From Escherichia phage T4: a stretch of DNA of 64,000 nt. Shown one piece after another: positions 1-64,000 of this stretch. How positions within the stretch are numbered: position 1 is the stretch's first letter; each line of letters begins with the position of its first letter. A model generated the notes under the pieces. That model had not been told where the DNA came from and did no database searches. It saw only the letters and a program-made list of their open reading frames with translations. The stretch lies in the sequence record MZ375356.1. One strand, given 5' to 3'. Position numbers and translations under genes: made by a program.

Positions 1-85
1 TAATTCCATCAATTTGAATACCGCGAATCCACTCATCATCAGCTTTAACGCCTAAATGCCAATCACCTAAATTTAAAATTTTCAT
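1..85 (-). CDS. 47: gp47 recombination endonuclease subunit (Mre11-like), N-terminal 28 codons only; gene continues beyond window start
   Basis: Reverse-complement translation MKILNLGDWHLGVKADDEWIRGIQIDGI matches the T4 gp47 N-terminus as I recall it. Confidence 0.7.
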   Translation of the reverse strand, partial: MKILNLGDWHLGVKADDEWIRGIQIDGI

Positions 86-245
86 ATATCAAGAACCGTC
101 ATTGAAATGCAAAATAAAATTATTGAAATAAATCCATCTGGAGTGCTAAAGAACCCAATCCAACATGCTCTAGTGAATAGATAAAATGCAAGAAAAAGTA
201 TCACATATCCAAGAAATATCATTATATCAAACTCCGTATAAAGCT

Positions 246-263
246 AAAGGGCCGAAGCCCTTT
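246..263. terminator. GC stem-loop aaagggccgaagcccttt overlapping the a-gt stop codon; likely terminator or RNA-stability hairpin
   Basis: Perfect inverted repeat with CGAA loop, T-rich flank on plus strand. Confidence 0.4.
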
Positions 264-1461
264 ATTTTGTAATAATGTCAAACTGTTCTTTAAAGCAGAA
301 GCTTGAATCTTGATGCTGATACAAAAATTCATATGCTTTTTCTCGCTCACGGTCATAAAGAGCTCGGTCAGATGACAGTTCTTTAATACGTTCAAATGTT
401 GATTCCATATCATTTTCATCAAACCAAATGATACCGCTATCATGCGAGGTCAAAGGAGTATTATCAACACGGAATTTTAAATTTTCGCCAGTAGATTTCC
501 AAAATACCGGAATTGTTCCACATGCACCAAGCTCGAGATGAGTATATTCGAGTGAGCGTTGTAAGTATTTCTGGTTAAGTTTACTCAACTGATATCCAAA
601 GCCAGATTTACTCATTCGTTCAAGCATTTCACTATTAATATAACAATCTAGGATTTGTGCCGGTTGATTCGGCGCGAGATTCATTTTATCAATCTCACGA
701 TTACCGTAATATTCATACGGAATACCTTTTTCCTTAATTGCAATAAAAGCAGGGGAACGTTCCAGACCTTCCATTACAGTGGATTTACCAGCAGGTTTTA
801 AGAATTTTTCATGAAAATCAAACATCTGGTAAAAACCTTTCCATGTAGTCGTACGACCAATCCAACGGTTGATATTCATGTTAATTTCAGAAACATCTTT
901 CCAATAAGTTGACCGAACCTTCACAATATCCATAGGAGGCTGAAAATTATATACTGTCGGTGCTTCTTCAATATCATCAAACAGAGAAACAGTTTCTGGA
1001 TACCATTCTTTCATCAGAACTTTATTAAAATCACCATTATCAGAATGGCTAAAAATAACATCAGCTCGACGAACAGTTTCTTCTAATCCCAAATTTCGAC
1101 GCAAAGAAAGAACAGAATGATCATGCTGATAAACTACAACACGAATAGAAGGTTTAATATTATCTAAAAGTTTTTTATAGTTAATCGTAGCTTCTTGAAC
1201 GGAAGTAGCAGGAACAGAATTAATAATTAGAATATCACAATCATTTACTAGCTTAAGTGCTTTATCGTATTCTTTAGCTAAAATAACTGGAATTGAAAAT
1301 GATTTGTGGTCATGAGAACTTGTACGAGTAAATGATTTATCTTTAGCATAAACCAAAGTTACTTCATGACCATTTTTAATAAACCAATCACGTTGCTCGA
1401 GTGAGAATTTTGTTACACCACAACCTTCAAGACCTCGAGCCATAAAAATGCAAATACGCAT
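262..1461 (-). CDS. a-gt: DNA alpha-glucosyltransferase
   Basis: 399-aa ORF starting MRICIFMARGLEGCGVTKFSLEQRDWFIKNGHEV, recognised as T4 alpha-glucosyltransferase. Confidence 0.9.
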   Translation of the reverse strand: MRICIFMARGLEGCGVTKFSLEQRDWFIKNGHEVTLVYAKDKSFTRTSSHDHKSFSIPVILAKEYDKALKLVNDCDILIINSVPATSVQEATINYKKLLDNIKPSIRVVVYQHDHSVLSLRRNLGLEETVRRADVIFSHSDNGDFNKVLMKEWYPETVSLFDDIEEAPTVYNFQPPMDIVKVRSTYWKDVSEINMNINRWIGRTTTWKGFYQMFDFHEKFLKPAGKSTVMEGLERSPAFIAIKEKGIPYEYYGNREIDKMNLAPNQPAQILDCYINSEMLERMSKSGFGYQLSKLNQKYLQRSLEYTHLELGACGTIPVFWKSTGENLKFRVDNTPLTSHDSGIIWFDENDMESTFERIKELSSDRALYDREREKAYEFLYQHQDSSFCFKEQFDIITK

Positions 1462-1509
1462 AGTTTTCCTCTTTTCATTTAATAAATCATGTAAATAATA
1501 TTTTATTTT

Positions 1510-2292
1510 CTATAAAACGCTACGAATAGGCCCAAACATATCCATAAGCAATTTTGCTTTTTCCAGATTGCACTTTTTAATATTAGACATGCATCCTTTA
1601 ACGGATACAGCTGCGTCTTTAATTCTAGGAAATACTCGTAATAATTTTCCAGTAGTATCATATTGAAATACTGGCACATTTCTTTTCTGAGTTATCCCAC
1701 GTAGATTTAGACATTTTTTGTTTAGTTGCATTAGACATCCTAGAGGGCTTTCCTATGTTATCAGAATAATATTTCCATTGAAATCCTCCAGCGGTTTTCC
1801 TTTTACCATCTACACATTGTTTAATTGAAGTTGAACAGCTATGACATATCTTCTGCAGCATCTGTAATACATCTATTTGCGAATAAAATTTCCATTTAAA
1901 TCATATTGATAAATTGGTTTTCCAGCATTTCGTCTAGCGTTAGACATGTATTTTTTATTATCATCTTTCCAGAACTCTTTCATGCTTTCCGATATTGAAG
2001 AAGATACAGCTGTTTTAATCCATCCATACATTATTATTTAGTCTTGTTCCGTCAGAACTATAACATCATACGAATAGCTAAAGCCAATTTAGGAAGTCTA
2101 TAAATTTTAAATAATAAATGCGCGGTAAAATGTTCTTCTGGTGTCAAAAGAACTAAATTAGTTTTATCATCTGTACCACCCATACATCTAGGAATTATAT
2201 GATGTGTTTCAGTATAGTATGTCAAAAGACTTTTATCATTGCCTCTGTTTAGTCCTTTTTCGATCAGTAAATTATATGTTTAAATAATTCAT
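1510..2292 (-). pseudogene. HNH homing endonuclease remnant (mob-like), broken into several frames
   Basis: ATG then MNYLNI-stop; downstream frame encodes THHIIPRCMGGTDDKTNLVLLTPEEHFTAHLL (HNH motif); further fragments carry repeated KPxxQYDxxGxxI-type DNA-binding motifs (ORFs 1510..1731 and 1658..1861); no single ORF spans it. Confidence 0.6.
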
Positions 2293-2326
2293 TTTAGTTT
2301 ATTTTACCAAAAAATTTATAAAGCAA

Positions 2327-2347
2327 TAGGAGCCGAAGCTCCTATCC
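2327..2347 (-). terminator. stem-loop taggagccgaagctccta followed by T-rich tract on minus strand
   Basis: Inverted repeat with CGAA loop at the 3' end of ORF 2342..2533. Confidence 0.4.
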
Positions 2348-2533
2348 ACATAATACGCCATACAGAGGCTCGTTAGAACTTTTAAATTTTATGCGCTTAT
2401 ATGTTATAGTTCCTTCTGCTTTAGCTTTATCATGAGCCTCTTTAAAGCGTCTCATCATTTCCTCTCTAGAGGAACGAATTTTATTATAATCTATTTCAGA
2501 AGTCGGATGTTCATCTTTCACAGTTGCCACCAT
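2342..2533 (-). CDS. hypothetical early protein (63 aa)
   Basis: ORF track; tightly packed with neighbouring minus-strand ORFs. Confidence 0.45.
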   Translation of the reverse strand: MVATVKDEHPTSEIDYNKIRSSREEMMRRFKEAHDKAKAEGTITYKRIKFKSSNEPLYGVLCG

Positions 2534-2724
2534 TTTTTGACTTGATAAGAATCAACCCACACTTTCATATTAGGGTCTGCTCTTACAATAGGAGGATTAA
2601 CTTCTTTGATTGAACTATCACGGTATTCTTTTTCAGAAATTTTCACGCAAAGATGACCATTCAAAGATTCAGTAAATCCTGCATTAATTTTAAGACGCTT
2701 GAATTTTACGTGTGTAAGCATCAA
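2518..2724 (-). CDS. hypothetical early protein (68 aa)
   Basis: ORF track; overlapping start/stop with neighbours. Confidence 0.45.
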   Translation of the reverse strand: MMLTHVKFKRLKINAGFTESLNGHLCVKISEKEYRDSSIKEVNPPIVRADPNMKVWVDSYQVKKWWQL

Positions 2725-3007
2725 TCATATCCTCAATCTGCGATCTAGTAGTCTTCCAAAGAATACTGATGAGTTCATCGTTATATGGCTGTTTTAGAAT
2801 ATCCCGACTTTTCTTGATAGCATATTCGTATTGAGCAAAATTATTATTTTCAGCTGCGATCTGAGCGTGCTTATAAAGACGATTCAGTTCGCGTTTGTTT
2901 TTAGACAATAACTTATTTGCTTTTCTTTCTGCTTCAAGACGGTTCTTTTCTTCAATAGAAGAAATAAGCTTTTCCACTTCATCATTAATTTCGGGTTTAT
3001 CAGTCAT
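2690..3007 (-). CDS. hypothetical early protein (105 aa)
   Basis: ORF track; no recognised domain. Confidence 0.5.
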   Translation of the reverse strand: MTDKPEINDEVEKLISSIEEKNRLEAERKANKLLSKNKRELNRLYKHAQIAAENNNFAQYEYAIKKSRDILKQPYNDELISILWKTTRSQIEDMIDAYTRKIQAS

Positions 3008-3008
3008 A

Positions 3009-3227
3009 TTATTTCTCTAATATAAAATAAAAATCATCATCTGTTAAATGATACCGATAGTTTAATTCTACACCATTAGATTTAAAAGCGGTATCATACG
3101 GATTTTCTGGATCAATATCAATGTCAAGAGCTAAAACTTCCCTGAGATACATTTTAAGTAAATAGGGAATAGCTTCAACTTCAGGTATTTCTTCCAAGAA
3201 TCCGGAGAGGTTAATCGTTAGCCTCAT
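3009..3227 (-). CDS. hypothetical early protein; start probably at internal Met ([10 protein letters not shown])
   Basis: ORF 3009..3254; first nine codons overlap the gp55 3' end. Confidence 0.45.
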
Positions 3228-3768
3228 ATAAAAAATCCAAACTAGGAGAATCATCTACAACACTTTTCTTTTCAGCCCCCGGTGTTCTATAGGTTGATTC
3301 TTCGTAATGCGTCATTTTATCATAGATGTCTTGAATAAAAGTTTCATCTACTAACGCAACCATATCGTCGTCACGGCTGTCATAGACATTGTGAACGAAG
3401 TAACTATATTTCTTTGCAACTTCCTTACGTTCTTTTTTAATACGTTGGACGAATGCATTAAAACAAGCTTGAGTTATATACGCATGTGGGTTTTTATATT
3501 TCGTTTCATCAAAATTGTGAAGCCCCTTAATAGAAGCTTCTATACCATCTGCAATCATTTCTTGTTTCCAAGACTGGGTGTATCCTGAAAAGTTGAAACG
3601 TTTAGATAAGCCTTCTGCAATAAGCATAATGGCTAATCCGATAGTATCATTCTGACGAACTACTTTATTTGGGTCTTTATTATTTGCTAATTCTGTTTTC
3701 CAATCAATAATAGCTTGTAAAAGCTCTTTATTGTTTACGTAATTATATTTAGGCTTAGTTTCTGACAT
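3211..3768 (-). CDS. 55: gp55 late-transcription sigma factor
   Basis: [30 protein letters not shown]... recognised as T4 gp55 (185 aa). Confidence 0.9.
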
Positions 3769-3850
3769 TTTCACCTCTTAGCTCAATTCATAGATCTATT
3801 ATATCATAATATTTGAAGACCTATCTTAAAGCATAGAGGATGAATCAATT

Positions 3851-4066
3851 TCAAGCATTCATCAGATTAGCCGCTCCAAGAGCTGCATCTAGTGAATCAA
3901 ATTGGTCAACATATTCAATTAATTCGCCGTAATTAGCGTATAACCACCATTGGCTAAATTCATACTCAAGGATGAATCCATTTCCTTCAATTTGAGTTAA
4001 ACCAATGCCATTTGTATTTACTTCATACCCAGCGAGACGTAAATCGTTAATAAGAGCTTCGTTCAT
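3851..4066 (-). CDS. hypothetical protein (71 aa)
   Basis: ORF track. Confidence 0.5.
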   Translation of the reverse strand: MNEALINDLRLAGYEVNTNGIGLTQIEGNGFILEYEFSQWWLYANYGELIEYVDQFDSLDAALGAANLMNA

Positions 4067-4068
4067 AA

Positions 4069-4395
4069 TTATACCTTAGTAATTTTCAGGTCTGCAAATT
4101 TTTTCTTGCGTTGATTTTTCATGCGACGAATAGTTTTATCGGAAATTTCATGCTTTTGATAAGCTTTAGATTCTACACCAAAAGCTTTAACATCAAATTC
4201 TGACAAGATATATTGAACCAACAATTCACGGACAGTATTGCGTCCAATCTTCTGATCATTCTGTTTCATCGTTTGATGAAGCTCTTTTTCCCATTTATCC
4301 AAAATTTGAGGAGTTACAATATCGCCTTTTTCTAGCAAAGAAACTACTTTATCATATGCGTAAGAATTGATGGCGTTTTTAATTTGAATAGTCAT
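4069..4395 (-). CDS. hypothetical protein (108 aa)
   Basis: ORF track. Confidence 0.5.
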   Translation of the reverse strand: MTIQIKNAINSYAYDKVVSLLEKGDIVTPQILDKWEKELHQTMKQNDQKIGRNTVRELLVQYILSEFDVKAFGVESKAYQKHEISDKTIRRMKNQRKKKFADLKITKV

Positions 4396-4432
4396 ACATT
4401 ATCCTCAATTACGTTAAAATTTTATTATCCAA

Positions 4433-4450
4433 AAAGGGCCGAAGCCCTTA
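4433..4450 (-). terminator. stem-loop aagggccgaagccctt with T-run on minus strand
   Basis: Inverted repeat with CGAA loop followed by TTTTTGG on minus strand. Confidence 0.45.
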
Positions 4451-4648
4451 GCTAAACTTTTTGGCACCCTTCCAGCCTTCGTACATCATTGCGACTGACA
4501 ATGACAAAGCTCCTTCACATGCTGCATACTTATTATTCCAGAACCAATTTAGAAAAACTTCATCCTCAATACCGTTGTGTTTCATGTTCTGGAAAAATTT
4601 GGCGCGTTCTTCAGCAATTCGCTGCGATAATTTAGATTCAGGATTCAT
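4448..4648 (-). CDS. hypothetical protein (66 aa)
   Basis: ORF track. Confidence 0.45.
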   Translation of the reverse strand: MNPESKLSQRIAEERAKFFQNMKHNGIEDEVFLNWFWNNKYAACEGALSLSVAMMYEGWKGAKKFS

Positions 4649-4864
4649 TTAAATTTCCCAATTGCCATTTTCATCAATAAATTTAATCCAGTCATTTACT
4701 GACCACTTGGTCGTATCGCCTTTTGGAGTAACATTTAAAGTGTATAGCCCTTGCTTAAAAAGCATGCGTTTGATATTCATATTTTCCTCAGCTGTAACGA
4801 TAACACTCGTTTGATTTACGTTTAGCAACTCGTTGAGAAGTATTATAATCAAAATCATCATCAA
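4649..4864 (-). CDS. hypothetical protein; true start may be the internal Met (MNIKRML) near 4780
   Basis: ORF track; N-terminal part overlaps the upstream ORF. Confidence 0.4.
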   Translation of the reverse strand: MMMILIIILLNELLNVNQTSVIVTAEENMNIKRMLFKQGLYTLNVTPKGDTTKWSVNDWIKFIDENGNWEI

Positions 4865-5081
4865 TGTAAACTGATTTTTTCAACTTTCTTACTTCACCGC
4901 GTAATTGACGATTTAACTCATCTTTAACTTCTGAATCAATACCTTTCATTCTACGCCATTTATCTGAGCGAAAAATGTTTTCAACCATATCTTTATGACT
5001 TACCCCATCAGGAGCTTTACGCTTTCCGAAATAGTCATAATCACGCACTTTTAAGTCTTTACGACGATACGTTTTACCCAT
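4788..5081 (-). CDS. hypothetical basic protein; start taken at MGKTYRRKD
   Basis: ORF 4788..5126; Lys/Arg-rich. Confidence 0.45.
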   Translation of the reverse strand: MGKTYRRKDLKVRDYDYFGKRKAPDGVSHKDMVENIFRSDKWRRMKGIDSEVKDELNRQLRGEVRKLKKSVYIDDDFDYNTSQRVAKRKSNECYRYS

Positions 5082-5256
5082 GGAGTTTAATTTCCTTAGC
5101 AACTGAACTAAATACAGCACGATCACAAATCATACGTTTATGTAACTTGAGTATAAGATAGTAAACATCAAAACCATTTACATAAGTAACACGAACAACA
5201 TTACCATTCACGAGATAATACTGTCCCTTTTTAATCTCTTTATCAACCACAACCAT
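5074..5256 (-). CDS. hypothetical protein (60 aa)
   Basis: ORF track; lies downstream of an early-type promoter. Confidence 0.45.
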   Translation of the reverse strand: MVVVDKEIKKGQYYLVNGNVVRVTYVNGFDVYYLILKLHKRMICDRAVFSSVAKEIKLHG

Positions 5257-5283
5257 ATCAATTCCTCAAAGGTAATTCATATG

Positions 5284-5317
5284 TTAATAATACCACGGTT
5301 TGAACTTGTTGTAAACA
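5284..5317 (-). promoter_or_regulatory. T4 early-type promoter (minus strand: GTTTACA, 15-nt spacer, TGGTATTAT)
   Basis: Sigma70-like -35/-10 with TG-extended -10 upstream of ORF 5074..5256. Confidence 0.5.
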
Positions 5318-5392
5318 ACTTTGTGAAAAATATTTTAGGGAATGATAAGAAAGGAACGATAGCTTAGAATGGTAATATACAGAATGTGAGAA

Positions 5393-5414
5393 AGAAAGGC
5401 CCAGAGGGCCCGTC
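5393..5414 (-). terminator. stem-loop ggcccagagggcc followed by TTTCTTTCT on minus strand
   Basis: Immediately 3' of nrdH. Confidence 0.45.
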
Positions 5415-5723
5415 TTAATCTTCTATGATATCTCTATCATATCCAAGTGAAATGAGAGTTTCTTTGAAGTGTTTAATGTTCTTTTGTCTAGAATCATTAA
5501 TGAAAATGACTGGATAACGAATGTTAAGAGATGTGAATCCAGCGCGTTTAGCAAGAGATACAATCAGCGGACGATCATACTCAATCTTACCATTATTTGT
5601 AAGAACTTTATAGAAAGTAAAAGGAGCATTGAGCTCCTTTAGAAGTTTTGTAACTGATTGACATCCAGGACAACGACCTACTTCATCTGGAATTCCATAG
5701 ACTTCAATCTTATTTTGTTTCAC
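5415..5723 (-). CDS. nrdH: NrdH glutaredoxin-like protein
   Basis: 102 aa with CPGC redox motif; position downstream of nrdG as in T4. Confidence 0.8.
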   Translation of the reverse strand: MKQNKIEVYGIPDEVGRCPGCQSVTKLLKELNAPFTFYKVLTNNGKIEYDRPLIVSLAKRAGFTSLNIRYPVIFINDSRQKNIKHFKETLISLGYDRDIIED

Positions 5724-5725
5724 AA

Positions 5726-5938
5726 CTATTCCTTACTAAGAGCAGCATTCAGCTTGTTAGTAATTTTATCCAGACGCTCATTGAATTCACTAGAAGATAA
5801 GCCCTTTTCTGGAGAAATCAAACTAATCACGAAAAATATAGCAATAAAAGGAATAAGGAAAATAGCTCCAACTGCCATAAACAGAAAGAATGTTACAGTT
5901 GTAAGAAAATCAGCTAAACCTTTACGAAATTTATACAT
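5726..5938 (-). CDS. small membrane protein (70 aa)
   Basis: Hydrophobic core FFLFMAVGAIFLIPFIAIFFVISLI. Confidence 0.5.
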   Translation of the reverse strand: MYKFRKGLADFLTTVTFFLFMAVGAIFLIPFIAIFFVISLISPEKGLSSSEFNERLDKITNKLNAALSKE

Positions 5939-6055
5939 TTACATTTACCTTTAATTGATTAACCAAGCATTGATAAGCACTAAACTTACTGCGAATAAAA
6001 TTCTGGACCAAAATGAAAAATCATATCATTTATAGTATCCATAATGTAATTCAAT

Positions 6056-6433
6056 TTAATCATGTTTCCACACCCCATCGGTATTTGACCAAAGTCGCTG
6101 ATTATCTGATCCTCGCCACAGCTTTTTGGTCGGAAGATTTTTCTCATACTTCCCATCAATAATAACATCAACATATTTAAGCATTTCTAGTTGTTTAATA
6201 TCTTCAAACTTATATCCTGTCCACAACCAGATATCTTTCTCCGGAAATCTTGCTTTAACCCAAGAAACTAAATTTGAAATCTCTTCTCGGTTCTGTGGAT
6301 AAAGTGGGTCACCGCCGGTTAAGGTAAGGCCTTGGATATACGATTTGCTTAAATGGGACGCAAGTTCTTTAACGGTATTCATAGTGAATAACTGTCCGTT
6401 ACGAGCATTCCTTTTAAATATACTAAACAGCAA
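6056..6433 (-). pseudogene. nrdG: nrdG fragment: C-terminal about 110 residues of the anaerobic RNR activase, lacking the N-terminal radical-SAM Cys cluster
   Basis: NGQLFTMNTVKE...GGDPLYPQN...DIWLWTGYK aligns to E. coli NrdG from about residue 40 onward; no CxxxCxxC region. Confidence 0.65.
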
Positions 6434-6666
6434 TTAGTAAATGGAAGAGCAGGGGAATAATCAATATCATGCACGTGAATAATTCCGCTTTCATGCGCTT
6501 TCATAATAAAAGACGGGACCATATTTTTGGCAATGTGTTTAGACACAATACCAGCCATAAGGTCCCGTTGAGTTGGAAAAACACGAGAATCTTTATTAGC
6601 ATTCTCGTTTAAAAGGTCTTTATTAGTTTTATGAATTAATCCTTCAATTTCTTTTTCAATTGTCAT
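6379..6666 (-). pseudogene. nrdD: nrdD fragment: N-terminal about 88 residues of anaerobic RNR, then frame change and stop
   Basis: TNKDLLNENANKDSRVFPTQRDLMAGIV...HVHDIDYSP...NCCLVYLKGML matches the NrdD N-terminal region; ORF ends 7 codons later and overlaps the nrdG fragment. Confidence 0.65.
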
Positions 6667-7136
6667 TTTAAACTCTTTCTAAGCTGCTTCTTGAATGAAG
6701 CTATTAATTGTGTTTTGGTGTCAGATTCATTATATTCAAATCCTCTTTGAAGCATCTCGGCCATCATTTCCTCTTTTCCTAAACGAGAAAATTCCTTTGA
6801 TTTATCTCCAACAAAGTTAGGGTGAATATTATTTTGGGTGTAATCGGATTTTAAATAAGTAAGTAAATTTTCTAACCATTCAAGATAATCAACACCTTGT
6901 CCCTTTAAGCCAGAACGATTAAATTTATGCTTCATTTGACCTTCTGCAGCATTGCATAGATTACAAAGCAATCCACGCACCTTTCCTGCTTTTGGTCCAT
7001 TTAATTCATGGTCATGGTCGAGGTGATTAGCTTGAACATCAGGATTTAGTTCTCGTTGGCAAATTAAGCATTTACCGTTTTGTGCATCATAAAATTTCTG
7101 TTTTTCTTCTTTGTATAATTTGCCAGTCAATAACAT
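6663..7136 (-). CDS. 49: gp49 endonuclease VII (Holliday-junction resolvase)
   Basis: 157 aa, MLLTGKLYKEEKQKFYDAQNGKCLICQREL..., recognised as T4 endo VII. Confidence 0.9.
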   Translation of the reverse strand: MLLTGKLYKEEKQKFYDAQNGKCLICQRELNPDVQANHLDHDHELNGPKAGKVRGLLCNLCNAAEGQMKHKFNRSGLKGQGVDYLEWLENLLTYLKSDYTQNNIHPNFVGDKSKEFSRLGKEEMMAEMLQRGFEYNESDTKTQLIASFKKQLRKSLK

Positions 7137-7307
7137 AATAAACCCTTACCTTAAATAGATAAGGGTATTTATTATTTTCAAGTATTGTAAAACATTTGAT
7201 GCAATCGCTTATATTGCTGAATCATTCGGTCAGAAAAAGAAATTTGAGTTTCAAGCCATTCAATGTACTCTGCGGCAGCTTGCATTAAATTTCCTTCATA
7301 GCCATCG

Positions 7308-7679
7308 TTATTTTCTTGTGCAGCTAATAGCTAATGCGTATGAAATACGTTCACCTTGAAAATCGGCTTTAGGCTTCTGAACAACTTGATTAGTTCGCTC
7401 TACAACTTCTTCAATTTCGCCATTTTCTACTGATTCAGTATTCCACAAACACCAATACGTAATTGGCTTATCGTAGATGTTAATAATCTTTCCATCAGAA
7501 AGTTCAATTTCAATAATTCCAGTGTCAGGCTCTATATCATCTTCACATTCTTTTACAAGTTCACGAACTTTAAAGACAGTACCTGCACTAAGTTCCGGCC
7601 AGTAATTACACAGCCCTGTATCAGCACGATTAATTCTAAACCATTTATCTACTGTAATCATGTCCCATCTCCATATCAA
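7308..7679 (-). CDS. hypothetical protein (123 aa)
   Basis: ORF track. Confidence 0.45.
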   Translation of the reverse strand: MIWRWDMITVDKWFRINRADTGLCNYWPELSAGTVFKVRELVKECEDDIEPDTGIIEIELSDGKIINIYDKPITYWCLWNTESVENGEIEEVVERTNQVVQKPKADFQGERISYALAISCTRK

Positions 7680-7784
7680 TTAAGTCATTTATCGTTGGTT
7701 CATTATACACCGTTTCTTCATCAGTGTAAACCGGTTCTTCCGGCTCTGGCTCTACAGTTTCCCATCTAGCCGCCCACCAAGGTT

Positions 7785-8105
7785 TTATAGCGTAATCCAT
7801 TCTCGTACTGTCTGAGTTACTACACGTTCTCGAAGCTCAACCAGTTCAACAGTAGGAACTGCATAATACCAGTCAGAATGGTAAGAACCTGAGCGAGATT
7901 CATTTACAGCCACATGTACATTATGTTTTGGACTAAAATAAACACACTGACGATATTGGCATTTACCATCTTGCACCCAGTCTTCTATTTCGATAGGTTT
8001 AAGATAGTCGGAAAAATCGAAATCATAGTTTTCCGAAAATGCATCATGGTCTTCAATGATTTCGCTCAGAACTGCATCAACATCTAATTTATTTTCAATA
8101 TTCAT
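7785..8105 (-). CDS. hypothetical protein (106 aa)
   Basis: ORF track. Confidence 0.5.
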   Translation of the reverse strand: MNIENKLDVDAVLSEIIEDHDAFSENYDFDFSDYLKPIEIEDWVQDGKCQYRQCVYFSPKHNVHVAVNESRSGSYHSDWYYAVPTVELVELRERVVTQTVREWITL

Positions 8106-8410
8106 TTTTCACACCACCAACTGCTTACTTCAAAATCGGGTTCGCCATGTTCCCAGAACCAGGGGCCGATAGGAATCCACTTACCTTCATCGGTGACGTC
8201 ATATTCTTCGGATTTAAGCCCAACGTATCGCCATTCGACTTCATAAGCGGTACCACCGATTACAACTGTGTTCTCGCCATACGGGTTAGACACAACAAAG
8301 TCTATACCTTCTGCTTTAGCTAACCAAATCATGTATTCATAGAGTTTATATTCCAGGTCGCCTTCTGTTCCATCGCCTAGAAAAATAATTTGTTCATTTA
8401 ATTCTATCAT
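8102..8410 (-). CDS. hypothetical protein (102 aa)
   Basis: ORF track; ATGA start/stop overlap with neighbours. Confidence 0.5.
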   Translation of the reverse strand: MIELNEQIIFLGDGTEGDLEYKLYEYMIWLAKAEGIDFVVSNPYGENTVVIGGTAYEVEWRYVGLKSEEYDVTDEGKWIPIGPWFWEHGEPDFEVSSWWCEK

Positions 8411-8670
8411 TTAAAGTATTCCCGCAATTGGTCAAATCCACCAATATGACTTCCATCAGGAGCAAATACCTGAGGCATTGTTAAGCCGATTTGAGTATCA
8501 CGACCTAGTTTAGTCAGAAGCTCAGCAATTTTCTCATCATCAAAAACACCTTTTTCCGGCATAATGTTGATAAATTCAAACGGCTGTTTCTTCACAGTCA
8601 AAAGACGTTTTGCATTATCGCAATACACACATTTATGAATGTTGCTATCATAACCATATACTTTAAACAT
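8407..8670 (-). CDS. nrdC: NrdC thioredoxin/glutaredoxin
   Basis: 87 aa with CVYC active site, recognised as T4 NrdC. Confidence 0.85.
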   Translation of the reverse strand: MFKVYGYDSNIHKCVYCDNAKRLLTVKKQPFEFINIMPEKGVFDDEKIAELLTKLGRDTQIGLTMPQVFAPDGSHIGGFDQLREYFK

Positions 8671-8841
8671 ATTATTCCTTAATTCCTAGTACTTGTTTAA
8701 AAGTCTCGTCGTAATCAAGACTTTGGCCCGTTTGTTCTTTATGCTTGTATATAATCACTTACTTCTGATAGCATATTTTTATATGAACGAGTTAAAGCAG
8801 ATTTAAGCACGCTGTATCTATCAGGAAATTTACCGTGTTCA

Positions 8842-9207
8842 TTATAATAAGCTTGCTAATTCACGGACTGCCTTTTCAGCAGTCTCCATATATTTACGCT
8901 TTGTCATTTTCTTCTCGGTCAAATCGGTGTTTACAATGGCGACATTTATAACGAAGATATTAGTCTGCCAATGGACCAATTGCACCTGTTCAGTTCCACA
9001 TTCAGGGCAATTAGGAACGTTTTTAGAAGCCCTTTCGCGACGTTCAACCATGACCATTACAGAATCCCAATTAACAGGAGGGCTATAATCATCACAACCA
9101 TAAATCTTTCCACGCATTTCCAGATCGTCTTCTTCACCAGCCATAATAATTTTAATTAGACTAGAATTACTTGAAGCTGCAATGTCTTCTAATAGACGCT
9201 TTTTCAT
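8842..9207 (-). CDS. hypothetical protein with zinc-ribbon-like CPEC...C..C motifs
   Basis: ORF track; Cys pairs. Confidence 0.45.
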
Positions 9208-9313
9208 TTCAATACCTCAATAGCAGTTCTTCTCACTTGGTTAATGATTTATACTCCGAGCCATCCTTGGCTTTAAATTTTACTTAATTAACTGCAAAGC
9301 TTGTTCTAGACGA

Positions 9314-9781
9314 TCAAGACGAAACGGATTCTTCCCAAATCTTTTTAGCCTGCTCATATTCTTTCTGCGCTTTATTAGAAATTTCTAGAACTTCTTTATA
9401 AGCTTTTTCTAGTGCAATAACTTCTGGACGAATTTCTATCGGTTCAGGTGAATCATCAAGACATTCCATTAGTTCCTCAAGGGTAGTTTCTTCTTTAGGA
9501 GTATTCACAATTTCATCACATTTTTGTTGGTAAATTTCTTTACTAGTAGGTGAATAAGCACATTTCACTTCACGAAGGCTAATTACGAGTTTATATCCTT
9601 CCCAACCGCATATTCTTAAAAGGATGTATGAATTTCTACTGTTTCCATACAAAGTAATGCGGTCTCTAATTGACGAGTTAGTGCTAGCAATTGAGAAAAA
9701 TTTATTAATATTCTTTTGGTTAGTTTCTGGTGTAAAAAATCCATAATTCACAAAAAGATACTTTATTTTTATCAAGTTCAT
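9314..9781 (-). CDS. hypothetical protein (155 aa)
   Basis: ORF track. Confidence 0.5.
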   Translation of the reverse strand: MNLIKIKYLFVNYGFFTPETNQKNINKFFSIASTNSSIRDRITLYGNSRNSYILLRICGWEGYKLVISLREVKCAYSPTSKEIYQQKCDEIVNTPKEETTLEELMECLDDSPEPIEIRPEVIALEKAYKEVLEISNKAQKEYEQAKKIWEESVSS

Positions 9782-9967
9782 ATTCTTTTATGATAATCAT
9801 ATCAGAAGCCAAAGGATGAATTTGACGATAATCGCCAACATAATTTAGAAGCTGATTTTAGAATTTGCTTCTTGAAAAGTCTGAAATTACTAATCCAACG
9901 ACGAGTAAAAATATTCTCAGGGTCTTCTTTATTATTGAGATGATAAGAATTAACATCACCGAACCAA

Positions 9968-10222
9968 TTATCCTACTACATCTTTAGTTCGTTTAATTTC
10001 TTTCCCAAAATTACCAAGAATATCCCGATTAACCAAATATGAAAGAAGACGAGACTCTTTAAAGGTTTTCTTGATAACATCTTTATCTACACGGCTAGAA
10101 ATTTTACGAATTTCATGAATAAATTTAGTAGAAGAAACAATACTTGCATCAACACTATTGAGCCACTGATTGATAATAGAAAGAACGCTATTTTGGCCAA
10201 ACATCGGTATAGCTATCATCAA
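9968..10222 (-). CDS. hypothetical protein (84 aa); a 57-codon open frame continues in another frame to about 9800
   Basis: ORF track plus hand translation of the gap 9800..9967. Confidence 0.4.
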   Translation of the reverse strand: MMIAIPMFGQNSVLSIINQWLNSVDASIVSSTKFIHEIRKISSRVDKDVIKKTFKESRLLSYLVNRDILGNFGKEIKRTKDVVG

Positions 10223-10288
10223 TAACGCTATTGAATGATTTGATATTCGTTACGAGTCATATTAATCTCCTCAGTAGAAAGTAAGAAC

Positions 10289-10319
10289 ATTATACCACAT
10301 CCTTGTGGCAAAGTAAACT
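10289..10319 (-). promoter_or_regulatory. T4 early-type promoter (GTTTAC ... GTGGTATAAT)
   Basis: Consensus-like -35 and extended -10 on minus strand upstream of ORF 9968..10222. Confidence 0.5.
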
Positions 10320-10348
10320 AGTTCAGTGCATTTAGTGCATTGTTCAGT

Positions 10349-10576
10349 TTAGAACGTTGTTGTCAGATTTTGAACCCTTGACTGAGCTTGTTCTAACGCC
10401 TTTTCAGCTTCTAGCACTTCATTGGTCGCTTTAACTAATTCAGCATCTACTGCCTTAAGAGACTTCTCAATCGCATCCGCGTGCCATTTTTCAACAGGTT
10501 TAAGACTTGGATTTTCAACAGGAAGAAAATTCACTTTATTGAATTTCCATGCATCTTTATTACCTGAGCTATACAT
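10349..10576 (-). CDS. hypothetical coiled-coil protein (75 aa)
   Basis: ORF track. Confidence 0.45.
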   Translation of the reverse strand: MYSSGNKDAWKFNKVNFLPVENPSLKPVEKWHADAIEKSLKAVDAELVKATNEVLEAEKALEQAQSRVQNLTTTF

Positions 10577-10604
10577 CCAAAATTTAGGATCGTTTGATAA
10601 GTAA

Positions 10605-11336
10605 TTAGATATTTAAGTTATCTTGCACTTCTTGCTTTTTCTCTTGTGTGACTTCGTCCTTTCTCAAAAATTCATATTTAAATGAAACGATCATATCAAG
10701 TTCATATGATGTTGTATCTAACTTAAATCGTTCAAAACGAGGTAAAATCTTAGATTGAACAGCAGCAACAACATCCATATACTTAAATGCTTCTGTCAAC
10801 TGCGATTTAAGGCATTCGCAAATTGAAAGAGAATTTTTTGTATTAGGTTTAAAGCTAATTCGTGCAGTTCTATTATTTTCTTTTAACGGTCTTACTTCCA
10901 TCTGAAGAGTATAACCATCAAATTTCAGATTCTTTAAGTTAATGTCAGAGCCTTTTAATCGACTAGCAGTAGACAAAATTTGCTTTAATTGTCTACGGAA
11001 CAGAGCAATAAATCTCCATTCAATACGATAATGATTTGGATTGAAAAATCCAGATGATAAATCGACCTTACTTTGACCAACGCCTTGAACAAATAGAGGA
11101 TTTTTATAATCAATAGTTTTACAGAAATCGGTGAGCTGTTCACGAGCAGTCATTTGAGTAATATACCCTGCTTTACTAAAATTACGCACCCATTCACTGC
11201 TATTCGTATACTTAAAGTGATGAATAACACGATTAACTTTATCAGGGTCTAAATTATTTTCACACAAAAATGTCATAACATCACGAGTATAGCTGGCATT
11301 ACGAACCATATCTTCAATTTGAGAACGAGTTTTCAT
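10605..11336 (-). CDS. hypothetical protein (243 aa)
   Basis: ORF track; no recognised motif. Confidence 0.55.
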   Translation of the reverse strand: MKTRSQIEDMVRNASYTRDVMTFLCENNLDPDKVNRVIHHFKYTNSSEWVRNFSKAGYITQMTAREQLTDFCKTIDYKNPLFVQGVGQSKVDLSSGFFNPNHYRIEWRFIALFRRQLKQILSTASRLKGSDINLKNLKFDGYTLQMEVRPLKENNRTARISFKPNTKNSLSICECLKSQLTEAFKYMDVVAAVQSKILPRFERFKLDTTSYELDMIVSFKYEFLRKDEVTQEKKQEVQDNLNI

Positions 11337-11344
11337 GGTGTTCC

Positions 11345-12175
11345 TTAAGATTTAAGTAAATCAACAATTTTAATTAACTTTTCACGCTCAGATTTAGCTT
11401 TACTACTCAATCCAGATAGTCTGAAAATTTCATCATATTGTTGAATAGAAATATTCAGCTCTTCAATTTGCTTATTAAAATAATCAATTTGTTCAGAATG
11501 TTTTTCGTTACTACGAACTGGTACAGGTTTTGTAGGCAATTTAGTTGAACTGGATTCATTCGGGCGATAAATTAAAATGCAATTTGAACCAATCGGGCAT
11601 TTAGCACCAGATGAATATTCTAACGTTCCAGCTTCTTTTAAAACTTCAAAAGCTAAACAGAGATGATGCCCCATATTAACATAATCAGTAGAGCGAGCTC
11701 TGATGTAATAATCATCTCCACGAGTGCTAAATTTAAAGCATTTAAGGTCTTCTGTATTATTAGTTTTAAAAATCATTTGTTTATCTAGACCTTTAGCCAA
11801 TCGAGCACCTAATGCTAATAATCGTCGTTGATTTTCCCACAAATCTGCGATCATTTGGTCAAATGATAATTTCGGCATTAGCCGACCATAAAGGTCATAT
11901 CCTTTATTATAATTGCGAAGGATTTCACTCGCATTAATACGAGACAACGCTCCAATTTTATTAAGGGCTTTCATAATACGATTAGATAAACTCATTCCAG
12001 ACCCGTTTGTTCGCTGTAAATGTTTTTCTAATCCAAATCCAATATCAACTTTAAATTTATCTAAAATTTCAGCATGAACATCTCTGTCAATAACATTCAA
12101 ATCCAAAGTTGGGTTAAATCTATGAAAAAATTTATCTGGCTCTCCACGACGTAAAACAGTCCATTCATTCATCAT
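11345..12175 (-). CDS. hypothetical protein (276 aa)
   Basis: ORF track; no recognised motif. Confidence 0.55.
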   Translation of the reverse strand: MMNEWTVLRRGEPDKFFHRFNPTLDLNVIDRDVHAEILDKFKVDIGFGLEKHLQRTNGSGMSLSNRIMKALNKIGALSRINASEILRNYNKGYDLYGRLMPKLSFDQMIADLWENQRRLLALGARLAKGLDKQMIFKTNNTEDLKCFKFSTRGDDYYIRARSTDYVNMGHHLCLAFEVLKEAGTLEYSSGAKCPIGSNCILIYRPNESSSTKLPTKPVPVRSNEKHSEQIDYFNKQIEELNISIQQYDEIFRLSGLSSKAKSEREKLIKIVDLLKS

Positions 12176-12238
12176 TTTTTATTAACTAAAGATTTAATTA
12201 CTGCGTTGACATTATTAATTACTACTGACATATTTTCC

Positions 12239-12472
12239 TCACTCAATTTTACCAATTACGCGGAATAAGATTGAACAGACTATATAAGTACCACATATAG
12301 ATTGAACTAATGCCATTCCAAAGAACCAAACAATATTATCAAACCATGTCTGTTTTACGTCGAAAGGACGTAAACTTACAGTAATATTATCACCTTTTTC
12401 TATTGAAGAATACATCTCTGGGGGAAATATATTCACTAAATCTATAACCGTCTTTGAGTTCATATACAGCAA
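12239..12472 (-). CDS. hypothetical membrane protein (77 aa)
   Basis: C-terminal hydrophobic helix; overlaps next ORF by 83 nt. Confidence 0.35.
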   Translation of the reverse strand: MLYMNSKTVIDLVNIFPPEMYSSIEKGDNITVSLRPFDVKQTWFDNIVWFFGMALVQSICGTYIVCSILFRVIGKIE

Positions 12473-12641
12473 TAAACGATAAACTAGACCCCTTTCCTTG
12501 AGTTCCTGTAAGGGTATTAACTACAGTAACATCATAATCTTTATAATGCATATAATCATTAATTGCGTAATAACCATATGCAATTACTATACATAAACAA
12601 CATATCAATAAATTCAATCTTTTAATTATCAACTGTTTCAT
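12390..12641 (-). CDS. hypothetical membrane protein (83 aa)
   Basis: N-terminal hydrophobic helix LLICCLCIVIAYGYY. Confidence 0.4.
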   Translation of the reverse strand: MKQLIIKRLNLLICCLCIVIAYGYYAINDYMHYKDYDVTVVNTLTGTQGKGSSLSFIAVYELKDGYRFSEYISPRDVFFNRKR

Positions 12642-12667
12642 AATAATCTCAATTAAAAGGGCTTAGA

Positions 12668-12700
12668 ACCATTATACCATCCTTAGTATAAAGCGGTTAT
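12668..12700 (-). promoter_or_regulatory. possible middle promoter (MotA-box-like GCTTTA about 12 nt upstream of GGTATAAT)
   Basis: -10 TATAAT with upstream GCTTTATA instead of GTTTAC. Confidence 0.3.
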
Positions 12701-13224
12701 GCGAGTACCGTATTTAACCGTTCTTCAAACTTCCGAAGAGTGTTCTGGCGTTCAGCTCTTTGCTTTTTGTAAGTTTCAATACGCTCTGAAATGAGAGTGT
12801 ATCGTTCATTTACTGATTCTTTCATAAAATCAGGAATTTCACGAGAAGCTTTAATCTCGTCAAATTTATCAATAACAGCTTGCTCTTCAGCAATTAAGTT
12901 ATCATACATCAAAATATCTTTCTTGATGAACTCAATATCTTCTTGAGTTACACGAGATAATTTAGATGCTTTATCCTTTTTGTACTGTTCGTTAGTATCA
13001 CGAGACCAGTGTAATGTACGATTTTTATTCGTATTCTTGTAAATTTCTACAATACCAATCTCATCGATAATAACGATCCAATTCCAACGGGATTTGTAAA
13101 TTTGTCCTCCATTAACAGTGATTTCACCTCCGATTGAGATGTCATTAAAGAACTTGCTTTGTGCTTCTGATTTAAATTTACCATCGTTGTAATTTACCAG
13201 GTTGAAAATATCTTTAGCGTTCAT
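12697..13224 (-). CDS. hypothetical protein; start taken at MNAKDIF downstream of promoter
   Basis: ORF 12697..13284; the N-terminal 20 codons of the track ORF overlap the promoter. Confidence 0.5.
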   Translation of the reverse strand: MNAKDIFNLVNYNDGKFKSEAQSKFFNDISIGGEITVNGGQIYKSRWNWIVIIDEIGIVEIYKNTNKNRTLHWSRDTNEQYKKDKASKLSRVTQEDIEFIKKDILMYDNLIAEEQAVIDKFDEIKASREIPDFMKESVNERYTLISERIETYKKQRAERQNTLRKFEERLNTVLA

Positions 13225-13248
13225 TTTGTGTTCCTCCGTAGTTGATAG

Positions 13249-13283
13249 TTGTATAGTACCACAGAGGAACGGTCTTGTAAACA
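13249..13283 (-). promoter_or_regulatory. T4 early-type promoter cassette (GTTTACA, 17-nt spacer, TACTATAC)
   Basis: Member of a near-identical repeat family, also at 14689, 15394, 21199. Confidence 0.45.
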
Positions 13284-13284
13284 A

Positions 13285-13599
13285 CTAAAAGAAACTTCTT
13301 TCACAATTTTTTCCACTGAACCAAGCGCTCACTGCTTTCTTAGTTTCAGGAGCAGTGTTATCCATAAACCATTCAAAGGCAGCCTTTTTATGATTCTGGA
13401 GGGCTTCTCGGGCTTTAATCTGCTCACGGTCTATTAACACTAACATATGAGCCTTTCTTGTCACCAGGGGCTTCTTATGATTTTTTGAATACTCCCAATC
13501 ATTTGTCCATCGCATCGTTGTTGCGAATTGAAATACAGCTTCTTTAATCTTAGTTTCGTAAATTTCACGAGCCTTTGAGTATAACATCATTACCTCCAT
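13285..13599 (-). CDS. hypothetical protein (104 aa)
   Basis: ORF track. Confidence 0.5.
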   Translation of the reverse strand: MEVMMLYSKAREIYETKIKEAVFQFATTMRWTNDWEYSKNHKKPLVTRKAHMLVLIDREQIKAREALQNHKKAAFEWFMDNTAPETKKAVSAWFSGKNCERSFF

Positions 13600-13689
13600 T
13601 TACCAGTTTAATTCTAGTCATCTTTTTGATGGCAGTCCATATAATCTATTTCTGAACTGCCTTTTTGTCTTAGAAGGCCTCTTATGAAT

Positions 13690-14670
13690 TTATTTCAGAA
13701 GAGTAACCGTAGCGATTTCTTCCCAACCGTTTTTGTCGGTCATAATAAAGTCAGCAAGATAAAGTGCAGTACGCAGTGAAACATTACGTAAACGGTTAAC
13801 ATTGACTTTCATCCATGATAATGCTTTATAAGTTTCTTCATCAGAAAGACCACGCTTTTGCATCATGTCGGTTGAAAGAATAACATCTTCAACCCTGACC
13901 ATAATTTCTTCATTAGTGTGAACACCCAAATCCAAATAAACTGAGCGGGACACTAATGCTTGTAAATGTGGAGCAAGTTTAGTACCACGGTCTAATTCGC
14001 GGTCAATGTCAACGTTTGTGATAAAAACAATTGTTCCTTTAAATTCAAACTCACGCTCAATGCCTTTTTCTTCTAAGTAAGAAGATGCAGTGCTCCAGCA
14101 GACTTTACGGGTCTCTCCAGTGTCCAGAGCAGCTTTCAGAAGATTAAGAATGTCCATATCAGAGAAAACATCCACATCATCAATCAAAAGGACAGAATTC
14201 TCTTCACGATTATTCCAAAGCTGTTCATAAAGACCGATACCAGAGATTTTACCGTTAATGCTTTTATACTCAATGTATCCAATATCATTTGCTTTATTCA
14301 AAGCTTTATCTAAAGAATATGTTTTACCAATACCCGCCGCACCAGAGATAATTAATGAACGAATATTTCCGTTAATAATACCATTCGTCATCATTCCCAT
14401 AACATTAAATCTTTTATTAATGCGGGTTTTCATATCTTCATATGATTCTTTAACTTCTTCAACTTTTACACCATCATATGAAATGTCTGATTTGTAAACC
14501 CAAACACCGCGACGTTTACCGTCAATTTCAACAAAAACTTTACCATCTCCTTGTGCATCTACCGGAGCATTATCAGGGAACCATTCACCTAAGAGCTCAA
14601 AAGTTCCAGAGATTTCTTTACCGAAGTAGATACCCTTATTGATAGTTACAGTTTTCATTTTATTCTCCAA
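13690..14670 (-). CDS. putative P-loop NTPase (AAA-like ATPase)
   Basis: Walker A GAAGIGKT and Walker B-like VLLIDDVD in a 326-aa ORF. Confidence 0.6.
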   Translation of the reverse strand: MENKMKTVTINKGIYFGKEISGTFELLGEWFPDNAPVDAQGDGKVFVEIDGKRRGVWVYKSDISYDGVKVEEVKESYEDMKTRINKRFNVMGMMTNGIINGNIRSLIISGAAGIGKTYSLDKALNKANDIGYIEYKSINGKISGIGLYEQLWNNREENSVLLIDDVDVFSDMDILNLLKAALDTGETRKVCWSTASSYLEEKGIEREFEFKGTIVFITNVDIDRELDRGTKLAPHLQALVSRSVYLDLGVHTNEEIMVRVEDVILSTDMMQKRGLSDEETYKALSWMKVNVNRLRNVSLRTALYLADFIMTDKNGWEEIATVTLLK

Positions 14671-14688
14671 ATCCGTATCAGTTGATAG

Positions 14689-14723
14689 TTGTATAGTACC
14701 ATAAAGCTTTATGCTTGTAAACC
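14689..14723 (-). promoter_or_regulatory. T4 early-type promoter cassette
   Basis: GTTTACA ... TGGTACTATACAACTATCAAC on minus strand. Confidence 0.45.
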
Positions 14724-14752
14724 GTTTTGTGAAAAAATTTTGAAATAAAAAA

Positions 14753-14770
14753 GGGAGCCCGAAGGCTCCC
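14753..14770 (-). terminator. stem-loop gggagcccgaaggctccc followed by T-run on minus strand
   Basis: Perfect 7-bp stem, CGAA loop, TTTTTTATTT. Confidence 0.55.
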
Positions 14771-14772
14771 TA

Positions 14773-15000
14773 TCATTTATAATAACTTCGATGGTTTTCA
14801 AGATAAACCCTCTCAAGGAAGTCATCCCAGAAACTCATGTCTACTTTTTGCTGCATACCGTTCTTAGAAGCTTCAGTAGATGCTGCTTCTATACCGTCGT
14901 ATGAATATCCTTCACAATGCTCAACTGCTAATTGATATGAATCTATTTCAATATCATGCGCTAATTTAATGATTTTTTCAAACTGTTCGCGTGTTAGCAT
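14773..15000 (-). CDS. hypothetical protein (75 aa)
   Basis: ORF track. Confidence 0.45.
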   Translation of the reverse strand: MLTREQFEKIIKLAHDIEIDSYQLAVEHCEGYSYDGIEAASTEASKNGMQQKVDMSFWDDFLERVYLENHRSYYK

Positions 15001-15002
15001 AC

Positions 15003-15248
15003 TTAAACTCTCGTATTATGATCGATAATTTCATCAAGAAACATATCTAACGCTTCTACAGCATTATTAACTTTAGCTTCAAATTCTTCAATACCTGATA
15101 AGGCAAAGTTAATGCGTTCCTCATCTGCTTTACGAATTAAAGCTACCAATTCCTTAATTTTATCCGCTTGTTCGATACTAATCATTATTCCACCACATGA
15201 AAGAGAGAATATTGCACACGCCATGTGAGTTGCAACTTCATCACACAT
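15003..15248 (-). CDS. hypothetical protein (81 aa)
   Basis: ORF track. Confidence 0.45.
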
Positions 15249-15393
15249 TATAACGTTTCTTAAGAAGTTCTACAAGTTCTTCACTAGTAACTTCATCCAT
15301 GTCGACGAAAAAATCACCATTAATGATGACGTAGATATTTCCTTCTTGATTGAGTGCTTCAATTTTCATGATGTTCTCCTCTTTATCCGATGG

Positions 15394-15428
15394 TTGTATA
15401 GTACCACAGCTCAAACGGAAAGTAAACC
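15394..15428 (-). promoter_or_regulatory. T4 early-type promoter cassette
   Basis: GGTTTAC ... TGGTACTATACAACC on minus strand. Confidence 0.45.
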
Positions 15429-15437
15429 GGTAAAATG

Positions 15438-15460
15438 AAAAAAAGTCTCCCGAAGGAGAC
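15438..15460 (-). terminator. stem-loop gtctcccgaaggagac followed by T-run on minus strand
   Basis: Inverted repeat plus TTTTTTT. Confidence 0.5.
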
Positions 15461-15465
15461 TAATG

Positions 15466-15852
15466 TTATTCGAGGGAAAGAAGATACTTACTCTGGTAAA
15501 ACATTCCAGTAATATCATCTATCGTGCTTTGGATGGCTGGAGGCATTTCTTTATAAATGCTGTTAGATTGGTCTAGTATGCGATCAATCATTTTAATTGT
15601 GTCGGTAGGAAGTTTACTGGCATCTGGAATTGAAGGCGTGTATTTTCGACCAGAATACCCCAAATATTGCTCACCAAATTTATCAATCAAATCTGGCAAC
15701 TCGGAAAAAATAAAATCGTATGCTTTGTGTCTAGCATAACTTTTAGTTTCAAAATGTGCAGAATGAAAATAAGCTTGTGCAGCCATTAATAAACCTAAGT
15801 ATTCATCTGCCTTTGAAGGTTTTCCACTTTGTGAAAAGTCGCTGAATTTCAT
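15466..15852 (-). CDS. hypothetical protein (128 aa), position of T4 rI.-1
   Basis: ORF track; immediately downstream of rI. Confidence 0.5.
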   Translation of the reverse strand: MKFSDFSQSGKPSKADEYLGLLMAAQAYFHSAHFETKSYARHKAYDFIFSELPDLIDKFGEQYLGYSGRKYTPSIPDASKLPTDTIKMIDRILDQSNSIYKEMPPAIQSTIDDITGMFYQSKYLLSLE

Positions 15853-16142
15853 TCAGTCTCCAATTTAATGTTCATAATTCTAGCGTATGATTGTGCCATC
15901 TCCGCGCCTCGCTCTATACATTCAAAATCAGAAGAGCACGGGTCATTTTTATAGGTCGTTCTCATAAAACTATAGAATTGTTCAGACGATTCTACGCTTT
16001 TATTTTCAAAAAGCATATAAACGTGCCTAATACCAGATTCCATAAATTTATCAAAATGAGGATCGACATTCGCTTCAATCGATGGAGATAAAACAAATGA
16101 CAATCCTAGCATGGCAAAAAGTGCTGTTGCTTTTAAGGCCAT
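15849..16142 (-). CDS. rI: RI lysis-inhibition antiholin
   Basis: 97 aa, MALKATALFAMLGLSFVLSPSIEA signal/anchor, recognised as T4 RI. Confidence 0.8.
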   Translation of the reverse strand: MALKATALFAMLGLSFVLSPSIEANVDPHFDKFMESGIRHVYMLFENKSVESSEQFYSFMRTTYKNDPCSSDFECIERGAEMAQSYARIMNIKLETE

Positions 16143-16398
16143 AAAGGCCTCCTATCATTTTTGTCCTGTATTTACTTTGTGCCGATGCACGGCCTTAACA
16201 TCAAGGTATTTTTCAAAATTTCGCAATAGTATAGTCTGCCGGAGATTGGTTGAGTGATACTTCTCGACGCAAAGCTGAAATGATATTTCCAACTTCCCTA
16301 CGAATTTCATCTAATTGAAGAACAGTAAGATTGCGAAGTTGCTTTTCAGTTAATTAGCATATACCCCTTTAGTTAGATACCTATTTATAACTTTTGCA

Positions 16399-16980
16399 CT
16401 AACCGAGCTTTTTAGTTAATTCATTCCAATGTTTTCTACACAAAGAAACATAAATTTCATCACCAATACAAATTTGATTACCTTCTTTAACTGGTGTTCC
16501 ATCTTCCATTAATCGAGCTGTCATAATCGCTTTTTTACCACAATGACAAACTGCTTTTAGTTCAATAAGTTTATCTGCAATCGCTAAAAGTTCTTTAGAA
16601 CCTTCAAATAATTTTCCAGCGAAATCAGTCCTTAGCCCATAAGCCATAACAGGAACATTATATGTATCAACAATTCGGCTCAATTGATGCACCTGTTCAG
16701 TTTTTAAAAACTGAGCTTCATCTACAAATACGCAATGAATATCTTTTTGTGCTTCAGCCCATTTATAGAACTCGAAAATATCCATATCATCTGTAATAAT
16801 ATTCGCTTCCTGCTTAATTCCAATGCGAGAAACGACTTCACAGACAGAATCGCGAGTATCAATAGCAGGCTTAAGAACTAATACACTCATTCCACGTTCT
16901 TTATAATTATGTGCAGCAGTCAAAAGAGAAGCAGATTTTCCAGCATTCATTGCTGCATAAGTAAAAATTAAACTCGCCAT
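16399..16980 (-). CDS. tk: thymidine kinase
   Basis: 193 aa, P-loop AAMNAGKSASLL, recognised as T4 Tk. Confidence 0.9.
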   Translation of the reverse strand: MASLIFTYAAMNAGKSASLLTAAHNYKERGMSVLVLKPAIDTRDSVCEVVSRIGIKQEANIITDDMDIFEFYKWAEAQKDIHCVFVDEAQFLKTEQVHQLSRIVDTYNVPVMAYGLRTDFAGKLFEGSKELLAIADKLIELKAVCHCGKKAIMTARLMEDGTPVKEGNQICIGDEIYVSLCRKHWNELTKKLG

Positions 16981-16981
16981 C

Positions 16982-17170
16982 TTAGTCCTTAGTTAAATTT
17001 TCTAAATATGTTTCTAAATCATTTTCAGCTTTATCGATAGATTTTACTAATTCGTAATATGTTTCGGCATCTCCATATTCAGAAGATATTTCAAAAGACA
17101 AATCCTTTTCTAAACTAATAATTTCACCAACTAAAAATAATATTTCGTTCTTTTGTTCGCGAGTAATCAT
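16982..17170 (-). CDS. hypothetical protein (62 aa)
   Basis: ORF track. Confidence 0.45.
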   Translation of the reverse strand: MITREQKNEILFLVGEIISLEKDLSFEISSEYGDAETYYELVKSIDKAENDLETYLENLTKD

Positions 17171-17349
17171 AAGGAATTTATATAATCAATGAGTTCTTGT
17201 TCTTTATTATCGAATTCTTTAGAAAGTTCTTCGTACTCGTTTGCGCTAAAAGGACCGCATTCATTACAAACTTTTTCCAATTCACTATTTTTATCCATAA
17301 CTTCGTGGATAAGAGAAAAGAGTGTCTTTTTGTTCTTTGCTTAAACTCA
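17170..17349 (-). CDS. hypothetical protein (about 59 aa, MSLSKEQKDTLFSLIHEVMDKN...)
   Basis: Hand-translated; ATGA overlap with downstream ORF; below the 60-aa ORF-track cut-off. Confidence 0.4.
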
Positions 17350-17981
17350 TAACCATGTCACCTTTAAGCAGTATTCTTCTACATGCTGTTTACGACCTTT
17401 CTTATCAATAGGTATATTCAACGAATGTTCCAATGTAGTCATCTACATCATGTGGACTATTAATTGGACATTTAGTGCGACAAATGCGTTCCCATTGACG
17501 AATAATTACTGCCTTATTCTTTGGGTCATATGGATGTGGATAATGTATATTCAATAATGGTTCCCAATCAACAATCACAATTTCTAATTTAGAGGAATAT
17601 GTATCTAAAATCCCCTCAAATATCCCAGTTCCCTTTACCTATGCCTGCACCAATCCTAGGCATATAGATTGTAGGTTTAATCAGTTTATTTTCACCAAAC
17701 TCATTTAATTCTAACATACAATTCATTAAAGCGGATACTCAATTTGGCCCTGGTTGAAATTGAGTATAAAGATTGAAGCAGTAAGCTTTATGAGTCCTAA
17801 AGTATTTTTCATAGACTGAGTAAGAACCGAGTTTAGTTACATCACCCCATTCAGTCTGTAATTTATCAGCTTCCAAAATTTTAGGGAAAGCTTTGGTTAA
17901 TTGACCCGCTACGCCTGAACCCATAGTATGAAAACAATTATCCATGTGCAATATTTTTACCTTCAGCGAAAAGGGCGACAA
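17350..17981 (-). pseudogene. macro-domain-like protein gene split across at least three frames
   Basis: Fragments ...NCFHTMGSGVAGQL..., ...IYMPRIGAGIGKGNWDI, ...ILDTYSSKLEIVIVDWEPL... in successive frames resemble the glycine-rich and C-terminal motifs of macro domains. Confidence 0.35.
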
Positions 17982-17989
17982 TATCGCCC
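17973..17989 (-). terminator. stem-loop gggcgacaatatcgccc with T-run on minus strand
   Basis: Inverted repeat downstream of ORF 18004..18351. Confidence 0.4.
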
Positions 17990-18003
17990 TTGATATTTTA
18001 CAA

Positions 18004-18351
18004 TCATCTAGTACTCAATCCTCGATTATAAGAATCTACCAAACGGTCAACCATTGAATGACAAGCGGCTTTATCTTTCTCCTCCGCAACTGAACATTCT
18101 AAGGTATTCCACTTTTTAGCATATCGTTTTAACAATGTATCGTTTTTGTATCTGCTTGATTTATCTCTTTCTCCGTCTTTATATGCATATATTAATTTCT
18201 GTGCAAATTCAGCTTGGCATGCCTTATTTTTCCCACAATAATCTGCCGCAGTGCGGTTTACATATTCTCTAATTTCAGTATATGATGTATCTGCTGACGC
18301 AGAAGCAGAAAATGAAATTAATCCTATACATAAAACCAAAATTTTAGTCAT
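18004..18351 (-). CDS. secreted Cys-rich hypothetical protein (115 aa)
   Basis: Signal peptide MTKILVLCIGLISFSASASA. Confidence 0.5.
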   Translation of the reverse strand: MTKILVLCIGLISFSASASADTSYTEIREYVNRTAADYCGKNKACQAEFAQKLIYAYKDGERDKSSRYKNDTLLKRYAKKWNTLECSVAEEKDKAACHSMVDRLVDSYNRGLSTR

Positions 18352-18889
18352 TTACTATTTCCAAAAGTTTATTATTTTTAAGGTAATTAGCCTTTTCTAG
18401 GACTTCAGAAGCATATTTAGAACCTGCTTTAACATTCCATCCCGAATTATAAGAGGATATTGCTTTTCTTATATCGCCCTTATGTATATTTAACCAATAA
18501 GAAAGTTCAATGTACGCCCAGGAAGCTGAATTGGATCGTTTATTCAACATTCTTTTTATTTCAGCATCGGTCATATTATAACCAAGTTCCTTAACTCTTG
18601 CTCGCATAGTAGGCAAATAATTTTGGAACATTCCGTAGGCGTGATGCTTTGGTTTAGATTTTAAATTAACTCCGCCAGAGCTTTCTTGCCATAAAATGGC
18701 AGCCATTATATGACCTAATCCGCTCTTGTGGATATTTTTGTGTGTTTTATATTTTCCATCCTTAGAAAATTGTTCCCCGAATTGATACGCGTAACGCATG
18801 TTATCGAGTTGGACATTACTGAAATTATGCTCGGAGCTATGTGCCATCATTGAAATGGCCAATAGACCAGCGAGTAGTGCTTTTCTCAT
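18344..18889 (-). CDS. secreted lytic transglycosylase-like protein (SLT domain)
   Basis: Signal peptide plus ILWQESSG...YGMFQ motif typical of family-1 lytic transglycosylases. Confidence 0.6.
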   Translation of the reverse strand: MRKALLAGLLAISMMAHSSEHNFSNVQLDNMRYAYQFGEQFSKDGKYKTHKNIHKSGLGHIMAAILWQESSGGVNLKSKPKHHAYGMFQNYLPTMRARVKELGYNMTDAEIKRMLNKRSNSASWAYIELSYWLNIHKGDIRKAISSYNSGWNVKAGSKYASEVLEKANYLKNNKLLEIVND

Positions 18890-18896
18890 GCTTACC

Positions 18897-19358
18897 TCAT
18901 TGAGTTTTAATTACTGCTTTAGAAGCCTTTCCTGGTAAACGACGACTGTTGATAATTGCCATCCTACATTGAAGTGACGGGTCTTTGAACTTCTCGTTAG
19001 GTTTACAAACTGTAAATCCAAGCCAAAGATTTCCATCTGTGATTTCTAAACGTCCAGGACGATATTCAACCCCATCAATAAAATCCTCGTCAATGTCAGG
19101 ACGCGGAGGCATACTCAGGAATTCATTAACTTCTAAAACATGGTCTTTTATTTTATGGAATAATTCAAAAACGTATGTCTCATCAATCTCCCGTTGAATT
19201 GCGCGATCAAGAAGATGTTGAGAATATTTTAGATGAAACGATGAGACTCCTGCTGCTTTTGATGCCTCACGAATCTCATTGTTAATTTGACGAAACTCCG
19301 ACTCAAAGTGACGACGAAGCTTATTTCGACGGATAAAAACTTCTGTATTGATAGTCAT
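18897..19358 (-). CDS. regB: RegB endoribonuclease
   Basis: 153 aa, MTINTEVFIRRNKLRRHFESEF..., recognised as T4 RegB. Confidence 0.85.
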   Translation of the reverse strand: MTINTEVFIRRNKLRRHFESEFRQINNEIREASKAAGVSSFHLKYSQHLLDRAIQREIDETYVFELFHKIKDHVLEVNEFLSMPPRPDIDEDFIDGVEYRPGRLEITDGNLWLGFTVCKPNEKFKDPSLQCRMAIINSRRLPGKASKAVIKTQ

Positions 19359-19386
19359 GTTATTCTCCTCTTAACTGATAGAAAAA

Positions 19387-19418
19387 TTATACCACAGTCA
19401 AGAGGAGATGTAAACTGT
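19387..19418 (-). promoter_or_regulatory. T4 early-type promoter upstream of regB
   Basis: GTTTACA ... TGTGGTATAAT on minus strand. Confidence 0.5.
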
Positions 19419-19427
19419 TATTTATCT

Positions 19428-19718
19428 TTAATTGCTAGCTGCTTCGATAGCCGCTTGCTGAAGGTCATCCATAGACATGCCGAACTTAGAAGCAAAGTTA
19501 TCAATTTTCTTTTCGACGGCATTCAAAGGCTTGGCCTGTTTACCTTCATTAGCGCCAGGAAGAGCGAGAATACGCTCTCTGTCAATATAAAGGCTTACAA
19601 GTTTCTTACGGTCTTTATCGGGCAAATCATGAAATGAATGGGCCTTTTTATTTACAGCGGCTTCTAATTTACCTGCGCCCACTCGCGCTTCGGCAATAAA
19701 TTCTTGATATGTTTTCAT
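19428..19718 (-). CDS. internal head protein (IPII/IPIII-like)
   Basis: N-terminal capsid-targeting sequence MKTYQEFIAE; 96 aa, basic. Confidence 0.7.
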   Translation of the reverse strand: MKTYQEFIAEARVGAGKLEAAVNKKAHSFHDLPDKDRKKLVSLYIDRERILALPGANEGKQAKPLNAVEKKIDNFASKFGMSMDDLQQAAIEAASN

Positions 19719-19805
19719 ATGTTTCCTTTAAATATTTTAATTAGTAATTGTCTATTCAAGTAATTGTGAATATACTATCACAATTCCAAGAGAAAGTAAA
19801 CAGCT

Positions 19806-20770
<965 letters not shown>

Positions 20771-20943
20771 TTTAATTTCCTGCATTCAGTGATAAAGTTA
20801 TTTAAATTTTGAGCATATTTCTTTTCATCAAAAATCTTTTGCTGTCTGCGTAACCGCCATGGCATTTCAATGAACATACGCCATATTCCTGATAATACTG
20901 CTGCTGTAAAAATATTAACAAGTAGTTAAAAGAATCCAATCGC

Positions 20944-21159
20944 CTATTCTGTCCATTGGATTTTTATAAAAAAGTAAAATACGAATGATGATATAGGAAG
21001 ACTAATGATATACCACTGACCGTCTTCATTACCCATTACTGCGTAAGTTTCAAACATCGGATGGTCAGGACCGATAACTTTAATATCATTCACCGTACGA
21101 CCGAAATCTTCTGAAACACATTTCATAAAGAAGTTGAAAAGTTCACCGTAATTATCCAT
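20944..21159 (-). CDS. hypothetical protein; start taken at MDNYGELF
   Basis: ORF 20944..21210 with promoter overlapping the first 17 codons. Confidence 0.4.
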   Translation of the reverse strand: MDNYGELFNFFMKCVSEDFGRTVNDIKVIGPDHPMFETYAVMGNEDGQWYIISLPISSFVFYFFIKIQWTE

Positions 21160-21198
21160 TTTATTCTCCAAGTTATTTTCTGTATCAGTAGTTGATAG

Positions 21199-21231
21199 TT
21201 GTAGTACCATGGAAGAACAAGGATGTAAACA
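21199..21231 (-). promoter_or_regulatory. T4 early-type promoter cassette
   Basis: GTTTACA ... TGGTACTACAACTATCAAC on minus strand. Confidence 0.45.
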
Positions 21232-21360
21232 GTTTTGTGAAAAAATTTTTAAAAAGTTTTAGGGAATTCTAGGGCGGAGAGGGGCAATTAAAAGATAGGA
21301 TAATATATTATAAAGGGTATAAACTAAATGATGCCTAGAGAGGTCTGGAAAGGCTTAGAT

Positions 21361-21390
21361 ACCAAAAAGCCCCAACCTTTCGGTCGGGGC
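21361..21390 (-). terminator. rho-independent terminator closing the tRNA/stable-RNA transcription unit
   Basis: Minus strand GCCCCGACCGAAAGGTTGGGGC followed by TTTTTGG. Confidence 0.55.
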
Positions 21391-21440
21391 TAAGCCTTGC
21401 GGCAACCTTGTCGGGGTTCCACCTGCCAAGGCAAGTGTTT

Positions 21441-21705
21441 GTACGAAACGCCGGGATTCGAACCCGGTTATTAAGTAGTTGACGCTACTCAATATTTTTA
21501 AAAGGCCATATCTCAACCATATCCGAACGTTCCGTCAAAAACGCTACTCGGCTTACGGCAAAGATATTTCCTCGAATCGATAATTTGGTGCGCCGTTTCT
21601 GCTGTGATGTAAGAGGGCATCAATAAACGCAAAGATTATTAACGCAATTCCTTACTCAGGGAACATCAGTCCGACGACTTACCGGTAGCGACCCGGTTTC
21701 TCATT
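21441..21705 (-). ncRNA. tRNA-like stable RNA(s), likely counterparts of T4 species 1/2 (band C/D) RNAs
   Basis: Non-coding; perfect T-arm CCGGGTTCGAATCCCGG near 21452-21468 with long-range stem GAAACG/CGTTTC; lies between tRNA-Arg and the terminator. Confidence 0.4.
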
Positions 21706-21780
21706 TGGTATCCCGCCCTGGGATCGAACCAGGACCGCAAACTTAGAAGGATCGTATGCTATCCATTACACCAGCGGGAC
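21706..21780 (-). tRNA. tRNA-Arg (anticodon UCU)
   Basis: Hand-folded cloverleaf, loop CTTCTAA, encoded CCA. Confidence 0.7.
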
Positions 21781-21785
21781 GTAAT

Positions 21786-22445
21786 TTAAAATTTCATTTT
21801 TCGACCTTTAAACCATCCTTCTGGAATTGGGTCAGTTTTCTTAATACGTTTAGAAACTTTTTCATCTAATGAATGAATCCACATCATACCGAATTGGGAA
21901 TTCTTTTCACCTTTCTGGTGATTATTTTTGGCGTGAGATTCTTTCATTTTATTAATAGTTTCAGGAGTATGATGCTTATTTAGATCTGCTATTATTTAAA
22001 AATTTTTCCCTGTATTCAGGAGTTGACCACAAACGTTTAAATACATTTGAACCAATTTTACGATATTTTTCTTGAAGTAAAATATCATTTTCAAAACGTG
22101 ACTTAAACGATAGCTCCTTTTAAGCTAGCATCTTTCTTCTGGTTTAGCATTCCAGGAATATTTACATGATCCCATCCACCTTCACCGCCAAGTTTTAAAT
22201 TATACACATCTGGTCTATTTAAAAACTCTTCTGTGACAATATTTTTCTCGGCTTCAAGCATAGATTCTTTATCGTCAAAATACTCTAATATTTCTTTAGA
22301 AAAATTTTCTATACCATATTTATCTTGGGCTCTTTTTAATAATTTACCAGAACCCATATCCATCATCTAAATTTTCGGTAGAATGCACACCAATATAAAT
22401 TTTATTATTAATTTTATTTGTTATTTTATAAGTGTAATAGAACAT
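21786..22445 (-). pseudogene. segB: segB-like GIY-YIG homing endonuclease gene with multiple frameshifts
   Basis: MFYYTYKITNKINNKIYIGVHSTENLDDGYGF, then frame change to GSGKLLKRAQDKYGIENFSKEILEYF...YNLKLGGEGG, then further frames ...TPETINKMKESHAK... PEGWFKGRKMKF-stop. Confidence 0.6.
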
Positions 22446-22484
22446 AAATCTCCTATTTCTAAGAGTATTTATGTTCTCAAAATA

Positions 22485-22558
22485 TGACCCAGACCAGATT
22501 TGAACTGGTAACCTTTCCCTTATGAGGGGACTGCTGCTAACCATTGAGCTACAGGGCC
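22485..22558 (-). tRNA. tRNA-Ile (anticodon CAU)
   Basis: Hand-folded; anticodon loop CTCATAA. Confidence 0.65.
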
Positions 22559-22559
22559 T

Positions 22560-22635
22560 TGGTGCTGATTGACGGAATCGAACCGCCGACATCCTCATTA
22601 CAAGTGAGGTGCTCTACCTACTGAGCTAAATCAGC
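22560..22635 (-). tRNA. tRNA-Thr (anticodon UGU)
   Basis: Hand-folded; loop CTTGTAA; encoded CCA. Confidence 0.75.
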
Positions 22636-22642
22636 AAAATTA

Positions 22643-22729
22643 CGGAGGCGATAGGATTTGAACCTATGAGTCGCCGGAGCGACTGCCGGTTTTCAAGACC
22701 GGTGCATTAAACCACTCTGCCACGCCTCC
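22643..22729 (-). tRNA. tRNA-Ser (anticodon UGA), long variable arm
   Basis: Hand-folded; loop CTTGAAA. Confidence 0.7.
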
Positions 22730-22731
22730 AG

Positions 22732-22805
22732 TCTCCATACAAGGATTTGAACCTTGGACCTCCTGATCCCAAATCAGGCGCTCTACCAAACTGAGCTACA
22801 CGGAG
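22732..22805 (-). tRNA. tRNA-Pro (anticodon UGG)
   Basis: Hand-folded; loop TTTGGGA. Confidence 0.7.
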
Positions 22806-22815
22806 TAAATTAAAT

Positions 22816-22889
<74 letters not shown>

Positions 22890-22894
22890 AAATT

Positions 22895-22981
22895 TGGTGC
22901 GAGAAGTGGGACTCGAACCCACAAGGAAATCATTCCGCAGCATTTTAAGTGCTGTGCCTTTACCAATTTGACCATTCTCGC
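22895..22981 (-). tRNA. tRNA-Leu (anticodon UAA), long variable arm
   Basis: Hand-folded; loop CTTAAAA; encoded CCA. Confidence 0.75.
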
Positions 22982-22982
22982 G

Positions 22983-23055
22983 CTGGGAATAAAGGACTCG
23001 AACCTTTGCATCTAGCAGTCAAAGTGCTATGCCTTACCAACTTGGCTAATTCCCA
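22983..23055 (-). tRNA. tRNA-Gln (anticodon UUG)
   Basis: Hand-folded; loop CTTTGAC. Confidence 0.75.
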
Positions 23056-23149
23056 ATTATTAACAAAGGCTCTCTAACAAGAACCCTTGATGATAGAGGG
23101 TATTAATCAGTGCGGTATGAGTTAATAACAAATAATTCTTAAAGCATAT

Positions 23150-23425
23150 TTACCATTTATGATGATACGTATTTACGATACATTCAAGACCCAAAGGATT
23201 CTTGAAAATATCATATTCAAGAGGACCTTTTTCTGTTTCAATAAAGAAATCAAAATTTACTGTATTAAATTTACGGTCTTCCTTTACTAATTTAACTTGA
23301 GAAGATGAACGATCAATGTAAACCTTTTCAACTTCAAAACACGTTAAAATGCCATAATCATCAATCAAGGCTTTAGCTGCTTCTTGATCATATTTATCCA
23401 TTTTCAACGGATGATACTTTCGCAT
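23150..23425 (-). CDS. hypothetical protein (91 aa)
   Basis: ORF track. Confidence 0.5.
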   Translation of the reverse strand: MRKYHPLKMDKYDQEAAKALIDDYGILTCFEVEKVYIDRSSSQVKLVKEDRKFNTVNFDFFIETEKGPLEYDIFKNPLGLECIVNTYHHKW

Positions 23426-23429
23426 AAAG

Positions 23430-23846
23430 AATCATCATCAACCTCTATCAACAATAGCATGAGTATGGGCATTTACGATTTGCCACCAGTCGAAACGATT
23501 GGAACCATAATCTGGTTTATTTTCATTTTCTTTAATGATATCACGCAGTTTATCTTCTGTTTCAGCATACGCAATTAAATCATCATATCCACCACAAGGA
23601 TAATAATTATCACCTGCGAATAAAAGAAAATTTACCTTAGATGGATTTACGTAATAATGGTCTTTAGGATATAGTTCCTCTCCAATCAGTTACTTCAACA
23701 TAACGGTAAGAAAATCCATTTTTACTTTCAATCCAACTCCACGCTTCAAAAGGAGTATTAAAAACTTTATCAGGTATTAAATTACCTTCAAAATGAGAAG
23801 GATTTGCATAATCCCCGGCATAAACATAATATTCGTTAATACTCAT
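23430..23846 (-). pseudogene. hypothetical gene apparently split by a frameshift
   Basis: ORF 23664..23846 ends ...YVEVTDWRGTIS-stop; adjacent frame continues LIGEELYPKDHYYVNPSK...NYYPCGGYDDL...VNAHTHAIVDRG for about 80 codons. Confidence 0.4.
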
Positions 23847-24055
23847 TTATTCACCTTTAGAAATTTTATCCATAACGATAGCAATTAAACCAATTAAATG
23901 CTACTACAAGTGAAAACACATTTTCTGCTGTAGTTAATAATCCGCATATAATCCAACAAACATTGAAAAACTAAAAGCAGAAGCAGAAATTGCAATAGCA
24001 ACATTTCGAATTAATTCACAGCGTTTCATTTTATTCTCCTCAGTAGTTGATAGGG

Positions 24056-24088
24056 TAATAGTATCACAGCTAAAACCCTATGTAAACA
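24056..24088 (-). promoter_or_regulatory. T4 early-type promoter
   Basis: GTTTACA ... TGTGATACTATTACC on minus strand. Confidence 0.45.
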
Positions 24089-24105
24089 ACTTTGTGAAAT
24101 ATTTA

Positions 24106-24393
24106 TTACAAAAGATTTTTAGCAATAATCTTGAGATGTGCCGCAGAAATGTGTTTAGCTTTAAACAACGCAGTTTCTTCAGCAGGAGAGATAACGATTG
24201 TAGCACCATCCTTTTTAGCAGACCACCCATCACCTAGGTAAACAGTACCTTTGATTTCTTCGCCATCAACCAGACTAATCATTGGTTTACCTTCTCGTCC
24301 TTTATTTGCTTTAATAACTTCAGAAGTAAGAGTAGCTTCGGTAATGGTAGAAACCGGGGTAGTTGTAGAAGTAAATTCTTTAAATGTTTTCAT
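24106..24393 (-). CDS. ipI: internal protein I (IPI), injected anti-restriction protein
   Basis: 95 aa; mature region ATLTSEVIKANKGREGKPMISLVDGEEIKG... recognised as T4 IPI; 19-aa propeptide ending ITE. Confidence 0.85.
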   Translation of the reverse strand: MKTFKEFTSTTTPVSTITEATLTSEVIKANKGREGKPMISLVDGEEIKGTVYLGDGWSAKKDGATIVISPAEETALFKAKHISAAHLKIIAKNLL

Positions 24394-24421
24394 TTTTATT
24401 TTCCTAATTAATTTTGATGAG

Positions 24422-24455
24422 GTAATAGTATCACTACCTCATCAGTATGTAAACA
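24422..24455 (-). promoter_or_regulatory. T4 early-type promoter upstream of ipI
   Basis: GTTTACA ... GTGATACTATTACC on minus strand. Confidence 0.45.
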
Positions 24456-24466
24456 ACTTTGTGAAA

Positions 24467-25163
<697 letters not shown>

Positions 25164-25164
<1 letters not shown>

Positions 25165-25889
25165 TATAGTACCTTTAGTGTATTTTTAATTTTAGAAAAA
25201 AGTTCTTCAAGAGAACCATCGTTTGTAATTACTAAATCGCCATCACGAATTGGCAATCCAGCTTCTGTAATATGTGTATCATTGGATTTTTGACCAGGAC
25301 GAACTACATGAATTACTGTAGCACCCATCGCCCTAGCCGCATCCATTTCATGATCTTGACGGGTATCAGGAACGATATAATAATCATAACCTGAGTTAAA
25401 TTTATCAAGATAATCTAAAGCAAATAATTTTACCCAGTACATGCGGTCGAAGTTATTAACAATCAAATCCGTACCTAGGGCTTGCATCAGACGACGGACT
25501 GACCATTGATCTTCAATATTATTTATAACGTCAGTAATCTTATTAAATGCTACGAAATTAACTGATTCTTTTCCTTCGTCATCAAAAACAAACACACCTT
25601 TAATTGGGCTTTTACCATTAAGATAACAAAATGCTTGTTCCATAATCGTGATTACTTCTAATTTAGTCAGATTTAAATTAGTCTCACGATCATAGTCAAT
25701 TCCTTCAAACTCTTTACGAGTTAAGCAAGGATAGTCAGTGTTTGCTGCAAATACTCCCCATGCATAAGCCAATGCATCCTTAATAGGACCAGCAAGTTGG
25801 TATTTAACTGCAGAATAATTGCTCATGATAAAATCAGCAGTAGTATCTTTTCCACTACGCTTTACACCGCTTAAAAAGATTAGTTTCAT
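25164..25889 (-). CDS. 1: gp1 deoxynucleoside monophosphate kinase
   Basis: MKLIFLSGVKRSGKDT P-loop; 241 aa from the internal Met of ORF 25164..25928. Confidence 0.85.
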
Positions 25890-25938
25890 GTGTTTCTCCT
25901 CAAATTTAATTAAGATTATAACACACAAAACTGAAGCA

Positions 25939-26469
25939 TTAAACTTCTGCTATAATTTTACCATCTTTTTCTACTTGAAAATAGGTGTAAGGAATTGTTG
26001 CAGTACATACTAAAGCCGGGTCTGAATCTTCCGTGTAGCTAAATTCTACTTCAGATAGGTCAGAAACCCAAGGCTTATAAAAATTTATTGACATCACGAT
26101 TTCAGTTTTGCTATTATCTAAGATGTAAAGCGTAATGTACTCAGGACCTGTTTTTTGGGCAGTATTTTCACCTGTAAGATAGTTGCTAGTTCCTAGCATC
26201 CATTCATACATTCCTATCCACGACTTAAGTTCTTCATCAACTATAAATCTCACAATGAGTGGATCATACTCAAATGTAACACCTGGACGTTGTGCTCGGC
26301 CCAGTCCAAACGGCCCAGTCACGGTATCAGTAACAGGTATTCTAATTCCTGGAATAGGAACTGACTGAGCATTTAAAGTAAAAGCAGATGTAGTATTACT
26401 ATGTGGTATTGATACTACAAAGTTAGTTGTATTTGCTTGGTTAAAAATTTGTTGCAGAGCTTGCGACAT
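25939..26469 (-). CDS. 3: gp3 tail tube terminator / sheath stabiliser
   Basis: 176 aa from MSQALQQIFNQ within ORF 25939..26550; gene order 1-3-2-4. Confidence 0.75.
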   Translation of the reverse strand: MSQALQQIFNQANTTNFVVSIPHSNTTSAFTLNAQSVPIPGIRIPVTDTVTGPFGLGRAQRPGVTFEYDPLIVRFIVDEELKSWIGMYEWMLGTSNYLTGENTAQKTGPEYITLYILDNSKTEIVMSINFYKPWVSDLSEVEFSYTEDSDPALVCTATIPYTYFQVEKDGKIIAEV

Positions 26470-26575
26470 ATATTCCTCATAATGCTTTATAACTGTTGGT
26501 GGTATAATGGGTCTAAGTCCCTTCCATTCAATTCCATTTAGAACAAACAACAGAAAAGAATGGAAGATAATAGAA

Positions 26576-27400
26576 TTAGATATTTGACCAGACTTTGTTT
26601 GCAGAGAAACGTTTTCCTTTTGAAACGAACTGCTGAAGTGGCATCAACACAACGTTCGCCCAGTCTTTCGGGGCGATTTCAACAAGGCTACCCATAATAT
26701 TACCAGGTATATATGCCTTAATCATTTGGTCTGCACCCCTAAATCCTTTCACTTGACTCCAATCAATTTTTAATTTCGTTTTATTAGTAATAGTAGGTGT
26801 ATTTGCATATTGCTTTAAAAGCTCTTCTAGGAATTGCTGACGAGCTTTAGGTGGAATATAGTGCAAGTTTAATCCGTACATTAAATTATGCTTACCTAAA
26901 CCAAGGTAAATTATCAAAGGAAATTTATCCCAGTAAGGAAGAGTTTCCTTGTGTTTAGCATCATAAGCAAAAGCATATATTCGTCCCGGCTGCGGGCGAA
27001 CAACTTTATGTCCTTTTACTTGCTTAATAGTTTCAGCAAACCACTTTCTGGTTTTATTATTAATTGCTGCGCCTTCATTACGAATTTTATCACGCAATGT
27101 TTGTCTGAATGAATTTATCATAAGCAGTTGTCTTTCTTGCTTATTGAGTTTATTCATTGGTTTTGATTCAAGTTTTTGAATCTTTTCAGCCGTTTTAATT
27201 CCTGAAGCATATTTTGACATTGCTGAAGTAAACGTAGAGTATTTGATTCCTCTTTCTTCAGCAAATTGCTTTCCTGTCATTCCTTTTGCTTTGGCCTTTT
27301 TATATTCAAGACCTATCTGAATCCATTTCTTTTCGTTTAATGATTGCTTAACCTTTGGAACTTGGGGAGTGCTTTCATTAATTATTTGAAAAATAGCCAT
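26576..27400 (-). CDS. 2: gp2 DNA-end protector protein
   Basis: 274-aa ORF in the T4 gene 2 position. Confidence 0.8.
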
Positions 27401-27852
27401 TATGCCCCCTTAAAGCCAAGAGCTCGTAATCCATCTTCTGTTAGAATTCTAAATTTTATTCCACGCTTTTCAGCTAAAGATTGTGCTGCTTTCCATTTGT
27501 CAGTGTTCACAGACCAGGTATAAATTTCATTCATAAATCTTTTCTTCGCTGCGGTCGTTAGATGTGCTGGTTTAACTGGTGGTTGTGTTTCTTTTTTAGG
27601 TTTTATTTCAATAAAAAATTCTTGTCCAGAAGAATCTTTCATCCAAATATCCATAAAGTATCTACGTTTTTTCCCTTCTGCATTACAAAAATAAGGAATT
27701 ACTGCTGTTTCACTACCCCATGCAATAATTTCTGGATTTTTATCTAACCATTCAAAAAAGAATTTTTCCCAATTTGATCTATACGTAATTTTTTTAGGGT
27801 CACCTCTATACTTTGATATATTTTTAGGAACCCATTTTCCAGAATATGCCAT
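27400..27852 (-). CDS. 4: gp4 head completion protein
   Basis: 150-aa ORF in the T4 gene 4 position. Confidence 0.8.
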
Positions 27853-27863
27853 TGGATTCTCCT

Positions 27864-27871
27864 TATAAATA
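27864..27871 (+). promoter_or_regulatory. late promoter TATAAATA for gene 53; a second TATAAATA on the minus strand (about 27881-27888) serves gene 4
   Basis: Exact TATAAATA about 30 nt upstream of the gene 53 ATG. Confidence 0.5.
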
Positions 27872-27899
27872 GATAATATATTTATAAACAGGAGGGCCC

Positions 27900-28490
27900 A
27901 TGCTCTTTACATTTTTTGATCCGATTGAATATGCGGCCAAAACGGTGAATAAAAACGCGCCGACTATTCCTATGACAGATATTTTTAGAAACTATAAAGA
28001 CTATTTTAAACGCGCTCTTGCGGGATACCGCTTACGTACTTATTATATTAAAGGTTCACCACGCCCGGAAGAATTAGCAAATGCTATATATGGAAATCCA
28101 CAGCTGTATTGGGTTTTATTGATGTGTAATGATAATTATGACCCGTATTATGGATGGATTACTTCGCAAGAAGCTGCTTATCAAGCATCTATACAAAAAT
28201 ACAAAAACGTAGGTGGAGACCAAATAGTATATCATGTGAATGAGAACGGTGAAAAATTTTATAATTTAATATCATACGATGATAATCCATATGTTTGGTA
28301 TGATAAAGGCGATAAAGCTAGAAAATATCCTCAATATGAAGGAGCGCTTGCTGCGGTCGATACGTATGAAGCTGCTGTTCTTGAAAATGAAAAACTTCGT
28401 CAAATAAAAATAATAGCAAAATCAGACATCAATTCATTTATGAACGACCTTATACGTATAATGGAGAAATCTTATGGAAATGATAAGTAA
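27900..28490 (+). CDS. 53: gp53 baseplate wedge protein
   Basis: 196-aa ORF, position and length of T4 gp53. Confidence 0.85.
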   Translation: MLFTFFDPIEYAAKTVNKNAPTIPMTDIFRNYKDYFKRALAGYRLRTYYIKGSPRPEELANAIYGNPQLYWVLLMCNDNYDPYYGWITSQEAAYQASIQKYKNVGGDQIVYHVNENGEKFYNLISYDDNPYVWYDKGDKARKYPQYEGALAAVDTYEAAVLENEKLRQIKIIAKSDINSFMNDLIRIMEKSYGNDK

Positions 28491-30201
28491 TAACCTTAAT
28501 TGGTTTGTCGGTGTTGTTGAAGATAGAATGGACCCATTAAAATTAGGTCGTGTTCGTGTTCGTGTGGTTGGTCTGCATCCACCTCAAAGAGCACAAGGTG
28601 ATGTAATGGGTATTCCAACTGAAAAATTACCATGGATGTCAGTTATTCAACCTATAACTTCTGCAGCAATGTCTGGAATTGGAGGTTCTGTTACTGGACC
28701 AGTAGAAGGAACTAGAGTTTATGGTCATTTTTTAGACAAATGGAAAACTAATGGAATTGTCCTTGGCACGTATGGTGGAATAGTTCGCGAAAAACCGAAT
28801 AGACTTGAAGGATTTTCTGACCCAACTGGGCAGTATCCTAGACGTTTAGGAAATGATACTAACGTACTAAACCAAGGTGGAGAAGTAGGATATGATTCGT
28901 CTTCTAACGTTATCCAAGATAGTAACTTAGACACCGCAATAAATCCCGATGATAGACCGCTATCAGAGATTCCAACCGATGATAATCCAAATATGTCAAT
29001 GGCTGAAATGCTTCGCCGTGATGAAGGATTAAGATTAAAAGTTTATTGGGATACCGAAGGATATCCGACAATTGGTATTGGTCATCTTATCATGAAGCAG
29101 CCAGTTCGTGATATGGCTCAAATTAATAAAGTTTTATCAAAACAAGTTGGTCGTGAAATTACAGGAAATCCAGGTTCTATTACAATGGAAGAGGCGACGA
29201 CTTTATTTGAGCGTGATTTGGCTGATATGCAACGGGACATTAAATCACATTCTAAAGTAGGACCAGTCTGGCAAGCTGTCAACCGTTCTCGTCAAATGGC
29301 GTTAGAAAATATGGCATTTCAGATGGGTGTTGGTGGTGTAGCTAAATTTAACACAATGTTAACTGCTATGTTAGCAGGAGATTGGGAAAAAGCGTATAAA
29401 GCCGGTCGTGATTCATTGTGGTATCAACAAACAAAAGGCCGTGCATCCCGTGTTACCATGATTATTCTTACGGGGAATTTGGAATCATATGGTGTTGAAG
29501 TGAAAACCCCAGCTAGGTCTCTATCAGCAATGGCTGCTACTGTAGCTAAATCTTCTGACCCTGCTGACCCTCCTATTCCAAATGACTCGAGAATTTTATT
29601 CAAAGAACCAGTTTCTTCATATAAAGGTGAATATCCTTATGTGCATACAATGGAAACTGAAAGCGGACATATTCAGGAATTTGATGATACCCCTGGGCAA
29701 GAACGATATAGATTAGTTCATCCAACTGGAACTTATGAAGAAGTATCACCATCAGGAAGAAGAACAAGAAAAACTGTTGATAATTTGTATGATATAACCA
29801 ATGCTGATGGTAATTTTTTGGTAGCCGGTGATAAAAAGACTAACGTCGGTGGTTCAGAAATTTATTATAACATGGATAATCGTTTACATCAAATCGATGG
29901 AAGCAATACAATATTTGTACGTGGAGACGAAACGAAAACTGTTGAAGGTAATGGAACTATCCTAGTTAAAGGTAATGTTACTATTATAGTTGAAGGTAAT
30001 GCTGACATTACAGTTAAAGGAGATGCTACCACTTTAGTTGAAGGAAATCAAACTAACACAGTAAATGGAAATCTTTCTTGGAAAGTTGCCGGGACAGTTG
30101 ATTGGGATGTCGGTGGTGATTGGACAGAAAAAATGGCATCTATGAGTTCTATTTCATCTGGTCAATACACAATTGATGGATCGAGGATTGACATTGGCTA
30201 A
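28474..30201 (+). CDS. 5: gp5 baseplate hub / tail-associated lysozyme (cell-puncturing spike)
   Basis: 575 aa; internal lysozyme domain EMLRRDEGLRLKVYWDTEGYPTIGIGHL homologous to e; C-terminal VxGxxxxx beta-helix repeats. Confidence 0.95.
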   Translation: MEMISNNLNWFVGVVEDRMDPLKLGRVRVRVVGLHPPQRAQGDVMGIPTEKLPWMSVIQPITSAAMSGIGGSVTGPVEGTRVYGHFLDKWKTNGIVLGTYGGIVREKPNRLEGFSDPTGQYPRRLGNDTNVLNQGGEVGYDSSSNVIQDSNLDTAINPDDRPLSEIPTDDNPNMSMAEMLRRDEGLRLKVYWDTEGYPTIGIGHLIMKQPVRDMAQINKVLSKQVGREITGNPGSITMEEATTLFERDLADMQRDIKSHSKVGPVWQAVNRSRQMALENMAFQMGVGGVAKFNTMLTAMLAGDWEKAYKAGRDSLWYQQTKGRASRVTMIILTGNLESYGVEVKTPARSLSAMAATVAKSSDPADPPIPNDSRILFKEPVSSYKGEYPYVHTMETESGHIQEFDDTPGQERYRLVHPTGTYEEVSPSGRRTRKTVDNLYDITNADGNFLVAGDKKTNVGGSEIYYNMDNRLHQIDGSNTIFVRGDETKTVEGNGTILVKGNVTIIVEGNADITVKGDATTLVEGNQTNTVNGNLSWKVAGTVDWDVGGDWTEKMASMSSISSGQYTIDGSRIDIG

Positions 30202-30730
30202 TATACTTCCAATGAGCGCTGATTTAGGAGAATCCATGGAAGGTTCTTCTATCGACGTCACCTTTACCGCTCAATTAGAAACAGGTGAAACGTTAGTATC
30301 TATAAATATAACTAGTTACGAAGAAACTCCTGGGGTTTTAGTAGAAGAAAATCGCTTATATGGAACATATGAATCTGTATTTGGTTTCGGAAATGACGCG
30401 TTGAAATATCGTTTAGGCGATGAATTTAAAACTGCTGCTTCATGGGAAGAACTTCCTACTGATTCTGATACTCAGTTGTATTTGTGGAAAGCTCCTCAAA
30501 ACCTCCAGAAGACATTCACTTACGAAGTAACATTAATATATGACTACCAAGAACAAAGTGAATCTGGGGGTTCTGGCAGTAATTCTAGGTCATCTTCTGA
30601 TACTACTGAACCGACAGATCCTCCTGCTCCAGTAAGAAAAACTCTAGTTAAAAATTATACTAAAACTATAGTTGGAAATTGGAGTCGTTGGGCTAATAAA
30701 CTGAGAAAATATGCCTATGCAAGACCATAA
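30173..30730 (+). CDS. 5.1: 5.1-like protein
   Basis: 185-aa ORF overlapping the gene 5 3' end. Confidence 0.6.
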   Translation: MMDRGLTLANILPMSADLGESMEGSSIDVTFTAQLETGETLVSINITSYEETPGVLVEENRLYGTYESVFGFGNDALKYRLGDEFKTAASWEELPTDSDTQLYLWKAPQNLQKTFTYEVTLIYDYQEQSESGGSGSNSRSSSDTTEPTDPPAPVRKTLVKNYTKTIVGNWSRWANKLRKYAYARP

Positions 30731-30733
30731 ATA

Positions 30734-31298
30734 TTTTTATTTGTATTCAATAACTAATAAAACAACAGAAAAAATTTATGTAGGCGTCCACAAAACTTCA
30801 AATTTGGATGATGGGTATGGGTTCTGGCGTTGCCATTAAAAATGCCATTAAAATATGGCATAGATAATTTTTATAAGCATATTATAAAATTCTTTGAATC
30901 TGAAAAAGCTATATGACGCAGAGGCAGAAATAGTCACAGAGGAATTTGTTAAATCTAAGAAAACTTATAATATGAAACTAGGCGGTATCGGTGGCTTCCC
31001 AAAACATAACACAGCGGGTGCTAAAAATGGATTTTACGGTAAATCTCATTCGCGTGAAACTAGATTGAAAATTAGCATTAAATCGTCTAGAAAAAGAGGG
31101 CCTAGAGGGCCTAGAGGTAAAACTCTGAAGATGTGTGGCGCCAATAACCCAAGGTATGGCAAAATAGCCCCTAATGCTAAATCTGTTATCAACGGCGTTT
31201 TATATAAAAGTATTAAAATCGCAGCTAAAGCTCTTAATATAAATTATAGTACCTTAAAGGGGCGAGTTAAAGCGGGGTATTATAAATGCCAGGATTAA
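30734..31298 (+). pseudogene. GIY-YIG (seg-like) homing endonuclease remnant; catalytic domain shattered by frameshifts, C-terminal DNA-binding domain retained as a 134-codon ORF
   Basis: No ATG; YLYSITNKTTEKIYVGVHKTSNLDDGYGF then stop; shifted fragments GSGVAIKNAIKIW and DNFYKHIIKFFESEKA; ORF 30894..31298 has ...YNMKLGGIGG, NUMOD-like GKSHSRETRLKIS and a helix-turn-helix-like tail. Confidence 0.6.
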
Positions 31299-31579
31299 GT
31301 TATGATAAGTGTGTTACTGCTGGCCATGAAGCGTGGCCTCCAACAGTTGTGAATGCTACACAAAGTAAAGTATTCACTGGAGGAATTGCTGTTCTCGTAG
31401 CAGGCGATCCAATTACAGAACATACAGAAATTAAAAAGCCGTATGAAACACATGGCGGAGTGACACAACCTAGAACTTCTAAGGTATATGTCACTGGAAA
31501 GAAAGCTGTTCAAATGGCTGATCCAATATCATGCGGTGATACTGTGGCTCAGGCATCATCTAAAGTATTCATTAAATAG
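31286..31579 (+). CDS. 5.4: gp5.4 PAAR-repeat spike tip protein
   Basis: 97 aa [36 protein letters not shown]..., recognised as T4 gp5.4. Confidence 0.85.
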
Positions 31580-31587
31580 GATTTAAA

Positions 31588-33570
31588 ATGGCAAATACCC
31601 CTGTAAATTATCAATTAACAAGAACAGCAAATGCTATTCCCGAGATATTCGTCGGGGGTACATTTGCTGAAATAAAACAAAACCTCATTGAATGGCTTAA
31701 TGGCCAAAATGAATTTTTGGATTATGATTTTGAAGGCTCAAGATTAAACGTTCTGTGTGACCTTTTAGCTTATAATACATTATACATTCAGCAGTTTGGT
31801 AATGCTGCTGTGTATGAAAGCTTTATGCGTACTGCTAACTTACGAAGTTCAGTTGTTCAAGCTGCACAAGATAACGGATATTTACCTACTTCAAAATCCG
31901 CTGCGCAGACCGAAATTATGTTAACATGCACTGACGCATTGAATAGGAATTACATTACTATTCCTCGCGGAACTCGCTTTTTAGCATATGCAAAAGATAC
32001 TTCTGTTAATCCATATAACTTCGTTTCTACCGAAGACGTTATTGCTATTCGTGATAAAAATAACCAATATTTTCCGCGTTTAAAATTGGCCCAGGGACGT
32101 ATAGTAAGAACTGAAATCATTTATGATAAATTAACACCTATTATCATTTATGATAAAAATATTGATAGAAACCAGGTTAAATTATACGTTGATGGAGCGG
32201 AATGGATTAACTGGACGAGAAAGTCAATGGTTCATGCTGGTTCAACATCAACGATTTACTATATGCGTGAAACTATTGATGGAAACACTGAATTCTATTT
32301 TGGTGAAGGTGAAATTTCTGTTAATGCTTCTGAAGGAGCTTTGACCGCTAATTATATCGGAGGTATTAAACCTACTCAGAACTCTACGATTGTTATTGAG
32401 TACATTAGTACTAATGGTGCTGACGCGAACGGAGCAGTCGGATTTTCATACGCAGATACATTAACAAATATAACTGTCATCAATATTAATGAAAATCCAA
32501 ACGATGATCCAGATTTTGTTGGGGCAGATGGAGGCGGTGATCCAGAAGATATTGAGCGTATTCGCGAATTGGGTACTATTAAACGCGAAACCCAACAACG
32601 ATGCGTAACTGCGACTGACTATGATACATTCGTTTCAGAGAGATTTGGTTCTATTATTCAAGCTGTTCAGACTTTCACTGATTCTACTAAACCTGGGTAT
32701 GCATTTATTGCTGCTAAACCTAAATCAGGATTGTATTTAACTACCGTACAGCGTGAAGATATTAAAAATTATCTCAAAGACTATAATTTAGCTCCTATTA
32801 CGCCATCAATTATTTCTCCTAATTATCTTTTTATTAAGACTAATTTAAAAGTCACATATGCTTTAAATAAACTGCAAGAATCCGAACAGTGGCTTGAAGG
32901 TCAAATAATTGATAAAATTGATCGCTATTATACCGAAGATGTAGAAATTTTTAACTCGTCTTTCGCTAAATCTAAGATGTTGACATATGTAGATGATGCA
33001 GATCATTCTGTCATTGGTTCATCAGCGACTATTCAAATGGTTCGTGAAGTACAAAACTTCTATAAAACGCCTGAAGCGGGTATTAAATACAATAATCAAA
33101 TAAAAGATCGTTCTATGGAATCTAATACGTTTTCATTTAATTCTGGACGAAAGGTTGTAAATCCTGATACTGGTTTAGAAGAAGATGTATTATATGACGT
33201 TCGTATAGTATCAACAGACCGAGATTCTAAAGGAATTGGTAAAGTTATTATTGGTCCATTTGCTTCTGGCGATGTTACAGAAAATGAAAACATTCAGCCG
33301 TATACAGGCAACGATTTTAACAAATTAGCAAATTCTGATGGACGCGACAAATACTATGTTATCGGTGAAATAAATTATCCAGCTGATGTGATTTATTGGA
33401 ATATCGCTAAAATTAATTTAACATCTGAAAAATTTGAAGTTCAGACCATTGAATTATATTCTGACCCAACCGATGATGTTATCTTTACTCGCGATGGTTC
33501 ACTGATTGTATTTGAAAATGACTTACGTCCACAATACTTAACTATCGATTTGGAGCCTATATCACAATGA
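31588..33570 (+). CDS. 6: gp6 baseplate wedge protein
   Basis: 660 aa, T4 gene order and length. Confidence 0.9.
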   Translation: MANTPVNYQLTRTANAIPEIFVGGTFAEIKQNLIEWLNGQNEFLDYDFEGSRLNVLCDLLAYNTLYIQQFGNAAVYESFMRTANLRSSVVQAAQDNGYLPTSKSAAQTEIMLTCTDALNRNYITIPRGTRFLAYAKDTSVNPYNFVSTEDVIAIRDKNNQYFPRLKLAQGRIVRTEIIYDKLTPIIIYDKNIDRNQVKLYVDGAEWINWTRKSMVHAGSTSTIYYMRETIDGNTEFYFGEGEISVNASEGALTANYIGGIKPTQNSTIVIEYISTNGADANGAVGFSYADTLTNITVININENPNDDPDFVGADGGGDPEDIERIRELGTIKRETQQRCVTATDYDTFVSERFGSIIQAVQTFTDSTKPGYAFIAAKPKSGLYLTTVQREDIKNYLKDYNLAPITPSIISPNYLFIKTNLKVTYALNKLQESEQWLEGQIIDKIDRYYTEDVEIFNSSFAKSKMLTYVDDADHSVIGSSATIQMVREVQNFYKTPEAGIKYNNQIKDRSMESNTFSFNSGRKVVNPDTGLEEDVLYDVRIVSTDRDSKGIGKVIIGPFASGDVTENENIQPYTGNDFNKLANSDGRDKYYVIGEINYPADVIYWNIAKINLTSEKFEVQTIELYSDPTDDVIFTRDGSLIVFENDLRPQYLTIDLEPISQ

Positions 33571-36500
33571 CAGTAAAAGCACCTTCAGTCACTAGTCTCA
33601 GAATTTCCAAGTTATCCGCAAATCAGGTGCAAGTACGCTGGGATGACGTTGGTGCTAATTTCTACAAAATAGTAGAAATCGCTGAGACAAAAACAAACTC
33701 GGGGGAAAATCTCCCGAGTAATCAATATCGTTGGATTAATTTAGGATATACAGCAAATAATAGTTTCTTTTTTGATGATGCTGATCCATTAACAACATAC
33801 ATTATTAGAGTAGCCACAGCTGCGCAAGATTTTGAGCAGTCTGATTGGATTTATACCGAAGAGTTTGAAACTTTTGCTACAAATGCTTATACATTTCAAA
33901 ACATGATTGAAATGCAATTAGCCAATAAATTCATTCAGGAAAAATTTACTCTTAATAATTCTGATTATGTTAATTTTAATAATGATACTATAATGGCTGC
34001 ATTGATGAATGAATCATTCCAATTCAGCCCATCGTATGTTGATGTTTCATCAATAAGTAATTTTATTATTGGTGAAAATGAGTATCATGAAATACAAGGT
34101 TCTATTCAGCAAGTATGTAAGGATATTAACCGAGTTTATTTGATGGAATCAGAAGGAATTCTATATCTTTTTGAGCGCTATCAACCTGTAGTTAAAGTAT
34201 CCAATGATAAAGGACAAACCTGGAAAGCTGTAAAGCTCTTCAATGACCGTGTAGGATATCCTTTATCTAAGACAGTATATTACCAATCTGCGAACACAAC
34301 ATACGTTCTAGGATACGACAAGATTTTCTATGGCCGCAAATCTACTGATGTTAGATGGTCAGCCGATGATGTCAGATTTAGTTCTCAGGATATAACATTT
34401 GCTAAACTTGGCGACCAATTACATCTAGGATTTGATGTAGAAATTTTTGCCACTTACGCGACTTTACCAGCGAATGTATACCGCATTGCAGAAGCTATTA
34501 CTTGCACCGATGATTACATTTACGTTGTCGCCAGAGACAAAGTTAGATACATAAAAACGAGTAATGCACCTATAGATTCTGATCCATTATCTCCAACATA
34601 TTCGGAAAGACTTTTTGAACCTGATACCATGACTATAACCGGAAATCCTAAAGCAGTATGCTATAAAATGGATTCTATCTGTGATAAAGTTTTTGCTCTT
34701 ATTATTGGTGAAGTTGAAACATTAAATGCTAATCCTAGAACATCAAAAATAATTGATTCCACTGATAAAGGAATATATGTTTTAAATCATGACGAAAAAA
34801 CATGGAAAAGAGTTTTTGGTAATACCGAAGAAGAAAGAAGACGTATTCAACCCGGATATGCGAATATGTCAACTGACGGTAAATTAGTTTCTCTGTCTTC
34901 GAGTAATTTTAAATTTTTAAGTGATAATGTTGTTAATGACCCTGAAACTGCAGCAAAATATCAGTTAATTGGCGCTGTTAAATATGAATTTCCTCGTGAA
35001 TGGTTAGCTGATAAGCATTATCATATGATGGCATTTATAGCGGATGAAACATCTGATTGGGAGACTTTTACTCCTCAACCAATGAAATACTACGCAGAAC
35101 CATTCTTTAACTGGTCTAAAAAATCTAACACACGTTGTTGGATAAACAACTCTGATAGAGCTGTGGTAGTTTATGCTGATTTAAAATACACTAAAGTTAT
35201 AGAAAATATTCCGGAAACATCACCAGATAGATTAGTTCATGAATACTGGGATGATGGTGATTGCACTATAGTAATGCCAAATGTCAAATTCACTGGATTT
35301 AAAAAATACGCATCAGGAATGCTTTTCTATAAAGCCTCCGGTGAAATAATTTCTTACTATGATTTTAACTATCGTGTGAGAGATACAGTAGAAATTATTT
35401 GGAAGCCAACTGAAGTATTTTTAAAAGCATTTTTACAAAACCAAGAGCATGAGACTCCTTGGTCACCAGAAGAAGAGCGTGGATTAGCTGACCCTGATTT
35501 AAGACCATTAATTGGCACAATGATGCCTGATTCTTATTTGTTACAGGATTCGAATTTTGAGGCATTTTGCGAAGCATATATTCAGTATCTTTCTGATGGA
35601 TATGGAACTCAATACAATAATTTACGAAATTTAATTCGTAACCAATATCCACGAGAAGAGCACGCATGGGAATATTTGTGGTCAGAGATATATAAAAGAA
35701 ACATTTATTTAAATGCTGATAAACGCGATGCTGTTGCGAGATTCTTTGAATCACGTAGCTATGATTTTTATTCTACTAAAGGAATTGAAGCATCATACAA
35801 GTTTCTTTTTAAAGTTCTTTATAATGAAGAAGTTGAAATTGAAATTGAATCTGGGGCTGGTACTGAATATGATATAATCGTTCAATCTGATTCTTTGACT
35901 GAAGATTTAGTAGGACAAACGATTTATACGGCAACAGGAAGATGTAATGTTACTTATATAGAAAGAAGCTATTCTAATGGTAAATTGCAATGGACCGTAA
36001 CTATTCATAATCTTTTGGGACGATTAATTGCTGGTCAAGAAGTTAAAGCAGAAAGACTCCCTAGTTTTGAAGGCGAAATTATTCGTGGGGTTAAAGGAAA
36101 GGATTTGCTTCAAAACAATATAGACTATATTAATAGAAGTAGATCATACTATGTAATGAAAATTAAATCCAATTTACCTTCTTCCCGCTGGAAATCTGAC
36201 GTTATTCGTTTTGTTCATCCAGTAGGATTTGGATTTATAGCAATTACCCTTTTAACAATGTTTATTAATGTTGGTTTAACTCTTAAACATACAGAGACTA
36301 TAATTAATAAATACAAAAACTATAAATGGGATTCTGGATTGCCTACTGAATATGCCGACAGAATAGCTAAATTAACTCCAACCGGTGAAATTGAGCATGA
36401 TTCAGTAACAGGCGAAGCAATTTATGAGCCTGGCCCAATGGCTGATGTAAAATATCCTCTTCCTGATGACTATAATGCTGAAAATAATAATTCAATATTT

Positions 36501-36665
36501 CAAGGTCAATTGCCGTCTGAACGACGTAAATTAATGAGTCCTTTATTTGATGCATCTGGAACAACATTTGCGCAATTTAGAGATTTAGTTAATAAACGTC
36601 TAAAAGATAATATAGGAAATCCAAGAGACCCTGAAAATCCAACACAGGTTAAAATAGATGAATGA
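33567..36665 (+). CDS. 7: gp7 baseplate wedge protein
   Basis: 1032 aa, T4 gene order and length. Confidence 0.9.
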   Translation: MTVKAPSVTSLRISKLSANQVQVRWDDVGANFYKIVEIAETKTNSGENLPSNQYRWINLGYTANNSFFFDDADPLTTYIIRVATAAQDFEQSDWIYTEEFETFATNAYTFQNMIEMQLANKFIQEKFTLNNSDYVNFNNDTIMAALMNESFQFSPSYVDVSSISNFIIGENEYHEIQGSIQQVCKDINRVYLMESEGILYLFERYQPVVKVSNDKGQTWKAVKLFNDRVGYPLSKTVYYQSANTTYVLGYDKIFYGRKSTDVRWSADDVRFSSQDITFAKLGDQLHLGFDVEIFATYATLPANVYRIAEAITCTDDYIYVVARDKVRYIKTSNAPIDSDPLSPTYSERLFEPDTMTITGNPKAVCYKMDSICDKVFALIIGEVETLNANPRTSKIIDSTDKGIYVLNHDEKTWKRVFGNTEEERRRIQPGYANMSTDGKLVSLSSSNFKFLSDNVVNDPETAAKYQLIGAVKYEFPREWLADKHYHMMAFIADETSDWETFTPQPMKYYAEPFFNWSKKSNTRCWINNSDRAVVVYADLKYTKVIENIPETSPDRLVHEYWDDGDCTIVMPNVKFTGFKKYASGMLFYKASGEIISYYDFNYRVRDTVEIIWKPTEVFLKAFLQNQEHETPWSPEEERGLADPDLRPLIGTMMPDSYLLQDSNFEAFCEAYIQYLSDGYGTQYNNLRNLIRNQYPREEHAWEYLWSEIYKRNIYLNADKRDAVARFFESRSYDFYSTKGIEASYKFLFKVLYNEEVEIEIESGAGTEYDIIVQSDSLTEDLVGQTIYTATGRCNVTYIERSYSNGKLQWTVTIHNLLGRLIAGQEVKAERLPSFEGEIIRGVKGKDLLQNNIDYINRSRSYYVMKIKSNLPSSRWKSDVIRFVHPVGFGFIAITLLTMFINVGLTLKHTETIINKYKNYKWDSGLPTEYADRIAKLTPTGEIEHDSVTGEAIYEPGPMADVKYPLPDDYNAENNNSIFQGQLPSERRKLMSPLFDASGTTFAQFRDLVNKRLKDNIGNPRDPENPTQVKIDE

Positions 36666-37662
36666 TTCAAGTGTTATCTATCGTGCGATAGTTACTTCAA
36701 AATTTAGAACAGAAAAAATGTTGAATTTTTATAATTCAATTGGAAGTGGTCCGGATAAAAACACTATCTTTATCACATTTGGAAGATCAGAACCGTGGTC
36801 ATCAAATGAAAATGAGGTGGGCTTTGCCCCACCTTATCCAACCGATTCTGTATTAGGCGTAACTGACATGTGGACGCATATGATGGGAACAGTAAAAGTT
36901 CTTCCATCAATGCTTGATGCTGTTATTCCTCGCAGAGATTGGGGAGATACTAGATATCCGGATCCATACACATTTAGAATTAACGATATTGTAGTGTGTA
37001 ACTCAGCTCCTTACAACGCTACTGAATCAGGCGCTGGTTGGTTAGTGTATCGTTGTTTAGATGTTCCTGATACCGGAATGTGTTCAATAGCATCTTTAAC
37101 TGATAAAGATGAATGCCTTAAGTTAGGTGGAAAATGGACTCCTTCTGCTAGGTCAATGACTCCGCCTGAAGGTCGAGGAGATGCTGAAGGAACAATTGAA
37201 CCCGGAGACGGGTATGTGTGGGAATATCTATTTGAGATTCCGCCTGATGTATCTATAAATAGATGCACGAATGAATATATCGTGGTTCCTTGGCCTGAGG
37301 AATTAAAAGAAGACCCGACTAGATGGGGATATGAAGATAATCTCACTTGGCAACAAGATGATTTTGGATTAATTTACCGTGTTAAGGCAAATACTATCCG
37401 TTTTAAAGCATATTTAGATTCAGTTTATTTTCCTGAAGCTGCATTGCCAGGAAATAAAGGATTTAGACAAATATCAATAATCACGAATCCTCTTGAAGCT
37501 AAAGCTCATCCAAATGACCCAAACGTTAAAGCTGAAAAGGATTATTATGACCCAGAAGATTTAATGAGGCATTCGGGTGAAATGATTTATATGGAAAATA
37601 GGCCACCTATTATTATGGCAATGGATCAAACAGAAGAAATCAATATTCTGTTTACATTTTAA
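36658..37662 (+). CDS. 8: gp8 baseplate wedge protein
   Basis: 334 aa. Confidence 0.9.
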   Translation: MNDSSVIYRAIVTSKFRTEKMLNFYNSIGSGPDKNTIFITFGRSEPWSSNENEVGFAPPYPTDSVLGVTDMWTHMMGTVKVLPSMLDAVIPRRDWGDTRYPDPYTFRINDIVVCNSAPYNATESGAGWLVYRCLDVPDTGMCSIASLTDKDECLKLGGKWTPSARSMTPPEGRGDAEGTIEPGDGYVWEYLFEIPPDVSINRCTNEYIVVPWPEELKEDPTRWGYEDNLTWQQDDFGLIYRVKANTIRFKAYLDSVYFPEAALPGNKGFRQISIITNPLEAKAHPNDPNVKAEKDYYDPEDLMRHSGEMIYMENRPPIIMAMDQTEEINILFTF

Positions 37663-37667
37663 ATTAA

Positions 37668-37692
37668 GGGAGCCCATGGGCTCCCTTTTTCT
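37668..37692 (+). terminator. stem-loop gggagcccatgggctccc followed by TTTTTCTTT
   Basis: Immediately 3' of gene 8. Confidence 0.55.
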
Positions 37693-37693
37693 T

Positions 37694-37701
37694 TATAAAT
37701 A
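37694..37701 (+). promoter_or_regulatory. late promoter TATAAATA for gene 9
   Basis: Exact motif about 25 nt upstream of the gene 9 ATG. Confidence 0.55.
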
Positions 37702-37725
37702 CTATAAACTCATAAGGAAACCGCT

Positions 37726-38592
37726 ATGTTCATTCAAGAACCAAAGAAATTGATTGATACCGGCGAAATTGGTAACGCTTCTACTGGTGATATCTTATTC
37801 GACGGTGGTAATAAAATTAATAGTGATTTTAACGCAATTTATAATGCGTTTGGCGATCAGCGTAAAATGGCAGTAGCAAATGGCACTGGAGCAGATGGTC
37901 AAATTATCCATGCTACTGGATATTATCAAAAACACTCTATTACAGAGTACGCAACTCCAGTGAAAGTTGGCACTAGACATGATATTGATACCTCTACTGT
38001 AGGTGTTAAAGTTATCATTGAAAGAGGCGAACTCGGCGATTGTGTTGAATTCATTAACTCTAATGGATCAATATCAGTTACTAATCCTTTGACAATTCAA
38101 GCTATTGATTCAATTAAAGGTGTTTCAGGTAATTTAGTAGTAACTAGCCCATATAGTAAAGTTACTTTACGCTGTATTTCATCTGATAATTCTACGTCGG
38201 TTTGGAATTATTCTATTGAAAGTATGTTTGGACAAAAGGAATCACCAGCTGAAGGTACATGGAATATTTCTACATCTGGATCAGTTGACATTCCATTATT
38301 TCATCGTACTGAATACAATATGGCTAAATTGCTAGTTACGTGCCAATCGGTAGATGGAAGAAAAATTAAAACAGCAGAAATAAATATTCTTGTGGATACT
38401 GTTAATTCAGAGGTAATTTCTTCTGAATATGCTGTCATGCGAGTTGGGAATGAAACCGAAGAAGACGAAATCGCTAATATTGCATTTAGTATTAAAGAAA
38501 ATTATGTAACGGCGACTATAAGTTCTTCAACTGTCGGTATGAGAGCAGCAGTTAAAGTTATCGCTACGCAGAAAATCGGGGTGGCTCAATAA
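37726..38592 (+). CDS. 9: gp9 baseplate protein (long tail fibre socket)
   Basis: 288 aa. Confidence 0.9.
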   Translation: MFIQEPKKLIDTGEIGNASTGDILFDGGNKINSDFNAIYNAFGDQRKMAVANGTGADGQIIHATGYYQKHSITEYATPVKVGTRHDIDTSTVGVKVIIERGELGDCVEFINSNGSISVTNPLTIQAIDSIKGVSGNLVVTSPYSKVTLRCISSDNSTSVWNYSIESMFGQKESPAEGTWNISTSGSVDIPLFHRTEYNMAKLLVTCQSVDGRKIKTAEINILVDTVNSEVISSEYAVMRVGNETEEDEIANIAFSIKENYVTATISSSTVGMRAAVKVIATQKIGVAQ

Positions 38593-40400
38593 TGAAACAA
38601 AATATTAATATCGGTAATGTTGTAGATGATGGTACCGGTGACTACCTGCGTAAAGGTGGTATAAAAATAAATGAAAACTTTGATGAGCTTTATTATGAAC
38701 TCGGTGATGGTGATGTTCCATATTCAGCCGGTGCCTGGAAAACTTATAATGCTTCATCAGGACAAACATTAACAGCAGAATGGGGAAAATCATACGCTAT
38801 TAATACATCTTCTGGAAGAGTGACTATAAATCTTCCAAAGGGTACAGTTAATGATTACAACAAGGTAATTAGAGCTAGAGACGTATTTGCTACATGGAAC
38901 GTCAACCCAGTTACACTAGTAGCTGCTTCCGGCGATACGATTAAAGGGTCTGCAGTACCAGTTGAAATTAATGTTCAATTCAGCGATTTAGAACTAGTGT
39001 ATTGTGCCCCAGGACGTTGGGAATATGTCAAAAATAAACAAATTGACAAAATTACCAGTTCAGACATTAGTAATGTAGCTCGCAAAGAATTTTTAGTTGA
39101 AGTTCAAGGACAAACAGACTTTTTAGATGTTTTCCGTGGAACTAGTTATAATGTAAATAACATCAGAGTAAAACATCGTGGTAACGAATTGTATTACGGC
39201 GATGTGTTTAGCGAAAACAGCGATTTTGGCTCTCCAGGCGAAAATGAAGGAGAACTGGTTCCTCTTGATGGATTTAACATTCGATTAAGACAGCCTTGTA
39301 ATATTGGTGACACTGTTCAAATTGAAACATTTATGGATGGTGTATCACAGTGGAGAAGTTCATATACAAGACGTCAAATTAGATTGTTAGATTCAAAATT
39401 AACGTCAAAAACTTCTTTAGAAGGAAGCATTTACGTTACTGATTTATCAACAATGAAATCAATTCCATTTTCTGCTTTTGGATTAATTCCAGGAGAACCT
39501 ATTAATCCTAACTCTCTTGAGGTTCGTTTTAACGGGATTTTACAGGAATTGGCTGGCACAGTTGGAATGCCATTATTTCATTGTGTTGGTGCCGATTCAG
39601 ACGATGAAGTAGAATGCTCTGTTTTAGGTGGAACTTGGGAACAATCTCATACCGATTATTCAGTTGAAACTGATGAAAACGGCATACCAGAAATTTTACA
39701 TTTCGATAGAGTATTTGAGCATGGTGACATTATCAATATCACCTGGTTTAATAATGATTTGGGTACATTATTAACAAAAGATGAGATTATTGATGAAACT
39801 GATAATCTCTATGTATCGCAAGGACCTGGAGTAGATATTTCTGGTGATGTAAATTTAACAGACTTCGATAAAATTGGTTGGCCAAATGTAGAAGCAGTTC
39901 AATCTTATCAACGCGAATTTAATGCTGTTTCAAATATCTTTGATACGATTTATCCTATTGGAACTATATATGAAAACGCTGTTAATCCAAATAACCCTGT
40001 TACATATATGGGATTCGGCTCATGGAAATTATTTGGGCAAGGAAAAGTTTTAGTTGGATGGAATGAAGATATTTCGGACCCTAACTTTGCTCTAAATAAC
40101 AACGATTTAGATTCGGGTGGAAATCCTTCACATACCGCAGGTGGAACAGGTGGTTCTACTTCTGTTACATTGGAAAATGCTAATCTTCCTGCAACTGAAA
40201 CAGATGAAGAAGTTCTAATAGTTGATGAAAATGGATCAGTCATTGTTGGTGGGTGTCAATACGATCCAGATGAATCCGGTCCAATTTACACTAAATACCG
40301 TGAAGCTAAAGCATCTACTAACTCTACTCACACTCCGCCAACATCAATAACTAACATTCAACCATATATTACAGTTTATCGTTGGATAAGGATTGCATAA
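38592..40400 (+). CDS. 10: gp10 baseplate wedge protein
   Basis: 602 aa. Confidence 0.9.
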
Positions 40401-41059
40401 TGAGTTTACTTAATAATAAAGCGGGAGTTATTTCCCGCTTAGCCGATTTTCTTGGTTTTAGACCTAAAACTGGCGACATTGATGTAATGAATCGTCAATC
40501 AGTCGGGTCAGTGACAATATCTCAATTAGCGAAAGGATTTTATGAACCAAACATAGAATCAGCTATTAATGACGTTCATAATTTTTCTATAAAAGACGTT
40601 GGCACAATTATTACTAATAAAACTGGTGTTTCTCCTGAGGGTGTTTCTCAAACTGATTATTGGGCATTTTCTGGAACTGTAACAGACGATTCTCTTCCTC
40701 CGGGTTCTCCTATTACGGTATTAGTATTTGGTCTTCCAGTTTCAGCAACAACTGGAATGACGGCAATTGAGTTTGTTGCAAAAGTTCGCGTTGCACTACA
40801 AGAAGCTATTGCGTCATTTACTGCTATCAATTCATATAAAGACCATCCAACTGATGGTAGTAAATTAGAAGTTACTTATTTAGATAATCAAAAACATGTA
40901 TTAAGCACATATTCTACATATGGAATAACTATTTCCCAAGAAATTATATCTGAGTCTAAGCCTGGCTATGGTACATGGAATTTATTGGGCGCACAAACTG
41001 TAACTTTAGATAATCAGCAGACTCCTACAGTATTTTATCATTTTGAGAGAACAGCATGA
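40400..41059 (+). CDS. 11: gp11 baseplate wedge / short tail fibre attachment protein
   Basis: 219 aa from MSLLNNKAG within ORF 40382..41059. Confidence 0.85.
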
Positions 41060-42639
41060 GTAATAATACATATCAACACGTTTCTAATGAATCTCGTTAT
41101 GTAAAATTTGATCCTACCGATACGAATTTTCCACCGGAGATTACTGATGTTCAGGCTGCTATAGCAGCCATTTCTCCTGCTGGAGTAAATGGAGTTCCTG
41201 ATGCATCGTCAACAACAAAGGGAATTCTATTTCTTGCCACTGAACAGGAAGTTATAGATGGAACTAATAATACCAAAGCAGTTACACCAGCAACGTTGGC
41301 AACAAGATTATCTTATCCAAATGCAACTGAAACTGTTTACGGATTAACAAGATATTCAACCAATGATGAAGCCATTGCCGGAGTTAATAATGAATCTTCT
41401 ATAACTCCAGCTAAATTTACTGTCGCCCTTAATAATGCGTTTGAAACGCGAGTTTCAACTGAATCCTCAAATGGTGTTATTAAAATTTCATCTCTACCGC
41501 AAGCATTAGCTGGTGCAGATGATACTACTGCAATGACTCCATTAAAAACACAGCAGTTAGCTATTAAATTAATTGCGCAAATTGCTCCTTCTGAAACCAC
41601 AGCTACCGAATCGGACCAAGGTGTTGTTCAATTAGCAACAGTAGCGCAGGTTCGTCAGGGAACTTTAAGAGAAGGCTATGCAATTTCTCCTTATACGTTT
41701 ATGAATTCATCTGCTACTGAAGAATATAAAGGCGTAATTAAATTAGGAACACAATCAGAAGTTAACTCGAATAATGCTTCTGTTGCGGTTACTGGCGCAA
41801 CTCTTAATGGTCGTGGTTCTACGACGTCAATGAGAGGCGTAGTTAAATTAACTACAACCGCCGGTTCACAGAGTGGAGGCGATGCTTCATCAGCCTTAGC
41901 TTGGAATGCTGACGTTATCCACCAAAGAGGTGGTCAAATTATCTATGGAACACTCCGCATTGAAGACACATTTACAATAGCTAATGGTGGAGCAAATATT
42001 ACGGGTACCGTCAGAATGACTGGCGGTTATATTCAAGGTAACCGCATCGTAACACAAAATGAAATTGATAGAACTATTCCTGTCGGAGCTATTATGATGT
42101 GGGCCGCTGATAGTCTTCCTAGTGATGCTTGGCGCTTCTGCCATGGTGGAACTGTTTCAGCGTCAGATTGTCCATTATATGCTTCTAGAATTGGAACAAG
42201 ATATGGCGGAAACCCATCAAATCCTGGATTGCCTGACATGCGTGGTCTTTTTGTTCGTGGTTCTGGTCGTGGTTCTCACTTAACAAATCCAAATGTTAAT
42301 GGTAATGACCAATTTGGTAAACCTAGATTAGGTGTAGGTTGTACCGGTGGATATGTTGGTGAAGTACAGAAACAACAGATGTCTTATCATAAACATGCTG
42401 GCGGATTTGGTGAGTATAATGATTCTGGGGCATTCGGTAATACCCGTAGATCAAATTTTGTTGGTACACGTAAAGGACTTGACTGGGATAACCGTTCATA
42501 CTTCACCAATGACGGATATGAAATTGACCCAGAATCACAACGAAATTCCAAATATACATTAAATCGTCCTGAATTAATTGGAAATGAAACACGTCCATGG
42601 AACATTTCTTTAAACTACATAATTAAGGTAAAAGAATGA
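41056..42639 (+). CDS. 12: gp12 short tail fibre
   Basis: 527 aa. Confidence 0.9.
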
Positions 42640-44099
42640 CAGATATTGTACTGAATGACTTACCATTCGTTGACGGCCCTCCTGCAGAGGGCCAGAGCCG
42701 CATTTCCTGGATTAAAAACGGCGAAGAAATATTAGGAGCTGACACACAGTATGGAAGTGAAGGCTCAATGAATAGACCTACGGTTTCTGTACTAAGAAAT
42801 GTTGAAGTTCTTGATAAAAACATTGGAATACTTAAAACATCTTTAGAAACCGCAAATAGTGATATTAAAACAATTCAGGGCATCTTAGATGTATCTGGTG
42901 ATATTGAAGCTTTGGCCCAAATAGGTATCAATAAAAAGGATATTTCTGACCTCAAAACGCTAACCAGTGAACACACAGAAATATTAAATGGAACTAATAA
43001 TACGGTTGACAGTATTCTTGCTGATATTGGTCCATTTAACGCCGAGGCCAACTCTGTATACAGAACGATCAGAAATGATTTACTGTGGATAAAGCGTGAA
43101 CTTGGACAATACACTGGTCAAGATATTAATGGTCTTCCTGTTGTAGGAAATCCTAGTAGTGGAATGAAGCATCGCATTATTAATAATACTGATGTCATCA
43201 CTTCGCAGGGAATACGTTTAAGCAAATTAGAAACAAAATTTATTGAATCTGATGTAGGTTCTTTGACCATTGAAGTTGGTAATCTTCGTGAAGAGCTTGG
43301 ACCGAAACCACCATCATTTTCACAGAACGTTTATAGTCGTTTAAATGAAATTGACACTAAACAGACAACAGTTGAGTCTGACATTAGTGCTATTAAGACC
43401 TCAATAGGATATCCAGGAAATAATTCGATTATCACGAGTGTTAATACAAACACTGATAATATTGCATCTATTAATTTAGAGCTAAATCAAAGTGGAGGTA
43501 TTAAACAGCGTTTAACCGTTATTGAAACTTCCATTGGTTCAGATGATATTCCTTCGAGTATTAAAGGTCAAATCAAAGATAATACAACTTCAATCGAATC
43601 TCTAAATGGAATCGTCGGTGAAAACACTTCATCTGGCTTAAGAGCGAATGTTTCATGGTTAAACCAAATTGTTGGAACTGATTCTAGCGGTGGACAACCT
43701 TCTCCTCCTGGGTCTCTTTTAAACCGAGTTTCTACAATTGAAACTTCTGTTTCAGGCTTGAATAACGATGTTCAAAACCTACAAGTAGAGATTGGTAATA
43801 ACAGCACAGGAATTAAAGGGCAAGTTGTAGCGTTAAATACTTTAGTAAATGGAACTAATCCAAACGGTTCAACTGTTGAAGAGCGCGGATTAACCAATTC
43901 AATAAAAGCTAACGAAACTAACATTGCATCAGTTACACAAGAAGTGAATACAGCTAAAGGCAATATATCTTCTTTACAAGGTGATGTTCAAGCTCTCCAA
44001 GAAGCCGGTTATATTCCTGAAGCTCCAAGAGATGGGCAAGCTTACGTTCGTAAAGATGGCGAATGGGTATTGCTTTCTACCTTTTTATCACCAGCATAA
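42636..44099 (+). CDS. wac: fibritin (whisker antigen control)
   Basis: 487 aa, heptad-repeat rich, C-terminal foldon-like [27 protein letters not shown]. Confidence 0.9.
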
Positions 44100-44102
44100 C
44101 AT

Positions 44103-44125
44103 GGGGCCGCAAGGCCCCAAAGGAT
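44103..44125 (+). terminator. stem-loop ggggccgcaaggcccc 3' of wac (weak T-run)
   Basis: Perfect 6-bp GC stem. Confidence 0.35.
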
Positions 44126-44130
44126 TTTAA

Positions 44131-45832
<1,702 letters not shown>

Positions 45833-45873
45833 TAAATATTATAAACTAATTAAAGCCCGGATTAGGAGAAGTC

Positions 45874-49014
<3,141 letters not shown>

Positions 49015-49042
49015 TATTAAAGCATATTAAAGAGGATTAAAA

Positions 49043-51022
49043 ATGACTTTATTATCTCCGGGCATTGAGCTCAAAGAAACTACGGTTCAAAGCACCGTAG
49101 TTAATAACTCTACTGGTACAGCAGCTTTGGCCGGTAAATTCCAGTGGGGTCCTGCTTTTCAGATTAAACAGGTTACAAATGAAGTAGATTTAGTTAATAC
49201 TTTTGGTCAACCAACCGCTGAAACTGCTGACTATTTTATGTCTGCGATGAATTTCTTGCAGTACGGAAATGACTTACGAGTAGTTCGTGCTGTTGATAGA
49301 GATACCGCTAAAAACTCATCGCCAATTGCTGGTAATATTGAATACACAATTTCTACCCCAGGTAGTAGCTATGCGGTTGGAGATAAAATCACGGTCAAAT
49401 ATGTTTCAGATGATATTGAAACTGAAGGTAAAATTACTGAAGTAGACGCAGATGGAAAAATTAAGAAAATTAATATTCCTACTGCAAAAATTATCGCTAA
49501 AGCGAAAGAAGTCGGTGAATATCCAACACTAGGTTCTAACTGGACTGCGGAAATTTCTTCATCTTCCTCTGGTTTAGCTGCAGTAATAACTCTTGGAAAA
49601 ATTATTACTGATTCTGGTATTTTATTAGCTGAAATTGAAAATGCTGAAGCTGCTATGACAGCGGTTGACTTTCAAGCAAATCTTAAAAAATATGGAATTC
49701 CAGGAGTAGTAGCGCTTTATCCAGGCGAATTAGGCGATAAAATTGAAATTGAAATCGTATCTAAAGCTGACTATGCAAAAGGAGCTTCTGCATTACTCCC
49801 AATTTATCCAGGTGGTGGTACTCGTGCATCTACTGCTAAAGCAGTGTTTGGATATGGACCGCAAACTGATTCACAGTACGCTATTATAGTTCGTCGTAAT
49901 GATGCTATTGTTCAAAGCGTTGTTCTTTCAACTAAGCGTGGTGAAAAAGATATTTACGATAGTAACATCTATATCGATGACTTTTTCGCAAAAGGTGGTT
50001 CAGAATATATTTTTGCAACTGCACAAAACTGGCCAGAAGGCTTCTCTGGAATTTTAACTCTGTCTGGTGGATTATCATCAAATGCTGAAGTAACAGCAGG
50101 AGATTTGATGGAAGCTTGGGACTTCTTTGCTGACCGTGAATCTGTTGACGTTCAACTGTTTATTGCAGGTTCTTGTGCCGGTGAATCTTTAGAAACAGCA
50201 TCTACTGTCCAAAAACACGTCGTTTCAATTGGGGATGCTCGCCAAAATTGCTTAGTATTGTGCTCTCCTCCGCGTGAAACTGTAGTTGGAATTCCTGTAA
50301 CCCGTGCTGTTGATAACTTAGTCAATTGGAGAACTGCGGCAGGTTCATACACTGATAATAACTTTAATATCAGTTCAACCTATGCAGCAATTGATGGTAA
50401 CTATAAGTATCAGTATGACAAATATAATGATGTGAATCGTTGGGTTCCATTAGCAGCTGATATTGCTGGTTTATGCGCAAGAACTGATAACGTATCTCAG
50501 ACTTGGATGTCTCCAGCTGGTTATAATCGTGGTCAGATTCTTAACGTTATTAAACTTGCTATTGAAACTCGCCAGGCTCAGCGCGACCGTTTATACCAAG
50601 AAGCTATCAACCCGGTAACCGGTACAGGTGGTGATGGTTACGTATTGTATGGTGATAAAACAGCTACTTCTGTTCCTTCTCCATTTGATCGTATTAACGT
50701 TCGTCGTCTGTTTAATATGTTGAAAACGAATATCGGACGTAGTTCAAAATATCGTTTGTTCGAATTAAACAACGCGTTTACTCGTTCATCATTCCGCACA
50801 GAAACTGCCCAGTACTTACAGGGAATTAAAGCTCTCGGTGGAATTTATGAATATCGTGTAGTTTGCGATACAACAAATAACACTCCGTCAGTAATTGATA
50901 GAAATGAGTTTGTTGCAACATTCTACATCCAACCGGCTAGAAGCATTAACTACATTACCTTAAACTTCGTAGCAACTGCTACTGGTGCAGATTTCGATGA
51001 GTTAACTGGTCTTGCTGGTTAA
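49043..51022 (+). CDS. 18: gp18 tail sheath protein
   Basis: 659 aa. Confidence 0.95.
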   Translation: MTLLSPGIELKETTVQSTVVNNSTGTAALAGKFQWGPAFQIKQVTNEVDLVNTFGQPTAETADYFMSAMNFLQYGNDLRVVRAVDRDTAKNSSPIAGNIEYTISTPGSSYAVGDKITVKYVSDDIETEGKITEVDADGKIKKINIPTAKIIAKAKEVGEYPTLGSNWTAEISSSSSGLAAVITLGKIITDSGILLAEIENAEAAMTAVDFQANLKKYGIPGVVALYPGELGDKIEIEIVSKADYAKGASALLPIYPGGGTRASTAKAVFGYGPQTDSQYAIIVRRNDAIVQSVVLSTKRGEKDIYDSNIYIDDFFAKGGSEYIFATAQNWPEGFSGILTLSGGLSSNAEVTAGDLMEAWDFFADRESVDVQLFIAGSCAGESLETASTVQKHVVSIGDARQNCLVLCSPPRETVVGIPVTRAVDNLVNWRTAAGSYTDNNFNISSTYAAIDGNYKYQYDKYNDVNRWVPLAADIAGLCARTDNVSQTWMSPAGYNRGQILNVIKLAIETRQAQRDRLYQEAINPVTGTGGDGYVLYGDKTATSVPSPFDRINVRRLFNMLKTNIGRSSKYRLFELNNAFTRSSFRTETAQYLQGIKALGGIYEYRVVCDTTNNTPSVIDRNEFVATFYIQPARSINYITLNFVATATGADFDELTGLAG

Positions 51023-51116
51023 TACGGTGCATTCTAAAGGCCTGTTTCGGCAGGCCATATAAATACACTATATCCTTAATTCTTTAATTCTATATGCCCT
51101 AGGTTAAACATAGGGA

Positions 51117-51124
51117 TATAAATA
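51117..51124 (+). promoter_or_regulatory. late promoter TATAAATA for gene 19 (second copy near 51058-51065)
   Basis: Exact motifs in the 18-19 intergenic region. Confidence 0.5.
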
Positions 51125-51138
51125 CTACAGAGGCTAAT

Positions 51139-51630
51139 ATGTTTGTAGATGATGTAACACGAGCGTTTGAATCTGGTGATTTTGCTCGACCTAACTTATT
51201 CCAAGTAGAAATTTCTTATCTTGGACAAAATTTTACGTTCCAATGTAAAGCTACTGCTCTACCAGCTGGTATTGTAGAAAAAATTCCAGTCGGATTTATG
51301 AACCGTAAAATTAACGTAGCAGGCGATCGTACATTCGATGACTGGACTGTTACAGTAATGAACGATGAAGCTCATGATGCTCGTCAGAAGTTCGTTGATT
51401 GGCAAAGCATTGCTGCGGGGCAAGGAAACGAAATTACTGGTGGAAAACCTGCAGAGTATAAAAAGAGCGCTATCGTTCGTCAATATGCTCGTGACGCTAA
51501 AACAGTAACAAAAGAAATTGAAATTAAAGGTCTGTGGCCTACTAACGTGGGTGAACTTCAATTAGATTGGGATTCAAACAATGAAATCCAAACTTTTGAA
51601 GTAACTCTTGCTCTCGATTATTGGGAATAA
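51139..51630 (+). CDS. 19: gp19 tail tube protein
   Basis: 163 aa. Confidence 0.95.
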   Translation: MFVDDVTRAFESGDFARPNLFQVEISYLGQNFTFQCKATALPAGIVEKIPVGFMNRKINVAGDRTFDDWTVTVMNDEAHDARQKFVDWQSIAAGQGNEITGGKPAEYKKSAIVRQYARDAKTVTKEIEIKGLWPTNVGELQLDWDSNNEIQTFEVTLALDYWE

Positions 51631-51662
51631 AATGAATGGGGAGAAATCCCCATCCTGCTTAA

Positions 51663-53287
<1,625 letters not shown>

Positions 53288-53288
<1 letters not shown>

Positions 53289-53530
53289 TGGAAGGTTTAA
53301 TTGAAGCTATTAAATCAAACGACCTCGTAGCCGCTCGTAAATTATTTGCTGAAGCCATGGCTGCAAGAACGATTGATTTAATTAAAGAAGAAAAAATCGC
53401 TATCGCTCGCAATTTCTTAATCGAAGGTGAAGAACCTGAAGACGAGGATGAAGATGAAGATGACGAAGATAGTGATGATAAAGACGACAAAAAAGACGAA
53501 GACTCTGACGAAGACGAGGATGATGAATAA
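53288..53530 (+). CDS. 67: gp67 prohead core protein (acidic C-terminus)
   Basis: 80 aa ending in poly-Asp/Glu tract. Confidence 0.85.
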
Positions 53531-53955
53531 TGCTTCTGATCCCTGAAACTCATGAATTAGTTCTCGAGAATGTCGAAGCACTTATTCCTGAAGCACAGGG
53601 TCGCTTTGACGAATTGTCTTCTGCTTTAAATAAAGACGATATAAATACAATTGTCGAGAATATGCTTGATGATGAAACTGATTTAGCGGTTGCATTAGCT
53701 TCTATTAATGAAAATATGCCGTTAAATGAATTCATCGTTAAACATGTTTCTGCCCGTGGTGAAATTACTCGCACTAAAGACCGCAAAACGCGTGAACGAA
53801 ATGCATTTCAAACCACTGGGCTGTCTAAAGCAAAACGTAGACAAATTGCTCGTAAAGCTACCAAAACGAAGATTGCCAATCCAGCAGGTCAATCTCGTGC
53901 TCAGCGTAAGCGTAAAAAAGCTCTTAAACGCCGTAAAGCATTAGGATTAAGCTAA
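53530..53955 (+). CDS. 68: gp68 prohead core protein
   Basis: 141 aa. Confidence 0.85.
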
Positions 53956-54593
53956 TGAATGAACCCCAATTACTAATTGAAACTTGGGGTCAACCTGGCG
54001 AAATTATTGATGGCGTACCAATGCTTGAATCTCATGATGGAAAAGACTTAGGTTTAAAACCGGGTTTATACATCGAAGGAATATTCATGCAAGCGGAAGT
54101 CGTCAATAGAAATAAACGTCTTTATCCAAAACGTATATTAGAAAAAGCGGTAAAAGACTATATTAATGAGCAAGTTTTAACTAAACAAGCTCTCGGAGAA
54201 TTAAATCATCCTCCACGCGCTAATGTTGACCCGATGCAAGCCGCTATCATTATAGAAGATATGTGGTGGAAAGGAAATGACGTATACGGACGAGCTCGTG
54301 TTATTGAAGGTGACCATGGTCCTGGAGATAAATTAGCAGCTAATATTCGTGCCGGATGGATTCCAGGAGTTTCTTCTCGTGGATTAGGTTCATTGACTGA
54401 CACAAATAAAGGTTATCGTATCGTAAACGAAGGATTCAAATTAACTGTAGGTGTTGATGCAGTATGGGGTCCAAGTGCTCCAGATGCATGGGTAACTCCT
54501 AAGGAAATTACCGAATCACAGACGGCGGAAGCCGATACAAGTGCCGATGACGCCTATATGGCTCTCGCAGAGGCCATGAAAAAAGCGTTATAA
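53955..54593 (+). CDS. 21: gp21 prohead core protease
   Basis: 212 aa. Confidence 0.9.
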   Translation: MNEPQLLIETWGQPGEIIDGVPMLESHDGKDLGLKPGLYIEGIFMQAEVVNRNKRLYPKRILEKAVKDYINEQVLTKQALGELNHPPRANVDPMQAAIIIEDMWWKGNDVYGRARVIEGDHGPGDKLAANIRAGWIPGVSSRGLGSLTDTNKGYRIVNEGFKLTVGVDAVWGPSAPDAWVTPKEITESQTAEADTSADDAYMALAEAMKKAL

Positions 54594-54596
54594 ATA
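54589..54596 (+). promoter_or_regulatory. late promoter TATAAATA for gene 22
   Basis: Exact motif overlapping the gene 21 stop. Confidence 0.5.
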
Positions 54597-54623
54597 TTAT
54601 TATCTAAACAACAGGACTACAAA

Positions 54624-55433
54624 ATGCTTAAAGAACAACTGATTGCCGAAGCGCAGAAAATTGATGCTTCCGTTGCTCTTGATAGTATTTTCGAATCAGT
54701 TAATATTTCTCCGGAAGCAAAAGAAACTTTCGGCACTGTATTCGAAGCTACCGTCAAGCAGCACGCCGTTAAATTAGCTGAATCTCATATCGCTAAAATT
54801 GCTGAAAAAGCAGAAGAAGAAGTAGAAAAAAATAAAGAAGAAGCCGAAGAAAAAGCTGAGAAGAAAATCGCTGAGCAAGCTTCTAAATTCATTGACCATC
54901 TTGCAAAAGAATGGCTCGCTGAAAATAAATTAGCAGTTGATAAAGGCATCAAAGCCGAACTGTTTGAATCCATGCTTGGTGGATTAAAAGAGCTCTTTGT
55001 TGAACACAACGTTGTTGTTCCAGAAGAATCAGTTGATGTTGTAGCTGAAATGGAAGAAGAGCTGCAAGAACATAAAGAAGAATCAGCTCGTCTGTTCGAA
55101 GAACTCAATATGCGCGACGCATATATCAATTATGTGCAGCGTGAAGTGGCATTGAGCGAAAGTACTAAAGATCTGACTGAGTCTCAAAAAGAAAAAGTCT
55201 CTGCTCTGGTCGAAGGTATGGATTATTCAGATGCATTCTCAAGTAAATTGAGTGCAATCGTAGAAATGGTGAAGAAATCTAATAAAGATGAAAGCACTAT
55301 TACTGAGAGTATAAATACTCCTGATACTGAAGCAGCCGGACTGAATTTCGTCACTGAAGCTGTAGAAGATAAAGCTGCACAGGGTGCAGAAGATATTGTA
55401 AGTGTATATGCGAAAGTCGCATCTCGTTTCTAA
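54624..55433 (+). CDS. 22: gp22 prohead core scaffold protein
   Basis: 269 aa, Glu/Lys-rich. Confidence 0.9.
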   Translation: MLKEQLIAEAQKIDASVALDSIFESVNISPEAKETFGTVFEATVKQHAVKLAESHIAKIAEKAEEEVEKNKEEAEEKAEKKIAEQASKFIDHLAKEWLAENKLAVDKGIKAELFESMLGGLKELFVEHNVVVPEESVDVVAEMEEELQEHKEESARLFEELNMRDAYINYVQREVALSESTKDLTESQKEKVSALVEGMDYSDAFSSKLSAIVEMVKKSNKDESTITESINTPDTEAAGLNFVTEAVEDKAAQGAEDIVSVYAKVASRF

Positions 55434-55451
55434 TTTTAAAGGTTAACACAA

Positions 55452-57017
55452 ATGACTATCAAAACTAAAGCTGAACTTTTGAACAAATGGAAGCCATTAC
55501 TGGAAGGTGAAGGTTTACCGGAAATTGCTAATAGCAAACAAGCGATTATCGCTAAAATCTTTGAAAACCAGGAAAAAGATTTCCAGACAGCTCCGGAATA
55601 TAAAGACGAAAAAATTGCTCAGGCATTCGGTTCTTTCTTAACAGAAGCTGAAATCGGTGGTGACCACGGTTACAATGCTACCAACATCGCTGCAGGTCAG
55701 ACTTCTGGCGCAGTAACTCAGATTGGCCCAGCTGTTATGGGTATGGTACGTCGTGCTATTCCTAACCTGATTGCTTTCGATATTTGTGGTGTTCAGCCGA
55801 TGAACAGCCCGACTGGCCAGGTATTCGCACTGCGCGCAGTATATGGTAAAGACCCAGTGGCTGCCGGTGCTAAAGAAGCATTCCACCCAATGTATGGTCC
55901 AGATGCAATGTTCTCTGGTCAGGGTGCTGCTAAGAAATTCCCAGCTCTGGCTGCTAGCACACAAACCACAGTAGGTGATATCTATACTCACTTCTTCCAG
56001 GAAACTGGTACTGTATATCTGCAAGCTTCTGTTCAAGTAACAATCGATGCTGGTGCGACTGATGCTGCTAAATTAGATGCTGAAATTAAGAAACAAATGG
56101 AAGCTGGTGCACTGGTAGAAATCGCTGAAGGTATGGCTACTTCTATCGCTGAACTCCAGGAAGGTTTCAATGGTTCTACCGATAACCCATGGAATGAAAT
56201 GGGCTTCCGTATCGATAAGCAAGTTATCGAAGCTAAATCTCGTCAGCTGAAAGCTGCTTACTCTATTGAATTAGCACAAGACCTCCGCGCTGTTCACGGT
56301 ATGGATGCTGATGCTGAACTGTCTGGTATTCTGGCTACAGAAATTATGCTGGAAATCAACCGTGAAGTTGTTGATTGGATTAACTACTCAGCTCAGGTTG
56401 GTAAATCTGGTATGACCCTGACTCCGGGTTCTAAAGCTGGTGTATTTGACTTCCAGGACCCAATTGATATTCGTGGTGCTCGCTGGGCGGGTGAATCCTT
56501 TAAAGCTCTGTTGTTCCAGATTGACAAAGAAGCAGTTGAAATTGCTCGTCAGACCGGTCGTGGTGAAGGTAACTTCATTATCGCTTCCCGTAACGTAGTT
56601 AACGTTCTGGCTTCAGTTGATACCGGCATTTCTTATGCTGCACAGGGTCTGGCTACCGGCTTTAACACTGATACTACCAAGTCAGTATTTGCTGGTGTTC
56701 TGGGTGGTAAATACCGCGTATATATCGACCAGTATGCTAAACAGGATTATTTCACTGTAGGTTATAAAGGTCCGAACGAAATGGATGCTGGTATTTACTA
56801 TGCTCCATATGTAGCTCTGACTCCGCTGCGTGGTTCCGATCCGAAGAACTTCCAACCGGTAATGGGATTCAAAACTCGTTACGGTATCGGTATCAACCCA
56901 TTTGCAGAATCCGCTGCTCAGGCTCCGGCTTCTCGCATCCAGAGCGGTATGCCTTCTATTCTGAATAGCCTTGGTAAAAACGCTTACTTTAGACGTGTAT
57001 ATGTTAAAGGTATCTAA
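55452..57017 (+). CDS. 23: gp23 major capsid protein
   Basis: 521 aa MTIKTKAELLNKWKPLLEGEGLPEIANSKQ..., recognised as T4 gp23. Confidence 0.97.
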   Translation: MTIKTKAELLNKWKPLLEGEGLPEIANSKQAIIAKIFENQEKDFQTAPEYKDEKIAQAFGSFLTEAEIGGDHGYNATNIAAGQTSGAVTQIGPAVMGMVRRAIPNLIAFDICGVQPMNSPTGQVFALRAVYGKDPVAAGAKEAFHPMYGPDAMFSGQGAAKKFPALAASTQTTVGDIYTHFFQETGTVYLQASVQVTIDAGATDAAKLDAEIKKQMEAGALVEIAEGMATSIAELQEGFNGSTDNPWNEMGFRIDKQVIEAKSRQLKAAYSIELAQDLRAVHGMDADAELSGILATEIMLEINREVVDWINYSAQVGKSGMTLTPGSKAGVFDFQDPIDIRGARWAGESFKALLFQIDKEAVEIARQTGRGEGNFIIASRNVVNVLASVDTGISYAAQGLATGFNTDTTKSVFAGVLGGKYRVYIDQYAKQDYFTVGYKGPNEMDAGIYYAPYVALTPLRGSDPKNFQPVMGFKTRYGIGINPFAESAAQAPASRIQSGMPSILNSLGKNAYFRRVYVKGI

Positions 57018-57043
57018 TCTCTAACGATAGAAACACAATTTTA

Positions 57044-57068
57044 GGGAACCTTCGGGTTCCCTTTTTCT
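57044..57068 (+). terminator. stem-loop gggaaccttcgggttccc followed by TTTTTCTATTTT
   Basis: Immediately 3' of gene 23. Confidence 0.6.
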
Positions 57069-57739
57069 ATTTTATACGATAGCAATCAGGCATATCATCC
57101 GCATTTATCCAATTGCGAATAGTTTTAGGACTAACTTTAAAATGCTCCGCTGCGTAATCAGGATTATCAAATTTAACGCCCTTTATACATATTGGAATAA
57201 ATTTTTTAATACCACCAAGTTTTTCAGAAATAGCTTTACGATGTGAAATCGATATAGGTTTGTTTTTTCGTGGATGAACATGTGTTTTATAATATTCATT
57301 GCGCCCTTTAACTCGCTTCGCAATAGTTTCATCAGATTGCTTAACGCCTGTTTTTGCCTTTGATATTTTTCGTTTAGCTTCCACAGTCATTCCTTCTTTT
57401 GTTCGTATTGATAACATATTACGATATGAAGGATCTTGCAAATGAACTAACTGGATTTCCTCTGCCACCAATAGCAGCATTATAGGTATCAGTTCTCATA
57501 ACGAATTCCTCATTAACTAGTAAAGCTTCCATTTTATACATCTCCTCAGATGAGGAGAAAGAATAAAGAATTTCTTTTTTAAAGTTATGAATACCATATT
57601 TTTTGATGGATTTTTTGATGTTTACGCCAGAACCCATATAACCATCGTTTTCGTCAAGAGTAGCATGAGCTCCGATGTAAATTTTTCCATTGATGATATT
57701 AGTAATTTGATATATTAAATATTTCATTTTAAACATCAC
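57067..57739 (-). pseudogene. segD: segD-like GIY-YIG homing endonuclease gene split by a frameshift
   Basis: ORF 57419..57739 has the GIY-YIG domain ([28 protein letters not shown]...AAIGG); ORF 57067..57480 in another frame has the NUMOD-like EAKRKISKAKTG DNA-binding region; total span 673 nt, not a multiple of 3. Confidence 0.6.
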
Positions 57740-57789
57740 TCCGTTTGTATATGATTATAATCATATTACTTTGGTCTTGTAAATAACTT

Positions 57790-57797
57790 TATAAATA
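57790..57797 (+). promoter_or_regulatory. late promoter TATAAATA for gene 24
   Basis: Exact motif about 28 nt upstream of the gene 24 ATG. Confidence 0.55.
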
Positions 57798-57824
57798 GTA
57801 TTATATTTCAACAAGGAAAATACA

Positions 57825-59108
57825 ATGGCTAAAATCAACGAACTTCTGCGCGAATCAACCACAACGAATAGCAACTCAATCGGTCGCCCAAATCTCGTTG
57901 CTTTGACTCGCGCTACCACTAAATTAATATATTCTGACATTGTAGCAACGCAAAGAACTAATCAACCTGTTGCTGCTTTTTATGGTATCAAATACCTTAA
58001 CCCAGACAACGAATTTACATTTAAAACTGGTGCTACTTACGCTGGCGAAGCTGGATATGTAGACCGAGAACAAATCACAGAATTAACAGAAGAGTCTAAA
58101 TTAACTCTCAATAAAGGCGATTTATTCAAATATAATAATATCGTTTATAAAGTATTAGAAGATACTCCATTTGCTACTATCGAAGAAAGTGATTTAGAAT
58201 TAGCTCTTCAGATTGCAATCGTTCTTTTAAAGGTTCGTCTATTTTCTGACGCAGCGTCAACAAGCAAATTTGAAAGCTCTGATAGTGAAATTGCGGATGC
58301 TAGATTCCAGATTAATAAATGGCAAACTGCAGTTAAATCTCGTAAACTTAAAACTGGCATCACAGTTGAATTAGCGCAAGATTTAGAAGCAAATGGATTC
58401 GATGCTCCTAATTTCTTGGAAGATTTGCTTGCAACTGAAATGGCAGATGAAATCAATAAAGACATTCTGCAGTCTTTGATTACAGTGTCAAAACGCTATA
58501 AAGTTACAGGAATTACTGATAGTGGATTCATCGATTTGAGTTATGCATCTGCTCCTGAAGCTGGTCGTTCATTATACCGAATGGTATGTGAAATGGTTTC
58601 GCATATCCAAAAAGAATCAACTTATACAGCAACGTTCTGTGTTGCTTCAGCTCGTGCCGCTGCGATTCTTGCTGCATCAGGCTGGTTAAAACATAAACCA
58701 GAAGATGACAAATATCTTTCACAAAATGCCTACGGGTTCTTAGCTAATGGTTTACCGCTTTATTGCGATACTAACAGCCCATTAGATTATGTAATCGTTG
58801 GCGTAGTAGAAAATATCGGTGAAAAAGAAATTGTTGGATCAATTTTCTATGCTCCGTATACAGAAGGTCTCGACTTAGATGACCCTGAACATGTAGGTGC
58901 ATTTAAAGTTGTTGTTGATCCAGAAAGCTTACAACCATCTATCGGTTTATTAGTTAGATATGCTTTATCAGCAAATCCTTATACTGTAGCAAAAGATGAA
59001 AAAGAAGCAAGAATAATTGACGGTGGAGACATGGATAAAATGGCAGGTCGTTCAGATTTGTCTGTTTTATTAGGTGTTAAGCTACCAAAAATTATCATTG
59101 ATGAATAA
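57825..59108 (+). CDS. 24: gp24 capsid vertex protein
   Basis: 427 aa, paralogous to gp23. Confidence 0.95.
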   Translation: MAKINELLRESTTTNSNSIGRPNLVALTRATTKLIYSDIVATQRTNQPVAAFYGIKYLNPDNEFTFKTGATYAGEAGYVDREQITELTEESKLTLNKGDLFKYNNIVYKVLEDTPFATIEESDLELALQIAIVLLKVRLFSDAASTSKFESSDSEIADARFQINKWQTAVKSRKLKTGITVELAQDLEANGFDAPNFLEDLLATEMADEINKDILQSLITVSKRYKVTGITDSGFIDLSYASAPEAGRSLYRMVCEMVSHIQKESTYTATFCVASARAAAILAASGWLKHKPEDDKYLSQNAYGFLANGLPLYCDTNSPLDYVIVGVVENIGEKEIVGSIFYAPYTEGLDLDDPEHVGAFKVVVDPESLQPSIGLLVRYALSANPYTVAKDEKEARIIDGGDMDKMAGRSDLSVLLGVKLPKIIIDE

Positions 59109-59114
59109 AACAAA

Positions 59115-59137
59115 GGGACCTTTCGGTCCCTTTTTAT
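59115..59137. terminator. bidirectional stem-loop gggacctttcggtccc between convergent gene 24 and rnlB
   Basis: T-runs on both strands flank the hairpin. Confidence 0.55.
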
Positions 59138-60142
59138 TTAACTTACCAACTCAATCCAAGCTGGACGAAGTACATCTTGTACCATTTTAACTAATTCCTT
59201 TTTAATCAAAGAAGGATTATCTGCTTGAGTTAGAGTAATACCTTCACGAGAAGTTTCTTCCAAAATATCTTGAACAGTTAGCCCCATCACCTTTCCAAAA
59301 TCCTTTGGACCAATTTCGCCAATTTTAGAAATAACGTTATTTACGCGGTTCAGTGTAACGTAACAAGCTAAAATTCCCACCAATTTGTTATCAGCTTCTG
59401 ATAGCTCAACTTTAGCTTTAATAGGCTTATCAGACTTTTTCTTTTCACTAAATTTAGAGTTCTTGCATTTAATCGCTACACGATTTCCATTACGAAGCCA
59501 AGAAGGATAACAAGGTTTCAATACATATCCTTCAGCAGTAAATACTTCGCCTTTTGCTTCGGCATTCCAAACGCATTTATTTGCATCAACTAATCCAGCA
59601 TGGTCTACTGTAAAATTATAATCTTGGACGACAGAATCTAAATCATTTGGCAATTTAATAAGCTCTTCAAATTTACCGCGACCTAAAAGTGGAGCCATTT
59701 TAAATTTAAATGTATTACAGAATGATTCCATCATATAATCATCTACATAAGTCACATCACCGCTTTCTGTAGTAACAATAATGTCAAATACATAAAAATC
59801 TTTATCACCATAATCAACATTCTTCTGAATGCCAGGTCCAGCGAATTCGCCAAAGACTTGATAAGATACAACCGCTGAGGTTTCCATAATATCTTGTACA
59901 GCTTTAATGGAATCAGCATAATTCTTCAAAATAATTTCATACCCAAAGAAATCTTCAGCAGGAAGAATCGGTCCAGTGCGTTTAGCGCAAGTCACTTTAT
60001 CACGCTCAATAATCAATGAGAAATTTGTGCCGTGAATCTTTTCACGAGCTACCCACTCCCCACCAGTCAATCCCAAGCTATAAAGTTTTTCAATAAATTT
60101 AGAGTTGTAATGATTTTCAAGACTGCTATACTTTTTAAACAT
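59138..60142 (-). CDS. rnlB: RNA ligase 2
   Basis: 334 aa [23 protein letters not shown]... with ligase motif KIHGTN. Confidence 0.9.
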
Positions 60143-60151
60143 AATTAATCC

Positions 60152-60430
60152 TCAAAATGTAATTTCTAACCAATCACCATCACGCTGATCACTATTGACT
60201 TTAAAGCTGAATCCTTCTTTTCTCAGCCAATCACCAATTTCTTCTGTAATCAATTTATCACGAGCAATACAATAATAATTAAAATGTGTTTTACCTTGTT
60301 CAGCTGCTTTATTAGCAAGTTCTGAAAAATCTTTAATAAAACACTCTAGCTTAAACTGTTTACTTTTTAATGCTTTTTCGCGTAATTGATTAGCAAAAGA
60401 TTCATTTTCATAAAGATCATACTGTTCCAT
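60152..60430 (-). CDS. hypothetical protein (92 aa), position of T4 24.2
   Basis: ORF track. Confidence 0.5.
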   Translation of the reverse strand: MEQYDLYENESFANQLREKALKSKQFKLECFIKDFSELANKAAEQGKTHFNYYCIARDKLITEEIGDWLRKEGFSFKVNSDQRDGDWLEITF

Positions 60431-60632
60431 TTTTCACCTTTTTATTGATATGTCTTTTTCTATAGACAACTTTTTCTCGAGTTTCAAATTTATTCTTAGC
60501 AGTCATAGCTCGAGCCCATAATACAGCCACTTCTTTTGCCTGTAAGTTTAATTCACGAGCAATTTCAATGAATGACTTTCCAGACTCATGAAGAGTAAAC
60601 ACCACAACCTCAGTTCTCATAATCAATCTCAT
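60417..60632 (-). CDS. hypothetical protein (71 aa), position of T4 24.3
   Basis: ORF track. Confidence 0.5.
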   Translation of the reverse strand: MRLIMRTEVVVFTLHESGKSFIEIARELNLQAKEVAVLWARAMTAKNKFETREKVVYRKRHINKKVKNGTV

Positions 60633-60698
60633 GTTATCGAGTTGGTGCCATTATATACATCATTTTCTGATTGTGTTTTGTGTGCTTTCAAAATGAAG

Positions 60699-60717
60699 AA
60701 AGGGGCCGAAGCCCCTT
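60699..60717 (-). terminator. stem-loop aggggccgaagcccct followed by T-rich tract on minus strand
   Basis: Directly abuts the stop of the truncated hoc frame. Confidence 0.5.
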
Positions 60718-61271
60718 ATGATAATGATACTTCATTAGAAGTAACGCTTAGTGCATCATAATCTGTCGCGGTTACTTGGGCTACGCATTTAATTCTTTTT
60801 ACTCCACTTGTAGTTGGAGTATAGCTAAATGTAGAGTTAGTTTCTCCACCAACTTGTGAATCATCTACATACCACTGATACGTAGCAGATGCTCCATCAG
60901 GTTGAGAAGCTAAGGCAGCAGTAAATTGAACTGGGGTTCCAATCACTCCAGCCGCAGGACTAGCAGGAGTTACGGCTAAGGTAGTCGTCTGTGTCTTATT
61001 TTTAACTGTGATAGTTGTTGTCGCTTCAGCCGTTTCCGGGCCTCCTTCAGAAAGTGTATTTGTTGCAACTACTTTAATAGTCTTTTGACCGGCAGGTCCT
61101 TTTAGCATAACTAAAAGTTGCTTCAGCTCCATCTTGTGGAACATTATCTACGCTCCAAGCATATGTAATAGTTCCGCCTCCAGTTTGACCACTGGGTGTA
61201 GCAGTAAACTGCTTAGTTTCATCAATAACCCCTGTAGGTGTTTTAGGAGTTATATCAACTGTAAAAGTCAT
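60716..61271 (-). pseudogene. hoc: hoc (outer capsid decoration protein) remnant: frameshift after about codon 55 and loss of the C-terminal half
   Basis: ORF 61074..61271 MTFTVDITPKTPTGVIDETKQFTATPSGQ...EATFSY then frame change; ORF 60716..61144 resumes ...LKGPAGQKTIKVVATNTL... and stops after the second Ig-like domain; span 556 nt versus about 1.1 kb expected. Confidence 0.6.
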
Positions 61272-61280
61272 AAGTTATCC

Positions 61281-61961
61281 TTATTTTAATGTTACGAAAG
61301 AAGAGTTGCGTGTTTCACGAATTAAAACTGATCCATCGCGATTAATGTAATAAATTAAGCTAAATAAAGTTTGGTGTGCTGACGCATGTTCAAAACTAGT
61401 TGGGTGAGATTTCCAATCAGGAGTTTCAGCAATCCATTGATAAATCCACCAAGGAACAGTACAGAATCCTGGATTTTTTCCAATCAGTTGAAGATTCGGA
61501 CTAAAGTTTTCCGGAAGAGTAAATACAGACGGCTTTTCAGATTCAATAATCTCAGCTACAGCCTGTTCGAATTTTTCTTCAACAAAAGGAGTATCTTCAA
61601 TCAAAACATCGGTATTTTCAGGAATTTTATCCGTTTCTACTACTTCAATTTTAATGTCAGATTTAATCGGAGAATCAATCAGAAGTGCTGCTTCTGGATT
61701 GACTTCTTCATCGTCATATTTTAATCCCTCTGCGGCATCAGCAGCATCAATTAAGTCTTTAATAGATAACCCATCAGTCTCTGGCATAGGTTCACTAGCG
61801 AGCTTCTGGAGGGCTTCTTCAATATCAACAACGATATTATCAAAAGATTTATTCTTTTTGACCTTTATACCAAACTGTTCAGCATATTCAGCTAATTTAG
61901 CTTTAGCTTCTTTGTTATCATCAAGAGCCTTCAGCTCTGCAATATAATCTTTATCTATCAT
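61281..61961 (-). CDS. inh: Inh, inhibitor of prohead protease
   Basis: 226-aa ORF in the T4 inh position. Confidence 0.8.
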   Translation of the reverse strand: MIDKDYIAELKALDDNKEAKAKLAEYAEQFGIKVKKNKSFDNIVVDIEEALQKLASEPMPETDGLSIKDLIDAADAAEGLKYDDEEVNPEAALLIDSPIKSDIKIEVVETDKIPENTDVLIEDTPFVEEKFEQAVAEIIESEKPSVFTLPENFSPNLQLIGKNPGFCTVPWWIYQWIAETPDWKSHPTSFEHASAHQTLFSLIYYINRDGSVLIRETRNSSFVTLK

Positions 61962-62009
61962 AATATTTCCTCAGTATAAATATAGATTATTTATTACTCG
62001 GAAAATAGT

Positions 62010-62628
62010 ATGTACCACTTTGTATATGAAACAACAAATCTAATAAATGGTAAAAAGTATATAGGAAAGCACTCTACTGATGACTTGAATGATGGTTACC
62101 TTGGTTCCGGTAAGGCAATTCAGCAGGCTATAAAGAAATATGGTGAAAACAATTTCTCTAGAACAATACTAAAAGAGTTTAAAACTTCCGAAGAAGCGTA
62201 CATGTATGAAGAAGAAATTATAACTCCTGAACTAATAAAAAGCAAAAATTATAATATGAAACCTGGTGGAATTGGTGGAATTGGTGGAATTGTTATGACT
62301 ACAGATGTTATAGCAAAGATGAAAGAATCTTCCGCTAAAAGATTTGAAAACTCACCGGGCACGGTATTAGGTAAAACTTGTTACTAATGGAACTAAAAAT
62401 ATTTTTATTAAACCTGGAGAACTTGTTCCAGAAGGATTTGTAAAAGGGATGGTTCATCCTAATAGAAAGTCCAGAAAAGGATGTAAAGTCAAACCGACTA
62501 CCACAGGAACTTTTTGGGTCAATAATGGCGCAAAATAAATTAATACAACCAGACGGTATTATTCCCGACGGATTTATTAAAGGTCGTCTCATGAAAAGAG
62601 ATTCTAAAGGCAAATTTAGTAAGGCAAT
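62010..62628 (+). pseudogene. segE: segE-like GIY-YIG homing endonuclease; intact catalytic-domain ORF (62010..62387), C-terminal region frameshifted
   Basis: MYHFVYETTNLINGKKYIGKHSTDDLNDGYLGSG...KPGGIGGIGG; after the stop, Seg-type C-terminal motifs (PEGFVKG, TGTFWVNNG, PDGFIKGR) appear in two other frames. Confidence 0.55.
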
Positions 62629-62629
62629 T

Positions 62630-64000
62630 ATGGATATTAAAGTACATTTTCACGACTTCAGTCATGTACGCATCGATTGTGAAGAGAGCACGTTCCACGA
62701 ATTAAGAGATTTCTTTTCGTTTGAGGCCGATGGATATAGATTTAATCCTCGCTTCAGATATGGCAACTGGGATGGACGAATCCGTCTTTTAGATTATAAT
62801 CGTCTTCTTCCATTCGGCTTAGTCGGGCAAATTAAAAAATTCTGTGATAATTTTGGCTATAAAGCCTGGATTGACCCACAAATTAACGAAAAAGAAGAAT
62901 TATCAAGAAAAGATTTTGATGAATGGCTTTCTAAATTAGAAATCTATTCAGGAAATAAAAGAATTGAACCGCACTGGTATCAAAAAGATGCAGTGTTCGA
63001 AGGATTAGTTAATCGTCGTAGAATTCTTAATCTTCCAACATCTGCAGGTAAATCTTTAATTCAAGCTTTGCTTGCGCGATATTATTTGGAAAATTATGAA
63101 GGTAAAATTCTTATCATTGTTCCAACAACTGCTCTGACAACTCAGATGGCTGATGACTTCGTCGACTATCGTTTATTCAGCCATGCAATGATAAAGAAAA
63201 TTGGTGGCGGAGCATCAAAAGATGATAAATATAAAAATGATGCACCAGTCGTTGTTGGTACATGGCAAACTGTAGTAAAACAACCGAAAGAATGGTTCTC
63301 ACAGTTTGGAATGATGATGAATGATGAATGCCATCTTGCTACAGGAAAAAGTATTTCATCTATCATATCAGGTTTAAATAACTGCATGTTCAAATTCGGT
63401 TTGTCTGGTTCATTACGTGATGGCAAAGCCAATATCATGCAGTATGTTGGAATGTTTGGTGAAATATTTAAACCAGTAACGACTTCTAAATTAATGGAAG
63501 ATGGACAAGTAACTGAGCTAAAAATTAATAGTATTTTTCTTCGCTATCCCGATGAGTTCACTACTAAATTAAAGGGAAAAACTTACCAAGAAGAAATAAA
63601 AATTATTACTGGGCTTAGTAAAAGAAATAAATGGATCGCTAAATTAGCTATTAAGCTTGCGCAAAAAGATGAAAACGCTTTTGTCATGTTTAAACATGTA
63701 TCGCATGGTAAAGCTATTTTCGATTTAATTAAAAATGAATACGATAAAGTTTATTACGTATCAGGGGAAGTTGATACCGAAACCCGCAATATAATGAAAA
63801 CCTTAGCTGAAAATGGTAAAGGAATAATTATAGTAGCTAGTTATGGTGTATTTTCTACTGGTATTTCAGTTAAAAATCTGCATCACGTTGTTTTAGCGCA
63901 CGGTGTTAAATCAAAAATCATTGTATTACAAACAATCGGTCGTGTATTACGTAAGCATGGTTCTAAGACAATAGCAACAGTCTGGGACCTCATAGATGAC
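62630..64000 (+). CDS. uvsW: UvsW helicase, 5' part (457 codons); continues beyond window end
   Basis: MDIKVHFHDFSHVRIDCEESTFHELRDFFSFEADGYRF... recognised as T4 UvsW; Walker A LPTSAGKS; no stop before 64000; absent from the ORF track because it is incomplete. Confidence 0.85.
   Translation, partial: MDIKVHFHDFSHVRIDCEESTFHELRDFFSFEADGYRFNPRFRYGNWDGRIRLLDYNRLLPFGLVGQIKKFCDNFGYKAWIDPQINEKEELSRKDFDEWLSKLEIYSGNKRIEPHWYQKDAVFEGLVNRRRILNLPTSAGKSLIQALLARYYLENYEGKILIIVPTTALTTQMADDFVDYRLFSHAMIKKIGGGASKDDKYKNDAPVVVGTWQTVVKQPKEWFSQFGMMMNDECHLATGKSISSIISGLNNCMFKFGLSGSLRDGKANIMQYVGMFGEIFKPVTTSKLMEDGQVTELKINSIFLRYPDEFTTKLKGKTYQEEIKIITGLSKRNKWIAKLAIKLAQKDENAFVMFKHVSHGKAIFDLIKNEYDKVYYVSGEVDTETRNIMKTLAENGKGIIIVASYGVFSTGISVKNLHHVVLAHGVKSKIIVLQTIGRVLRKHGSKTIATVWDLIDD

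Follow-up and report, generated by a model that had tools for sequence, protein, structure and literature searches.

The hoc gene in the 64,000-nucleotide stretch of Escherichia phage T4 DNA analysed here (record MZ375356.1; the whole stretch is referred to below as the window) carries two lesions: codon 56 has lost 2 bp, and a 579-bp deletion removes the end of the gene together with its stop codon. We interpret it as a doubly inactivated null allele of a dispensable gene in a laboratory-derived multi-mutant T4, and assign this reading a probability of about 90%. The window represents one lesion-rich genome in which hoc is among dozens of lesions, and is not a natural variant. As read from the sequence, the two hoc lesions are redundant: each alone would abolish decoration of the capsid. 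The exact allele is already public in a second record, OL964745.1, and hoc-null T4 has long been known.

Structure of the hoc remnant

The hoc remnant lies on the minus strand at 61271..60716; the ORF list, the three-frame translations and the alignment all return exactly the coordinates given in the initial annotation. The reference T4 gene has 376 codons (NC_000866.4 110187..111317). The position of the remnant is that of T4 hoc: it is flanked by inh and 24.3, shares their strand and is followed by its own terminator, and the surrounding gene order is that of T4 (gene 24, rnlB, 24.2, 24.3, hoc, inh, segE, uvsW). Phage T4 records are 99.6-99.8% identical to the window around hoc and 99.7-99.9% identical over its last 24 kb. 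Ordinary T4 records cover the hoc region in two pieces, with about 1880 of their bases corresponding to 1301 query bases; in a database nucleotide search the only match in a single piece was OL964745.1. Alignment to T4 hoc, the check proposed in the initial annotation, defines the 2-bp and the 579-bp deletions.

The first lesion is the loss of TA from codon 56 (GTA), corresponding to CDS nt 167-168, between window bases 61105 and 61106 on the minus strand; it is also present in OL964745.1. Beginning with the start codon at 61271, the first frame gives MTFTVD…DGAEATFSY, continues as AKRTCRSKDY and stops. This ORF (61271..61074, minus strand) comprises the start codon, codons 1-55, the first base of codon 56, 10 out-of-frame codons and TAA, with a predicted product of 65 aa. 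In place of the uninterrupted frame that leads from the start into the Ig-like domains of the intact gene, the remnant offers a frame that shifts at codon 56 and closes after 65 codons. The break falls after Y55, which agrees with the frameshift after …EATFSY described from the letters alone.

Codons 57-184 (60722..61105, minus strand) encode what remains of Ig-like domain 1 and the whole of domain 2, out of frame with the start. They are contained in a second-frame ORF at 61144..60716, which holds Hoc residues 57-184 (…LKGPAGQKTIKVV…) and ends in …SNEVSLS before its stop codon. Ig-like domain 1 is therefore split by the frameshift, domain 2 is present out of frame, and domain 3 is absent. Direct reading of the sequence places a GGAG 8 nt upstream of the ATG at 61144. 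It is possible that this ATG starts a putative soluble fragment of 142 aa, made of 13 out-of-frame residues, Hoc residues 57-184 and a serine; such a fragment could not bind capsids.

The second lesion removes 579 bp (CDS nt 553-1131), taking out codons 185-376 together with the natural TAA. Its junction lies at 60721|60722 on the minus strand, with one base of ambiguity, and the deletion extends exactly to the end of the hoc stop codon. The TCA TAA that follows the junction (60716..60721, minus strand) consists of the two codons immediately 3′ of the wild-type stop, which here become the last codon and the stop of the second-frame ORF, the new TAA occupying 60718..60716. A terminator scan reports a terminator-like hairpin at 60717..60700 (minus strand), AAGGGGCTTCGGCCCCTT with a T-run after it, and this TAA extends into its stem. 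The hairpin (GGGGC-TTCG-GCCCC plus T-run) is hoc's own terminator, intact and identical to that of the T4 reference. The initial annotation had described a remnant ending after the second Ig-like domain directly against a terminator and had likened the junction to the endpoint of a deletion; the alignment and the terminator scan uphold the former, and the location of the 579-bp deletion confirms the latter.

Domains lost and the expected capsid phenotype

Hoc has three Ig-like domains and a capsid-binding domain at residues 281-376, and its contacts with gp23* are made by Y293, H295, Y304, W306, W309, W310, Q354 and Y360 (PMC10385173). With codons 185-376 deleted, the window lacks the whole capsid-binding domain, including the conserved Y293, H295, W309, W310 and E355-G359, and all gp23*-contacting residues fall within the deleted segment. 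Pfam assigns residues 101-158 of intact Hoc to a PKD domain and residues 193-283 to an I-set domain; the second-frame ORF keeps the PKD domain alone (E=1.3e-5), with no I-set domain. The earlier claim that the third Ig-like domain and the capsid-binding domain are absent is supported by the alignment, while the accompanying figure of about 180 missing residues has to be corrected to 192.

A full-length hoc elsewhere, which the initial annotation had named as the finding that would contradict the loss, is not present in the window. A tblastn search of the window with Hoc returned the remnant and weak matches among its Ig-like repeats, and one with residues 187-376 returned just weak matches to the remaining Ig-like domains. 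The deleted segment, used as a blastn query, gave just chance matches of 12-19 nt in the window, and no copy of it was found in the complete genome assembled from OL964745.1.

Shorter forms of Hoc exist in nature: that of Muldoon has 314 residues and two Ig-like domains, and that of PG7 has 233 residues and one (PMC10385173). The remnant might accordingly be a natural short variant that still decorates the capsid. However, the capsid-binding domain is exactly what is deleted here, and the reading frame is also broken at codon 56. The other T4 records all have the full gene, and the one other carrier of the allele, OL964745.1, is labelled as a mutant clone. We consider a functional short Hoc hardly credible.

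Because every gp23*-contacting residue lies in the deleted part, we strongly infer that the virions are free of Hoc. The downstream remnant, devoid of Ig-like domain 3 and of the entire capsid-binding domain, would give no product that attaches at the centre of the gp23* hexamers, and the phage would stay viable without this non-essential protein. The dispensability of Hoc has been on record since 1977 (Ishii and Yanagida, as cited in PMC3012670), and phage production, viability and infectivity are unaffected in hoc-null mutants (PMC3012670). Dispersion, aggregation and mucus adherence are reported to be altered in Hoc-minus phage (PMC10385173).

In classical hoc-null T4, such as amber and deletion mutants and the hoc- soc- display strains, Hoc is likewise lost, leaving empty scaffolds for Hoc fusions (PMC3012670). 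Those strains carry a single defined lesion in a near-wild-type background, whereas the window combines two redundant lesions with dozens of other knockouts. For users of the strain, all 155 Hoc sites per capsid are expected to be empty, an advantage for displaying Hoc fusions in vitro. Altered dispersion, aggregation and mucus adherence are to be expected as well, and many other accessory genes are missing too.

A sibling mutant clone and the larger deletions

OL964745.1 is described as "Mutant Escherichia phage T4 clone T4_7t1" and has 159,752 bp; OL964735.1, from the same series, is clone "T4_3t3" and has an intact hoc. A preprint cites the latter as a T4 reference. T4_7t1 matches the window exactly at both hoc lesions, the 2-bp deletion of codon 56 and the 579-bp junction, and also carries most of the other small deletions found there and the nrdC.3 deletion. 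The window differs from the T4 reference at 201 positions, 128 of which are common to T4_7t1, and window 59001-63999 is 99.76% identical to OL964745.1 with 2 gap openings. The private hoc junction, the codon-56 deletion, the nrdC.3 deletion and the small indels held in common place the window in the T4_7t1-type lineage.

The two genomes are not the same. In hoc, T4_7t1 has an additional 2-bp deletion at codon 149 that creates a TAG. Moreover, T4_7t1 retains denV, ipII, ipIII and e.2-e.8, all of which are lost in the window, and its large deletions at the loci common to both are shorter (2046, 2046 and 2054 bp). Since T4_7t1 keeps these genes and has the shorter deletions, we take the window to be a more reduced sibling of this clone and a different genome.

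Two further features of T4_7t1 (OL964745.1 1-204 and 157486-159742) lie outside the window. Its soc gene is intact (243 nt), and its rIIA and rIIB annotations are of unusual length, at 1191 and 1110 nt. These annotation lengths suggest an rII rearrangement or deletion in T4_7t1.

Against T4, the window has kilobase-size deletion junctions at 6395-6411 (nrdG-nrdD, 3.3 kb), 9225|9226 (nrdC.3, 905 bp), 14882-14891 (nrdC.11-mobD.3, 2.7 kb), 19403-19422 (vs.3-denV, 2.6 kb), 19687-19832 (ipIII) and 21009-21016 (e.2-e.8, 2.75 kb). Compared with T4_7t1, its deletions are thus still larger at three of the same loci, and ipIII and e.2-e.8 are lost in addition. The deletions of T4_7t1 measure 2046, 905, 2046, 2054 and 579 bp and have 0-1 nt of homology at their ends; the first base lost in the 905-bp deletion is the A of the nrdC.3 ATG. 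On the T4 reference, junctions of these deletions map to 110187/110766, 48955/49859 and 42801/44847. In T4_3t3 there are three deletions, two measuring exactly 100 bp and the third close to that, again with 0-1 nt of homology. The exact sizes and the endpoints at gene boundaries suggest that the deletions of the sibling clones were designed, and the 3t and 7t of the clone names might, at a guess, be counts of targets. The 579-bp deletion in hoc belongs to this set of larger deletions common to T4_7t1, a set that was probably engineered or made by targeted cleavage.

The deletions unique to the window look different, with flanking repeats of 8-20 nt, and of 146 nt at ipIII. After double-strand breaks, T4 is known to undergo minihomology-mediated deletions, which range from hundreds to thousands of bp and affect non-essential genes (PMC8262927), and in which one copy of identical 3-13-nt flanking repeats is kept (Wu et al. 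2021, PMC8262927). The flanking repeats of the window-unique deletions resemble those of this end-joining process. At the hoc junction, by comparison, the ends match perfectly over 1 nt, with an imperfect 7-of-9 repeat (TATCATTA vs TATCCATAA), which falls short of, or just borders on, the 3-13 nt range. At nrdG-nrdD, nrdC.11-mobD.3 and vs.3-denV, the left copy of the repeat adjoins the left end of the 2046-, 2046- and 2054-bp deletions of T4_7t1, an odd coincidence.

Small deletions confined to dispensable genes

We counted small indels in the window against T4 after subtracting the differences also present in T4_3t3. This leaves 66 small indels, made up of 47 2-bp, 12 1-bp, 6 3-bp and 1 4-bp deletions, alongside a few insertions in segE. 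They span window positions 5987-62626 (for example 9614-9633, 16356-16379, 17736-17741, 30816-31186, 57448, 57760 and 62382-62626). All are intergenic or lie in the dispensable genes nrdC.1, nrdC.2, nrdC.4, nrdC.5, nrdC.6, nrdC.7, pin, mobD.5, rI.1, tk.2, tk.3, tk.4, nudE, segB, segC, segD, segE, trna.2, trna.3, trna.4, 5.3 and hoc. None falls in the 31.5 kb of essential genes, where about 65 would be expected (Poisson P ~1e-28).

This distribution bears on whether the hoc frameshift exists only on paper, as the product of sequencing or assembly error, of the kind that long reads might make on DNA with glucosyl-hydroxymethylcytosine. The small deletions do occur in low-complexity A/T contexts (ATAT, TATA, TTT) that are error-prone on some platforms. 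These A/T motifs are, however, equally common in essential and dispensable genes (1743 vs 1780), yet the indels number 0 vs 66. We reject a sequencing artefact because essential genes have no indels despite the equal motif frequency. The codon-56 lesion also recurs in the independently deposited OL964745.1, and the 579-bp deletion by itself would still take out the capsid-binding domain. An artefactual hoc frameshift is very improbable.

The 2-bp deletions favour A/T sequence. Among the 57 distinct 2-bp deletions of the window and T4_7t1 taken together, AT or TA was lost in 36 and AA or TT in 14, so that 50 of the 57 involve A/T only, and a repeat of at least 1 nt is present at 53 of them, against an expected 46%. 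The codon-56 deletion, TA out of GTAC, is one of the four without any repeat. It belongs to a class of some 47 closely similar 2-bp deletions, all at A/T-rich XNX contexts and restricted to dispensable genes.

Several ways of producing such deletions were considered and rejected. Escape from a CRISPR or other guide-RNA nuclease would call for a PAM-like motif at a fixed offset, and none was seen: within 35 nt of the 83 small-deletion sites, no k-mer is enriched save a central A/T tetranucleotide. Designed in-frame stops do not account for the pattern, as an immediate stop arises at only about 10 of the roughly 70 small deletions counted over the window and T4_7t1, and the hoc deletion of the window is not among them. 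A restriction site with a 2-nt overhang is likewise rejected, the deletion contexts having no common recognition sequence. For the TA/AT preference we have also considered psoralen or acridine-type mutagenesis, which is speculation.

Other changes accompany the small deletions. In segE (window 62010-62640) a 9-bp tandem duplication, TGGTGGAAT, produces GGIGGIGGI and is joined by one 3-bp and three 2-bp deletions; the ORF ends at 125 codons, compared with 205. Structural genes carry missense changes that are common to T4_7t1 and mostly G:C to A:T: H454Y and D455N in adjacent codons of gp12, the short tail fibre (42415, 42418), A399T and G960D in gp7 (34761, 36445), D402N in gp18 (50246), L260I in gp6 (32365) and E197K in wac (43224). 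These could be adaptive or mutagen-induced.

The null allele could also have arisen through untargeted, neutral decay of hoc during serial mutagenesis or passage, with the 579 bp lost by minihomology end-joining and the 2 bp by whatever process struck the other dispensable genes. This account differs from an engineered origin in how the lesions arose and not in their outcome, which is the same null allele with Hoc-free capsids, and the confidences of the two readings therefore overlap. It is consistent with the small-deletion sets of the sibling clones, which overlap but are not identical, T4_7t1 having the extra 2-bp deletion at hoc codon 149, and with the repeated hits in several genes, nrdC.4 having been struck about 10 times. 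The imperfect 7-of-9 repeat at the hoc junction would also fit a spontaneous minihomology deletion, given that T4 deletions between 3-13-nt repeats are on record (PMC8262927). Against it, the 579-bp deletion reaches precisely to the end of the stop codon, and T4_7t1 carries, alongside it, two deletions of 2046 bp each whose ends share 0-1 nt; this has the look of design. By our estimate, about 1 frameshift per 400 bp of dispensable DNA is also hard to reach by an untargeted process without lethal hits. Neutral decay is a possible origin, though a doubtful one. Engineering, selection and accumulation of the lesions can be told apart only by inference, and full-text literature searches turned up no account of the construction of this mutant series or of its 2-bp-deletion signature.

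A natural parallel is found in phage T2 (NC_054931.1), whose hoc is also broken by frameshifts and is annotated as two fragments. The T2 gene (segment 623-1739 of that record) has an 11-bp deletion at CDS nt 166-176, a 1-bp deletion at codon 160 and a 2-bp deletion of AT at codon 331. Unlike the window, T2 keeps the DNA of all four domains and has no large deletion, but its 11-bp deletion (equivalent to window 61096-61106) covers the 2-bp site of the window at nt 167-168. The coincidence may be due to chance, which we estimate at about 1 in 100 per comparison, or to a fragile site. That codon 56 is a real fragile site of hoc, perhaps exposing an undescribed T4 process that deletes 2 bp at A/T-rich XNX sequences, seems improbable to us.

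The biological weight of the hoc allele itself is small, since hoc-null T4 is a standard reagent and Hoc has long been known to be dispensable. The larger question comes from its context, namely the source of dozens of 2-bp deletions limited to dispensable genes. If a process of this kind is real and not a by-product of engineering, it would constitute a new mutation signature for T-even phages.
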